In this document: piece by piece, positions 1 through 19,497 of the stretch
Layout of the letters: each line of letters begins with the position of its first letter
How positions within the stretch are numbered: position 1 is the first letter of the stretch
UHGV virus genome: UHGV-0127427
Reading direction: 5' to 3' (one strand)
DNA: 19,497 nucleotides
DNA from: a virus
Made by a program: the position numbers and the translations under genes
The notes under the pieces: generated by a model
Seen by the model: the letters and a program-made list of their open reading frames with translations, nothing else
Told to the model about the DNA's origin: nothing
The model's database searches: none

Positions 1-1
1 T

Positions 2-1693
2 ACGATTTTTTCCGAATTCTGCGGTTCCCCCGACATCCATCATCTGACGTTGCCATGGACACCAGCCAGTGTCGCACAGCGTAACGGTCGCGGTGCCCGA
101 GTTGGCTCCAACCGTGCAAGCGTTCGCGTTCATTACTACTGCGGCAAGGGTTCTTTCGATGAATACCGACTGAAGACGCTGAAGCGTAAAGCAGGCTGGA
201 TCTCCGATATCCTCCGTTCAGATAAGTCAGAAATGGAGAACGCCGACGCCAACGATATGATCGAAATGCAGATGTATACCGCTAAGGATGATGGCGAACG
301 TCTGGCAATGATGCAGGTTCAAATGGATAAGGCGAAAGCCGCGCAACGCGCCCGCCAGAAAGAACAGGCCGCTATCGACCTTCAGAACTACATCAAGGCG
401 CAACATGCAGCTGGCGAGGATGTTGCGGCTCTTACCGCTGAATTAGAGCGAAGTAAAGCGGAACTTGAAAAGACCACCGCCGAGGTAGCTAAATTCAAAC
501 AGGCGGTAATGGCCAAAGCAGCTGATAATGCAGACTGGAAGGCCCGCTGGGGTAGCGTCCATCACACAGACCGTACGTTGTTAGCACATTATCGCGCGTC
601 GTTGAAAAGCGCCATTCAGCGCAAGGCTAATATCACTCAAGCCATCTCCCGCTATGAGAAATTATTGAACCGTACTCAGAAGGCCGCGACGGATATCAAA
701 CGCCTGCGCCCGCTGGTGGAGGATGCAATAAATAAAGGCATTCTGGATGTTGATCCTGATCTGGTTAACCATGCGAATGAGTTCCTTGTTATCGGCGATC
801 GCTCATGGCGTGTAGGCCAATACTACGATTGTGCCGGTGATATCGTTCGCATTAAGTCGCTGGACTTCGACAGCCAGCGCGCAGACGTGGAGATCATCTT
901 TACCTTCAAAGGCACCAAATCGGGTAACTGGGATGTGAAGACGCTGGATAAACAGGTGGATGTAACTCCCGATGAAGATGCTGTTATGCAGAAAATCAGT
1001 GGTGGCGTCTCCATCGCCGGGATTAACGACATCATTTCCTGTGACGATTTCTACCGTTTCCAGCAGCGCGGCATGATCAAAATCACTGACTCATACGGCG
1101 TTCAGACTACAGAGTCAGGCTATAGCATTGATTTTGTTGGTACCTATACGGACCCACTGAAGCATGCGGTTTACCCGGATCGCCGTGACGGCGCGCTGAA
1201 GTCGTCAATTGCAAAATGGGTGCTTGGTATGATGTCGGAAGGGAATAACCGCCAGGTCCGTTTGGCAGAAGTATTCCTGACTGAACTGTTTGGCTCCAAT
1301 TATGGCGAAGTAATCGCGTCATACGGAGATACGCTATCCCCTGAAGCAATTCAGGAGAAAATAGCGGATGCGATCGCCAGAATGCCGGAGAAAACAAGCC
1401 AGGGGGCTACTCGTAACGGGGATTCTGAACTTGAGGTCACCAATGCCATTTTCGGTACCCATGAGTTCCGGGCGTCAGATTATGAGATCACCACAGCACA
1501 GTTTGGCACCATTGGCATTTACAGCAATAAAGACGAGATCAAGCAGGCAATGGACGCTGCAAGCGCGCGTATTGCAGCAGAACGGAAAGCCAATCTGAAT
1601 CATGCAGTCGCCGCGCTGACTCAATCGTGGGTAACAGCAATCAGGGAGGCCGCCACCACAGGGAAATCACACCGGCAATTGCGGATGTCGTAA
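2..1693 (+). CDS. darB: DarB-like protein, C-terminal ~560 aa (5' end lies outside the window)
   Basis: Reading frame is open from base 2 to the stop at 1691-1693 (the track's start at 50 is a TTG inside the open frame). A helicase motif VI-like QRNGRGAR lies near the visible N-terminus. Followed in the same orientation by ulx- and lxc-like genes as in P1. Assignment is by synteny and motif, not homology search. Confidence 0.5.
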   Translation, partial: TIFSEFCGSPDIHHLTLPWTPASVAQRNGRGARVGSNRASVRVHYYCGKGSFDEYRLKTLKRKAGWISDILRSDKSEMENADANDMIEMQMYTAKDDGERLAMMQVQMDKAKAAQRARQKEQAAIDLQNYIKAQHAAGEDVAALTAELERSKAELEKTTAEVAKFKQAVMAKAADNADWKARWGSVHHTDRTLLAHYRASLKSAIQRKANITQAISRYEKLLNRTQKAATDIKRLRPLVEDAINKGILDVDPDLVNHANEFLVIGDRSWRVGQYYDCAGDIVRIKSLDFDSQRADVEIIFTFKGTKSGNWDVKTLDKQVDVTPDEDAVMQKISGGVSIAGINDIISCDDFYRFQQRGMIKITDSYGVQTTESGYSIDFVGTYTDPLKHAVYPDRRDGALKSSIAKWVLGMMSEGNNRQVRLAEVFLTELFGSNYGEVIASYGDTLSPEAIQEKIADAIARMPEKTSQGATRNGDSELEVTNAIFGTHEFRASDYEITTAQFGTIGIYSNKDEIKQAMDAASARIAAERKANLNHAVAALTQSWVTAIREAATTGKSHRQLRMS

Positions 1694-1710
1694 ACGACGG
1701 CTCTAAATTT

Positions 1711-2322
1711 ATGGATGCCTATCAAATGGATGCGGTGCAGTTGCCATCAGCCTATGGGCAACTCAGCTATCGCATGACCTACAACCTGGTATCAATGTTT
1801 TCCGACCTTGCCATCCTTGGGCTGGTGGACCTTAACGAGGTTACGCCGGAATTGCTTAGCATGCGCAAGAATCATGTTGAGATATTGCAGAGAATTAACA
1901 CGGTTCTTGCCGGGCGCACCGATGAAGAGAAACAGGCCGACGCTGATCGGATAAACCTGGCCCTAGGCAACATCACGGAGGAAGAAATTGCCGCCAGAAA
2001 CGAGAAACAAGAAGAGTTATCATCAATACAGGGTGATGCCACCAGCATAGCTCAGTCTCTTGGTCTGAATTATCGCGTATCCACCGCCGACCTGAAGATG
2101 ATGTACGCACCAAAATTCGCAGCTGGTGAGGTATTTGGGCTTCAGGAGGCGTCCGGCATGAAAGGCGTTCTTTTCCGTGCTAAAGACGCAATCAAGGAAA
2201 AATTCGGCGCTCGCTGGCTGCCAGCGAAGGCGAAGAACAGCGATTTCCCGGGCAACTGGTGGATTATCGAGACAAAACACAACGTGGCGGACGTTCTGGC
2301 CGTCATCCAACAATACGCATAA
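1711..2322 (+). CDS. hypothetical protein (203 aa from ATG 1711; the ORF extends up to GTG 1627, overlapping the darB-like stop in another frame)
   Basis: Long ORF with protein-like composition, same strand as flanking genes, ATG 18 nt after the upstream stop; no strong Shine-Dalgarno. Could alternatively be a frameshifted continuation of the upstream gene. Confidence 0.45.
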   Translation: MDAYQMDAVQLPSAYGQLSYRMTYNLVSMFSDLAILGLVDLNEVTPELLSMRKNHVEILQRINTVLAGRTDEEKQADADRINLALGNITEEEIAARNEKQEELSSIQGDATSIAQSLGLNYRVSTADLKMMYAPKFAAGEVFGLQEASGMKGVLFRAKDAIKEKFGARWLPAKAKNSDFPGNWWIIETKHNVADVLAVIQQYA

Positions 2323-2355
2323 CAGGAGCGCCCGGTTCGCCGGGCGTCGCATAAT

Positions 2356-2796
2356 ATGGCCACACTATCTGATACAATAAAACCGAATAAAACATATCTT
2401 GAGGCGGTACTCCGTACAGCGTTGTTAGGAAAGACAGAAGACGAATACGTTGATTTCTTCCTGTCAGGGCTACGCGGGCGATTACTGAAAAATCCCCGCC
2501 TGTACCGCAGCTATGGCCCATACTGGCCGGAAATTAAAAAATTATTACTGGAGCGCGGTTATGGTAATTTCGGTCGTCTCGTTGACCGTGACGTTCGCAA
2601 ATTTTACCGTTATGACCGCCCGGCGCTAACACTCATAGCCGCGACGCTCTACAGCCAGGAGCGTTTTGATAATGGTCAGATATACTCAGCCTGGCATTTA
2701 CTGCCAGTCCCTGAAGAAGTTGACGACCAGGACTATGAGTTTGAGTCTTACGATTTGGAAGTTGAAGCCTTGGCACAGGCTGGAGAGAAAACTTGA
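2356..2796 (+). CDS. ulx: Ulx-like protein (gene upstream of lxc), 146 aa
   Basis: ATG-initiated ORF whose stop TGA (2794-2796) overlaps the TTG start of the downstream 82-aa lxc-like gene; position matches P1 ulx. Positional assignment only. Confidence 0.5.
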   Translation: MATLSDTIKPNKTYLEAVLRTALLGKTEDEYVDFFLSGLRGRLLKNPRLYRSYGPYWPEIKKLLLERGYGNFGRLVDRDVRKFYRYDRPALTLIAATLYSQERFDNGQIYSAWHLLPVPEEVDDQDYEFESYDLEVEALAQAGEKT

Positions 2797-3041
2797 AAAA
2801 GCGATACTACACAGTAAAGCATGGGACGCTACGAGCATTACAAGAGTTTGCTGACAAGCATAACGTTGAGGTGCGCAGGGAAGGGGGAAGTAAAGCTCTG
2901 CGCATGTACCGTCCGGACGGGAAATGGCGGACGGTCGTCGATTTCAAAACAAACAGCGTTCCCCAGGGCGTCCGCGACCGGGCATTCGAAGAATGGGAGC
3001 AGATCATCATAGATAATGCTCTGCTACTAAATGCTGACTGA
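2793..3041 (+). CDS. lxc: Lxc/Bof-like C1 co-repressor, 82 aa, TTG start
   Basis: 82-aa ORF (the size I recall for P1 Bof/Lxc) beginning with TTG 6 nt downstream of GGAGA, overlapping the upstream stop (TTGA); no in-frame ATG until codon 38. Confidence 0.6.
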   Translation: MKKRYYTVKHGTLRALQEFADKHNVEVRREGGSKALRMYRPDGKWRTVVDFKTNSVPQGVRDRAFEEWEQIIIDNALLLNAD

Positions 3042-3300
3042 GTTTAATATTACAATATTATCTGGGAGATAAATGCATCTTATTTCCCAGATGATAACTG
3101 ATGTTTTACATATTCACATGGTGTACAATTATAATACTGCCTAAATAGGCACACAAAGTACGATATGCTACTAAAACCACAACTTTTTGATACTTGTTTG
3201 AGGGGGCGGGTTTGCTTTAGTAATTTAATAGCAAAAGCCATTCGTGTATCAAGTAATAACTTACTGAAGGAGGTGTTTTCTAATAAGAGTTTTTTCTTTA

Positions 3301-3801
3301 TTAAACTCTCACTATGTATAGATAATCAGTTAAGTCTCTTAGTTTCCAATGTTTAGATACATCTGAAAGAAATATGCTGCGTACTTTCCCTGAGAAAGTA
3401 GGCATACCAGACTTAAGAAAAGCTCTAAGGTTGTCAACATCACTAAAAATTGAAAGTAATGAAAAAGTTAAAGCATCCTTAAAATCAGGATGTATATGAT
3501 TCTGGTCACTTATATTATCGATCATCCTGATTAATAAATCAGGATAAGCAAAAGACTTTTTTAGCAAATGTGGGCATTTATCCAGAAGTTGCTTCCCTTG
3601 GTGATTGTGACAAGATAAATAGTTTCTTACAGCACTATCATTAAGTTCGAATTCGATATATTTATCTGAATAGGTTTGTAAGAATTCGCGTTCAGAATGT
3701 TTAAGCAACAGCACATCACCATAATTTAATATTAAGAAATCCTTAAGAAATTGAAAATTTATCGGTTTCTTTATAAGGATGAAGTAACAGACTCCTGACA
3801 T
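3301..3801 (-). CDS. hypothetical protein, orphan gene in the AT-rich island (start ATG 3801 preferred; ORF extends to ATG 3813)
   Basis: 166-170 aa ORF in strongly AT-rich DNA; GGTGG lies 5 nt upstream of ATG 3801; no motif recognised. Confidence 0.4.
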   Translation of the reverse strand: MSGVCYFILIKKPINFQFLKDFLILNYGDVLLLKHSEREFLQTYSDKYIEFELNDSAVRNYLSCHNHQGKQLLDKCPHLLKKSFAYPDLLIRMIDNISDQNHIHPDFKDALTFSLLSIFSDVDNLRAFLKSGMPTFSGKVRSIFLSDVSKHWKLRDLTDYLYIVRV

Positions 3802-4035
3802 AGCTACCACCATTCTAAAGAGGCTTTGAACAAGAATAGAGATACAGCAGCACTGAAATCAAGAAGTTGTGCAAAAAATAAAAATATTGATTTGTGTCAT
3901 AGTTGCTGCTTTTTATTATTTAATTTTTATCAATTTCACTACAGATAAATAAATTGACATAGTGTGTAACCCCTGTAAATATAAAGGGCACTTTATCTGC
4001 TAAAGCCAACCAATTTAAAAATAGAGGGTGGGAGC

Positions 4036-4726
4036 ATGGAAGTTATCTACATAGTAGAACCAATCATTTCCACAAGCACTAACAAGTTGATAGCAGTGGA
4101 AGTGTTGAGCAGATTTTATTCCAACGAGGGGGGCTATTCTTTCTACTCAGAAAGTATTAGGTATGTTTACAAGCAAGATGAAGATTAACTTGCTAAAATC
4201 TCAACTTAACACAATAATCAAATATAAGTATTTTTTTGAATGCCATAATATATTATGCTCTATCAATGTAGATTATGATACCTGTTTATATATATATGGC
4301 AATAAACAAATTCAAGAACTACTAATAAACAATAAATTTATAGCGATTGAGATATCAGAAAACTATCCTGATTTAAGCGATGAGGATTACATCATATCCT
4401 TTCTACTGACTTTGACAGATAATGTTTGGCTTGATGATTTTGGAAGTGGTAACGCCACCATGAAAGCATTAATTAAAAATAAATATCATGCAATAAAACT
4501 TGATAAGTCATTTTTTCAAGAGCATATGATTAAGCCTCATTTTGATGTCATTATTAGCAATTTAAAAAAGTTATGTCCGAATATCATCGCTGAAGGCGTC
4601 GAAAACATTGATTGTCATAAGTTATCAAAAGGGATAGGGCTATGGGGCACTCAGGGATATTTTTTCCCATCAATTCCGCTGACGGAGATTGAGTCCATAG
4701 ATAGTAAGTGGCTATCAGATTTATGA
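4036..4726 (+). pseudogene. EAL-domain gene (degenerate EAL-only type) split by a frameshift: frame 1 4036-4188 (50 aa, EVL motif), frame 2 4163-4726 (187 aa)
   Basis: Frame 1 starts at ATG 4036 behind GAGGGTGGGAGC and encodes the EAL-type N-terminus (EPIISTSTNKLIAVEVLSRF). Frame 2 carries the remaining EAL signatures in canonical order: DDFGSGNATMKAL (DDFGTG), IKLDKSFF (KIDRSF), IAEGVE, QGYFFPSIP (QGYLFSRP). The two frames overlap around a G6 run at 4128-4133. Confidence 0.55.
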
Positions 4727-4779
4727 GATGCAGAGAGTTAGGATATTGATATGAACATCTAAGCACCTCATTACTGTGC

Positions 4780-5232
4780 TTAAAAGATGTTATCCTTACC
4801 TGTTAATTTACCTTGAGGAACTTTAGTGAGCTCCATCCGATAAAATGCTTTTATCATATTTACAAATGGCTCATATGGTGAATATTCGTTGTCTTGTTTA
4901 GTAACGGTGTCTGTCATTGTCCTGATGTAGTCTGCGCTTACCACGTTGTTGTTTGCTTCAATTAGTACCGGCCTGCCGTTCATGAAGGGATCACGCAACC
5001 TTACACGCTGGCCAACTCGACCGGTAATAAAGCTGTTTTCCTCTTCCACCAGCACGATAAAACCCTTTTCCTCTTTTTCTCGCAATTCGCGCAGCAGCTG
5101 GAGTTCCATATCGCGGCGGCGTTCAGGGTAGCTGGTCCGCTCAGCCATTATCAGCTCATTGTTGATCCATGCAGCAGTCATTGACGCCGGTTTGCCGACG
5201 CTCATTGAAACAACGCATATTTTCTTATCCAT
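4780..5232 (-). CDS. mat: Mat-like protein (P1 mat position), 150 aa from ATG 5232
   Basis: ORF between ref and the island; ATG at 5232 preceded by GGGG; the track start at 5259 is a non-ATG upstream codon. Positional assignment. Confidence 0.45.
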   Translation of the reverse strand: MDKKICVVSMSVGKPASMTAAWINNELIMAERTSYPERRRDMELQLLRELREKEEKGFIVLVEEENSFITGRVGQRVRLRDPFMNGRPVLIEANNNVVSADYIRTMTDTVTKQDNEYSPYEPFVNMIKAFYRMELTKVPQGKLTGKDNIF

Positions 5233-5243
5233 AGCGCCCCTAC

Positions 5244-5269
5244 AAAAAAGAAAAGCCACCAGCGGCGGC
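5244..5269 (-). terminator. intrinsic terminator-like hairpin plus U-run downstream of ref, ending 11 nt upstream of the mat start
   Basis: Minus-strand sense GCCGCC-GCU-GGUGGC (6-bp stem including one G.U) followed by UUUUCUUUUUU. Confidence 0.45.
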
Positions 5270-5420
5270 TTAGCAATACAACTGAAGGTAGCGCCCGGTA
5301 CTCAGACTGTGCCGTCCATGGAATATTTGAAAGGGGATCCATCCGTACCGGGCATGTGATGATTCTGACTGAAGTCACTTGTCAGTTGTCAATCATTTAT
5401 CATTAAAAATAATATATTTA

Positions 5421-5981
5421 TTAGTGCATGATGTTTGCCATCTCATAGGCGTCAGCCAGTAACTCCATCTCTGACTTGTTCAGCAGGGTGAATTCTTTCT
5501 TGCCTCCAACCACACCATCGGCATGAACAGGGACCAGCCAGGGGTATTTTGCTCTTACTTCAGCCGGAGCTGCATGCTGGTGGTGCCATCTACAAAGAGG
5601 CAATTGCTTTTTATGACAACCCGGCGCGGTACGACCGGCGATATGGTGCAGAGACATCTCATTAGATATTACTCCATGCATATAGCAGGCAATGCAGGGG
5701 AGAGTGCCAAGAGCATTGGCGATGCGCCGTTCCTCCGCCGTTGGTGTTCTCCCCTTCAAGCCACGAGATTTTATTTTTACCGCGCTTTTCCGCGTTTTGC
5801 TGGCTGGTGGGCGCTCTTTCTGTTTAGCGATACGGCGGTCGAGAGTATCCCGCATTTTCTGATATTGAGATTCTCGCCAGACCGGATCAGCCAACTTCTC
5901 CCGTTGCCGAGCGATCGCTCGTTCTCTGGCTGCCTTCTGCCACTTGCGGCACTGTTCAATTTTTTGTTCGATTGTTTTCAT
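5421..5981 (-). CDS. ref: Ref, recombination enhancement function (HNH-family endonuclease), 186 aa
   Basis: 186-aa ORF starting MKTIEQKIEQCRKWQK with Cys/His-rich HNH core (CIACYMHG...HH...CHKKQLPLCRWHH); matches P1 Ref as I recall it; located between mat and cra/cre as in P1. Confidence 0.9.
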   Translation of the reverse strand: MKTIEQKIEQCRKWQKAARERAIARQREKLADPVWRESQYQKMRDTLDRRIAKQKERPPASKTRKSAVKIKSRGLKGRTPTAEERRIANALGTLPCIACYMHGVISNEMSLHHIAGRTAPGCHKKQLPLCRWHHQHAAPAEVRAKYPWLVPVHADGVVGGKKEFTLLNKSEMELLADAYEMANIMH

Positions 5982-5985
5982 ATGG

Positions 5986-6014
5986 CAAAAAAAAAAGGCG
6001 GCCTAATGGCCGCC
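5986..6014 (-). terminator. intrinsic terminator / attenuator-like hairpin (7-bp GC stem, 4-nt loop) plus U10, 5 nt upstream of the ref ATG
   Basis: Minus-strand sense GGCGGCC-AUUA-GGCCGCC followed by ten U, then GCCAU-AUG(ref). Confidence 0.5.
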
Positions 6015-6081
6015 AATGATGTCAAGGAGTGAAGTAATGGCAACGTCTTCGTAGTTGACAAAAACTGCGGCTCAATTATAG

Positions 6082-6098
6082 CGATATATTAGAGCAAT
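6082..6098 (-). promoter_or_regulatory. C1 operator-like site (Op2-type) overlapping a candidate ref promoter
   Basis: Minus-strand sense ATTGCTCTAATATAT (14/17 to ATTGCTCTAATAAATTT) directly followed by CGC and a perfect TATAAT, about 90 bp upstream of ref. Confidence 0.65.
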
Positions 6099-6204
6099 GA
6101 TAGATATTTTGTTTATCGCTAATCACATTTTTTCACTTCAGTACCTGTGTGCTATACTCCTTCTTGATTGATTGGATGCGGAATACAAACCCGCTCTTTT
6201 GTGC

Positions 6205-6232
6205 AGCCTGGCTCCTTGCCAGGCTTTTTTTT
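6205..6232 (+). terminator. plus-strand intrinsic terminator (AGCCUGGC-UCCUU-GCCAGGCU followed by U8)
   Basis: 8-bp GC-rich stem, 5-nt loop and a run of 8 T on the plus strand; no plus-strand CDS upstream, so it probably ends a short non-coding transcript. Confidence 0.5.
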
Positions 6233-6542
6233 ATTTCATCATGGAAGTTGTTAACGCTTTGGACCTTGCTGAACTGATTGAGAGGGCTTTGTCAACGTGC
6301 CCCAAAAATTCGCCAAACTCAGACATCACTTTAGCAAAACCGCGCCGTGCTTCTTCCTCGGTGGCATTCATCACGAAATGTTCAGCACCACGCATACTTT
6401 TGACAGGGAACGCAACGGATATTGAATCAATATCAGGCATTCTATCGCTCAGCTTTACAGTGACAATGACGGCTGGCGACTGAATATTAGTGCTTACAGA
6501 CAGCACTACATATTTTCCGTCGATGTTGAAATCCTTTCTCAC
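6231..6542 (-). CDS. Cra-like hypothetical protein (cre-associated position); start uncertain (GTG 6542 or ATG 6440)
   Basis: ORF immediately downstream of cre on the same strand with protein-like composition (EEEARRGFAKVMSEFGEFLGHVDKAL); no strong RBS at either start. Confidence 0.4.
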   Translation of the reverse strand: MRKDFNIDGKYVVLSVSTNIQSPAVIVTVKLSDRMPDIDSISVAFPVKSMRGAEHFVMNATEEEARRGFAKVMSEFGEFLGHVDKALSISSARSKALTTSMMK

Positions 6543-6558
6543 ATGTCACCATAAATAT

Positions 6559-6575
6559 CAAAGAATTAGAGCAAT
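6559..6575 (-). promoter_or_regulatory. C1 operator-like site in the cre-cra intergenic region
   Basis: Minus-strand sense ATTGCTCTAATTCTTTG (13/17 to consensus; first 11 positions perfect). Confidence 0.5.
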
Positions 6576-6592
6576 CATTTACGCGTTAATGG

Positions 6593-7624
6593 CTAATCGC
6601 CATCTTCCAGAAGGCGCACCATTGCCCCTGTTTCACTATCCAGGTTACGGATATAGTTCATGACAATATTTACGTTGGTCCAGCCACCAGCTTGCATGAT
6701 CTCCGGTATTGAAACTCCGGCACGGGCCATATCTCGCGCGGCTCCGACACGGGCACTGTGTCCAGACCAGGCCAGGTACCTCTGGCCAGAGTCATCCTTA
6801 GCCCCGTAAATCAATCGGTGAGTTGCTTCAAAAATCCCTTCCAGGGCGCGAGTTGATAGCTGGCTGGTGGGTGATGGCGAGGCAACACCATTTTTTCTGA
6901 CCCGGCAAAACAAGTAGTTATTCGGATCATCAGCCACACCAGAGACAGAAATCCATCGTTCGACCAGTTTAGTTACCCCCAGGCTAAGTGCCTTCTCTAC
7001 ACCCGCGGTACTAACCAGAGTTTTCGTTCTGCCAATATGGATTAGCATTCTCCCACCGTCTGTACGTGAGATATCTTTAACCCTGATCCTGGCAATTTCG
7101 GCTATACGTAACAGGGTGTTATAAGCGATCCCCAGAAATGCCAGATTACGTATATCCTGGCAGCGATCGCTATTTTCCATGAGTGAACGAACCTGGTCGA
7201 AATCAGTGCGTTCGAACGCCAATGCCTGTTTTGCACGTTCACCGGCATCAACGTTTTCTTTTCGAATCCGCCGCATGACCAGTGAAACAGCATTGCTGTC
7301 ACTTGGTCGTGGCAGCCCGGACCGACGATGAAGCATGTTTAGCTGGCCCAAATGTTGCTGGATAGTTTTTACTGCCAGACCGCGCGCCTGAAGATATAGA
7401 AGATAATCGCGAACATCTTCAGGTTCTGCGGGAAACCACTTCCGGTTATTCAACTTGCACCATGCCGCCCACGACCGGCAAACGGACAGAAGCATTTTCC
7501 AGGTATGCTCAGAAAACGCCTGGCGATCCCTGAACATGTCCATCAGGTTCTTGCGAACCTCATCACTCGTTGCATCGACCGGTAATGCAGGCAAATTTTG
7601 GTGTACGGTCAGTAAATTGGACAT
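6593..7624 (-). CDS. cre: Cre site-specific tyrosine recombinase, 343 aa
   Basis: 343-aa ORF starting MSNLLTVHQNLPALPVDATSDEVRKNLMDMFRDRQAFSEHTWKMLLSVCRSWAAWCKLNNRKWFPAEPEDVRDYLLYLQARGLAVKTIQQHLGQLNMLHRRSGLPRPSDSNAVSLVMRRIRKENVDAGERAKQALAFERTDFDQVRSLMENSDRCQDIRNLAFLGIAYNTLLRIAEIARIRVKDISRTDGGRMLIHIGRTKTLVSTAGVEKALSLGVTKLVERWISVSGVADDPNNYLFCRVRKNGVASPSPTSQLSTRALEGIFEATHRLIYGAKDDSGQRYLAWSGHSARVGAARDMARAGVSIPEIMQAGGWTNVNIVMNYIRNLDSETGAMVRLLEDGD, near-identical to P1 Cre as recalled; loxP lies 419 bp upstream. Confidence 0.97.
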   Translation of the reverse strand: MSNLLTVHQNLPALPVDATSDEVRKNLMDMFRDRQAFSEHTWKMLLSVCRSWAAWCKLNNRKWFPAEPEDVRDYLLYLQARGLAVKTIQQHLGQLNMLHRRSGLPRPSDSNAVSLVMRRIRKENVDAGERAKQALAFERTDFDQVRSLMENSDRCQDIRNLAFLGIAYNTLLRIAEIARIRVKDISRTDGGRMLIHIGRTKTLVSTAGVEKALSLGVTKLVERWISVSGVADDPNNYLFCRVRKNGVASPSPTSQLSTRALEGIFEATHRLIYGAKDDSGQRYLAWSGHSARVGAARDMARAGVSIPEIMQAGGWTNVNIVMNYIRNLDSETGAMVRLLEDGD

Positions 7625-7631
7625 TTAACAC

Positions 7632-7853
7632 TCAGACAATAGTTTTAAGTAAAGTGTACAGGATTGGCTCTGCCTTTACCTGTTTATGGTTCTCGTCATA
7701 GAAACGCCAGCGACCGCGCGTGCGTTCTATTTTCTCTTCACCGCGCGATAATGACAGTTGGCAACTATCACGATCAAACCCTTTTGCCCGCCAGTAACCA
7801 CGGTTTTTCTCAAGCTCAAGATGAGTGGACACTTTAGCAGCTGAATATCCCAT
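7632..7853 (-). CDS. hypothetical 73-aa protein immediately upstream of cre
   Basis: ATG 7853 preceded by GAGGTG at 4-nt spacing; stop 7 nt before the cre ATG; basic protein (MGYSAAKVSTHLELEKNRGYWRAKGFDRD...). Not a P1 gene I can name. Confidence 0.4.
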   Translation of the reverse strand: MGYSAAKVSTHLELEKNRGYWRAKGFDRDSCQLSLSRGEEKIERTRGRWRFYDENHKQVKAEPILYTLLKTIV

Positions 7854-7950
7854 TTTTCACCTCTGATTGATTGGTGGTGCTAAGTGCGCTACGCGAAATC
7901 TGGAGCACTAACACTGCCAACATTTCGCAGATTTTACGTAGCGCAACCTT

Positions 7951-8023
7951 GATCAAATGATCAAGTGATCACTATTTGACCTGATAAGGTATTGAACTGT
8001 ATGGATTTACAGGTAAATTGATC
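7951..8023. promoter_or_regulatory. GATC (Dam site) cluster in the cre upstream regulatory region
   Basis: Four GATC within 73 bp (7951-7954, 7959-7962, 7967-7970, 8020-8023) between cre and loxP; consistent with the methylation-sensitive cre promoters described for P1. Confidence 0.55.
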
Positions 8024-8042
8024 ATGTTCAATAACCCTTAAG

Positions 8043-8076
8043 ATAACTTCGTATAATGTATGCTATACGAAGTTAT
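8043..8076 (-). other. loxP: loxP recombination site (34 bp: 13-bp inverted repeats flanking an 8-bp spacer)
   Basis: Exact ATAACTTCGTATA-ATGTATGC-TATACGAAGTTAT; spacer is the reverse complement of GCATACAT, so the site is inverted relative to the plus strand. Confidence 0.97.
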
Positions 8077-8119
8077 CAGGTCCGAAGAGGAGTTTACGTC
8101 CAGCTGCGCACAAAAATCA

Positions 8120-8136
8120 AGAATTATTAGAGCAAT
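8120..8136 (-). promoter_or_regulatory. C1 operator (Op99-type) in immC
   Basis: Minus-strand sense ATTGCTCTAATAATTCT (15/17). Confidence 0.6.
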
Positions 8137-8196
8137 AAATTTTGAGAGAAAAATCCCACTCCACCAGCTAAAAACTGGATTGTTTTTCATAGTTGT

Positions 8197-8223
8197 TTGA
8201 CAATTGCTCTAATAAATTATAGT
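8197..8223 (+). promoter_or_regulatory. Candidate immC promoter with embedded C1 operator (TTGACA - operator - TATAGT)
   Basis: TTGACA 8197-8202, operator ATTGCTCTAATAAATTA 8203-8219 (16/17), TATAGT 8218-8223; upstream of coi-c1 on the same strand. Confidence 0.65.
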
Positions 8224-8457
8224 TTTGCCGCCGTTACGTAATACGACTTTGGATTCACTATTTAATGTGTCTTCAGCGTTGTAGAGCGGCTCAGAAGGAA
8301 ATGAGCAAACAGGGAAACCTTATACAATGGCATTACAGCTATGCATTGCTCATCTTACACACAGCGCAATGTTGTTAGATTACCCCAGCATGGATCATGG
8401 GTGAAACAGTAGGTCAGAGCTTCAGGCTCTGTGTTGTCAATACAGTGAGGCATAATT

Positions 8458-8667
8458 ATGGCTTTCATTCAACCAACCATCGACGACGTTAGACATTGCT
8501 CTAACGCTTTATCTGTAGACCCTGCCGAAACCGACGCTGCCAGCACCATTGCTGAACACTACTCAAAGATATCCAATCAGGACTACCGCATCACCCAAGA
8601 CGACCTGGATGACCTCACTGACACAATCGAATATCTCATGGCAACTAACCAGTTAGCCTCACAATAA
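8458..8667 (+). CDS. coi: Coi, C1 inactivator, 69 aa
   Basis: 69-aa acidic ORF directly upstream of c1 on the same strand (MAFIQPTIDDVRHCSNALSVD...); size and position match P1 Coi; GTGAGG 7 nt upstream of the ATG. Confidence 0.85.
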   Translation: MAFIQPTIDDVRHCSNALSVDPAETDAASTIAEHYSKISNQDYRITQDDLDDLTDTIEYLMATNQLASQ

Positions 8668-8777
8668 ATGCACTAATAAATCTATTATTTTTGTTTGATC
8701 CCTCTATAATATAGGTCAGTAATGACCGGTTTTCTCAACCGGGCGTTATTGACCATGTCAATTCTGGAGGAGGATCA

Positions 8778-9629
8778 ATGATAAATTATGTCTACGGCGA
8801 ACAACTGTACCAGGAGTTCGTCAGCTTCAGGGATCTCTTTCTAAAAAAAGCTGTTGCACGCGCCCAACACGTTGATGCCGCCAGCGACGGTCGTCCTGTT
8901 CGCCCGGTTGTCGTTCTGCCGTTCAAAGAAACGGACAGCATTCAGGCTGAAATTGATAAATGGACTTTAATGGCGCGGGAACTGGAACAGTACCCAGACC
9001 TCAATATCCCAAAGACTATTTTATATCCAGTGCCTAACATCCTTCGCGGTGTACGTAAGGTTACAACTTATCAGACAGAAGCTGTGAACAGCGTCAACAT
9101 GACCGCTGGCCGCATTATTCATCTGATTGATAAGGATATTCGCATCCAAAAAAGCGCGGGGTTCAATGAGCACAGTGCGAAATACATAGAGAACCTGGAA
9201 GCAACAAAAGAGCTAATGAAGCAGTACCCGGAGGATGAAAAATTCCGTATGCGCGTACACGGCTTTAGCGAAACAATGCTGCGCGTCCACTACATTTCCA
9301 GTAGCCCTAACTACAATGATGGTAAATCAGTTAGTTACCATGTGCCACTGTGTGGCGTGTTTATCTGCGATGAAACCCTCCGTGATGGAATCATCATCAA
9401 CGGTGAATTCGAGAAAGCAAAATTTAGCCTTTATGACTCCATAGAACCGATCATCTGCGACCGCTGGCCGCAGGCAAAAATATATCGCCTGGCAGATATT
9501 GAAAATGTAAAAAAACAAATTGCCATCACTCGCGAAGAGAAAAAGGTCAAATCAGCCGCATCAGTTACGCGCAGTCGTAAAACTAAGAAGGGGCAGCCAG
9601 TAAACGACAACCCCGAAAGCGCGCAATAA
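8778..9629 (+). CDS. c1: C1 repressor of lysis, 283 aa
   Basis: 283-aa ORF starting MINYVYGEQLYQEFVSFRDLF behind GGAGGAGG; matches P1 C1 in length and N-terminus as recalled; multiple cognate operators in the window. Confidence 0.95.
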   Translation: MINYVYGEQLYQEFVSFRDLFLKKAVARAQHVDAASDGRPVRPVVVLPFKETDSIQAEIDKWTLMARELEQYPDLNIPKTILYPVPNILRGVRKVTTYQTEAVNSVNMTAGRIIHLIDKDIRIQKSAGFNEHSAKYIENLEATKELMKQYPEDEKFRMRVHGFSETMLRVHYISSSPNYNDGKSVSYHVPLCGVFICDETLRDGIIINGEFEKAKFSLYDSIEPIICDRWPQAKIYRLADIENVKKQIAITREEKKVKSAASVTRSRKTKKGQPVNDNPESAQ

Positions 9630-9632
9630 ATT

Positions 9633-9654
9633 ATGCCCGGCATCAACCGGGCAT
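9633..9654. terminator. hairpin between convergent c1 and the antirepressor-like gene (possible bidirectional terminator)
   Basis: ATGCCCGG-CATCAA-CCGGGCAT, 8-bp stem, 4 nt after the c1 stop; flanks are only moderately T-rich. Confidence 0.45.
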
Positions 9655-9661
9655 TCTTCCA

Positions 9662-10429
9662 TTATTCAGCCGCCACCGGTTTTAACAAGCCAGCATCGAG
9701 CAGTTTACGCGTCAACCACTGTTGTCCTTTCCCCGTTAATTGGGGCGTCAGCCGTATCTGGTAGCCATCTTCATCATCCAGCACCACTTCTTTCACTGTG
9801 AAATATCCGGCGTTTATGTACTGCTGGAACGGCACATTTTTACGCCCGCCGGACGCTATCAGAATGCCGTTCTCCCGTAACCAGGCAAACAGCGCGTTTT
9901 GCTTCAGCCCAACAACCTTTGCAAAATTACCAATCAGGATCCCCTTAGCCACTGATACACGGTCGGCAAAATCGACCTTGGGGGCTGCGGCCACCAGTTG
10001 TTGATTTAGCTGGTGGGCCTTCTGTTCCAGTAGCTGCTTTTGTTCAGCCAGCTCGGCAGCCAGGCGCAAGGCTTCAGGTAGTGTTTGGGGGATTGCGACC
10101 GGTTGCTGTTCTTTTTGCCGGAAGTAGCTGTCTTCCAGTTTTTCAAAGAATGCCCATGCTTCATCTGTGTTTACGATCTTAGACATGCGTGCCGCTCCGC
10201 GTTCGGCCCAAAGAATTACCTGGCTTGTATATTTGCTAACCAGGTGACTAGTAGTCACCAGCCTTTTAAATTCCTTTAATTTTGAACCAGTTAAGAGATA
10301 GTAATGCTTACCTTCTTCAAAGCGATCGGAGTTGCGAGACAAATTTTTACGAATATTAGCTTCATCGGTTCCATAAGCGCAGATAAACATCGCGCTTATC
10401 GACATCCAGATGCGGGTATTCCTTTTCAA
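9662..10429 (-). CDS. phage antirepressor-like protein (ORF6N-type N-terminal region plus KilA-C/ANT-type C-terminal region); start uncertain (TTG 10429 or ATG 10405)
   Basis: N-terminal half AYGTDEANIRKNLSRNSDRFEEGKHYYLLTGSKLKEF...ILWAERGAARMSK and C-terminal half DRVSVAKGILIGNFAKVVGLKQNALFAWLRENGILIASGGRKNVPFQQYINAGYF are typical of phage antirepressors; sits where P1 has pacB/pacA/lpa. Confidence 0.65.
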   Translation of the reverse strand: MKRNTRIWMSISAMFICAYGTDEANIRKNLSRNSDRFEEGKHYYLLTGSKLKEFKRLVTTSHLVSKYTSQVILWAERGAARMSKIVNTDEAWAFFEKLEDSYFRQKEQQPVAIPQTLPEALRLAAELAEQKQLLEQKAHQLNQQLVAAAPKVDFADRVSVAKGILIGNFAKVVGLKQNALFAWLRENGILIASGGRKNVPFQQYINAGYFTVKEVVLDDEDGYQIRLTPQLTGKGQQWLTRKLLDAGLLKPVAAE

Positions 10430-10556
10430 GAATTGCTGCGAGTTCTTTCGCTGATAGAAGAGATTTAGTGCGGATCATGTAATCCGCAATCTCGTACGAT
10501 GTTATTCGTGAGTGATTTATTTCCATGAAGTGGCGTCCCTGCCAGTTAAGTAACAT
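10362..10556 (-). CDS. hypothetical 64-aa protein overlapping the 5' end of the antirepressor-like gene in another frame
   Basis: ATG 10556 preceded by AGGTGA at 4-nt spacing; ends within the first codons of the antirepressor ORF; could be a real leader gene or the product of a frameshift. Confidence 0.35.
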   Translation of the reverse strand: MLLNWQGRHFMEINHSRITSYEIADYMIRTKSLLSAKELAAILEKEYPHLDVDKRDVYLRLWNR

Positions 10557-10626
10557 CCTGTCACCTACTGATTAGCCCATGTCAACTAATCAACGTCGAA
10601 TATAATACCCTCGATTAAAGAAATAG

Positions 10627-10643
10627 CAATACATTAGAGCAAT
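10627..10643 (-). promoter_or_regulatory. C1 operator-like site upstream of the 64-aa/antirepressor unit
   Basis: Minus-strand sense ATTGCTCTAATGTATTG (14/17) beginning 1 nt after the pdcB-like stop; TTGCTA-16 bp-TATTAT promoter-like hexamers overlap it. Confidence 0.55.
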
Positions 10644-10644
10644 T

Positions 10645-11691
10645 TTATCTAACGCTCGACGAATGACTTGTGATAGCGCCGACTCCAAGCGCGTAATCAA
10701 AGAACAATCGTTGATGCATCGCCAGCCTACCGTGCGTCTTCTCCCAATTATCGCGGTCACGCTCAATATCACGCTGGCATGACTGGCACAGAGGAATAGC
10801 ATAAATGTCATGCGCGCATAATCGACTATAACGAACGATATAAGGCGTAATGTGAGCGCCAGCTCCCGCCGCTCCACACCCACAGCATGGACGGGAAGCA
10901 ACAAAGTCCATGTACTCAGGTAATTTTAGCGATTGCAGTTTTGGTATTTTGAAATGCGCCATACCTGGGTCGGAGTCAACATCCACAGGGCATACTTTTG
11001 CACGCATCGGCGCGGCGCGTTCTTCCATCATCTGAACATATGCTGTAGCGCGATCGTCATACGGGCGAATATCCGCCTCTTTCAGTGGTCCGCTATCCTG
11101 CGGAGTAGCCTTCATCTTATTTATTATTGATATGCGGCAGACTTCTTCCGGCATCAGGTGCATCATGTTGCGCATGAAAGCCCACCAGCACAGCTCCTGA
11201 ATACTTAAATCATGGCTATTTGAAAGGCCCATTTCCTGACGGGCGACATCCAGTATCCAGTTAACGCGATTATTGTGCAGCGTTTCTTTCAGCTCATTAA
11301 AACCACGCATCCGGTAATGGTTATCGTGATGCCAGCACAACAACACCGCGCTATTGTCTCGTTCAGCGTGGACAATATGGTTGTCACACCAACTACGATC
11401 TGCGGCCTGGCATTGACCCTCTTTCCTACGCAACCACGCCACCAGCGCGTCAATTCCACCAATACGGCGAAACAGTTCATCGCTGTTAAAAAACGGCTGC
11501 AACGCCTCATTTGTTGCCATGGTTTGCTCGGTAACAACGAGGCCGTCTTCCATGTGCTCGATTAACTCACGCGGCACCGGCTCCATAATAAATTTACGGC
11601 CAGCCTCCACCAGCTTTCTGACCTCCTGATCCACTTTGAACGTGGCGAGGCCAAGCTCTTTCTGTACAAAGGGAGTAATTACGGCTTTCAC
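10645..11691 (-). CDS. pdcB: PdcB-like protein (post-doc gene B position), 348 aa, GTG start, Cys-rich C-terminal region
   Basis: GTG 11691 preceded by AAGGTG at 4 nt; C-terminal CCGCG...C..C..C..C cluster suggests metal binding; assignment by position downstream of doc. Confidence 0.5.
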
Positions 11692-11718
11692 ATCACACCT
11701 TTAATCACTGATTGGGCT

Positions 11719-11898
11719 TTATCTGCTGCCCGACATTATCTGTTTAAGCACAACCATTTCCTGACGGCATAACACAGCAATAGCGGTCCTGGCACCAATT
11801 TGCTTACTAACCAGGTATTGCTTTATCTTGCGGCGACTCACGCCATCAAGAAGCATCTTTAACGCTTCACGGGACAATTTGTTGTATTTGCGTGCCAT
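11719..11898 (-). CDS. pdcA: PdcA-like small protein, 59 aa from ATG 11898
   Basis: ATG 11898 lies 4 nt after the doc stop; the track start at 11919 would overlap doc. Positional assignment. Confidence 0.45.
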   Translation of the reverse strand: MARKYNKLSREALKMLLDGVSRRKIKQYLVSKQIGARTAIAVLCRQEMVVLKQIMSGSR

Positions 11899-11902
11899 TA
11901 AT

Positions 11903-12283
11903 CTACTCCGCAGAACCATACAATCTACGTAACGTGGCGGCGACAGAAGATACAGATATCTCGCCAGTCGCAGCGCCTACAGTAAGGTCTGCCAGTTCAG
12001 GTGAATCAAATACCTGCACCCCGTTACGGCGTAGAAATAGCAGCGCACTGTTTAGCGCGGTACGCTTATTGGCATCATTGAATATATGCCCTCTCGCTGT
12101 AGCCACCAGGTAGGTGGCGGAGACTTCGAAAAGGTCGGTGATCTCTTCGTAGGCAACTCTGGCCTGAACTCTCCCGATAATGGCCTCTGCCCTACCCGGA
12201 TCTGACATTCCCGGCAGGCCGCCGTAGCGGTTTATATTCGCATCATGAAGCGCAATAAGTTCTTCCGGTGATATATGCCTCAT
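11903..12283 (-). CDS. doc: Doc toxin (Fic-fold kinase) of the phd-doc addiction module, 126 aa
   Basis: 126-aa [50 protein letters not shown]...; start overlaps the phd stop by 1 nt (TAATG), as in P1. Confidence 0.95.
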
Positions 12284-12504
12284 TATCGGTTAACCAGTTC
12301 CTTGTTGGTGGAGTCCAGGGTGTCAAACAGGGATGCAAATTCAGCATCCAGCGCCGCTTTTTTGTAGGCTTCGAAAGTAGCCTTGCTGACAATTACTGCT
12401 GGCTCACGGCCTCTGCGGGTGATTTCAACCTCTTCCCCGGCTTCAACATTGTTGAGCACTTCAGAAAGGTTGCCGCGCGCGGTACGGAAGTTAATGGATT
12501 GCAT
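12283..12504 (-). CDS. phd: Phd antitoxin, 73 aa
   Basis: [73 protein letters not shown] from ATG 12504 (two codons inside the track's start); matches P1 Phd. Confidence 0.95.
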
Positions 12505-12684
12505 AAACACCTCGTGTACTCGTTATGTGTACACAATTATAAACTTCACAGGCATAAAGCACCAGCACTTTGCAGCTTAAATCACCGGACAATCATCAAA
12601 TTCCCCACTTCGGGCATCATTAATGACATGAGTGATCACACCAAACACAGCATTACTCCCCGTGCATCCATCGTCATCCACTGG

Positions 12685-12966
12685 TCACGCCTCTTTCTTC
12701 CCGGTGCTTAAATCCTCCAGGTGCTGGCGCGGATACTTTCGGTATCTCTTTATGCGATATTCACCCTCCATAGCGCACACAAGCAGCGAACCATCAACTG
12801 GAGTAAGCGAAGAATCAACCACCAGCAAAGCACCCTGCAATATTCCCTCACGGTGATGGCTATCAGCTGCCCGCATGAAGTAGGTTGCTGATGGATGTCT
12901 AATTATCTGCTGATCAAGAGAAATTCGGCTTTCAACATAATCCGCCGCAGGAGAAGGGAAACCCAT
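12685..12966 (-). CDS. humD: HumD, UmuD'-like translesion synthesis accessory protein, 93 aa
   Basis: ORF upstream of phd-doc on the same strand with a UmuD'-like C-terminal region; GAGGT before the ATG; LexA box 19 bp upstream. Confidence 0.8.
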   Translation of the reverse strand: MGFPSPAADYVESRISLDQQIIRHPSATYFMRAADSHHREGILQGALLVVDSSLTPVDGSLLVCAMEGEYRIKRYRKYPRQHLEDLSTGKKEA

Positions 12967-12984
12967 AGCGTTTTACCTCAAAAA

Positions 12985-13004
12985 TACTGTTTATCTATAC
13001 AGCA
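12985..13004. promoter_or_regulatory. LexA box (SOS operator) upstream of humD
   Basis: TACTGTTTATCTATACAGCA, i.e. CTGT-N8-ACAG with AT-rich core. Confidence 0.7.
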
Positions 13005-13140
13005 TACATTAAAGAAGCACCTTTGGTGCAAACGCGTTATGTACATCAACCACCGCTGATGATTTTTGTGCGCTTTGCTACTATTCATCACCGCGGGATC
13101 AGCGTAACCTCGTTGCCAATCAGTTAATAAGGAATTAGCT

Positions 13141-13725
13141 ATGCCTAATCGCATTCCTCTCGATCCTGTATTGCCCAAAAATTTTGACTGCACTCCTAAC
13201 GAGAAACGCTCTAAAGCTCAGCTGGACGCCTAGTGGGACCATCCATATGGGGTTACACAACCTGACGGGAAAATTGTAGTTTATTGTCTGAATGGTGGGG
13301 CGTGGGACCGTCCATCCGTGCTTTGTTTGGCAGATAACTATGATGAAGCCTGTGAACTTGCCGAAAGACAGCAGGCAAGCTGGGTAAAAACACGGTCTGA
13401 ACCGACATTCATGTTTTCAAAAGAACCGCCATTTATACTGGCGAGGATGCCGCAGCGACCGGATCATCAACAAGAAATTGTTGCTGAATTTTCCTCAAGG
13501 GATGAGATGAATCTCTTCTCATTAAAGCAGGAAGAAAGGGATCGCGTCGAAGTGTCTCCAACTCTCGACCACAACCGGATGAACCTGGCCCAGCTCGCCT
13601 GGTACAGCAAAGAATTAGAGATGTCTATTGCCCGGCTTGAAAACGAAAAAGCCGCTATCCAAGTCCAGCACGAAGTAGTTCTGAACCGGATTAGAGAAAT
13701 GCAAAACGATAACAGGGGATTTTGA
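13141..13725 (+). pseudogene. hypothetical gene interrupted by an in-frame amber codon (30 codons, TAG at 13231-13233, then 164 more codons in the same frame)
   Basis: ATG 13141 has a good RBS (AAGGA, 8-nt spacing). The frame has a single TAG and continues open to 13725; the only in-frame restart (GTG 13318) lacks an RBS. Confidence 0.45.
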
Positions 13726-14082
13726 ATGGCTAAAATCGAGTACCATCGCGATCGCGGTAATTACCTGGAAATATACGATCATGAATCTCTTAACGATATC
13801 AACGATGCGTTATATGAATACTGTGAAAAAACGAGCATCACAGATGCACCTGATGCATTTGTCGAGCTGCCGGTATATCTCCGCGACATCTATGCAATAC
13901 GAACACCGCCCGTATCGGTGATTCACATTGGCTATGTCCGCCTGTCCATCGAAGAAGATGAAGATCGTTATATCGTGCGCCACTATACATTGGACAGAAA
14001 AGAACTTCCTAATGAATGGAACATGAGTAATTTCTACAACGGTGAATATGGCTTAAAATCCGCTAATAATTTACGGTCATAA
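13726..14082 (+). CDS. hypothetical protein, 118 aa
   Basis: ATG overlaps the upstream stop (TGAATG) with AGGGGA 9 nt upstream; acidic protein, no recognised motif. Confidence 0.5.
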   Translation: MAKIEYHRDRGNYLEIYDHESLNDINDALYEYCEKTSITDAPDAFVELPVYLRDIYAIRTPPVSVIHIGYVRLSIEEDEDRYIVRHYTLDRKELPNEWNMSNFYNGEYGLKSANNLRS

Positions 14083-14618
14083 TCTATACAGGCATGTATA
14101 ACAACAACGAGCCTATTAGCTGTCAACAACGTTATTTCCTCAAATAAGAAAAAGCAGAAAACAAATTGTTTAAGGTCACAAATTGTGGCCTTGATGGAGG
14201 AGGGAGGCTTATTGGCTATGGCTAAAAATCAAATTAGACACTTCATGTTGCTGTAGCTCATCAAGATCCGAGGCCACAAAACCTTTTCCGAAAAACTTCA
14301 CAAGTAACTCACTAGCCGCATCATTGTCACCTATTACACGAAAGTCATACGGCAACGTCGCAAGTTGACGATGTAATCCTGCTGAGAAAGTCGAATCTAA
14401 CAGCGCCCAGAATTCCCACCGCAGGATAATACTCGCCTCTTAATACTGTATATATGTTGTTACGATATGTTTTTCTGTCTCTAAAAAAAGATGTTTGAAG
14501 GGGATAAAAATATACAATTCCAACAAACGTTATTTTTAACAATTTTTTTCTTTGCGTTGACTTTCCCGGACACCTTGTCTGACCGAAGGTGCGCGAAAGC
14601 CACTTTTTCCTTCCTGAG

Positions 14619-14639
14619 TTATCCACAAAGTTATGCACT
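14619..14639 (+). promoter_or_regulatory. two tandem DnaA-box-like 9-mers
   Basis: TTATCCACA (14619-14627, perfect consensus) and TTATGCACT (14631-14639, 8/9) in direct orientation, 3 bp apart, inside an AT-rich non-coding stretch. Confidence 0.4.
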
Positions 14640-14927
14640 TGCAAGAGGGCCATTTTCTACATATTGTGGTGGCTAACAGATGAAATGAATGTAGATTAAT
14701 TGAAGATAAGGAGAAAATTTGAGATGCAATCATGACGTTAATAGATAGGGTCTGCATTACAGACCCCACCCGCATCAAGGAATTAGCCGTTCCCTGATGT
14801 TTTTCCGAAAACATGTGCCGTAAGCTCACGTTAACGACTTTCATTCACCGAATCCAACTATATAGGGGTTGGGTTTCTACGTCAACGTGAGCAAGTGCAC
14901 CTTTACATTTGACAAGGAACCACCTGA

Positions 14928-15065
14928 ATGAACGCTTTTTTTCAGTTCCTGAGTGCATTTTTAGATGCGCCTATTATTAGCCAGATTCTGGCTATTATCC
15001 TCATCATCGTTTTGATTTTGCTTTTAAGGTCAGTAAAAAATGGAATTATGCACTGGCTTACTTAA
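14928..15065 (+). CDS. small hydrophobic peptide, 45 aa (single predicted transmembrane helix)
   Basis: MNAFFQFLSAFLDAPIISQILAIILIIVLILLLRSVKNGIMHWLT; AAGGAA 8 nt upstream of the ATG; a perfect 9-bp inverted repeat overlaps the stop codon. Confidence 0.3.
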   Translation: MNAFFQFLSAFLDAPIISQILAIILIIVLILLLRSVKNGIMHWLT

Positions 15066-15140
15066 TGTTTCAGTGAAACATTAAAATCTCCTTGATGTGG
15101 AAACAATCATTTTCTGTATGTGCTGGTGGGCACCTGTAGT

Positions 15141-15503
15141 TCAGCTTTCGTTGGCATTTAACTTCGTCTTTGCTTTCTCCACCAGCAACTTCCAGATGCC
15201 TATTTCATTAGCAGCCGCCTTGATGGCGGCATAAAAAGCATCTTGCTGATCGTAACGCTGGATCTGTTTTTTCAGTTTTGCCTCCACCAATTTAATTTCA
15301 TTACGTGCTTTCTGAAGCCGCATCACCGCCCGGTTACGTCTGTTCTTGTATAGCGTGTTAATCTCTGACAATTGCTTTAATTTACCAGCCTGACTGCGGA
15401 TTATCGCCTCCCTGGCTTCTGCCGTGCGTCTCATCTGATCTCTTAAGAGTTCACCGTTTTCGATAATTCTTTCAAGGTGTTTGATGTGATCTGCAACTCT
15501 CAT
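15141..15503 (-). CDS. hypothetical coiled-coil protein, 120 aa
   Basis: ORF whose start overlaps the upstream gene's stop (ATGA); heptad-rich, charged sequence. Confidence 0.5.
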   Translation of the reverse strand: MRVADHIKHLERIIENGELLRDQMRRTAEAREAIIRSQAGKLKQLSEINTLYKNRRNRAVMRLQKARNEIKLVEAKLKKQIQRYDQQDAFYAAIKAAANEIGIWKLLVEKAKTKLNANES

Positions 15504-16381
15504 ACTTCACCCTCGCTTGTATCACCAGCGTCCACCAACGACAATAAAGCCCTGGCCATCTTATGAACCAACAGTGCATCAATAATGCCAAGCGTATGCC
15601 CCGGCTTAATGTTTAATGCTGCCTCAAGATGACACCTTTCCAGACCGCTTTTCTCGGCTTGTTTATGATGATATGGCGTAATAACGTCGCCCAAAACACG
15701 GCTAATTCTTTCTCGTAATTGCTGGGTGCCAGCACACTTGATCGCTGTATCGTGGAGACGGTTAACCAGTTCGCGATAAACATGCGGCTTAATGCGGATA
15801 CGTTCACCGGTGACGCCCTTTCCTGGCGTAGGCACCGAACTATCCGGAATATCCGGATAGTTGCCAGCCAGTCTACGCAAAACAGCCTTAATTGCATCAA
15901 TACGGTCATCATCAACTTTTTCTACAATATTGGAATTTAAATACTTCGAAGCCTTGCTATGCCAATCGCTGGTTTTAGGGTCTTGTCCATCCATCAAACG
16001 CCAAGCTTCAGCGATTAACTCATAGCCAGTAACAGTGGCTTCCTGCGCATCACCAATCAGTTGTGTGATCTCTCTTTCAAGCATGCTTAGAGCGTTAGGC
16101 ATTGGTTTTTCTTCCGGTACTACTGGAACGGGGGGAGCGGCGTAGACCTCAATAATTCCATTATCAATAGGCCATTCTCCATCCTTGAGGTAGTCACTTG
16201 TGCCGTCAACTTGCTGTTCTGCAATGTGGAATGCACCTATTGGTTTTGCTTCCAGTGATGCCAGAGCAATTCGTGCCAGTTCTTCCGCTTCTTCTGCTGG
16301 CAGTACAACGTTGCTACCAGGTCCGTATGTTTCGCGCCACTGCTTGATTGTCAGTAGTCGCTCTTTGGTAATAGTGGTCAT
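15500..16381 (-). CDS. hypothetical protein, 293 aa
   Basis: ATG 16381 preceded by AGGAAA at 7 nt; no motif recognised. Confidence 0.55.
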   Translation of the reverse strand: MTTITKERLLTIKQWRETYGPGSNVVLPAEEAEELARIALASLEAKPIGAFHIAEQQVDGTSDYLKDGEWPIDNGIIEVYAAPPVPVVPEEKPMPNALSMLEREITQLIGDAQEATVTGYELIAEAWRLMDGQDPKTSDWHSKASKYLNSNIVEKVDDDRIDAIKAVLRRLAGNYPDIPDSSVPTPGKGVTGERIRIKPHVYRELVNRLHDTAIKCAGTQQLRERISRVLGDVITPYHHKQAEKSGLERCHLEAALNIKPGHTLGIIDALLVHKMARALLSLVDAGDTSEGEV

Positions 16382-16465
16382 GCCGCGTTTCCTTCTTTCT
16401 TATTAACAATTACACCGTCATATATTTCATTAAGGTGGCGAACAACAAGAAACTGATTTCCGACT

Positions 16466-16603
16466 TCACGGACTTCGTTGCTTTCCAGTTCTGCTATCCA
16501 TAAAAATGAAATGGACGCTAACGCCAGCTTTTCGCTGTGCTTCCATCAGATGAACGAGATAAGCCGATGTTCGTCCACCTGAAAAGCTGACGACTTGATG
16601 CAT
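16466..16603 (-). pseudogene. 5' remnant of a PP-loop (PAPS-reductase-like) gene, 45 codons then stop
   Basis: Encodes MHQVVSFSGGRTSAYLVHLM... carrying the SGGxxS PP-loop signature, but terminates after 45 codons; the remainder of such a ~250-aa domain is absent. Confidence 0.4.
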
Positions 16604-16612
16604 ACTCACGGT

Positions 16613-17191
16613 TTATTCCTGAATGCGCTTAAACTCGATTACCCATACCAACGGGTTAGATAGCCAGTTATCCTGCCCGTAAATACTGCGCCAGATATCA
16701 CCAAAACCAACGCGATAAACAGCTTCAGATGGCGTAATCTTGTACGTCGCCGGAGTTGCGCCTTCTGCTTTAGCATCTTCCTCGCTCATGTCATGCAGCC
16801 GTTCCACACGCACGTCGGTAATTTCCAAAAGAATGCGCGATGCCCAGCGCGGCATGTGAATTGATGGCGTCCACTTTTCTGATACTGGTTTATTACAAAC
16901 CTCGACCGGAACCCGGTGCGTTTGTTCTGTCCAGGAGTTACGCACGCTTGCGCGATAAACCAGCGTTGCGACGTCCGTCGCTTTGCCATGTACCCGGTAG
17001 GTTTCGCGAACCCAAATACGATCGCCCGGTTGACCATATGGACAATGCTTGGCAAGCAACTCTGCGGCCACTGCCCGTCCATAGAATTTTTCTTCAACAA
17101 TCCTGCGAGTCTGTGTTTTATTCCCGCCAAGAATTGCCCGGACCATCTCATCGTTAAAAATCATGCCGCGCTCTTTCACTTCGCCTTTCAT
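16613..17191 (-). CDS. hypothetical protein with ASCH/PUA-like N-terminal motif, 192 aa
   Basis: N-terminal MIFNDEMVRAILGGNKTQTRRI resembles the ASCH-domain GxKxxExR signature; AGGGGGA precedes the ATG at 17191. Confidence 0.45.
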   Translation of the reverse strand: MKGEVKERGMIFNDEMVRAILGGNKTQTRRIVEEKFYGRAVAAELLAKHCPYGQPGDRIWVRETYRVHGKATDVATLVYRASVRNSWTEQTHRVPVEVCNKPVSEKWTPSIHMPRWASRILLEITDVRVERLHDMSEEDAKAEGATPATYKITPSEAVYRVGFGDIWRSIYGQDNWLSNPLVWVIEFKRIQE

Positions 17192-17200
17192 GCATCCCCC

Positions 17201-17287
17201 TTACCCATGTGCGACGATGCCGCCAAAAGTGATAGAGAACAGCCAGAAATAGATCGCGGCCATAATGATTTTGAATGCCGTGTTCAT
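17201..17287 (-). CDS. small hydrophobic peptide, 28 aa, translationally coupled to the downstream ASCH-like gene
   Basis: MNTAFKIIMAAIYFWLFSITFGGIVAHG; CAGGAG 8 nt upstream of the ATG; its stop overlaps the RBS of the next gene. Confidence 0.3.
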   Translation of the reverse strand: MNTAFKIIMAAIYFWLFSITFGGIVAHG

Positions 17288-17315
17288 ATTTTCAGCTCCT
17301 GTGATTGATTGGATA

Positions 17316-17346
17316 CATGCCGCGCCTTGCGGCATGTTTTTATTTT
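17316..17346 (+). terminator. plus-strand terminator-like hairpin (CAUGCCGC-GCCUU-GCGGCAUG followed by UUUUUAUUUU)
   Basis: 8-bp stem, 5-nt loop, T-rich tail on the plus strand, 4 nt after the GATTGATTGG motif; both flanking genes are on the minus strand. Confidence 0.4.
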
Positions 17347-17369
17347 CACTTTCTCTGTTTTAAAAATCA

Positions 17370-17386
17370 TTATTTATTAGAGCAAT
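17370..17386 (-). promoter_or_regulatory. C1 operator-like site upstream of the small-peptide/ASCH unit
   Basis: Minus-strand sense ATTGCTCTAATAAATAA (15/17), overlapping the stop of the HAD-like gene. Confidence 0.6.
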
Positions 17387-17892
17387 TATTGTTGATGGAG
17401 AAGCGCGTTTTCATACTCCCTGACCATTAACGTAAGCACGCCGTGCCTCCTGAAAACACGCGCCACTTCAATCTTATCTTCCAGCGCGAACGCAATTTTG
17501 CTTAGACCAATTTTCTTAAGGAGATCAATCTTTGCTGGACCGTCATTTCTGTCATCGGTGGCGGGACGCATAGATAGCAAAGGCTCTGCCCCATTTGTTA
17601 CGTGCTTACGCAACCAGGCTCGTGTTTTATCCCTGGCTATCTCACAGCGCCCGGTTACAAACCAGAGCGTGTAAATGCTGGACAACTGGCGCACCATATC
17701 AATAACTGGAGTGATGGAAGCATCAGTGTCACAGGCAAGGTTAAACTCGTTCCAGTGCTCTGTTAATGCACCGTTGCCAGGCGGTGGAAGTAAATGCAGC
17801 CTGTCTTCCGTTGCCTCCGATATCGTTCCATCAATATCTACTATGACAATGTACGGACGTTCCTGGTGTGCGTGTTTATTGAAAATACTCAA
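17386..17892 (-). CDS. HAD-superfamily phosphatase-like protein, 168 aa, TTG start
   Basis: HAD motif I DxDGT in IVIVDIDGTISEA; TTG start preceded by GAGGAGG at 4 nt; no ATG alternative nearby. Confidence 0.55.
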   Translation of the reverse strand: MSIFNKHAHQERPYIVIVDIDGTISEATEDRLHLLPPPGNGALTEHWNEFNLACDTDASITPVIDMVRQLSSIYTLWFVTGRCEIARDKTRAWLRKHVTNGAEPLLSMRPATDDRNDGPAKIDLLKKIGLSKIAFALEDKIEVARVFRRHGVLTLMVREYENALLHQQ

Positions 17893-17911
17893 ATGCCCTC
17901 CTCATTGGACG

Positions 17912-17942
17912 AAAAAAATGCTGGTGGGCGCACTCCACCAGC
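17912..17942 (-). terminator. intrinsic terminator downstream of the 420-aa gene
   Basis: Minus-strand sense GCUGGUGG-AGUGCGC-CCACCAGC followed by AUUUUUUU. Confidence 0.5.
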
Positions 17943-17964
17943 ATTAAAAGTGACACTGTAACTA

Positions 17965-19227
17965 TCAGCGAACGTAAATAGTGCCGCCGTTCACTTTTTC
18001 CCATGCATCGCTAAGTGCATAGCAAACATCAAGAAGTCTTCTTGCCGCTGTTTCCTCTAAACCCAATTCGACAACCAACTGCTCATGACGGCGGGTAACC
18101 ACATCAAACAGGGTATGCAGCCCTTTAGCTGCCAGATCATCAATAAATTCCGGTTCGAACGGCAGCTCTGCATCTGCCAACATAACCTCTTGCGCCCACT
18201 CAACTCGACGGACCAGTTCCGGGCGGCGGCTTTCCATCTCTTTACAGATCAATTCATGGAAGAACTCTACCCAACCTTCCGGCTGGAACTCGCGGAAAAT
18301 TGCCAACGGCTGGAAGTTTGGCATCAACCATTCGTTGATTCGGATATCAATGGCATAGCCCATGTCGCAGCAGAACTGATAAGCAAAGTCCAGCTTAGAA
18401 ACGATATAAGGACGCTCGTTATTGAACTCTTTAGGCGATGAGATCCCATAAGCCAGGAGGCGCGGGAAGAATGAGATTTGCCCTAACGTCGGATGGAGTT
18501 TGCTTGCAGGAAAACGGCGCTCAGTAATGCCATACATTTCCTTCTTGAGCGTCGCAAATTTAGCATTTTCATTAACCAGCGCGGTAACCTCTGCTTTTTT
18601 ATTAGCAAATGCCACGCGCGCTTCGCTTGCATCTTTAATAGTTTTTTTGAGCTGTTGGTTAAGATCGGCGACCTGCTTACGCAGTTCCTGTCGCTCGCTT
18701 TTAGCTTTGTTATAGCGTTTCTCAAGGTTAAAAGGATCAAGTTTCATGATCTCTTTATATTGAGATTTTAGCGTTGAAATCTGTGAGTTCCGCAGTTCAA
18801 CCATCGCGGTCATTTCATTGAGTTTTGTTTCCAGCTCAATGCTTATACGTTCGGCATTATCAGCACGCTGGTTGGCGTCATGCGTCGCATCGTCGATCGC
18901 GTCCTGTTGCTGGCGTTTCAAATGTTCAATTTGCAGCTGAAGCTCTTCAATTTCTTTACCCTTCAGACCGAGATCCAACTGCATATTTTCAGCTGCATCT
19001 ACCAGGGAGTTATGGCTATCAGCTTCTGCGTTATAAACATCAATAAGCTGTGCGTGAAGCATCTCCGCTGACTGAACCGCATTATCAAAAAAACGCGCTG
19101 TGAGGTCATCACAACTAACGCGGCGTTGCGCGGCCCGGATGTTCTGGATAATGGCCGGGATACCGGCATTCAGGACGTCAGGGATAGATACATTTTCGAT
19201 TGATTGGTTTTGTGCTGAAGTGCTCAT
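17965..19227 (-). CDS. hypothetical protein, 420 aa, long central coiled coil plus globular C-terminal region
   Basis: ATG 19227 lies 1 nt after the upstream 72-aa ORF stop; central ~200 aa are heptad-rich (E/K/Q/L); no catalytic motif recognised. Confidence 0.55.
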   Translation of the reverse strand: MSTSAQNQSIENVSIPDVLNAGIPAIIQNIRAAQRRVSCDDLTARFFDNAVQSAEMLHAQLIDVYNAEADSHNSLVDAAENMQLDLGLKGKEIEELQLQIEHLKRQQQDAIDDATHDANQRADNAERISIELETKLNEMTAMVELRNSQISTLKSQYKEIMKLDPFNLEKRYNKAKSERQELRKQVADLNQQLKKTIKDASEARVAFANKKAEVTALVNENAKFATLKKEMYGITERRFPASKLHPTLGQISFFPRLLAYGISSPKEFNNERPYIVSKLDFAYQFCCDMGYAIDIRINEWLMPNFQPLAIFREFQPEGWVEFFHELICKEMESRRPELVRRVEWAQEVMLADAELPFEPEFIDDLAAKGLHTLFDVVTRRHEQLVVELGLEETAARRLLDVCYALSDAWEKVNGGTIYVR

Positions 19228-19228
19228 T

Positions 19229-19447
19229 TCAAAGTTCCGTATTAGCTTGTGCTTCGGTCATTTTTCCTAAGTATGAAGGAGGAAGGACTACGCAATTTGT
19301 ATCCAGTCCCTCACCTATGGCAGCCTGTAAAATTCTGGCTAAGGTGAGTCTCTTGTTGCGATACCTGGTGATGACATGCCTGATACCGCCGGTCGGCGTA
19401 ACAAAGGCGATCAGCCAGTAGTGATATTTCCGTCGGAATGGCCACAT
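19229..19447 (-). CDS. hypothetical protein, 72 aa
   Basis: ATG 19447 preceded by AAGGTG at 4 nt; coupled to the 420-aa gene. Confidence 0.4.
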   Translation of the reverse strand: MWPFRRKYHYWLIAFVTPTGGIRHVITRYRNKRLTLARILQAAIGEGLDTNCVVLPPSYLGKMTEAQANTEL

Positions 19448-19461
19448 AGTGCACCTTGTAG

Positions 19462-19478
19462 ATTGTTCTAATAAAAAA
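19462..19478. promoter_or_regulatory. C1 operator-like site upstream of the 72-aa/420-aa unit
   Basis: ATTGTTCTAATAAAAAA (13/17) about 15 bp upstream of the 72-aa gene start. Confidence 0.4.
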
Positions 19479-19497
19479 CGTTATGAGTGTACATCAC

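What the first reader, a model, noticed from the sequence alone, without database searches (positions are those of the whole stretch)
14083..14927. ~850-bp non-coding stretch with tandem DnaA boxes, near-palindromes and a strongly RBS-equipped 12-codon mini-ORF
No convincing CDS on either strand. The stretch contains a perfect DnaA box TTATCCACA plus TTATGCACT 3 bp apart (14619-14639) next to a very AT-rich segment (14470-14560), a near-palindrome AGGTCACAAATTGTGGCCT (14173-14191), a 6-bp inverted repeat CACCTT...AAGGTG (14574-14594), and a mini-ORF MAKNQIRHFMLL (14218-14256) behind GGAGGAGGGAGG. These are features of an origin or a regulatory hub (DnaA-regulated promoter, leader peptide) rather than coding DNA.
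Basis: seen in the sequence. Interest (0 to 1): 0.5.

Follow-up and report, generated by a model that had tools for sequence, protein, structure and literature searches.

The report
Captured nrdA promoter amid gene remnants
This "non-coding" stretch of a P1/P7-type phage-plasmid is not a replication origin: its left half is the wreckage of two genes, its DnaA boxes are a copy of the E. coli nrdAB promoter already annotated in phage P1, and its right half is a strongly conserved leader with an antisense promoter that probably controls an overlooked 45-residue membrane-peptide gene lying just outside the interval.

Summary
The origin reading fails: there are no iterons, only one GATC, and no rep gene, and IS elements insert here freely. 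The stretch is a mosaic:
- 14209-14409(-) is the last 66 codons of a Toprim/primase gene. The "mini-ORF" and its "RBS" are that remnant's antisense and 3' flank.
- 14417-14470 is a dead umuD-like start with a half-deleted LexA box.
- 14529-14657 is about 95% identical to the nrdA upstream region of every E. coli chromosome. It includes both DnaA boxes and the -35, and it points rightwards. P1 records have annotated this as an "nrdA-like promoter" since 1993.

New here: across relatives only about 78% identical, the DnaA-box/-35 core (95%) and a 190-nt block at 14705-14892 (90%) are far better conserved than their flanks (45-64%) or the adjacent +strand 45-codon hydrophobic ORF at 14928-15065 (76%, always intact). 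The block holds a strong -strand promoter and a stably folded antisense RNA. P1/P7 "upfM/upfN/upf91.x" frames are broken in relatives.

Best reading (inferred, untested): a DnaA-tuned, host-derived promoter drives a structured leader and a small membrane peptide, opposed by a cis-antisense RNA. This is the architecture of a type I toxin-antitoxin system. Interest is modest.

The parts
14083..14208 (.). Spacer between the upf93.6 stop and the Toprim remnant. From 14156 (14128 in other relatives) it is the 3' flank of the Toprim gene as found in PhiR41_1-type phage-plasmids. It contains the near-palindrome 14173-14191 (probably an old weak terminator hairpin on the - strand) and the purine run 14196-14207.
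   Evidence: 90% identity to PhiR41_1, CMS-2020a and plasmids annotated 'toprim domain-containing protein'.
14209..14409 (-). Pseudogene. This is the 3'-terminal 66 codons plus the stop of a 174-aa Toprim/primase-like gene; the first ~108 codons and the start are missing.
   Evidence: tblastn gives 88% identity to residues 109-174, E=3e-34. PHROG DNA-primase families phrog_849 and phrog_17952 match. IS903 (P7) and ISVsa5 (pEC21Z048-103K) are inserted here, with 9-bp target duplications at 14337-14345 and 14275-14283.
14417..14470 (-). Dead 5' end of a umuD/humD-like gene with its SD and LexA operator. A 13-bp deletion removes the start codon (junction 14425|14426). An 11-bp deletion removes half of the SOS box (junction 14450|14451).
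   Evidence: Alignment with pF404-2 and p2013C-4991, which have the intact ATG and CTGTATATACATACAG. No intact CTGT-N8-ACAG lies in the stretch.
14450..14528 (.). AT-rich tract (GC about 0.23). It is homologous to the region upstream of umuD-like genes in pF404-2-type phage-plasmids and is not an unwinding element.
   Evidence: (76% identity to pF404-2). An indel of 17 alignment columns (a 17-bp insertion in relatives such as SJ46) within the window's own class falls in 14410-14528.
14529..14657 (+). Captured E. coli nrdAB promoter upstream region, in the nrdA sense orientation. It includes the inverted repeat 14571-14576/14586-14591 and both DnaA boxes.
   Evidence: About 95% identity to all 5426 E. 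coli genomes at ypaB/nrdA upstream. Annotated in P1 as 'nrdA-like promoter / dnaA box'.
14619..14667 (+). Promoter core: DnaA box 1 (14619-14627), DnaA box 2 (14631-14639), -35 TTGCAA (14639-14644), a 17-bp spacer, and -10 TATTGT (14662-14667). The predicted +strand start is at about 14672-14675.
   Evidence: Identity to E. coli over 14616-14657 is 98% (window), 95% (P1) and 93% (class C), against 93/68/60% for the part just upstream. In pF404-2-type copies the boxes and both hexamers are kept while the spacer is scrambled.
14705..14892 (.). Highly conserved non-coding block. On the + strand it is the leader of the 45-codon ORF, with SD AAGGAG at 14708-14713 and a start-stop mini-frame ATG..TGA at 14724-14735. 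On the - strand it holds a promoter and a structured RNA.
   Evidence: 90% identity to the ~78% clade, against 45-64% for the non-coding flanks (Fisher p=1e-13) and 76% for the ORF (p=6e-4).
14857..14885 (-). -strand sigma-70 promoter TTGACG-17-TATAGT (10 of 12 consensus positions), the same as P1's predicted 'PupfN'. It is flanked by the 13-bp inverted repeat 14824-14836/14880-14892.
   Evidence: invariant in all classes apart from a single spacer position that differs in one class (14867 in P1, 14868 in class C).
14735..14851 (-). Candidate cis-antisense RNA of about 105-117 nt with three hairpins. The last hairpin (14748-14766) is followed by UAUCUAUU, a weak terminator.
   Evidence: MFE is -43.2 kcal/mol with z=-4.5 and 0 of 200 shuffles as stable, against -29.1 and z=-2.8 for the + strand. 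There is one compensatory pair (14751/14763, U-A to C-G), and three substitutions are confined to the loop of helix 2.
14928..15065 (+). Unannotated (in P1, P7 and RefSeq) 45-codon ORF encoding MNAFFQFLSAFLDAPIISQILAIILIIVLILLLRSVKNGIMHWLT, a single-TM hydrophobic peptide, with SD AAGGAA at 14914-14919.
   Evidence: Intact and 138 nt long in all 25 distinct sequences from three clades. dN/dS is 0.41 and the joint permutation p is about 0.05. Both changes between P1 and the second P1-like class (D) are synonymous. GRAVY is 1.56 with a TM segment at residues 15-33. SJ46 annotates it as a hypothetical protein.
15062..15084 (+). Perfect 11-bp-arm hairpin overlapping the ORF stop; a likely 3' structure of the +strand mRNA.
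   Evidence: I14. In the diverged clade it is maintained only on the + strand RNA (-5.5 against -2.9 kcal/mol) through a compensatory pair and G.U pairs.

Best explanation
The stretch is a recombination scar field in 'variable region 8' of a P1/P7/SJ46-type phage-plasmid, joined to one functional module.

Shown:
- The left ~450 bp is dead DNA: the tail of a Toprim/primase gene, then the decapitated start and half-deleted LexA operator of a umuD-like gene, with its AT-rich upstream DNA.
- Next comes a 129-bp copy of the E. coli nrdAB promoter upstream region, with its two DnaA boxes and -35, oriented rightwards. This is the 'nrdA-like promoter' already annotated in P1.

Inferred:
- This promoter is still used. 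DnaA bound at the two boxes tunes RNA polymerase at the TTGCAA/TATTGT promoter as it does at nrdAB (activation at low DnaA-ATP or with DnaA-ADP, repression at high DnaA-ATP). Output would then follow the host's replication status.
- The transcript would start near 14673 and carry a ~255-nt conserved, structured leader. It would encode the 45-residue hydrophobic peptide at 14928-15065 and end near the 15062-15084 hairpin, giving an mRNA of about 400 nt.
- Inside the leader, a strong constitutive -strand promoter (14885-14857) fires towards the first promoter. It makes a stably folded ~110-nt RNA fully complementary to the leader, 77-193 nt upstream of the peptide's AUG.
- By pairing and by convergent transcription, this RNA would hold peptide synthesis down.

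In layout this works like a type I toxin-antitoxin pair. It is closest to tisB/istR-1, with DnaA in the place of LexA. Whether the peptide is toxic is unknown.
For: Mosaic and decay.

Host origin and orientation of the DnaA-box segment. Prior annotation in P1.

Selection on the promoter core:
- 95% (40 of 42) identity between the window and the ~78% clade, against 55% for the adjacent host-derived DNA (p=8e-7).
- The 26-mer is exact in 59 of 65 loci and always lies 309-327 bp upstream of the ORF on the same strand.
- In pF404-2-type relatives the boxes, -35 and -10 are kept while the 17-bp spacer is scrambled.
- The hexamer score (8 of 12) equals that of the native nrdA promoter as read in L006.

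Conserved block.

-strand promoter and RNA fold.

ORF45 is probably real:
-.
- The SD is maintained with a different sequence in the diverged clade (AAGGAA against GAGGAT).
- Indels occur only outside the ORF.

Competing annotated frames are broken in relatives, and one is merely the E. coli YpaB frame carried over with the captured DNA.

The module travels with different neighbours: pmgV in P1-types, a type I R-M operon in pEc2-51408, and Ead/Ea22 genes in L085.

No C1 operator or LexA box lies in it.

nrdAB promoter behaviour comes from PMC8203912 and PMC11853086.

Non-stranded P1vir RNA-seq shows RNA over the block and a trough between it and hot.
Against: - There is no direct transcript, translation or toxicity data for either strand.
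- The antisense RNA's terminator is weak, and the terminator scan did not flag it.
- Structural support rests on one compensatory event.
- The coding signal for ORF45 is only moderate (dN/dS 0.41, p about 0.05).
- Natural variants with a truncated or frameshifted C-terminus exist.
- The peptide matches no known toxin or other family: Pfam, PHROGs, NCBIfam and PADLOC give nothing, an exhaustive phmmer finds only its own variants, and there is no BLASTP match to an Ldr sequence written from memory.
- No Rfam family matches.
- Within the window's own class, diversity is too low to show ongoing selection.
- The SD of ORF45 is not obviously sequestered in the predicted leader fold.
- P1 hot, which lies downstream of the -strand promoter in P1, is reported to be expressed in lysogens (PMC7556043, citing Chikova & Schaaper 2007). 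That promoter may therefore serve hot instead.
Confidence: 0.55

Rival explanations
1. The conserved block is the lysogenic promoter and 5' leader of the -strand operon hot(-humD). The DnaA boxes act on that transcript, as a roadblock or as a regulator of a replication-related gene. The +strand promoter and ORF45 would be incidental. In this window hot has been lost, so the element would be an orphaned leader.
For: In P1 and in the ~78% clade a theta-subunit homologue lies 130-142 bp beyond the boxes on the - strand. P1 hot is expressed in lysogens, which needs a non-late promoter (PMC7556043, second hand). The -strand RNA's terminator is weak.
Against: - The -35, the spacer length and the -10 of the +strand promoter are conserved along with the boxes, which a roadblock would not require.
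- The SD plus start-stop at 14708-14735 and the ORF45 frame, SD and 3' hairpin are conserved on the + strand.
- The module persists where hot is absent: this window's class, found in 93 plasmids.
- hot has its own late promoter.
- Gene-level RNA-seq shows a trough between the block and hot. That evidence is weak, because the data are non-stranded and the features are short and overlapping.
Confidence: 0.2
2. Nothing in the stretch is functional today. The DnaA-box segment and the block are relics. Their similarity among elements would reflect recent exchange between phage-plasmids and gene conversion against the host nrdA locus, and ORF45 would be a chance open frame.
For: The region is hypervariable and recombinogenic (PMC9603915). 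IS elements insert nearby. The overlapping P1 features are dispensable for lytic growth (PMC10695390). Within-class diversity is uniformly low. The window's host-like part is 93-98% identical to E. coli, which suggests recent conversion. ORF45 is damaged in some isolates.
Against: In the same pairwise comparison the block (90%) and the core (95%) stand out sharply from immediately adjacent DNA (45-64%), so recent wholesale exchange cannot explain them. The substitutions avoid stems and hexamers. ORF45 has no indel or stop in 25 distinct sequences, while its flanks have several.
Confidence: 0.15
3. The stretch is a DnaA-dependent replication origin or a DnaA-titrating or reactivating site.
For: There are two adjacent DnaA boxes and a 23%-GC tract about 70-170 bp away.
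Against: - The boxes and their surroundings are a copy of a host promoter, not of oriC or oriR.
- There are only two boxes, in direct orientation and abutting a -35.
- There are no iterons, tandem repeats or 13-mer-like repeats.
- GATC is depleted.
- There is no initiator gene nearby.
- The AT tract is homologous to umuD upstream DNA and carries an indel of 17 alignment columns between isolates.
- P1-type elements replicate from oriR and oriL elsewhere (established knowledge; Lobocka et al. 2004, not readable here).
Confidence: 0.02
4. The small -strand ORFs annotated in P1 and P7 (upfM, upfN, upfO, upf91.3-91.7) are real genes, so the stretch is coding after all.
For: They are deposited annotations. 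upfM has a PHROG family of its own (phrog_31823).
Against: - upfM is frameshifted and has stops in the ~78% clade.
- upfN/upf91.4 loses its start codon in P1-types and has stops in several members of the window's own class and in the diverged clade.
- upf91.6/91.7 and the 102-codon ORF are the E. coli YpaB frame running antisense through the nrdA promoter.
- RefSeq calls none of them.
- The PHROG consists of near-identical P1-type entries.
Confidence: 0.03

Closest known systems
E. coli nrdAB promoter (two high-affinity DnaA boxes abutting the -35; regulated by DnaA, Fis, IciA and NrdR)
   Same: Window 14529-14657 is about 95% identical to it in the same orientation. It has identical DnaA boxes, -35 and box-to-promoter geometry, and the -10 sits at the same 17-bp spacing.
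   Different: Homology stops at the -10. The host's NrdR-box/-10 sequence, leader and nrdA are replaced by phage DNA. The upstream Fis-site region is absent here; homology begins at 14529. The promoter drives a small phage ORF, not ribonucleotide reductase.
P1 'nrdA-like promoter / dnaA box' (M95666 476..531; NC_005856 86399..86454), lying inside the annotated upfN/upfO
   Same: It is the same element at the same place relative to pmgV. The window and P1 are 98% identical over the core and the block.
   Different: In this P7/SJ46-type window the host-like segment is longer and fresher (129 bp at 93-98% identity, against about 69 bp recognisable in P1). The DNA to its left is gene wreckage rather than upfO-hot-lxr.
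Type I toxin-antitoxin systems, especially tisB/istR-1 (stress-regulated toxin promoter; antisense pairs about 100 nt upstream of the toxin RBS) and hok/sok (~400-nt mRNA; antisense promoter inside the leader)
   Same: A small single-TM hydrophobic ORF; a long, conserved, structured 5' leader; and a strong opposing promoter inside the leader that gives a structured RNA complementary to the leader 77-193 nt upstream of the AUG. Predicted mRNA length is about 400 nt. The module is plasmid-borne and mobile between contexts.
   Different: There is no sequence or Rfam/Pfam relationship to any known family. Toxicity, the RNAs and their interaction are untested. The regulator would be DnaA rather than LexA. 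No mok-like overlapping reading frame is conserved.
P1 oriR / E. coli oriC-type DnaA-dependent origins
   Same: DnaA boxes are present, with an AT-rich tract nearby.
   Different: There are two boxes only, no iterons, no GATC cluster, no 13-mers and no adjacent rep gene. The sequence is homologous to a promoter instead.

Membership tests
Derivative of the E. coli nrdAB promoter | Sequence homology to the yfaL-nrdA intergenic region, in the nrdA orientation | tested here: met
   129 bp at about 95% identity to all 5426 complete E. coli genomes; orientation taken from L006.
Derivative of the E. coli nrdAB promoter | Two DnaA boxes 3 bp apart immediately upstream of, and overlapping by 1 nt, a TTGCAA -35, with a -10 placed 17 bp downstream | tested here: met
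   The -10 is TATTGT here and TATCTT in E. coli.
Derivative of the E. coli nrdAB promoter | Downstream NrdR-box/-10 region and upstream Fis-site region retained | tested here: not met
   Homology ends at 14657 and begins at 14529. pF404-2-type copies keep ACACTATCTT. The exact box positions are recalled from the literature and were not verified here.
Derivative of the E. coli nrdAB promoter | DnaA binding and DnaA-dependent transcription | not testable with these tools
   Needs a footprint or EMSA and reporter assays. The boxes are identical to the experimentally bound host boxes (PMC8203912).
Type I toxin-antitoxin system | Small (under 60 aa) hydrophobic membrane peptide ORF under coding constraint | tested here: met
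   45 aa, GRAVY 1.56, TM segment at residues 15-33. Intact in 25 of 25 distinct sequences. dN/dS 0.41, p about 0.05; the strength of this signal is moderate.
Type I toxin-antitoxin system | Antisense RNA gene with its own promoter, overlapping the toxin mRNA | tested here: inconclusive
   There is a 10-of-12 promoter and a stable three-hairpin fold with z=-4.5. However, the terminator is weak, there is only one compensatory event, and there are no transcript data. The available RNA-seq is non-stranded.
Type I toxin-antitoxin system | Peptide is toxic when over-expressed, and the antisense RNA neutralises it | not testable with these tools
   No experiment is available. Damaged natural alleles exist, which is compatible with either reading.
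Type I toxin-antitoxin system | Homology to a described family (Hok, Ldr, TisB, Ibs, ShoB, Zor, Fst and others; Rfam antitoxin RNAs) | tested here: not met
   It therefore cannot be filed as a member of any named family, only as working in a similar way.
DnaA-dependent replication origin (oriC / P1 oriR type) | A cluster of several DnaA boxes with an AT-rich unwinding element of repeated 13-mers, plus GATC clustering | tested here: not met
   Two boxes only; no repeats; one GATC.
DnaA-dependent replication origin (oriC / P1 oriR type) | Iterons and an adjacent initiator (rep) gene | tested here: not met
DnaA-dependent replication origin (oriC / P1 oriR type) | Autonomous replication of the fragment | not testable with these tools
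   A cloning test is required.
Toprim/primase-like phage gene (phrog_849) | A complete ORF with the N-terminal part and the Toprim glutamate | tested here: not met
   Only residues 109-174 are encoded and no start is present. It is a pseudogene remnant.

The most novel reading that the evidence does not exclude
P1-family and related phage-plasmids carry a previously unrecognised type I toxin-antitoxin-like module. Its toxin promoter was captured from the host nrdAB gene and is still read by DnaA. Synthesis of a 45-residue membrane peptide would then be coupled to the host's replication-initiator status (DnaA-ATP/ADP, replication stress), while a cis-antisense RNA from the former 'PupfN' promoter keeps it silent. 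It sits next to the SOS-controlled humD/lxr genes and the theta homologue hot, which would make this corner of the plasmid a replication-stress response island. The P1 genes upfM, upfN and upfO would be annotation artefacts of this module.
Probability: 0.3. Interest if true: 0.65.

Novelty: new member of a known kind. Interest (0 to 1): 0.35.

Why it matters
The DnaA boxes are a known, already annotated P1 feature, and half of the stretch is decayed DNA.

Two points have some value.
1. The comparison works as a natural mutagenesis experiment on a captured host promoter. Across lineages the host-derived flanks have drifted to 60-68% identity with E. coli, while the 42-bp unit of DnaA boxes, -35 and spacer stays at 93-98%. 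This argues that phage-plasmids use DnaA as a transcriptional input.
2. Three long-standing P1 'genes' (upfM, upfN, upfO) appear to be artefacts. They lie over a conserved non-coding leader with an antisense promoter, and over an unannotated small membrane-peptide gene on the other strand.

If that module proves to be a DnaA-controlled toxin-antitoxin pair, it would add a maintenance or stress module to one of the best-studied phages, and a new regulatory input for type I systems. The claim is directly testable with simple reporters and Northern blots.

Tried and rejected
- Rfam at gathering thresholds over the whole window and at E<=10 over the stretch gave nothing credible. The best hit was BsrG at 15 bits, E=0.59. 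No tRNAs were found.
- Iteron, tandem-repeat and GATC searches aimed at an origin were negative.
- P1 C1-operator and LexA-box scans found none in the stretch.
- Pfam, PHROGs, NCBIfam and PADLOC gave nothing for the 45-aa peptide and the other small ORFs, apart from a PHROG made of P1 upfM entries.
- A word-indexed search and an exhaustive phmmer search found only damaged variants of the same peptide.
- A resemblance to Ldr toxins that I recalled from memory was not supported by BLASTP.
- Two scans of GTDB representative genomes, one with the peptide and one with an invariant 20-mer of the block, found no copies. The module seems confined to enterobacterial P1-like and rep_cluster_488 phage-plasmids.
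- Within-class diversity was too low to test ongoing selection.
- The 21-codon and 25-codon +strand ORFs in the block stay open, but their changes are not codon-position biased. I treat them as non-coding.
- The P1 genome paper (Lobocka 2004) and both hot papers (Chikova & Schaaper 2005, 2007) are not held, so what they say about the boxes and the hot promoters could not be checked.
- Two P1vir RNA-seq papers say nothing about this region in the text. One supplementary table gives non-stranded gene-level values only.
Full report
IDENTITY OF THE WINDOW. Window 13700-15200 is 98.7% identical to phage P7, Salmonella phage SJ46 and other Punavirus records. P1 itself shares only 14589-15200. The window is the reverse complement of the P1 map: pmgT, pmgU and pmgV lie on the - strand at 15141-16381, and doc, phd and humD lie at 11903-12966. 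A survey of P1-like phage-plasmids lists pmgT-humD as one of eight hypervariable regions (PMC9603915). [quoted passage not shown]

THE OBSERVATION. Only the 6-bp inverted repeat is displaced: it lies at 14571-14576 and 14586-14591. The AT-rich tract has GC 0.23. A lone DnaA-box consensus match is not unusual in this window (3 found, 2.17 expected), so the significance of the boxes comes from homology rather than from counting.

LEFT HALF: WRECKAGE.
- Window 14209-14409(-) encodes residues 109-174 and the stop codon of a 174-aa protein found intact upstream of umuD in phage PhiR41_1 and in many ~100-110-kb plasmids. Identity is 88% and E=3e-34. That protein is a Toprim/DNA-primase-family protein (phrog_849, E=1e-53; RefSeq name 'toprim domain-containing protein'). 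The first ~108 codons and any start codon are absent here.
The GGAGGAGGGAGG run lies just 3' of the remnant's stop codon. The near-palindrome lies in its conserved 3' flank.
- Immediately upstream on the - strand, 14417-14470 aligns with the start of the umuD-like gene of plasmids pF404-2 and p2013C-4991. In the window, a 13-bp deletion removes the ATG and an 11-bp deletion removes half of the LexA box, which is CTGTATATACATACAG in those plasmids. No intact SOS box remains in the stretch.
- The AT-rich tract continues this homology (76-87% identity) and carries an indel of 17 alignment columns within the window's own class (SJ46 carries a 17-bp insertion).
- IS903 in P7 and ISVsa5 in pEC21Z048-103K are both inserted in the Toprim remnant, with 9-bp duplications at 14337-14345 and 14275-14283.
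- RefSeq annotates nothing across the whole stretch.

THE DnaA BOXES: A CAPTURED HOST PROMOTER, ALREADY KNOWN.
- Window 14529-14657 matches every one of 5426 complete E. coli genomes at about 95% identity, in the yfaL-nrdA intergenic region and in the nrdA sense orientation.
- The match covers the CACCTT/AAGGTG repeat, both DnaA boxes and the TTGCAA -35. It fades at the -10, which nevertheless sits at the same 17-bp spacing (TATTGT here, TATCTT in E. coli).
- GenBank M95666 (1993) annotates this as 'nrdA-like promoter' with a 'dnaA box'. The P1 genome record notes 94% identity to the E. coli region with two predicted DnaA boxes.
- The 102-codon -strand ORF at 14345-14653, and P7's upf91.6 and upf91.7, are simply the E. 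coli hypothetical YpaB frame, which runs antisense through the nrdA promoter (83% identity over 40 residues).
- Reviews describe DnaA acting at these boxes to activate nrdAB at low DnaA-ATP or with DnaA-ADP, and to repress it at high DnaA-ATP. Induction occurs when replication elongation is inhibited (PMC8203912, PMC11853086).

IS THE CAPTURED PROMOTER STILL USED? I collected 86 related loci from phage, plasmid, viral-contig and metagenome collections. They fall into three clades over 14560-15145: the window's class, the P1 class (about 94% identical) and a clade about 78% identical found in rep_cluster_488 and other plasmids.
- Identity to E. coli over the host-derived DNA upstream of the boxes (14529-14615) is 93% in the window, 68% in P1 and 60% in the diverged clade. 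Over 14616-14657 (boxes, -35 and spacer) it is 98%, 95% and 93%.
- Between the window and the diverged clade, the core is 95% identical and the upstream part 55% (Fisher p=8e-7).
- In pF404-2-type plasmids, which share only this promoter region, two isolates keep the boxes, the -35 and the -10 while the 17-bp spacer between them is scrambled.
- The right-hand junction at the -10 is identical in all classes, so there was one capture event.
- These patterns are those of a promoter under selection. The simple promoter scan does not list it because it scores 8 of 12, but the native nrdA promoter, which depends on activators, has the same score.

THE CONSERVED BLOCK AND THE OVERLOOKED ORF.
- Against the diverged clade, 14705-14892 is 90% identical, while the non-coding DNA on either side is 45-64% identical (p=1e-13).
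- The +strand 45-codon ORF at 14928-15065 is 76% identical (block against ORF, p=6e-4).
- The ORF is intact and exactly 138 nt long in all 25 distinct sequences. Its SD is maintained with a different sequence (AAGGAA against GAGGAT). Indels fall only outside it. dN/dS is 0.41, and a permutation test that combines 'no stop' with the BLOSUM score gives p of about 0.05. The two changes separating the two P1-like classes are both synonymous.
- The ORF encodes a strongly hydrophobic single-TM peptide (GRAVY 1.56). SJ46 annotates it as a hypothetical protein; P1, P7 and RefSeq do not annotate it.
- The annotated -strand frames fare badly. upfM is frameshifted in the diverged clade. upfN/upf91.4 loses its ATG in P1-types and carries stops in several sequences, some of them in the window's own class.
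- The peptide has no detectable relatives beyond its own variants and matches no family.

THE ANTISENSE ELEMENT.
- Inside the block, the - strand carries TTGACG-17-TATAGT at 14885-14857 (10 of 12 consensus positions; P1's predicted 'PupfN'). It is invariant across clades and flanked by a 13-bp inverted repeat.
- RNA starting near 14850 and running to about 14735 folds into three hairpins at -43.2 kcal/mol, with z=-4.5 and 0 of 200 shuffles as stable. The same interval on the + strand gives -29.1 kcal/mol and z=-2.8.
- Across clades, 96% of the pair cells are standard pairs. One pair is compensated (14751/14763, U-A to C-G). Three substitutions fall in the loop of helix 2 while its 10-bp stem is unchanged. 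Several G.U pairs exist only on the - strand.
- This is suggestive rather than statistically strong. The putative terminator (hairpin 14766-14748 followed by UAUCUAUU) is weak.
- On the + strand, the part of the block outside the antisense RNA holds a conserved AAGGAG followed by ATG-CAA-TCA-TGA (ATG-TAA in the diverged clade). The hairpin after the ORF stop is preserved only as +strand RNA. Both observations argue that a +strand transcript matters.

MECHANISM PROPOSED (INFERRED). A DnaA-modulated promoter taken from nrdAB drives a ~400-nt mRNA with a structured leader and a 45-residue membrane peptide. A convergent constitutive promoter inside the leader makes a complementary ~110-nt RNA that represses it. 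This architecture matches type I toxin-antitoxin systems. It is closest to tisB/istR-1, where the antisense RNA acts about 100 nt upstream of the toxin RBS and the toxin promoter is stress-regulated. It also resembles hok/sok in mRNA size and in having the antisense promoter inside the leader. Membership in any named family fails on homology, and toxicity is untested. The module keeps company with SOS and replication genes (humD, lxr, hot) and moves between contexts: pmgV, a type I R-M operon, or Ead/Ea22 genes on its right.

RIVALS. The strongest rival is that the -strand promoter and the block are the lysogenic promoter and leader of hot.
- In favour: hot follows the boxes in P1 and in the diverged clade, and P1 hot is expressed in lysogens (PMC7556043, second hand).
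- Against: the conservation of +strand promoter hexamers and +strand translation signals, the persistence of the module in this window's class where hot is gone, and a trough in RNA abundance between the block and hot. In the non-stranded P1vir RNA-seq table the values at 10 min are upfN 4.9, upfO 1.5 and hot 6.3. Counting artefacts for short overlapping features make this last point weak.

A pure-relic reading is contradicted by the sharp local conservation contrasts. The origin reading fails every sequence test available.

VERDICT. The 'origin / leader peptide' interpretation is rejected, and the 'DnaA-regulated promoter' interpretation is retained but is already known for P1. The added value is the dissection of the scar field, evidence that the captured promoter core is under selection, and a testable candidate for a small-peptide and antisense module that current P1 annotation hides under spurious ORFs.

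Noticed in passing
window 12685-12687 (within humD, 12577-12966, - strand): humD carries an in-frame TGA at codon 94, where P7 has TTA. None of 50 related loci with the same preceding 30-mer has this stop. It is therefore a private nonsense mutation or a sequencing error in this element.
   Followed up: yes
window 9629-10373 (context 8060-11750): Relative to P1, the segment P1 90174-93231 is missing. That segment holds the 3' two-thirds of the late activator gene lpa, all of pacA with the pac site, and all of pacB. It is replaced by 745 bp carrying a 255-codon ORF (9662-10429, -) with ORF6N and KilAC/ANT antirepressor domains. lpa is cut to 64 codons (10362-10556). The element therefore looks unable to activate late genes or package DNA.
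   Followed up: partly
window 14275-14283 and 14337-14345: Two different insertion sequences (ISVsa5 in pEC21Z048-103K and IS903 in P7) have landed within 70 bp of each other in the Toprim remnant, each with a 9-bp target duplication. This is a small insertion hot spot in dispensable DNA.
   Followed up: yes
L007 (pF404-2) 3228-3790; L010 2615-3200: In pF404-2-type phage-plasmids the nrdA-like promoter is followed after about 70 nt by a strong bidirectional terminator (AAAAAGCCCAGTTGACTAGGCTGGGCTTTTT). Next come two copies of CC(A/G)TAAGTATCTGGCGACT. Then comes a 27-codon hydrophobic ORF (M[V/L]NLLFKIVPPMFAIIEAIIEYVNQRP) with an SD and its own terminator. Between two isolates, 4 of its 6 changes are synonymous and the start switches between ATG and GTG. 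This may be a second small-peptide or sRNA module built on the same captured promoter.
   Followed up: partly
L084 1-804 (metagenome contig ERZ507319 NODE-107): This contig carries at least 330 bp of E. coli nrdA-upstream sequence (100% identical over the compared part). It is joined at the same -10 junction to P1-type block and ORF45 DNA. It is either a lineage with a much longer host capture or conversion tract, or an assembly chimera through the shared 70-130-bp repeat.
   Followed up: partly
L004, L007, L008, L010, L011 (rep_cluster_488 phage-plasmids), left of the umuD-like gene: These ~106-112-kb phage-plasmids carry full-length host-like metG (methionyl-tRNA synthetase) and apbC/mrp genes next to the umuD-like gene. 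This is another apparent capture of chromosomal DNA in the same neighbourhood.
   Followed up: no
L006 583-726 (E. coli ypaB) and window 14345-14653 (-): The E. coli 'protein YpaB' ORF lies antisense across the nrdA promoter and its DnaA boxes. Its frame survives in the phage copy only as far as the DNA homology runs (83% identity over 40 aa). This raises doubt that ypaB is a real gene.
   Followed up: partly
L085 3001-3207; L086 3001-3150; proteins P0001-P0004: Natural alleles of the 45-codon ORF have altered C-termini. One has a recombination breakpoint at codon 31 that joins it to Ead/Ea22-type DNA, and others have frameshifts after codon ~34-37. The N-terminal part and the TM segment are always kept.
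   Followed up: partly
window 7951-8012: Three GATC sites at exact 8-bp spacing (7951, 7959, 7967) lie about 30 bp from a perfect CTGT-N8-ACAG LexA-box-like site (7997-8012). This is just beyond the end of the c1-coi-lox homology with P1, which maps to window 8060-9628. It was not examined further.
   Followed up: no
P1 NC_005856 86228-86830 (window equivalent about 14230-14829): In a non-stranded P1vir infection RNA-seq table, the log values at 10 and 30 min are upfN 4.9/8.2, upfO 1.5/5.3 and hot 6.3/9.6. This is a local trough over the DnaA-box/upfO interval between two transcribed segments (PMC8201110, Table S1).
   Followed up: partly

What the first reader, a model, noticed from the sequence alone, without database searches (positions are those of the whole stretch)
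14928..15083. 45-aa hydrophobic peptide gene ending in a perfect 9-bp inverted repeat
A small single-helix membrane peptide with a plausible RBS stands alone on the plus strand. Its stop codon is embedded in TAATGTTTC-AGT-GAAACATTA (15063-15083). Small hydrophobic peptides in phage accessory regions are often toxins (type I TA), holin-like proteins or superinfection-exclusion factors.
Basis: inference. Interest (0 to 1): 0.45.

Follow-up and report, generated by a model that had tools for sequence, protein, structure and literature searches.

The report
Candidate antisense-controlled membrane peptide in P1
An unannotated 45-residue membrane-peptide reading frame in a P1/P7-type phage-plasmid sits in a conserved 540-bp cassette with a host-derived DnaA-box promoter and a predicted antisense RNA, so it looks like an RNA-controlled toxin module, but neither expression nor toxicity has been shown.

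Summary
The ORF at 14928-15065 (+) exists, with an AAGGA Shine-Dalgarno 9 nt upstream. Its TAA stop lies in a palindrome that is longer than reported: 11+11 nt with a 1-nt spacer, at 15062-15084.

The window is a P1/P7-type phage-plasmid. The ORF lies between the pmgV homologue and P1's annotated 'upfM', which is antisense to the ORF's start.

75 of 79 related loci keep an intact 45-codon frame. That includes a lineage only 76% identical in DNA and 58% in protein, with the same start, stop, hydrophobic helix and basic tail. The frames of upfM and upfN are broken in that lineage.

Statistical support for coding is only moderate (dN/dS 0.41; joint simulation p about 0.03).

The context says more. 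About 250 nt upstream, a copy of the E. coli nrdA promoter with two DnaA boxes points at the ORF. Between them lies a non-coding block that is 87-97% conserved. It holds the only promoter-like site invariant in all lineages, on the opposite strand, which predicts a ~110-nt three-hairpin antisense RNA.

The best reading is a type-I-toxin-like module with an orphan peptide family (confidence 0.4). The palindrome is not a canonical terminator and is only partly conserved.

The parts
14560..14657 (+). Segment 99% identical to the E. coli chromosome just upstream of nrdA (the ypaB region). It carries the DnaA boxes and the -35 hexamer.
   Evidence: The P1 record notes a shorter 56-bp, 94% match.
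14619..14639 (+). Two DnaA boxes: TTATCCACA at 14619-14627 and TTATGCACT at 14631-14639. Both are invariant in all three lineages.
   Evidence: Sequence; alignments; 'dnaA box' feature in GenBank M95666.
14639..14667 (+). nrdA-like sigma-70 promoter, TTGCAA-17-TATTGT (TACTGT in the diverged lineage). It has the same geometry as E. coli nrdA (TTGCAA-17-TATCTT) and points at the ORF. The predicted start of transcription is near 14674.
   Evidence: (annotated 'nrdA-like promoter'). It scores only 8 of 12 (7 of 12 in the diverged lineage).
14700..14893 (.). Strongly conserved non-coding block, 87-97% identical between the deep lineages apart from a dip to 0.77-0.83 at 14745-14803. The ORF body is 63-77% identical. 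No reading frame on either strand is conserved through the block.
14707..14797 (+). Strong SD (TAAGGAG), then either a mini-ORF ATG-CAA-TCA-TGA (P1/P7) or a start-stop ATG-TAA (diverged), overlapping a 21-codon upstream ORF (14732-14797). That ORF is open in both clades but changes almost only non-synonymously.
14857..14885 (-). Antisense promoter TTGACG-17-TATAGT, the 'PupfN' of the P1 annotation. It is the only promoter-like site found at the same position in all three lineages compared, with both hexamers invariant in every variant aligned. The predicted start is near 14850.
14740..14851 (-). Predicted ~110-nt antisense RNA with three stem-loops, fully complementary to the ORF's predicted leader. 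The last GC-rich hairpin (14743-14771) is followed by UAUCUAUU-type sequence.
   Evidence: Fold of -43.2 kcal/mol with z -4.5, against -29.1 and z -2.8 for the + strand of the same segment. The diverged lineage gives the same three hairpins at -37.5, z -3.5. One compensatory U-A to C-G change.
14825..14891 (+). Long imperfect hairpin in the predicted leader (CTCACGTTAACGAC ... GTCAACGTGAG, with inner stem AATCCAAC/GTTGGGTT). It is nearly invariant in all lineages and contains the antisense promoter.
   Evidence: (consensus fold).
14914..14918 (+). Shine-Dalgarno of the 45-aa ORF: AAGGA with a 9-nt spacer here, GAGGA with an 8-nt spacer in the diverged lineage. It is predicted mostly paired in the full-length leader (unpaired probability 0.22-0.26, against a mean of 0.40).
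14928..15065 (+). The 45-aa hydrophobic ORF of the finding.
   Evidence: PGAP calls it in some plasmids: WP_000123562.1 and WP_162883679.1.
15062..15084 (.). Perfect 23-bp palindrome (11+11 nt, 1-nt spacer) that includes the stop codon. It is AU-rich with no U-tract on either strand.
14845..14958 (-). Homologue of P1 'upfM' (37 aa), antisense to the ORF's start. Its frame is not kept in the diverged lineage, so it is probably not a gene.
15141..15503 (-). pmgV homologue, convergent with the ORF. The conserved cassette ends near 15131. The diverged lineage has an unrelated lipoprotein-like gene in this position.

Best explanation
The ORF is a real gene for a 45-residue single-pass inner-membrane peptide. 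The predicted topology is N-terminus out and basic C-tail in.

It belongs to a discrete cassette of about 540 bp (roughly 14589-15131) carried by P1/P7-type phage-plasmids.

Proposed mechanism, all inferred:
1. A host-derived, DnaA-box-bearing copy of the nrdA promoter starts a + strand mRNA near 14674.
2. This mRNA has a structured leader of about 250 nt, then the ORF, and ends around the AU-rich hairpin that overlaps the stop codon.
3. A strong, invariant promoter on the opposite strand inside the leader makes a three-hairpin antisense RNA of about 110 nt.
4. That RNA pairs perfectly with the leader and keeps peptide synthesis off. Plausible routes are duplex cleavage, or blocking ribosome loading or leader-ORF translation.

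This is the layout of a type I toxin-antitoxin module, closest in arrangement to ldr/rdl and hok/sok. The toxin family is an orphan, and the toxin promoter could be tied to DnaA status.

Shown here: the ORF, its conservation, the promoter-like elements, the fold energies, and the co-occurrence of the parts.
Inferred: transcription of both strands, translation, repression, and toxicity.
For: ORF conservation:
- 75 of 79 loci keep the intact 45-codon frame.
- The diverged lineage differs at 33 of 138 nt, yet has no indel and keeps the same ATG, the same TAA, an SD, a hydrophobic core and a basic tail.
- In the helix codons only 1 of 15 changes falls on codon position 2.
- The competing annotated frames upfM and upfN are broken in that lineage.
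- PGAP calls the ORF in some records.

Upstream promoter:
- The nrdA-like promoter and DnaA boxes are oriented toward the ORF and present in all lineages.

Antisense element:
- The non-coding block between promoter and ORF is more conserved than the ORF itself.
- It holds the only invariant high-scoring promoter, 10 of 12, on the antisense strand.
- The antisense strand folds far better than the sense strand: -43.2 kcal/mol (z -4.5) against -29.1 (z -2.8). The fold is kept in the diverged lineage.

Cassette behaviour:
- The same number of plasmids (229) is recovered by a query over the block and by an overlapping query over the ORF.
- The flanks differ between lineages.

Other:
- Three independent insertions, at least two of them IS1, hit the ORF's 3' third.
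Against: - There are no expression, translation or toxicity data, and no literature on this ORF was found.
- The coding statistics are weak. dN/dS is 0.41, but other frames give similar values. Changes by codon position are 12/8/13. The chance that the frame stays open with a start codon under random placement of the same substitutions is 0.13-0.19. The BLOSUM test gives p = 0.08, and the joint test about 0.03.
- Only two deep lineages exist, so covariation is not significant: one compensatory pair, and 92 of 500 shuffles do as well.
- The + strand promoter is mediocre, 8 of 12, or 7 of 12 in the diverged lineage.
- The antisense RNA lacks a clean U-tract terminator.
- There is no match to any known type I toxin or antitoxin family.
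- T-rich DNA generates hydrophobic ORFs by chance.
- The C-terminal tail is variable and sometimes frameshifted.
Confidence: 0.4

Rival explanations
1. The ORF is not translated. It is a chance open frame in T-rich DNA lying in a regulatory or non-coding RNA region. What selection conserves is the DnaA-box promoter, the structured block and its antisense promoter, for example to control transcription toward hot or across the pmgV boundary. The frame stays open because divergence is limited.
For: - The non-coding block is much better conserved than the ORF.
- The codon-position pattern is flat, 12/8/13, and other frames show similar dN/dS.
- The frame stays open by chance in 13-31% of simulations.
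- P1 and P7 annotators, and PGAP for the P7-type, do not call the ORF.
- No homologue exists outside this element family in 5.8 and 1.8 billion protein sets.
- Frameshifted variants exist.
- A conserved hairpin lies inside the ORF at 14953-14970.
Against: - The same ATG, the same stop, no indel and a conserved SD are all kept across 24% divergence, while the flanks carry indels.
- Hydrophobic-to-hydrophobic replacements and a retained basic tail are seen, with a joint p of about 0.03.
- The ORF frame gives the best BLOSUM excess among the six frames.
- The P7-type lineage lacks hot but keeps the whole cassette.
Confidence: 0.3
2. The ORF encodes a genuine small membrane protein that is not a toxin. 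It would be an accessory factor that modulates a host membrane process or phage-plasmid physiology, possibly still tuned by the antisense RNA and DnaA.
For: - It shares the conservation evidence of the best explanation.
- From general knowledge, many small single-pass bacterial proteins are regulators rather than toxins.
- The N-terminal 15 residues, FFQFLSAFL(D/N)AP, are the best conserved part of the peptide.
- From general knowledge, the published P1 addiction work on a fragment that includes this ORF assigned addiction to phd-doc. Here, only places the ORF within GenBank M95666.
Against: - The layout of a long leader, a cis-antisense RNA and a very hydrophobic short peptide on a plasmid-prophage next to phd-doc is the classic type I arrangement.
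- Repeated IS insertions in the ORF are what one often sees for toxic genes.
- Nothing here distinguishes toxic from non-toxic.
Confidence: 0.2
3. This rival concerns the palindrome only. The 23-bp dyad is a DNA-level or boundary element: a binding site for a dimeric protein, or the stop signal of the convergent pmgTUV operon. It would not be part of the peptide gene's own logic.
For: - It is a perfect 11+11 dyad lying between convergent genes.
- The P1 annotators' predicted promoters P1upfM and P2upfM overlap it.
- It folds slightly better on the minus strand, z -2.2 against -1.6.
- Partial dyad retention in the diverged lineage includes one T-A to C-G double change.
- The half-site GTTTCAC resembles the ParB box A heptamer ATTTCAC. 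That heptamer is recalled from memory and was not tested.
Against: - There is no U-tract on either strand and the stem is AU-rich, so it is not a canonical terminator.
- The commonest P1-type variant has a 1-nt deletion in one arm.
- No candidate binding protein was identified.
- Part of the left arm is constrained simply by being the ORF's last codon and its stop.
Confidence: 0.15

Closest known systems
ldr/rdl type I toxin-antitoxin loci of E. coli (Kawano et al. 2002; from general knowledge)
   Same: - A short peptide with one hydrophobic helix and a basic C-terminal tail.
- An mRNA with a long 5' leader.
- A short cis-encoded antisense RNA overlapping the leader rather than the coding region.
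- By eye, a shared D...AP(I/V)(I/L) motif near residue 13-17. This was recalled, not tested.
   Different: - No detectable sequence relationship: BLASTP found no alignment and Pfam and NCBIfam gave no hits.
- No Rfam match for the RNA.
- This module is plasmid-prophage-borne rather than in chromosomal long direct repeats.
- The predicted promoter is host-derived and carries DnaA boxes.
- Toxicity is unknown.
hok/sok (and relatives pnd, srnB, flm) plasmid type I systems
   Same: - A plasmid-borne hydrophobic peptide of about 50 aa.
- A long structured mRNA with an upstream small reading frame.
- An antisense RNA against the leader.
- A predicted 5'-3' long-range pairing: 14770-14781 with 15087-15098 in the window's own fold, and UAAGG at 14707-14711 with CCUUG near 15090 in the consensus fold.
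   Different: - No HOK_GEF domain.
- The upstream ORF ends 130 nt before the peptide's start, so mok-type translational coupling is unlikely.
- The long-range pairing is short and shows no covariation.
- No Sok-like Rfam hit.
tisB/istR-1 and dinQ/agrB (stress-promoter-driven type I toxins)
   Same: The toxin would be transcribed from a promoter under a global DNA-status regulator, with a constitutive small RNA made from a divergent or antisense promoter that acts on the leader.
   Different: - The regulator implied here is DnaA, through the nrdA-type boxes, not LexA.
- The antisense RNA is a true cis-overlapping transcript.
- The peptide is longer and unrelated in sequence.
E. coli nrdAB promoter region
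   Same: 98 nt are 99% identical, including both DnaA boxes and the -35 hexamer. The 17-nt spacer and the -10 position are also the same.
   Different: Homology stops before the -10 hexamer (TATTGT against TATCTT). Everything downstream of the homology end at 14657 fails to align with the nrdA leader. Instead of nrdA, a peptide cassette follows.
P1 annotated genes upfM / upfN (Lobocka et al. 2004 annotation, NC_005856)
   Same: They occupy the same DNA. upfM overlaps the ORF's first 31 nt on the opposite strand, and 'PupfN' is the antisense promoter described here.
   Different: Their reading frames are not conserved in the diverged lineage. The + strand ORF is conserved there.

Membership tests
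Type I toxin-antitoxin system (generic) | Toxin is a small (under 60 aa) hydrophobic peptide with a transmembrane helix | tested here: met
   45 aa; the best 18-residue hydropathy is 3.36 in the window and 2.84 in the diverged lineage. Whether it is translated is not shown.
Type I toxin-antitoxin system (generic) | An antisense or adjacent small RNA complementary to the toxin mRNA | tested here: inconclusive
   An invariant TTGACG-17-TATAGT promoter lies antisense in the predicted leader. The predicted RNA is stable and its fold is conserved. Covariation is not significant, and there are no expression data.
Type I toxin-antitoxin system (generic) | The peptide is toxic when expressed, and the RNA prevents its synthesis | not testable with these tools
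   This needs inducible expression and rescue experiments.
Known type I toxin families (Hok/Gef, Ldr, Fst, TisB, Ibs, ShoB, DinQ, ZorO and others, as far as Pfam and NCBIfam model them) | Significant match to the family profile | tested here: not met
   No such family was hit at E up to 10 in Pfam or NCBIfam, for either lineage's peptide. Searches of 5.8 and 1.8 billion proteins return only this family.
Known antitoxin or sRNA families in Rfam (whichever type I antitoxin RNAs, such as Sok, Rdl, IstR or Sib, and the P1 c4 RNA, are in release 15) | Covariance-model match | tested here: not met
   No hit at gathering score in the whole window. Only chance-level hits, E above 0.6, in 14100-15300.
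hok/sok-type architecture | A leader ORF (mok) overlapping and translationally coupled to the toxin ORF | tested here: not met
   The upstream ORF at 14732-14797 ends 130 nt before ATG 14928.
Holin | A membrane protein encoded with lysis genes (endolysin, spanin), usually at least 60 aa with characteristic transmembrane topology | tested here: not met
   The annotated neighbours in the equivalent P1 and P7 regions are pmgV, lxr-like genes, humD and phd-doc, with no lysis gene. The peptide is 45 aa with a single helix.
Rho-independent terminator (for the palindrome) | A GC-rich stem followed by a U-tract | tested here: not met
   It was not reported by the terminator scan. The stem is AU-rich, at -7 to -11 kcal/mol. 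The tails are AAAAUCUCC on the + strand and GUAAGCC on the - strand.
E. coli nrdA-type DnaA-regulated promoter | Two DnaA boxes immediately upstream of or overlapping the -35 hexamer, with the same hexamer geometry | tested here: met
   99% identity over 98 nt to the nrdA upstream region. TTGCAA-17-TATTGT aligns with TTGCAA-17-TATCTT, and GenBank M95666 annotates it as such. Activity and DnaA control were not tested.
P1 gene upfM (the existing annotation of this DNA) | Reading frame conserved in related elements | tested here: not met
   No minus-strand ORF of at least 25 aa lies at the equivalent place in the diverged lineage. A 1-nt indel near 14918 shifts the frame.

The most novel reading that the evidence does not exclude
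P1/P7-type phage-plasmids carry a previously unrecognised second addiction or abortive module: an orphan type I toxin whose transcription is wired to the host's DnaA and replication status through a captured nrdA promoter. A constitutive cis-antisense RNA holds it in check. The element could then sense replication stress, loss of DnaA-ATP control, or its own loss, and respond by membrane poisoning.
Probability: 0.12. Interest if true: 0.7.

Novelty: new member of a known kind. Interest (0 to 1): 0.45.

Why it matters
P1 is one of the most intensively studied phages, and P1-like phage-plasmids are common carriers of resistance genes in Enterobacteriaceae. This cassette is in 216 of 5426 complete E. 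coli genomes.

If the reading is right, three things follow:
- The classic P1 annotation of this kilobase (upfM, upfN) would be wrong. It would be replaced by an unannotated membrane peptide gene plus a small antisense RNA.
- P1 would have an RNA-controlled toxin next to phd-doc.
- It would be an example of a mobile element capturing a host cell-cycle promoter (nrdA, with DnaA boxes) to drive an accessory gene.

All of this can be tested directly with simple experiments in any P1 lysogen. If the ORF proves untranslated, the strongly conserved antisense-promoter block still needs an explanation.

Tried and rejected
- **Homologues outside the P1 family.** None were found. tblastn against phages and plasmids returned only close relatives. 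The word-indexed protein search found 2 hits, both variants of the same peptide. The full HMMER scan of 1.84 billion representatives found 4 hits, all the same family. GTDB species genomes gave nothing by peptide pattern or DNA pattern. Metagenomes returned the same three lineages only.
- **Family libraries.** Pfam, PHROGs, NCBIfam and PADLOC gave nothing significant. The best was phrog_1184, of unknown function, at E = 0.058.
- **Rfam.** No hits.
- **Antisense promoter at the palindrome or inside the ORF.** CTGAAA-17-CATAAT at 15073..15045 is present in P1 and P7 but lost in the diverged lineage, so I rejected it as the conserved antitoxin promoter.
- **A + strand promoter close to the ORF.** TTTACA and TTGACA at 14902-14913 have no usable -10 hexamer, and TTGACA is mutated in some variants.
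- **Palindrome as terminator.** Rejected.
- **upfM, upfN and the 21-codon upstream ORF as protein genes.** The first two have broken frames, and the third changes almost only non-synonymously.
- **Ldr-like motif resemblance.** Not supported by BLASTP or Pfam.
- **An analogous cassette in phage D6.** Absent; a different 116-aa gene sits there.
- **Literature.** The Lobocka 2004 P1 genome paper is not held in the library. No paper mentions this ORF, its accession, or a P1 transcriptome of this region. One literature query failed on a too-short term.
- **Chromosomal copies in E. coli.** None apart from the nrdA promoter piece.

Full report
**1. What the window is**

The region around the finding matches phage P7 and many E. 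coli, Salmonella and Shigella plasmids at 98.5-100% identity, and phage P1 at about 96%. The window is therefore a P1/P7-type phage-plasmid, read in the opposite orientation to the P1 map.

In P1 terms the ORF lies between pmgV (window 15141-15503, minus strand) and the annotated genes upfM-upfN-upfO-hot. P1's upfM, a 37-aa frame at window 14845-14958 on the minus strand, overlaps the ORF's first 31 nt in antisense.

Neither the P1 nor the P7 annotation, nor PGAP on records identical to the window, calls the + strand ORF. PGAP does call it in P1-type plasmids (WP_000123562.1) and in one diverged plasmid (WP_162883679.1).

**2. The observation**

The ORF runs from ATG 14928 to TAA 15063-15065 and encodes MNAFFQFLSAFLDAPIISQILAIILIIVLILLLRSVKNGIMHWLT. 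An AAGGA motif lies 9 nt upstream.

The hydropathy fits one transmembrane helix, with an 18-residue mean of 3.36, followed by a basic tail.

The inverted repeat is real and larger than reported: 11-nt perfect arms with a 1-nt spacer, at 15062-15084.

An ORF of this size is not significant on its own, since there are dozens of similar ones nearby. T-rich DNA also gives hydrophobic frames easily.

**3. Conservation of the frame**

I collected 79 copies of the region from annotated records, IMG/VR and metagenomes. They fall into three lineages:
- P7-type, which is the window's own.
- P1-type, with 2 amino-acid differences.
- A diverged lineage, 76% identical in DNA over the ORF and 58% in protein.

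75 of the 79 copies have an intact 45-codon frame.

The diverged peptide is MIVFFQFLSAFLNAPVLSQVLAIVFIVVLIWFFKSVINRGVRWLI. It has the same ATG, the same TAA position and no indel. Its SD is GAGGA with an 8-nt spacer. All helix replacements are hydrophobic, and the tail is still basic.

The frames of upfM and upfN are broken in that lineage.

The exceptions are these:
- Two loci lose one T of a T7 run. One is an assembly whose neighbouring pmgV is also truncated, so sequencing error is likely.
- One locus gains an A near the 3' end.
- There are three insertions in the 3' third. Two are IS1, one after codon 39 and one after codon 36 in the other clade. The third, of unidentified origin, is after codon 31.

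**4. How strong the coding evidence is**

It is only moderate.
- The 33 differences fall 12/8/13 on codon positions 1, 2 and 3.
- dN/dS is 0.41, but two other frames give similar or lower values.
- Random placement of the same substitutions leaves the frame open in 27-31% of trials, and open with a start codon in 13-19%.
- The BLOSUM score exceeds the null with p = 0.08. This is the best of the six frames.
- In the helix codons only 1 of 15 changes hits position 2 (simulated p about 0.1).
- The joint event of an open frame, a kept ATG and kept hydropathy has p about 0.03.

With only two deep lineages there is no more power to be had. I put the probability that the ORF is translated at roughly two in three.

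**5.

*A host-derived promoter pointing at the ORF.* Window 14560-14657 is 99% identical to the E. coli chromosome just upstream of nrdA, and every one of 5426 genomes has the match.
- It carries two DnaA boxes (14619-14627 and 14631-14639) and a -35 hexamer TTGCAA.
- A 17-nt spacer and TATTGT follow. E. coli has TTGCAA-17-TATCTT at the aligned position.
- The element points toward the ORF and is present in all three lineages.
- The 1993 GenBank entry M95666 already labels it 'nrdA-like promoter' with a 'dnaA box'.
- A transcript from it would start near 14674 and carry a leader of about 250 nt.

*A conserved non-coding block.* The stretch at 14700-14893 is 87-97% identical between the deep lineages, apart from a dip to 0.77-0.83 at 14745-14803. 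The ORF body is 63-77% identical. No frame on either strand is conserved through it.

*An invariant antisense promoter.* Inside that block, on the opposite strand, lies TTGACG-17-TATAGT at 14885..14857. It scores 10 of 12. It is the only promoter-like site found at the same position in all three lineages compared, and both hexamers are unchanged in every variant aligned. This is the 'PupfN' of the P1 annotation.

*The RNA it predicts.* The transcript would run from about 14850 to about 14740.
- It folds into three hairpins at -43.2 kcal/mol, z -4.5.
- The sense strand of the same segment reaches only -29.1, z -2.8. The difference comes from G-U pairs that become A-C mismatches on the other strand.
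- The diverged lineage gives the same three hairpins at -37.5, z -3.5.
- There is one U-A to C-G compensatory change, and several of the remaining changes fall in loops and linkers.
- Formally the covariation is not significant: 92 of 500 shuffles do as well.

*Cassette behaviour.* A query over the block and an overlapping query over the ORF each recover 229 plasmids. The unit has different neighbours in different lineages: on the right, pmgV or an unrelated lipoprotein-like gene; on the left, hot or no hot. It behaves as a discrete cassette of about 540 bp.

**6. The palindrome**

It is AU-rich, at -7 to -11 kcal/mol, and has no U-tract on either strand. The terminator scan does not report it.

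The commonest P1-type variant has lost one T from the left arm. The diverged lineage keeps 8 of 11 dyad positions, with one double change that preserves pairing.

It may be a 3' hairpin of the peptide mRNA, a boundary element between the convergent ORF and pmgV, or a protein site. I could not decide between these. It is not the key feature of the locus.

**7. Mechanism**

The arrangement has five parts: a regulated promoter, a long structured leader, a short cis-antisense RNA made from a strong constitutive promoter inside that leader, a very hydrophobic short peptide with a basic tail, and a plasmid-prophage location next to phd-doc. This is the type I toxin-antitoxin layout, closest to ldr/rdl and hok/sok.

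In folds of the full-length mRNA the ORF's SD is mostly paired in all three lineages, with unpaired probability 0.22-0.26 against a mean of 0.40.

The folds also predict pairing between the 5' and 3' ends of the mRNA. In the window's own fold 14770-14781 pairs with 15087-15098. In the consensus fold UAAGG at 14707-14711 pairs with CCUUG near 15090. This resembles hok fold-back inhibition but has no covariation behind it.

I therefore propose an antisense-repressed membrane peptide, probably toxic, with transcription possibly coupled to DnaA status. Every functional step is inferred.

**8. Comparison with known families**

The peptide matches no Pfam, NCBIfam, PHROG or PADLOC family. No Rfam family matches the RNA. 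No relative exists outside P1-like elements in the large protein sets or in GTDB genomes.

It therefore works like a type I system but belongs to no described toxin or antitoxin family. The holin and superinfection-exclusion readings have no specific support.

I found no literature on it. Table entries in one paper cite a deletion survey that classed upfM, the DNA overlapping the ORF's start, as non-essential.

**9. Verdict**

Novelty: a candidate new member of a known kind, namely a type I-like module with an orphan toxin. It has an unusual captured host promoter and sits in a very well-studied phage.

The evidence is entirely computational, and the coding and covariation statistics are weak. 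I give 0.4 confidence to the full model and an interest score of 0.45.

Noticed in passing
window 8042-8077 and 6593-7624 (-): A perfect 14+14 nt inverted repeat with an 8-nt spacer, GATAACTTCGTATA...TATACGAAGTTATC, which is loxP. It lies next to a 343-aa tyrosine-recombinase ORF, presumably cre.
   Followed up: partly
window 14560-14657: 98 nt are 99% identical to the E. coli chromosome upstream of nrdA (the ypaB region). P1 itself shares only 56 bp at 94%. This suggests repeated recombination of this promoter piece with the host chromosome in the P7-type lineage.
   Followed up: partly
window 9662-10429 (-), between the pdcB-like ORF (10645-11691) and the c1-sized ORF (8778-9629): A KilAC/ANT antirepressor-domain ORF sits where P1 has lpa-pacA-pacB. 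No pac-sized ORFs are seen in this part of the window, so this element may be rearranged or packaging-defective.
   Followed up: no
window 14083-14590: The P7-type lineage has no hot (Pol III theta homologue) gene between the lxr-like genes and the cassette, unlike P1 and the diverged lineage. P7 itself carries IS903 there.
   Followed up: partly
L010 about 1615-1640; proteins P0002 and P0003: There are at least three independent insertions into the 3' third of the 45-aa ORF. Two are IS1, in different lineages, after codons 39 and 36. A third insertion follows codon 31, and IS26 lies just downstream in L008. This is either an insertion hot spot or selection against the intact peptide.
   Followed up: partly
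window 14707-14797 (+): A strong SD (TAAGGAG) is followed by a 3-codon mini-ORF whose stop overlaps the ATG of a 21-codon ORF. In the diverged lineage the mini-ORF is a bare start-stop (ATG-TAA). The 21-codon frame is open in both clades but changes almost only non-synonymously.
   Followed up: partly
window 14953-14970 (+), inside the ORF: A small conserved hairpin, GTGCATT-TTTA-GATGCGC, is followed by a T-rich stretch. It is the only terminator-like hit in the region, and its closing pair changes from G-U to A-U in the diverged lineage. It could attenuate the + strand transcript before the helix-coding part.
   Followed up: no
window 15838-15862 and 17917-17945: Two further perfect 11-nt inverted repeats with short loops lie inside or near the pmgT/U-like and pap-like genes (I9 and I6).
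   Followed up: no
L081 (phage D6) 1870-2220: D6 lacks the cassette. Between its pmgU-like genes and hot it has a 116-aa + strand gene that is also found in RCS47.
   Followed up: no

Follow-up and report, generated by a model that had tools for sequence, protein, structure and literature searches.

Positions 16382-16612 of the window, by which is meant the whole 19,497-nucleotide stretch of UHGV virus genome UHGV-0127427 analysed here, are very probably a non-functional scar left by two deletions in a putatively C1-controlled accessory operon that comprises pap, an ASCH-like gene and then pmgV. Both junctions, the homologies of the pieces that they join and an intermediate state were observed directly, and the gene decay is ordinary pseudogenisation of a common and dispensable phage accessory gene, with no new element involved.

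The operon and its replicon

The best phage match of the window, Salmonella phage SJ46, covers 82% of it at 97.5% identity, and the window belongs to a phage-plasmid of the P1-like type (Punavirus, SJ46-like). All of the genes around the 231-base interval are carried on the minus strand. After pmgS (19227-17965) and pap (17892-17386) comes a 17-mer resembling the C1-repressor operator, ATTGCTCTAATAAATAA (17370-17386, minus strand), which stands at the head of the operon, matches P1 Op88 at 15 of its 17 bases and corresponds to P1 Op88/OpmgT; in the P1 annotation, OpmgT and PpmgT likewise lie directly after pap. From this homology we infer that the operon is under C1 control through the operator-like site. 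Between pap and the ASCH-like gene there is a hydrophobic 44-codon ORF (17201-17335, minus strand) with no PHROG match; pJIE250_3 has a 135-bp hypothetical CDS at the equivalent position. The intact ASCH-like gene (16613-17191), the interval itself, an intact EaA/Upf89.5-like gene of 293 codons (15500-16381) and a pmgV homologue (15503-15141) then follow, all on the minus strand.

Four more operator-like 17-mers are present in the window (6082-6098, 8120-8136, 8203-8219 and 8667-8683), each with one or two mismatches to P1 Op88. They span the region from 6082 to c1 (8778-9629), three of the four lying between cre (7624-6593) and c1, as is expected of a P1 immunity region. Elsewhere, a 187-aa ORF on the plus strand (4163-4726) shows a partial EAL-domain match (profile positions 113-233 of 236, E = 4.5e-11) and may be a truncated cyclic-di-GMP phosphodiesterase gene carried as cargo; a gene for a Ref-like RecA-dependent nuclease (5981-5421) adjoins it. 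The three promoter-like and four terminator-like sites predicted in 15000-17600 did not rise above shuffled controls, and the edge at 16382 is overlapped by one weak promoter-like and one weak terminator-like site, both on the plus strand.

A truncated NinC-like gene and the two junctions

The initial annotation had described an ORF directly after the ASCH-like gene that stops at 45 codons, with some 85 bp behind it open only in other frames, and had taken it for the decayed remnant of a PP-loop gene of the PAPS-reductase-like kind. The length was exact: the ORF, MHQVVSFSGGRTSAYLVHLMEAQRKAGVSVHFIFMDSRTGKQRSP, runs on the minus strand from the ATG at 16603 to the TGA at 16466-16468 (16466-16603 with its stop) and is a pseudogene made up of 36 NinC-like codons and nine codons derived out of frame from an Ea22-like gene. 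Beyond its stop, 84 nt lead to the ATG at 16381 of the 293-aa gene, with several stops in the frame of the ORF and only the +1 frame open; this much agrees with the description, but the stretch is not featureless, since it holds scraps of two other genes.

The first part of the ORF, segment A (16495-16603, minus strand), consists of codons 1-36 of a 290-aa lambda NinC-like gene of the PAPS-reductase family, including the SGGRTS PP-loop, and here, as in intact plasmid copies, these codons directly follow the ASCH-like gene. P1-like plasmids in which an intact 873-bp gene for a ‘phosphoadenosine phosphosulfate reductase family protein’ starts 10 nt after the same ASCH-like gene are 98.6-98.7% identical to the window over 17499-16495. 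Within segment A the intact plasmid genes, including that of pSE18-SA00377-0-P2, show one mismatch in 109 nt (108/109 identical), which gives A28V, and the DNA homology to the intact gene breaks off sharply at 16495. Residues 1-36 of the ORF match PHROG 424 (PAPS reductase) at E = 3.6e-8, which makes the ORF a member of that family by descent, and a motif of the form SGGxD/TS is present as SFSGGRTS at residues 6-13, the same in intact homologues. Near-identity thus extends over all 36 of the retained codons, well past the short motif, and on these sequence grounds the PP-loop resemblance is homology and not a chance motif; the central reading of the initial annotation, a decayed PP-loop gene, is supported.

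A Pfam search of the 45-aa product at E <= 0.01 gave no match, PF01507 (PAPS_reduct) included, because the product is too short, so that the homology was settled by PHROGs and DNA identity. The intact 290-aa homologue, for its part, matches PF01507 at E = 1.4e-9 and 38.7 bits (cut-off 22.5). Against a complete PAPS_reduct domain of about 175 profile positions above the gathering threshold, the ORF has 36 homologous residues left, and it falls far short of a full-length NinC-like ORF (~285-290 aa) with C-terminal cysteine motifs. Unlike the intact protein, the window lacks 254 of the 290 codons, including most of the nucleotide-binding domain and the CVFC and CSESC motifs. The 45-aa product should be inactive, as it would keep the phosphate-binding loop alone, with the rest of the domain and the cysteine motifs among the residues that are gone. 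The remnant is a relic by descent and no functional member of the family.

The origin of the remaining pieces became clear when the window was aligned to the intact reference plasmid pSE18-SA00377-0-P2, in which the order is pap, the ASCH-like gene, the PAPS-reductase-family gene (290 aa), a 67-aa gene, a 79-aa gene and an Ea22-like gene (191 aa), and then a 171-aa gene and a DUF551/EaA-type gene. The window falls into three collinear blocks, with 17499-16495 corresponding to 1051-2055 of the plasmid (98.7% identity), 16497-16436 to 3563-3624 (100%) and 16437-16247 to 4281-4471 (97.9%). Against this plasmid, junction 1 is a 1,510-bp deletion with 3 bp of microhomology (ATA) and junction 2 a 658-bp deletion with 2 bp of microhomology (CA), both sizes being relative to the closest intact relatives and not to the exact ancestor. 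Taken together, the two deletions also removed two small genes and nearly all of the Ea22-like gene and the 171-aa gene.

Segment B (16436-16497, minus strand), the middle block, is a 62-nt internal piece of an ead/Ea22-like gene, in the frame of which it reads IAELESNEVREVGNQFLVVR, and shares ATA with segment A and CA with segment C. It is 100% identical to 3001-3062 of pJIE250_3 as well as to 3563-3624 of the reference plasmid, and the pJIE250_3 CDS around the match belongs to Pfam Ead_Ea22 (E = 7e-38); the truncated ORF reads segment B out of frame for its last nine codons and stop. Segment C (16378-16437, minus strand) is the 3' end of a 171-aa Upf89.0-like gene, 19 codons and the stop, and this tail, HLNEIYDGVIVNKKEGNAA with its stop, is identical to the C-terminus of P7 Upf89.0. 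From 16437 onward the window is 98-99% identical at the nucleotide level to P7 and many lambdoid phages, and over 16437-15000 it is 99.7% identical to pJIE250_3, including the annotated 882-bp CDS of the latter; with the pSE18-SA00377-0-P2 version, the 293-aa gene shares the first ~135 nt and no more. For the 293-aa gene, segment C still provides the GAAGGA ribosome-binding site and the ATGA start overlap, and expression of this gene is probably unaffected because the ribosome-binding site is its own.

Two other records carry junction 1, and both are at least 99.9% identical to the window over the shared sequence. The IMG/VR contig IMGVR_UViG_2778261693_000004, which is 99.9% identical to window 9665-19497, represents the intermediate, as it has junction 1 but has lost neither the Ea22-like sequence beyond it nor the 171-aa gene, which is intact (6965-7480), and the window is shorter than this contig by exactly 658 bp at 16436/16437. 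The E. coli plasmid pMTY9803_untypable1 (NZ_CP135674.1; RS166_RS30970, RS166_RS30365) has the identical junction 1 and the identical 45-codon ORF, and retains the rest of the Ea22-like gene and a 171-aa gene split by an ISVsa5 insertion, whereas the window has lost 658 bp there. Window 16612-16436 is byte-identical in both. In part the decay was already known, in that PGAP calls the identical sequence in this sister plasmid a pseudogene (‘phosphoadenosine phosphosulfate reductase domain-containing protein, incomplete, missing C-terminus’); the Ea22 piece is likewise annotated there as a pseudogene (‘ead/Ea22-like family protein, missing N-terminus’).

A succession of two events would account for these states. 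The ancestral order would have been that of pSE18-SA00377-0-P2, ending in a variable gene of the EaA/DUF551 family. An illegitimate 1,510-bp deletion across ATA would then have joined NinC-like codon 36, out of frame, to the Ea22-like gene near its codon 106, giving rise to the 45-codon ORF. A subsequent 658-bp deletion across CA would have taken the Ea22-like gene beyond segment B as well as codons 1-152 of the 171-aa gene, leaving the last 19 codons of the latter together with the Shine-Dalgarno sequence and start overlap of the 293-aa gene. Transcription from the presumed C1-controlled promoter should still cross the scar, and the ribosome-binding site of the 293-aa gene should still serve its translation. 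An IS-mediated adjacent deletion was also considered for junction 2, as the ISVsa5 copy of pMTY9803 lies inside the deleted interval; no support was found for it, because the IMG/VR contig is an IS-free intermediate and there is no IS end at the junction in the window.

Exact-pattern scans for junction 2 gave no match in IMG/VR, JGI metagenome contigs or GTDB genomes, and junction 1, scanned for in the same way, turned up in a single IMG/VR contig and was absent from the GTDB genomes and JGI metagenomes. A 401-bp probe at >=80% coverage was found in none of the 50,697 phage records of INPHARED, the 72,556 plasmids of PLSDB or 5,426 complete E. coli genomes. That junction 2 is unique to the window across every collection searched, and that the window has a second private deletion relative to the near-identical IMG/VR contig (251 bp at 10374/10375), is what might be expected of a sequencing or assembly artefact, the real molecule having an intact gene or at least the 658 bp absent at junction 2. 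Such an artefact is nevertheless very unlikely. Junction 1 is identical in an independently assembled complete plasmid and in the IMG/VR contig, and it follows from this recurrence that the PP-loop gene is truly truncated in the lineage, while the mere 2 bp of homology that flank junction 2 leave a repeat-collapse misassembly without a substrate. Clean deletions at 2-3 bp of microhomology are typical of real illegitimate recombination.

The same records bear on whether the 45-codon ORF might be a retained small gene for a PP-loop mini-protein that, for example, interferes with PP-loop enzymes of the host, which is slightly less probable still than an artefact. The ORF does keep the native ATG and the upstream context of the intact gene inside a transcribed operon, and it is identical in three records, but those three are one lineage with shared sequence at least 99.9% identical, junction 1 is missing from the GTDB and JGI collections and an index of 153 billion genes contains neither the exact 45-aa product nor the 47-aa one. 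Its last nine residues are an out-of-frame reading of Ea22-like sequence, PGAP treats the ORF as a pseudogene, and the ~175-residue PAPS_reduct fold, to which Pfam gave no match, cannot form from 36 residues. Diverged related phages were not found to keep the short ORF, the other carriers being the two near-identical records, one of them annotated as a pseudogene.

Least credible of all, to the point of being almost negligible, is a +1 ribosomal frameshift that would join the PP-loop N-terminus to the open +1 frame across segments B and C in a chimera of ~75 aa. The Ea22 scrap and the Upf89.0 tail are in fact mutually in frame, and this frame is open from ~16552 to the stop at 16378-16380; a random deletion would, however, place B and C in frame one time in three. 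Because junction 2 is unique, the chimera is without any counterpart, and in the IMG/VR contig and pMTY9803 the same frame runs into the Ea22 C-terminus. An Rfam scan of the whole window matched zero families, so that neither a recoding element nor any other RNA family speaks for frameshifting. The interval is best read as a scar of two deletions.

The Ea22-like and 171-aa genes that were lost offer some observations of their own. The C-terminal ~88 codons of this Ea22-like allele (pJIE250_3 2996-3261) also occur behind an unrelated N-terminus in E. fergusonii pEF-4 (2501-2766), and two Salmonella records match the allele from the same point. This module boundary is just 5 nt upstream of junction 1, which may be a coincidence or may mark a recombination-prone linker. 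The 171-aa Upf89.0-like gene is intact in the IMG/VR contig, split by ISVsa5 in pMTY9803 (3666-3836 and 5157-5519) and deleted in the window, and so was inactivated twice independently within one lineage. By eye it has a PD...ExK nuclease-like motif (EQPDAMGF...CLIEAKC); Pfam gave no match, and the PHROG families matched are of unknown function.

The ASCH-like gene and the NinC-like family

The initial annotation had further proposed that the ASCH-like and PP-loop genes form a functional pair with a role in nucleic-acid modification, and that the pair as such had decayed. The decay holds for the PP-loop gene and stems from two microhomology deletions rather than from point or frameshift erosion; the ASCH-like gene is intact. 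Its 192-aa product is orthologous to P7 Upf86.8 and to the N-terminal portion of P1 PmgT, with 99% amino acid identity and the same length in pCFSAN058545_02, 84% identity in P7 and pJIE250_3 and 43% identity to P1 PmgT. It matches PHROG 874 at E = 1e-83, and PGAP names the orthologue ‘ASCH domain-containing protein’; the Pfam ASCH match on the protein itself is below threshold (E = 0.011, 16.9 bits, cut-off 21.2).

The idea of a pair was not supported by a comparison with other loci. P1, P7 and pJIE250_3 have the ASCH-like gene without a NinC-like neighbour, and lambda, Oslo, Ss-VASD and Klebsiella phage SBP have the NinC-like gene without the ASCH-like one; a tblastn search with the ASCH-like protein found nothing in the fetched flanks of the NinC-like genes of Ss-VASD, Oslo and SBP. 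The comparison was a small one, of five ASCH-like and five NinC-like loci, and within it independent phage lineages did not share the two genes as neighbours. What recurs beside NinC-like genes in nin regions is a DNA methyltransferase gene or NinB. Because each occurs without the other, the ASCH-like and NinC-like genes look like independently assorting cassettes and not a dedicated two-gene system. A literature search on ASCH, PAPS reductase and phage, and on pmgT, found no functional work.

The intact family (Pfam PF01507, PHROG 424; e.g., WP_143202210.1 and WP_032145259.1) is found in P1-like plasmids, Stx phages and lambdoid nin regions. Copies in the ea region of Stx and Shigella lambdoid phages share 95% identity with the intact protein, and the lambda-type NinC shares 79%, as represented by lambda record KT232076 and by gp65 of phage Oslo, the annotation of which notes a similarity to lambda NinC. 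The identity is 51% for a Klebsiella phage protein and 33-55% for many proteins of Vibrio phages, among them one annotated as a Dam methyltransferase fusion. Of the 5,426 complete E. coli genomes, 547 have a match to the gene and 423 have one at >=80% coverage, and the matches are mostly chromosomal. A finer identity than PAPS-reductase family or NinC-like was considered and dropped, as NCBIfam gave sub-threshold matches alone (CysH, DndC, TilS and PRK13795-type), far below the cut-offs; a PDB sequence search returned marginal matches to PAPS/APS reductases at residues 4-65 (E = 0.007-0.015). The methyltransferase associations make a nucleic-acid-related role for the NinC family plausible.

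Loss of the NinC-like gene is evidently tolerated, since CRISPRi found ninC to be non-essential in lambda after relief of polarity on Q, and likewise pmgT, pmgU and pmgV in P1 (PMC10695390). Truncations independent of that in the window occur in other settings. The Stx2a phages LC727854.1, LC727866.1 and LC727872.1 keep NinC-like residues 237-289 alone, and in E. coli NZ_CP054227.1 and NZ_CP054363.1 one truncated chromosomal copy starts at nt 108 and the other keeps nt 766-873 alone, beside an Ea22-like gene.

Decay of a P1-derived lineage

In P1 itself, pmgT and pmgU occupy the same locus behind the same C1 operator as in the window, and pmgT begins with the same ASCH-like gene; P1 (NC_005856.1) 3210-4279 corresponds to window 17191-16613 plus 15869-15500. 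In P1 pmgT the ASCH-like gene runs out of frame into the 3' part of an EaA/Upf89.5-like gene, and pmgU is made up of the in-frame C-terminal 111 codons of that gene, the part to which the C-terminal 111 codons of the 293-aa gene correspond. Given this composition, the P1 reference also looks like a deletion scar at this point. Unlike the window, P1 is devoid of NinC-like, Ea22-like and Upf89.0-like sequence, and the identity of its ASCH-like allele is only 43%.

Losses in this lineage extend beyond the accessory operon. Of the 140 codons of lpa, the late-promoter activator gene, the first ~51-56 are left. In the IMG/VR contig and pMTY9803 the gene breaks off near codon 56 and continues in frame into ant, an ORF6N/KilAC antirepressor gene (the antirepressor being 381 aa, WP_001653129.1; IMG/VR contig 619-1143 and pMTY9803 53317-54462). 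In the window the lpa homology ends at about codon 51 (remnant ~10374-10530), where the private 251-bp deletion at 10374/10375, with 2 bp of microhomology relative to the IMG/VR contig (712-960), removes the Lpa'-Ant fusion junction and breaks the fusion, leaving an N-terminally truncated ORF6N/KilAC antirepressor ORF (9662-10429, minus strand). No pacA or pacB was detected by BLAST in the window or the IMG/VR contig, and in pMTY9803 ant lies directly between a DUF968 gene and c1; the lineage has neither pac gene at the usual site. Only 61 kb in length, pMTY9803 contains several IS and Tn elements. The lineage probably represents a defective plasmid derived from P1, and the NinC-like remnant, the truncated lpa and the absence of pacA and pacB from their usual site together suggest that the P1 derivative from which the window comes is decaying into a plain plasmid.

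Whether such losses are neutral or selected is a separate question, and selection is the unlikely answer, although the double inactivation of the 171-aa gene and the recurrent NinC-like truncations in Stx phages and E. coli chromosomes are the reasons for raising it. Early-operon accessory genes that are costly, or that trigger host defence, would in that case be purged during plasmid domestication, and, if true, such genes would burden a plasmid-resident P1 derivative that is no longer lytic or set off the defences of its host.

The scar matters little by itself, and its 45-codon ORF is best annotated as a pseudogene and not as a small protein. What it provides is a stepwise loss that could be reconstructed, from the intact locus to junction 1 and then to junction 1 with either junction 2 or an IS insertion, and thus an example of accessory-gene loss by microhomology deletion in the lambdoid-like cassette region of P1-type phage-plasmids.

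What the first reader, a model, noticed from the sequence alone, without database searches (positions are those of the whole stretch)
17192..17346. 28-aa hydrophobic peptide whose RBS region faces an oppositely oriented terminator: type I toxin-antitoxin-like geometry
The 28-aa peptide gene (17201-17287, minus) has CCAATCAATCA-CAGGAG directly upstream. On the opposite strand the same region reads ...CUCCUGUGAUUGAUUGG followed by a plus-strand intrinsic terminator (17316-17346), although both neighbouring genes are on the minus strand. This is the arrangement expected if a short cis-antisense RNA covers the peptide's translation initiation region. Alternatively the hairpin is simply a 5'-UTR structure of the minus-strand operon.
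Basis: inference. Interest (0 to 1): 0.55.

Follow-up and report, generated by a model that had tools for sequence, protein, structure and literature searches.

The report
Phage P1 leader hairpin and peptide
The small hydrophobic peptide gene is real and conserved, but it is most likely not a toxin-antitoxin pair: it is the first gene of a repressor-controlled early operon of P1-type phage-plasmids, the hairpin belongs to its own mRNA leader, and a short motif next to its ribosome-binding site matches a candidate regulatory RNA encoded 11 kb away.

Summary
A 28-aa hydrophobic ORF (17287-17201, minus strand) has an AGGAG ribosome-binding site. Upstream is a 9-10 bp GC hairpin (17315-17337) that reads as a strong intrinsic terminator on the plus strand only.

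The window is a P1/P7-like phage-plasmid. The region is the pap-pmgT intergenic gap, which holds the C1 operator Op88 and the predicted pmgT promoters.

Diverged relatives (Cronobacter phage JK004 and nine metagenomic loci) keep the same order: operator, promoter, hairpin at the predicted transcript start, the CCAATCA(ATCA)C motif, ribosome-binding site, small ORF.
- The hairpin sequence changes between lineages with compensatory substitutions. Its G·U pairs mostly fit the mRNA strand.
- The plus-strand T-run is missing in most of these relatives.
- The ORF is 53 aa there, with dN/dS of 0.22-0.39.

No credible plus-strand promoter was found. The cis-antisense, type I toxin-antitoxin reading is therefore not supported.

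The motif occurs 3 times in P1 and 5 times in JK004 (0.03-0.05 expected), nearly always just before a start site. It is complementary to the 5' end of a conserved sRNA-like unit at window 6165-6233 (plus strand). That suggests control in trans; this is untested.

The parts
17386..17892 (-). pap (3'-phosphatase / polynucleotide kinase-phosphatase family), the upstream neighbour
   Evidence: Annotated as pap in P1 and P7. Some relatives (L273-L277) lack pap and still carry the module directly after pmgS.
17370..17386 (-). C1 repressor operator Op88 (OpmgT), ATTGCTCTAATAAATAA
   Evidence: Annotated in P1 AF234173 and in P7. The consensus scan finds 6 operators in the window against 0.1 expected. 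It is conserved in all diverged relatives.
17342..17370 (-). Predicted promoter P1pmgT: -35 ATGATT (TTGATT in most relatives), 17-nt spacer, -10 GAAAAT. A second predicted promoter, P2pmgT, is TTGCTC-17-TAAAAC at 17357-17385.
   Evidence: P1 GenBank annotation and my position-weight scan, about the 99th percentile. A promoter of the form TTGaTT-17-nAnAAT sits at the same place in relatives, ending 1-7 nt before the hairpin by my reading of the sequences. The transcription start has not been mapped.
17315..17337 (-). Leader stem-loop ACAUGCCGC-AAGGC-GCGGCAUGU at or within a few nt of the predicted 5' end of the mRNA
   Evidence: Fold results. A hairpin sits at the same position in every relative with a different sequence. 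Three pairs show compensatory changes; 81.5% of cells are paired against 22-61% in slid registers.
17338..17346 (+). T-run (TTTTATTTT) that makes the hairpin look like a plus-strand intrinsic terminator. It is the reverse complement of the A-rich -10/discriminator.
   Evidence: Present in the E. coli P1/P7 clade, partial in the JK004 clade, absent in the L268-L277 clade.
17302..17312 (-). Leader motif CCAATCAATCA, single-stranded, ending 1 nt before the ribosome-binding site
   Evidence: The exact 10-mer occurs 4 times in the window, all on the minus strand, against 0.04 expected. The exact 11-mer occurs 3 times in P1 and 5 times in JK004 against 0.03-0.05 expected. It is unpaired in the centroid fold and lies in the loop of a weak 3-bp helix in the MFE.
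17296..17300 (-). Shine-Dalgarno sequence AGGAG of the small ORF
   Evidence: Sequence. GGAG is invariant in all relatives. P(unpaired) is 0.3-0.5 for the SD and 0.83-0.95 for the AUG in the longer mRNA constructs, 0.37 in the shortest.
17201..17287 (-). Small ORF, 28 aa, single predicted transmembrane helix (GRAVY 1.3)
   Evidence: Intact in 254 of 261 locus entries. Orthologues of 53 aa in diverged relatives have dN/dS 0.22-0.39. M1, K6, A11 and W15 are invariant.
16613..17191 (-). Next cistron (ASCH-domain protein here, pmgT in P1), starting 9 nt after the small ORF stop
   Evidence: Its ribosome-binding site is mostly paired with small-ORF codons 17-18 (P unpaired 0.04-0.16), which is consistent with translational coupling.
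6130..6233 (+). Candidate trans-acting sRNA gene. Parts: -35 TTTTCA 6130-6135; extended -10 TGcTATACT 6150-6158; predicted +1 about 6165; 5' seed UGAUUGAUUGG 6165-6175; stem-loop 1 6178-6194; terminator 6205-6225; U8 tail to 6233.
   Evidence: Conserved in four lineages, with structure covariation and a G·U pair valid only on this strand. There is one copy per genome (89 and 81 bits). It does not reach any Rfam family's gathering score.
7864..7874 (-). Second copy of the motif, in the cra leader: long hairpin, CCAATCAATCA, GAGGTG, ATG 7853
19197..19207 (-). Third motif copy (CCAATCAATCG) inside codons 7-10 of pmgS
   Evidence: Also present at the same place in JK004 pmgS.

Best explanation
The region is the leader and first cistron of the C1-repressed early operon that starts at operator Op88 in P1-family phage-plasmids.

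Proposed mechanism, with shown and inferred steps marked:
1. When C1 repression is lifted, transcription starts a few nucleotides before or at the GC hairpin (inferred from promoter geometry).
2. The mRNA therefore begins with a stable stem-loop (shown as a conserved structure). This most likely protects it from 5'-end-dependent decay (inferred).
3. An unstructured CCAAUCAAUCA segment and a strong AGGAG site follow. They drive translation of a 28-aa single-pass membrane peptide (coding status shown by conservation; its function is unknown).
4. The peptide ORF ends 9 nt before the next gene, whose ribosome-binding site is occluded by small-ORF sequence. Translation of the peptide probably also opens the next cistron (inferred).

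The terminator look on the opposite strand arises because the A-rich -10/discriminator of the promoter abuts the hairpin. It is not the conserved feature.

The leader motif is probably a regulatory target. It is complementary to the 5' end of a conserved sRNA-like gene at window 6165-6233 (inferred, about 40% likely).
For: Identity of the region:
- It matches the pap-pmgT gap of P1 and P7, with Op88 and the predicted pmgT promoters annotated.

Conservation of the module:
- It is kept in Cronobacter phage JK004 (Pap 71% identical) and in nine metagenomic loci. In some of these it follows pmgS directly, without pap.

The hairpin:
- Its sequence differs between lineages: CATGCCGC, GGCCGC, AGCCGC, GGCAGTCAC, GGCGGTCGC.
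- Three pairs change on both sides. 81.5% of cells are paired against 22-61% in slid registers, and 6 of 500 shuffles reach the covariation score.
- Wobble-compatible single changes favour the mRNA strand 5 to 1.
- The plus-strand U-tail is absent in the L268-L277 clade.

The small ORF:
- It is intact in 254 of 261 locus entries and the peptide is identical in 199.
- Two independent cargo junctions fall at or within 7 nt after its stop codon.
- The 53-aa orthologues have dN/dS of 0.22-0.39.

No dedicated antisense promoter:
- No plus-strand promoter candidate rises above chance level.

The same leader plan recurs:
- Hairpin, motif, ribosome-binding site and ATG appear at cra, and at a second operator-controlled gene in JK004.
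Against: - No transcription start, transcript end or translation data exist for this region. The promoter and the 5'-terminal position of the hairpin are predictions.
- In the E. coli clade the plus-strand terminator motif is among the three best in the window. It is the first strong plus-strand terminator downstream of lxr in P1 and of convergent hsdR in about 30% of relatives, so it may work as a terminator there.
- Within the E. coli clade alone the coding signal is weak: 9 synonymous against 13 non-synonymous changes, p = 0.08.
- Homology between the 28-aa and 53-aa forms rests on synteny, the shared leader and four invariant residues.
- The 5-to-1 wobble count is not significant on its own (my one-sided estimate is about p = 0.11).
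Confidence: 0.65

Rival explanations
1. In the E. coli P1/P7 clade the hairpin plus T-run also works as a real, reverse-facing intrinsic terminator. It would stop transcription that leaves the variable cargo region (convergent hsdR, lxr or other plus-strand genes) before it runs antisense into pap-pmgS. Any such read-through RNA is automatically antisense to the peptide gene. This is compatible with the best explanation as an added function.
For: - The motif ranks in the top three of the window.
- The module lies at the edge of the known variable region: region 8 in PMC9603915 and RD-5 in PMC6906374.
- In about 30% of locus entries (79 of 254 classified), pmgT-humD is replaced by a convergent hsdRSM cassette. 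Its hsdR stop is about 80 nt from the small ORF stop, with no canonical terminator in between.
- In P1 no strong plus-strand terminator lies between lxr and this site.
Against: - The U-tail is not conserved in the diverged relatives, so this cannot be the ancestral function.
- lxr and the window's plus-strand ORFs are 2.5-3 kb away, where Rho would be expected to act first (established knowledge, not tested here).
- Hairpin variants that weaken the plus-strand stem are tolerated, also in hsd-carrying elements.
Confidence: 0.25
2. One reading: a dedicated short plus-strand RNA is made from a promoter inside or next to the peptide gene, ends at 17346, and masks the peptide's ribosome-binding site. 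Peptide and RNA form a type I toxin-antitoxin pair.
For: - The peptide is small and hydrophobic, and a strong plus-strand terminator faces it.
- Weak plus-strand promoter-like sites exist: ATGATT-16-TATTTT with a start near 17299, and CATAAT at 17261-17266 (and sequence).
- The plus strand at 17302-17345 is the best non-self hit in the window to the model of the candidate sRNA, at 20.2 bits, E about 0.1.
Against: - The promoter candidates score at about the 99th percentile, which is the number expected by chance among about 220 positions.
- There is no extended -10 like the one at the candidate sRNA gene (sequence).
- The terminator signature is lost in relatives that keep the hairpin and peptide.
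- The G·U pattern mostly favours the mRNA strand.
- The gene is the first cistron of a repressor-controlled operon, with a partly open ribosome-binding site and close coupling to the next gene.
- No toxin family matches.
- The element already carries phd-doc.
Confidence: 0.05
3. The small ORF matters only as a translated leader that opens the ribosome-binding site of the next gene by translational coupling. The peptide itself has no function.
For: - The next gene's ribosome-binding site is mostly paired with small-ORF codons (P unpaired 0.04-0.16) and lies 9 nt after the stop.
- In relatives the stop overlaps the next start as ATGA.
- Selection on the 28-aa sequence within the E. coli clade is weak.
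Against: - The hydrophobic pattern and four residues are kept across clades, and dN/dS is 0.22-0.39 in the 53-aa form.
- The intact ORF is retained in hsd-carrying elements, where no gene follows it on the same strand.
Confidence: 0.15

Closest known systems
5'-terminal stabilising stem-loops of bacterial and phage mRNAs (ompA 5' UTR; phage T7 gene 10 leader, which combines a stem-loop, an unstructured enhancer and a strong SD). From my own knowledge of the literature, not retrieved here.
   Same: - A GC hairpin sits at the predicted 5' end, followed by an unstructured A/C-rich segment and a strong Shine-Dalgarno sequence.
- The structure is conserved while its sequence drifts.
   Different: - The 5' end is not mapped.
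- The unstructured segment is a specific 11-nt motif repeated across the genome, which generic leaders do not have.
Type I toxin-antitoxin systems (hok/sok, ibs/sib, tisB/istR-1, shoB/ohsC)
   Same: - A peptide under 60 aa with one hydrophobic helix.
- An RNA-level complementarity next to the ribosome-binding site is possible.
   Different: - There is no dedicated antisense promoter.
- The gene sits in a repressor-controlled polycistronic operon.
- The ribosome-binding site is only partly occluded.
- No family match was found, and toxicity is untested.
Phage antisense regulators of translation start sites: P22 sar, lambda OOP, P1/P7 C4 (C4 is cited in PMC8201110; the others are from my own knowledge)
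   Same: A small phage RNA that pairs at or near a ribosome-binding site to hold back early or lytic functions. This is what the candidate sRNA at 6165-6233 would do.
   Different: - The candidate is encoded 11 kb from this target.
- It has at least three potential targets sharing one motif.
- It matches no Rfam family, including C4.
Small membrane proteins of enterobacteria and their phages (for example KdpF, YohP, AcrZ, MgtS; from my own knowledge)
   Same: A single transmembrane helix of 20-50 aa, a strong SD, and often missed by annotation.
   Different: No sequence relation was found. The family is restricted to P1-like elements.

Membership tests
Type I toxin-antitoxin system | Small (<60 aa) hydrophobic, membrane-targeted peptide | tested here: met
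   28 aa, GRAVY 1.3, core residues 7-25 score 2.1.
Type I toxin-antitoxin system | Antitoxin RNA gene with its own promoter, overlapping or adjacent to the toxin gene | tested here: not met
   A terminator motif is present. No plus-strand promoter rises above chance, and the terminator signature is not conserved in relatives. Sequence scans cannot exclude a weak promoter.
Type I toxin-antitoxin system | Toxin mRNA that is translationally inert or strongly structured around its ribosome-binding site | tested here: not met
   P(unpaired) is 0.3-0.5 for the SD and 0.83-0.95 for the AUG in the longer constructs, 0.37 in the shortest. The leader between hairpin and SD is unpaired in the centroid fold.
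Type I toxin-antitoxin system | Stand-alone locus rather than a cistron of a regulated operon | tested here: not met
   It is the first cistron behind C1 operator Op88, 9 nt from the next gene.
Type I toxin-antitoxin system | Toxicity of the peptide, neutralised by the RNA | not testable with these tools
   Needs expression experiments.
Type I toxin-antitoxin system | Sequence membership in a known toxin family (Hok, Ldr, Ibs, ShoB, TisB, DinQ, Zor and others) | tested here: not met
   No Pfam or NCBIfam match, and only a non-significant PHROG match at E 0.16. The PADLOC library was not searched.
Rho-independent terminator (plus strand) | GC-rich stem-loop directly followed by a U-tract | tested here: met
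   10 pairs, 6 of them GC, tail TTTTATTTTC. Among the top three of the window.
Rho-independent terminator (plus strand) | The signature is kept in relatives and placed after a transcription unit on that strand | tested here: not met
   The U-tract is absent in the L268-L277 clade and only partial in the JK004 clade. No plus-strand gene ends here in the window or in P1. A convergent hsdR lies nearby only in the hsd-carrying class.
5'-leader stabilising stem-loop | Conserved secondary structure on the mRNA strand with covariation | tested here: met
   Three pairs with changes on both sides; 81.5% of cells paired against 22-61% in slid registers. There is a hairpin in every lineage, -10 to -20 kcal/mol.
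5'-leader stabilising stem-loop | The stem begins within a few nt of the mRNA 5' end and lengthens mRNA half-life | not testable with these tools
   Only predicted promoters are available. The -10 ends 1-7 nt before the stem in all lineages by my reading of the sequences. Needs 5'-end mapping and decay assays.
Protein-coding small ORF | Purifying selection, conserved start context, no frame disruption | tested here: met
   dN/dS is 0.22-0.39 among the 53-aa orthologues. The ORF is intact in 254 of 261 entries, and GGAG plus AATATG are invariant. Within the E. coli clade alone the test is inconclusive (p = 0.08).
Trans-acting base-pairing sRNA (candidate at 6165-6233, plus strand) | Own promoter and Rho-independent terminator with a U-tail | tested here: met
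   The extended -10 TGnTATACT is invariant in four lineages, 6-7 nt before the seed. The terminator helix is 100% paired with one compensatory pair and one G·U pair. Expression itself is untested.
Trans-acting base-pairing sRNA (candidate at 6165-6233, plus strand) | Conserved single-stranded seed complementary to target translation start regions | tested here: met
   The seed is unpaired in all three folds. It gives 11-13 bp perfect matches to the small-ORF and cra leaders, which rank 3rd and 5th of 35,330 windows in P1. The flank co-varies between clades: GGAU with AUCC, and GGCU with AGCC.
Trans-acting base-pairing sRNA (candidate at 6165-6233, plus strand) | Detected transcript, Hfq binding, regulation of targets | not testable with these tools
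   No data were found in the searchable literature.

The most novel reading that the evidence does not exclude
Phage P1 and its relatives encode a previously undescribed trans-acting sRNA of about 68 nt, between c8 and ref on the opposite strand (window 6165-6233, plus strand). Its 5'-terminal seed GAUUGAUUGG pairs with the CCAAUCAAUC motif placed just upstream of the ribosome-binding sites of several genes. Candidate targets are the small membrane peptide with the pmgT operon, cra-cre, pmgS, and two more genes in JK004. This would add a second, post-transcriptional layer of control over C1-regulated functions. If the peptide is harmful to the host, the pair would act as a trans-encoded type I-like toxin-antitoxin module.
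Probability: 0.4. Interest if true: 0.75.

Novelty: new member of a known kind. Interest (0 to 1): 0.5.

Why it matters

- **An unannotated gene.** The reference P1 and P7 records carry no gene here. Adding a conserved small membrane protein as the first product of the Op88 operon corrects the map of a model genome.
- **A caution for annotation.** A hairpin at a transcript start, placed next to an A-rich -10 region, mimics an orphan terminator on the other strand. This is a useful warning for sequence-only calls of antisense RNAs and type I toxin-antitoxin systems.
- **A possible new regulatory layer.** If the repeated leader motif and the candidate sRNA prove functional, P1 would have a second RNA regulator besides C4. 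It would coordinate several early genes, and this could be tested directly with seed and target compensatory mutations.

Tried and rejected
- **Rfam.** Nothing reached gathering score in the whole window. Only sub-threshold hits appeared around the finding (GcvB 20.3 bits against 42) and around the candidate sRNA (SorX 22.6 against 46.6).
- **Distant peptide homologues.** The 44-aa form returned only near-identical P1-like sequences.
- **Protein families.** Pfam, NCBIfam and PHROGs gave nothing significant for the 28-, 44- and 53-aa forms.
- **Literature.** I searched for pmgT, Op88, P1 transcriptomes, the peptide sequence, the motif and the sRNA sequence. Nothing bore on this locus. The P1 genome paper (PMC523184) was not available.
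- **16S rRNA pairing of the motif.** The best duplex was -10.3 kcal/mol against -9.4 ± 1.6 for shuffled motifs, so this was rejected.
- **The 130-aa plus-strand ORF 16916-17308**, which ends just before the hairpin. I rejected it because its upstream half is not shared with P1 and its frame shows no excess of synonymous changes.
- **The plus strand at 17302-17345 as a paralogue of the candidate sRNA.** It scores only 20.2 bits (E about 0.1), and by inspection I found no extended -10 of the kind seen at the sRNA gene. Not accepted.
- **More diverged relatives.** Two further viral-contig scans found nothing.
- **Seed and target co-variation within single contigs.** Too few loci hold both sites.

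Full report
**What is there.** The minus strand of 17150-17450 reads, in order:
- the end of pap;
- ATTGCTCTAATAAATAA;
- an A/T-rich stretch ending GTGAAAATAAAAA;
- the hairpin ACATGCCGC-AAGGC-GCGGCATGT (17337-17315);
- AT;
- CCAATCAATCA;
- C, then AGGAG;
- 8 nt, then an ATG-to-TAA ORF of 28 codons (17287-17201);
- 9 nt, then the ATG of a 192-aa gene.

The hairpin is stable on either strand, with 0 of 200 shuffles as stable. Only on the plus strand is it followed by a T-run. As a terminator motif it is among the three best of the whole window.

**Where it comes from.** The window is a P1/P7-like phage-plasmid. The stretch is 99.9% identical to an E. coli plasmid, and 96-97% identical to P1 from window position 17136 onward. 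In the annotated P1 and P7 genomes this is the pap-pmgT gap. The 17-mer is the C1 repressor operator Op88, and two sigma-70 promoters for pmgT are predicted right after it. A consensus scan finds six C1 operators in the window against 0.1 expected, including this one. The small ORF is not annotated in the P1 or P7 records I inspected. A few other records call it, or a 44-aa extension of it, a hypothetical or membrane protein.

**Variation among close relatives.** I collected 261 locus entries that carry the ORF, with some contigs fetched twice.
- The peptide is identical in 199 entries, and the ORF is intact in 254.
- Synonymous against non-synonymous segregating changes are 9 to 13, where 25% synonymous is expected (p = 0.08). 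This leans towards coding but is not decisive.
- The 44-aa extension is broken by a 2-nt loop insertion and a 4-nt deletion in relatives, so the 28-aa form is the unit.
- Stem variants are rare. Three single changes keep a G·U pair only on the mRNA strand, one only on the plus strand, and two break both.

**What lies downstream.** It falls into classes.
- In about two thirds of entries the next gene (pmgT or the ASCH gene) starts 9 nt after the stop.
- In about 30%, homology ends 7 nt after the stop, and the whole pmgT-humD block is replaced by a convergent type I restriction cassette (hsdRSM) followed by phd-doc.
- One entry breaks exactly at the stop codon.
- A few break inside the ORF.
- Copies next to hsdR on IncF plasmids are remnants truncated by IS1.

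Published comparisons already list pmgT-humD, or pap-lxr, as a variable hot spot (PMC9603915 and PMC6906374).

**Test of the cis-antisense model.**
- A simple consensus scan finds no plus-strand promoter near the ORF.
- In a position-weight scan the best plus-strand candidates sit at about the 99th percentile of the window. That is what about 220 positions give by chance.
- The peptide matches no Pfam, NCBIfam or PHROG family.
- The ribosome-binding site is only partly occluded in predicted mRNA folds. The next gene's site is mostly paired with small-ORF codons, which points to translational coupling.
- The element already carries phd-doc.

**Diverged relatives decide the strand.** Cronobacter phage JK004 (Pap 71% identical) and nine metagenomic loci (L268-L277) carry the same module.
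- The operator is kept.
- A promoter of the form TTGaTT-17-nAnAAT sits at the same place.
- A GC hairpin follows a few nucleotides later.
- Then come an A-rich spacer, CCAATCA(ATCA)C, GGAG, AATATG and a small ORF.
- In five loci pap is missing and the module follows pmgS directly.

The hairpin sequences differ between lineages. In a gap-free alignment of six of them, three pairs change on both sides and 81.5% of cells are paired against 22-61% in slid registers. Only 6 of 500 shuffles reach the covariation score. Two more G·U pairs are valid only on the mRNA strand, which brings the count to five against one.

The U-tract that makes the E. coli version look like a plus-strand terminator is partial in the JK004 clade. 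In the L268-L277 clade it is absent; the tail there reads AAAUGAUUC. The conserved feature is therefore a stem-loop in the mRNA leader. The terminator look comes from the A-rich -10/discriminator that abuts it in the E. coli clade.

**The peptide gene.** In the diverged lineages the ORF is 53 aa: the same N-terminal hydrophobic helix plus a hydrophilic tail. Its stop overlaps the next start (ATGA). Pairwise dN/dS among these is 0.22-0.39. M1, K6, A11 and W15 are invariant across both forms. This is a real gene family confined to P1-like elements. Its function is unknown.

**A possible added role for the terminator motif.** In hsd-carrying relatives there is no canonical terminator between the hsdR stop and the small ORF. 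Read-through would therefore cross the ORF in antisense and meet this hairpin. In P1 it is also the first strong plus-strand terminator after lxr. A clade-specific backstop function is therefore possible, but it cannot be the ancestral reason for the hairpin.

**The leader motif is a repeated element.** The exact 10-mer CCAATCAATC occurs four times in the window, all on the minus strand, against 0.04 expected. The exact 11-mer occurs three times in P1 and five times in JK004, against 0.03-0.05 expected, always on the gene-sense strand.
- At cra it follows a long hairpin and is followed by GAGGTG and the ATG.
- In JK004 another operator-controlled gene has the same hairpin, motif and ribosome-binding-site plan.
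- One copy lies in the first codons of pmgS in both phages.
- The motif shows no special complementarity to 16S rRNA.

**A candidate sRNA.** The remaining P1 copy lies between c8 and ref and is not a leader. No start codon follows its SD-like AAGGAG, and the ATG present in JK004 is ACG in a close relative. Read on the other strand, window 6130-6233 (plus) has the following parts:
- an extended -10 promoter, TGcTATACT;
- six to seven nucleotides later, UGAUUGAUUGG;
- a small stem-loop;
- a U-rich linker;
- a strong terminator with a U8 tail.

This layout is kept in four lineages although the flanks diverge. In each fold the seed is single-stranded, with z scores of -2.9 to -3.3. In the alignment 94% of cells are paired against 27-59% in slid registers. 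The terminator shows one compensatory pair and one G·U pair that is valid only on this strand. A covariance model finds one strong copy per genome, at 89 and 81 bits. No Rfam family reaches its gathering score. No C1 operator overlaps the promoter.

The seed is perfectly complementary to 13 nt of the small-ORF leader in the E. coli clade, and to 12 nt in the JK004-type elements. The flanking base pair changes in step: GGAU with AUCC, and GGCU with AGCC. In a crude duplex scan of P1 the small-ORF and cra leaders rank 3rd and 5th of 35,330 windows. The flank match could also reflect common descent of repeated copies, so this part remains a hypothesis.

**Verdict.** The finding is a true structure with the wrong first label. 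It is best read as the promoter-proximal leader (stem-loop, motif, ribosome-binding site) and first cistron (a small membrane peptide) of the Op88 operon. The cis-antisense, type I toxin-antitoxin reading has about a 5% chance. RNA control of this translation start may still exist, exerted in trans by the candidate sRNA at 6165-6233. No transcript or toxicity data were available, so the start site, the stabilising role of the hairpin, translation of the peptide and the sRNA all need experiments.

Noticed in passing
window 6130-6233 (+): An sRNA-like unit between c8 and ref on the opposite strand. It has an extended -10 TGcTATACT, a 5' seed UGAUUGAUUGG, a stem-loop, and a strong terminator with a U8 tail. 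It is conserved in four lineages with structural covariation, and it matches no Rfam family.
   Followed up: yes
window 6165-6175, 7864-7874, 17302-17312, 19197-19207 (all - strand): The motif CCAATCAATC(A) is repeated four times on one strand against 0.04 expected. Three copies sit directly before SD-like sequences, two of which (cra and the small ORF) precede real start codons. It occurs 3 times in P1 and 5 times in Cronobacter phage JK004. It shows no complementarity to 16S rRNA.
   Followed up: yes
L086 3190-3280; L266 1-8100 (NZ_CP034786.1): In about 30% of P1-like relatives the pmgT-humD block is replaced by a convergent type I restriction-modification cassette (hsdRSM). The hsdR stop lies about 80 nt from the small ORF stop, with no canonical terminator in between.
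   Followed up: partly
L004 3950-4090, L005, L122: IncF plasmids carry the 3' part of the small ORF next to hsdR, truncated by an IS1 end at codon 3. One metagenomic locus (L122) has the IS1 end just before the ribosome-binding site instead. This looks like IS1-mediated capture of the hsd cassette from a P1-like element.
   Followed up: partly
window 17917-17945 (-): A strong intrinsic terminator (11-bp stem, T-run) lies between pmgS and pap. Expression of pap would therefore need read-through or a promoter of its own.
   Followed up: no
window 16466-16609 (-): A 47-aa ORF resembles the N-terminus of a PAPS reductase (pmgT-like) gene. The closest plasmid annotates this as an incomplete pseudogene, probably a remnant of cargo exchange.
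   Followed up: no
window 12685-12966 (-): The humD ORF is only 93 aa and covers positions 1-92 of the 129-position HumD profile, so it may be truncated.
   Followed up: no
window 9630-11700: A 255-aa ORF lies between pdcB (10645-11691) and c1 (8778-9629), where P1 has lpa-pacA-pacB. The closest plasmid has an Ant-like gene there. The element may be unable to activate late genes or to package DNA.
   Followed up: no
window 17136: Homology to P1 starts 55 nt inside the ASCH gene. P1 pmgT and this gene share their first 18 codons or so and then diverge, which marks a recombination joint inside a coding region.
   Followed up: no

Follow-up and report, generated by a model that had tools for sequence, protein, structure and literature searches.

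The DNA analysed here is a stretch of 19,497 nt, UHGV virus genome UHGV-0127427 (the window), of which the block at positions 17,370-19,478 was examined. This block contains three minus-strand ORFs, as the sequence-only reading had described. The TGA stop codon of the first (19229-19231) is separated by one base from the ATG of the second at 19227, so the reported 1-nt gap between these genes is genuine. The features of the block are as follows.

19462..19478, plus strand: C1 repressor operator Op86b (OpmgRb), ATTGTTCTAATAAAAAA; P1 annotation mapped onto the window and alignment with P1 and P7
19229..19447, minus strand: pmgR (shtA in P7), 72 aa, ATG start; ORF identical to P1 PmgR
17965..19227, minus strand: pmgS (shtB in P7), 420 aa, ATG start; ORF with 416/420 residues identical to P1 PmgS; phrog_1660
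18532..19107, minus strand: PmgS residues 41-232, coiled-coil part; AF2 secondary structure
18178..18525, minus strand: PmgS residues 235-350, conserved alpha/beta domain
17989..18165, minus strand: PmgS residues 355-413, C-terminal (HhH)2-fold domain
17909..17945, minus strand: intrinsic terminator between pmgS and pap; terminator scan and RNA fold
17896..17903, minus strand: Shine-Dalgarno sequence of pap, GAGGAGGG; sequence reading
17386..17892, minus strand: pap, 168 aa, TTG start; ORF; Pfam PF25109 HAD_PNKP; phrog_415 and phrog_505
17370..17386, minus strand: C1 operator Op88, also Op(hea), ATTGCTCTAATAAATAA; pattern search and annotations of P1 and P7

Comparison of the block across P1-like genomes by megablast revealed 97.5-98.2% nucleotide identity, with the gene order kept, to 19 Punavirus records, including P1, P7, SJ46, RCS47 and JL22. 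The counterparts are pmgR, pmgS and pap in P1 (NC_005856, 82232-84293) and shtA, shtB and pap in P7 (AF503408). The proteins matched those of P1 at 72/72 residues for PmgR, 416/420 for PmgS and 158/168 for Pap; one of the ten differences in Pap was due to the TTG start codon alone. Judged from these sequence matches, the identification of the block as pmgR-pmgS-pap of a P1/P7-like phage-plasmid is essentially certain, and the locus at these coordinates is an already named, textbook P1 locus. The earlier view that none of the three genes had a P1 function that could be named was therefore incorrect. The related expectation, that the genes would not be clearly homologous to P1 genes of morphogenesis or replication that are well characterised, fared less simply: they are homologous to genes named "putative morphogenetic", but an experimental phenotype is on record for pmgR only (PMC9024508). 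The core unit of the block is the translationally coupled pair pmgR-pmgS with an intrinsic terminator at its end, and pap is an add-on located downstream with a strong RBS of its own.

The operator-like site recognised earlier at the 19478 end proved to be the P1 C1 operator Op86b, which in a three-way alignment carried one C-to-T change compared with P1 and P7. Six operator-like matches were observed in the window against 0.10 expected. Op88 overlaps the pap stop codon and controls the next operon downstream. According to positions taken from the P1 annotation, Op86a and the sigma-70 promoter PpmgR are located approximately 30-50 bp past the end of the window. In that annotation, PpmgR is flanked by the two C1 operators (Op86a/b), and no late promoter is given for the block, so control by a late (Lpa) promoter was not supported. 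Because the sigma-70 promoter lies between two C1 operators, the operon is expected to be silent in the plasmid prophage and to come on early once the prophage is induced or a cell is infected. A late-promoter-like box 5' of the terminator was considered and rejected, since its resemblance to LPhot was loose and the site was upstream of the terminator.

The terminator that the sequence-only reading had placed at 17912-17942, before the third gene, was found by the terminator scan as an 11-bp stem with 6 G-C pairs (17945..17917, minus strand), a 7-nt loop and a TTTTTTT tract, and the same hairpin was recovered by RNA folding. A search for Chi sites revealed that the arms of the stem are inverted Chi octamers, GCTGGTGG, at 17935-17942 on the minus strand and 17920-17927 on the plus strand. 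The hairpin sequence is identical in P1 and P7, and a hairpin directly behind the stop codon of the PmgS-like gene is also present in two divergent lineages (L003 and L005). The strong RBS and TTG start noted earlier for the third gene were likewise confirmed: the Shine-Dalgarno sequence at 17903-17896 is located four bases 5' of the TTG at 17892. Expression of pap would presumably occur through read-through of the terminator.

The HAD motif pointed out earlier in the third protein was confirmed as D19-I-D21-G-T23. In an HMM search, Pap matched Pfam PF25109 HAD_PNKP at 43.8 bits (cut-off, 27.6). When the Pap profile was compared with solved structures, matches were obtained to T4 Pnk (5uj0, E 2.1e-8; 1ltq, 1.3e-7) and Pnkp1 (4xrp, 3.3e-8). 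In addition to motif I, residues T80, K121 and E138-D139 correspond to motifs II-IV; D19, D21, T23, T80, K121 and D139 are invariant in a homologue at 31% identity, and E138 varies. No P-loop 5'-kinase domain was found in Pap, whose alignment with the T4 enzyme (301 aa) was confined to residues 183-297 and that with the phrog_505 profile to positions 156-292. Since the alignment covers the phosphatase part alone, the common database label "3'-phosphatase, 5'-polynucleotide kinase" overstates this protein. Thus, Pap is predicted from its sequence to be a stand-alone 3'-phosphatase domain of the T4 Pnkp type. Like the phosphatase half of T4 Pnkp, it would strip 3'-phosphates off broken nucleic-acid ends. 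No ligase gene was seen near pap, and PADLOC searches with Pap, PmgR and the neighbouring ORF gave no matches. Deletion of pap did not affect plating (PMC9024508).

The architecture of PmgS was studied with an AF2 model of high confidence (pLDDT 87.6), which bore out the earlier description of the 420-aa protein as a coiled coil plus a globular part. The coiled coil consists of two long helices, residues 41-160 and 168-232. The alpha/beta domain that follows contains family motifs including LDF..., R-I-N-E-W-L-x-P and P-x-L-V-x-R-x-E-W-A, and no structural relative of it could be recognised. The C-terminus forms a five-helix (HhH)2 fold with two helix-hairpin-helix motifs. Foldseek comparison of a first, shallow-alignment model (pLDDT 70.7) with the PDB gave a match over the HhH part only, and no match with E <= 0.001 was obtained in the BFVD viral structure library.

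In most PmgS relatives, KG[IFM]GxKTA is found at the hairpin, and approximately 20 of 68 relatives gave HHH_5 or alpha-CTD Pfam matches (HHH_5 in 11/68). PmgS of the window gave no HhH match in Pfam, and the G-h-G hairpin signature is missing: P1-clade proteins have LGLEE in the second hairpin, and the net charge of the domain is about -7. The whole protein is acidic as well, with a net charge of -15. These features make it doubtful that PmgS of P1 binds DNA directly.

Searches with the PmgS sequence in Pfam, NCBIfam and PADLOC gave no match above threshold, and comparison with PDB sequences gave only coiled-coil noise. The suggestion of a defence-related role for the 420-aa protein thus found no backing in PADLOC membership. 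Matches to SMC, Rad50 and LmuB were weak and of coiled-coil character: the profile search gave 14-19 bits against cut-offs of 300-1000, and the match to LmuB in PADLOC (E 1e-4) covered the coil only. An ATPase of the SMC/Rad50/LmuB type was rejected, as ABC-type heads are absent and the model has no nucleotide-binding domain. A PD-(D/E)xK nuclease in the central domain was rejected too: where other subfamilies have D-[FW]-H-x-E-x-R, P1 has A-Y-Q-F-C, and none of the acidic residues is invariant. A plasmid partition role, also raised earlier for the 420-aa protein, is unlikely because the operon is C1-repressed in the plasmid prophage state; moreover, Pfam and profile searches detected no NTPase domain in the proteins of the block.

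The gene neighbourhoods of the PmgS family, which comprises 121 clusters at 50% identity, were then considered. Loci of PmgS relatives were collected by means of subfamily alignments, and 24 non-redundant IMG/VR prophage loci were counted. A RecE/ExoVIII-type exonuclease and/or a RecT/SSAP gene was located at most four genes upstream of the PmgS-like gene in 14 of these 24 loci, and in 10 of the 14, it was the immediate neighbour. The order exoVIII-RecT-int-58aa-PmgS-like-Dam was found in Aeromonas phage phiARM81mr, with a similar arrangement in L006. In L012 and L007, the PmgS-like gene adjoins an O-like replication initiator and ParA/ParB, and in L008, it adjoins a VRR-NUC nuclease. Across the 24 loci, the neighbours were recombination, replication, integrase and methylase genes, and no head or tail gene stood beside a PmgS-like gene in these loci or in those of the named relatives. 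Some relatives are located near DarB-like anti-restriction genes, and that of L010 adjoins a Tad2-like protein. In temperate phages, the early-left regions contain accessory genes of assorted kinds. Literature searches on PmgS, on Op86 and on a PmgS-type gene in Rec modules revealed no functional study, and the lambdoid Rec module survey of 2025 makes no mention of the family. A Rec module is absent from P1, which relies on host RecA/RecBCD and Chi (PMC12315714); since P1 lacks a Rec module of its own, the RecET association may not extend to it.

PmgR belongs to phrog_3177, annotated as function unknown, and gave no match above threshold in Pfam, NCBIfam or PADLOC. A PmgR-like small ORF directly 5' of the PmgS-like gene was found in at least eight divergent lineages (P1, L003, L005, L008, L010, L016, L083/84 and L086), and a PmgS N-terminal motif is confined to lineages with such an ORF upstream. 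A PmgR homologue (L085 / P0056) has no adjacent full-length PmgS, on very short contigs. It was shown previously that pmgR is required for complete virions: a non-polar in-frame ΔpmgR deletion was lethal, the knockout phenotype was complemented in trans, PmgR was needed for DNA-filled, tail-joined heads, and the ΔpmgR phenotype resembled that of the ΔpacA packaging control (PMC9024508). This resemblance favours a defect before or at DNA packaging over a missing structural piece. In the same study, ΔpmgS plated normally, and PmgS, Pap and PmgR were absent from the LC-MS/MS list of virion proteins (PMC9024508). PmgR, at 8 kDa, may have escaped mass spectrometry through small size alone. In a published CRISPRi screen, pmgS and pap were scored non-essential.

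Considering these data together, we regard the block, with modest confidence, as an early, non-structural operon that would handle DNA or RNA ends. PmgS would be a dispensable factor that assists at an early stage in transactions of the phage DNA, for example recombination, replication or concatemer handling. Its C-terminal (HhH)2 domain would serve for docking, with DNA as the target or, more probably for members of the P1 clade, a protein partner, and PmgR would act with or on PmgS via the N-terminal R-R-V-x-x-D-D-L segment of the latter. Thus, from the gene neighbourhood, PmgS is probably a DNA-handling helper of the early phase and neither a head nor a sheath part.

The names of these genes suggest instead a morphogenetic operon, in which PmgR and possibly PmgS would act directly in virion assembly as a head-completion/neck, head-tail joining or sheath factor. 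Small size, at about 70 aa, is typical of head-completion factors such as lambda gpW. The annotations agree with this explanation ("putative morphogenetic function" in P1, "sheath structure or assembly / sheath contraction" in P7 and "PmgS-like head morphogenesis" in PHROGs), as does the rescue of ΔpmgR in trans (PMC9024508). However, the database records offer no evidence behind the sht names, the virion proteome contained no trace of the three proteins, and loss of pmgS caused no defect. Furthermore, transcription starts from a sigma-70 promoter under C1 repression and not from an Lpa-dependent late one, PmgS relatives occur in recombination and replication neighbourhoods and never among structural genes, and the ΔpacA packaging control shows the phenotype of ΔpmgR as well. 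Direct action in assembly is therefore rather unlikely, and the structural role once considered for the 420-aa protein is contradicted by its absence from the proteome and by the harmless deletion. The data on knockouts, the proteome and the family gene neighbourhoods suggest that the label "PmgS-like head morphogenesis" is wrong. This is an issue of annotation quality, as the label has spread to many phages via PHROGs and RefSeq.

The lethality of the non-polar ΔpmgR deletion beside the harmlessness of ΔpmgS could also be explained if the two genes formed a pair resembling an antidote and a poison. PmgR would restrain or direct PmgS, free PmgS would block head filling or completion, and loss of both would be harmless. 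Consistent with this, a dCas12a roadblock at pmgR, which should lower both pmgR and pmgS since the polarity of dCas12a knockdown was demonstrated in the same CRISPRi paper, gave an EOP of 0.94, and pmgR was counted among the essential genes that had been "missed". The translational coupling of a small upstream gene to a larger downstream one, the strict adjacency in eight lineages and the co-variation of the PmgS N-terminal motif with the presence of PmgR point in the same direction. However, mat, repL, 25 and 26 went undetected in this screen as well, so an ineffective roadblock or a low requirement for PmgR explains the result equally well, and the phage background differed between the two studies (P1vir and P1CMclr100). 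Pfam and PADLOC searches revealed no toxin or antitoxin family homologous to these proteins, and the PmgR homologue on very short contigs lacks a full-length PmgS beside it. Such a pair is accordingly quite unlikely. A function in counter-defence or host takeover, with Pap healing ends cut by abortive-infection nucleases and PmgS serving as a DNA or protein mimic that inhibits a DNA-binding enzyme of the host or a defence complex, appears very improbable. Pap does belong to the phosphatase family of T4 Pnkp, an enzyme that heals PrrC-cut tRNA; pmgS and pap are expressed early and dispensable in laboratory hosts; PmgS is strongly acidic; and some relatives have the DarB-like and Tad2-like neighbours described above. 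In RecET phages, moreover, the PmgS-like gene sits where Gam/Abc-type inhibitors sit in other Rec modules (PMC12315714). Nevertheless, the knockouts showed no change in the anti-restriction phenotype against EcoA, EcoB and EcoK (PMC9024508), Pap has neither a kinase domain nor a ligase partner nearby, and PADLOC and known anti-defence families yielded only sub-threshold coiled-coil matches. Inhibition of RecBCD by PmgS was rejected for P1, which needs RecBCD and is Chi-rich (PMC12315714).

Beyond the early end-handling function favoured above, a broader proposal, which we hold to be unlikely, is that PmgR and PmgS constitute an early module of two genes that is widespread among phage-plasmids, with PmgR as the obligatory controller of PmgS. 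pmgR would then be "essential" only because unrestrained PmgS blocks packaging or head completion, and the PmgS family (PHROG 1660) would represent an unrecognised accessory of RecET modules and of phage-plasmid replication regions. pmgR is among only five newly found essential genes of P1 and may be conditionally essential, which would bear on the streamlining of the P1 genome and on whether this region can serve as a site for engineering or insertion.

Compared with known systems, the locus is closest to that of P1 and P7, where genes, order, spacing, terminator and operators are all as in the window and nucleotide identity is 97.5-97.6%; the gene set 3' of pap is of the "hea" type of P7 and SJ46, in contrast to pmgT-V in P1. 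Pap aligns to the HAD phosphatase domain of T4 Pnkp (1LTQ; phosphatase domain 5UJ0) and of Pnkp1 from Pnkp1-Rnl-Hen1 (4XRP) and keeps their DxDxT nucleophile motif together with the Thr, Lys and Asp motifs, but it represents the phosphatase half only and has an insertion of approximately 30 residues after motif I. The C-terminus of PmgS has (HhH)2 relatives in the RAD51/RadA N-terminal domain, NusA AR1/AR2, the alpha-CTD of RNA polymerase and the C-terminal domain of AF1548, and PmgS relatives match Pfam HHH_5, RNA_pol_A_CTD and AF1548-like_C. The domain is acidic, as in NusA AR2, and the remainder of PmgS has no counterpart in the four (HhH)2 proteins just named. PmgS-like proteins show no sequence or fold similarity to lambda Gam and P22 Abc1/Abc2/Arf; however, like these, they are dispensable helical proteins, and their genes adjoin an exonuclease/annealase pair in many temperate phages.

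A megablast search with the segment 16500-19497 returned Punavirus records that are 96-98% identical to it, among them P1, P7, SJ46, RCS47 and JL22; the matched features were pmgR, pmgS and pap. These genes (72, 420 and 168 aa) have the same order in the P1 RefSeq record; in the P7 record, they are named shtA ("sheath structure or assembly"), shtB ("sheath contraction") and pap. PmgR was identical to that of P1, whereas PmgS differed at 4 of 420 positions and Pap at 9 of 168, the start codon aside. The whole window has the P7/SJ46-like arrangement of this P1 region (mod/lxc, cre, c1, pacAB, lpa, phd-doc, humD, pap-pmgS-pmgR). Because the matched features are named P1 and P7 genes, the statement of the sequence-only reading that no nameable P1 function was present was wrong in the literal sense; the locus is already known and named in P1. 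The anatomy described in that reading, namely three minus-strand ORFs of which the first two are tightly coupled, a terminator, an RBS with a TTG start, a HAD motif and an operator-like site, was right:

19462-19478, plus strand: C1 operator Op86b, ATTGTTCTAATAAAAAA (P1 annotation and alignment with P1 and P7)
19229-19447, minus strand: pmgR, 72 aa, ATG start
17965-19227, minus strand: pmgS, 420 aa, ATG start
17945-17917, minus strand: pmgS-pap terminator, 11-pair stem with 6 GC, then T7 (terminator scan)
4 bases upstream of the TTG start, minus strand: pap RBS, GAGGAGGG (sequence)
17386-17892, minus strand: pap, 168 aa, TTG start
17370-17386: C1 operator Op88, overlapping the pap stop codon, 2 mismatches to the consensus

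The gap between pmgR and pmgS, read from the sequence, was one base, HAD motif I of Pap was D19-I-D21-G-T23, and RNA folding of the pmgS-pap intergenic region gave the same hairpin as the terminator scan. This hairpin (17917-17945) is identical in P1 and P7, and its stem arms are two inverted Chi octamers (GCTGGTGG; 17935-17942 minus, 17920-17927 plus). Chi was found 19 times in the window against 0.43 expected (8 on the plus and 11 on the minus strand), in agreement with the 50 Chi counted in P1 (PMC12315714). The inverted pair could be a functional bidirectional hotspot or could merely be tolerated as a good terminator. Directly 3' of the pmgS stop (17948-17964, minus), AGTTACAG...TTTAAT bears a loose resemblance to the P1 late promoter LPhot, whose -22 box and -10 are annotated as AAGTTACTT N9 AATAAT; this box lies upstream of the terminator, and the P1 annotation has no promoter at this place.

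In the P1 RefSeq annotation, the monovalent C1 operators Op86a and Op86b bracket the predicted sigma-70 promoter PpmgR, and Op88 lies at the pap stop. Alignment with P1 and P7 placed Op86a and the promoter just past the window end. At operator position 5, Op86b had T where both phages have C (ATTGTTCT... here, ATTGCTCT... there). For C1-consensus-like sites, 0.10 were expected in the window and a pattern search found six.

Similarity to P1 stopped near 17136, and that of the P7 type near 16782; 3' of pap, the window has the "hea" gene set of P7, SJ46 and RCS47, not pmgT-pmgV of P1. P1-like phage-plasmids are known to have variable regions, of which the segment downstream of pap is one. At 17315-17337 on the plus strand, antisense to the genes, a GC-rich hairpin of 10 bp with TTTTATTTT behind it was observed; it lies between Op88 and a 44-aa ORF (17201-17335, "membrane protein" in SJ46). 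Only antisense transcription would be stopped there, and the hairpin is also part of the downstream operon's 5' leader. The minus-strand ORF 16613-17191 (192 aa) is a homologue of P7 Upf86.8 (phrog_874; RefSeq label in P7, "DNA primase"), with a weak, sub-threshold ASCH match.

In-frame single knockouts of P1 genes have been described (Gonzales et al. 2022, PMC9024508). The ΔpmgR mutant gave < 10^2 PFU/mL and was rescued by pmgR in trans, and ΔpmgS and Δpap showed normal plating and anti-restriction. In the same study, the LC-MS/MS virion list did not contain PmgR, PmgS or Pap, HHpred returned nothing for PmgR, and a packaging-deficient ΔpacA control also had proheads and tails. A dCas12a CRISPRi screen, in which roadblocks were demonstrated to be polar on downstream genes, scored pmgR (EOP 0.94), pmgS and pap as non-essential, with pmgR among its five "missed" essentials (PMC10695390). 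No paper giving PmgS a function was found in the literature search.

The genomic contexts of distant PmgS members were collected in two ways, by exact-protein look-up and by scans of IMG/VR with the alignments of two subfamilies. The IMG/VR scans gave 68 loci, which reduced to 24 when redundancy was removed at 90% identity. Among the three nearest upstream genes, the commonest PHROG families were RecE-like exonuclease, exonuclease VIII, other exonucleases and RecT/SSAP. Representative proteins confirmed three architectures: ExoVIII-RecT-PmgS-like, SSAP-RecE-PmgS-like and exonuclease-144aa-PmgS-like. By BLAST tally, 14 of the 24 loci had a recombination exonuclease, an annealase or both among the four genes upstream, as the immediate neighbour in 10. 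The isolated Aeromonas phage phiARM81mr has cI ... exoVIII-RecT-int-58aa-PmgS-like-151aa-Dam, one subfamily is flanked by a divergent O-like replication initiator and by ParA/ParB on a 65-kb element, and a further one follows a VRR-NUC nuclease. Downstream neighbours were integrases, methylases and PHROG 874; of 24 unrelated prophage loci, 5 had phrog_874 among the three downstream genes, which suggests a loose link to PmgS-like genes. No head, tail or packaging gene adjoined a family member in the contexts examined. Considering these neighbourhoods together with the knockout and proteome data, it may be concluded that the "head morphogenesis" label of PmgS is unsupported, and the value of the locus is in correcting this propagated annotation.

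A PmgR profile matched the small ORF that immediately precedes the PmgS-like gene in seven other lineages (loci L003, L005, L008, L010, L016, L083/84 and L086; E 3e-37 to 2.5e-4), with partner PmgS down to about 20% identity. The RecET-linked and Rep-linked subfamilies had other small ORFs in this slot. The PmgS N-terminal motif [KR]R[VI]x(1-2)DD[LM] occurred only in PmgR-bearing lineages (looser variants in L083 and L086), a correlation that is not phylogenetically independent, and a GC-rich hairpin directly followed the PmgS stop also in L003 and L005. Because of this pairing, motif and hairpin, pmgR-pmgS looks like a conserved bicistronic unit. Features around the PmgR homologue in the distant phage-plasmid loci L008 (6913-7389, 7599-7892) and L010 (7102-7665) were also noted. 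The L008 homologue has a hydrophobic, TM-like C-terminal extension; just upstream are a VRR-NUC nuclease (L008) and a protein with a Tad2-like (Thoeris anti-defence) domain (L010), and a DarB-like giant methylase/helicase gene is upstream of all these genes.

Close PmgS relatives were found in P1-like elements only, and an exhaustive profile search gave 121 clusters at 50% identity, 84 of them with E <= 1e-10. The AlphaFold2 model (68-sequence alignment, pLDDT 87.6) contained:

residues 15-36: helix
residues 41-160 and 168-232: two very long helices
residues 235-350: alpha/beta domain
residues 355-413: five-helix C-terminal domain

No convincing structural relative of the central domain was found in PDB or BFVD. 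Most subfamilies have the canonical hairpin KG[IFM]GxKTA, whereas LGLEE or a similar sequence stands in its place in the P1 clade; the C-terminal domain has a net charge of about -7 in the P1 clade and about -1 elsewhere, the whole family being acidic (-12 to -15). Because of this hairpin and charge, the P1 module may, by analogy with the protein-binding module NusA AR2, bind protein rather than DNA.

On balance, we favour an early, C1-repressed, non-structural operon. PmgS would be a dispensable accessory of DNA transactions acting via an (HhH)2 docking module, and PmgR would work with or on PmgS. The ΔpmgR block, with tails alongside empty or incomplete heads as in ΔpacA, would lie at or before DNA packaging, and Pap would heal 3'-phosphate ends. 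That PmgR, possibly with PmgS, is genuinely morphogenetic appears rather unlikely. PmgR could be essential only conditionally, as an antidote to PmgS or its controller; this is suggested by the lethality of the non-polar ΔpmgR and by the lack of harm from ΔpmgS and from a polar knockdown at pmgR, but is considered improbable, and a counter-defence module highly improbable. Since the operon is repressed in the plasmid state, a partition role was discarded; RecBCD inhibition by PmgS in P1 was discarded as well, since P1 requires RecBCD and is Chi-rich (PMC12315714).

Pap scored 43.8 bits against Pfam PF25109 (HAD_PNKP; cut-off 27.6) and matched PHROGs 415 and 505, "polynucleotide kinase", the latter at profile positions 156-292 of 295 only. 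Its three-sequence profile matched the isolated T4 Pnk phosphatase domain (5uj0, 2e-8), T4 Pnkp residues 183-297 (1ltq, 1.3e-7) and Pnkp1 (4xrp, 3e-8), and D19, D21, T23, T80, K121 and D139 were invariant in a homologue of 31% identity. A Pap-like gene is sometimes present, non-adjacent, in PmgS-bearing relatives (L005). Given these matches and residues, Pap is a T4 Pnkp homologue that consists of the 3'-phosphatase half alone, with a predicted activity and substrate. The kinase half is present in T4 Pnkp and absent from Pap; therefore, the frequent label "3'-phosphatase, 5'-polynucleotide kinase" overstates Pap.
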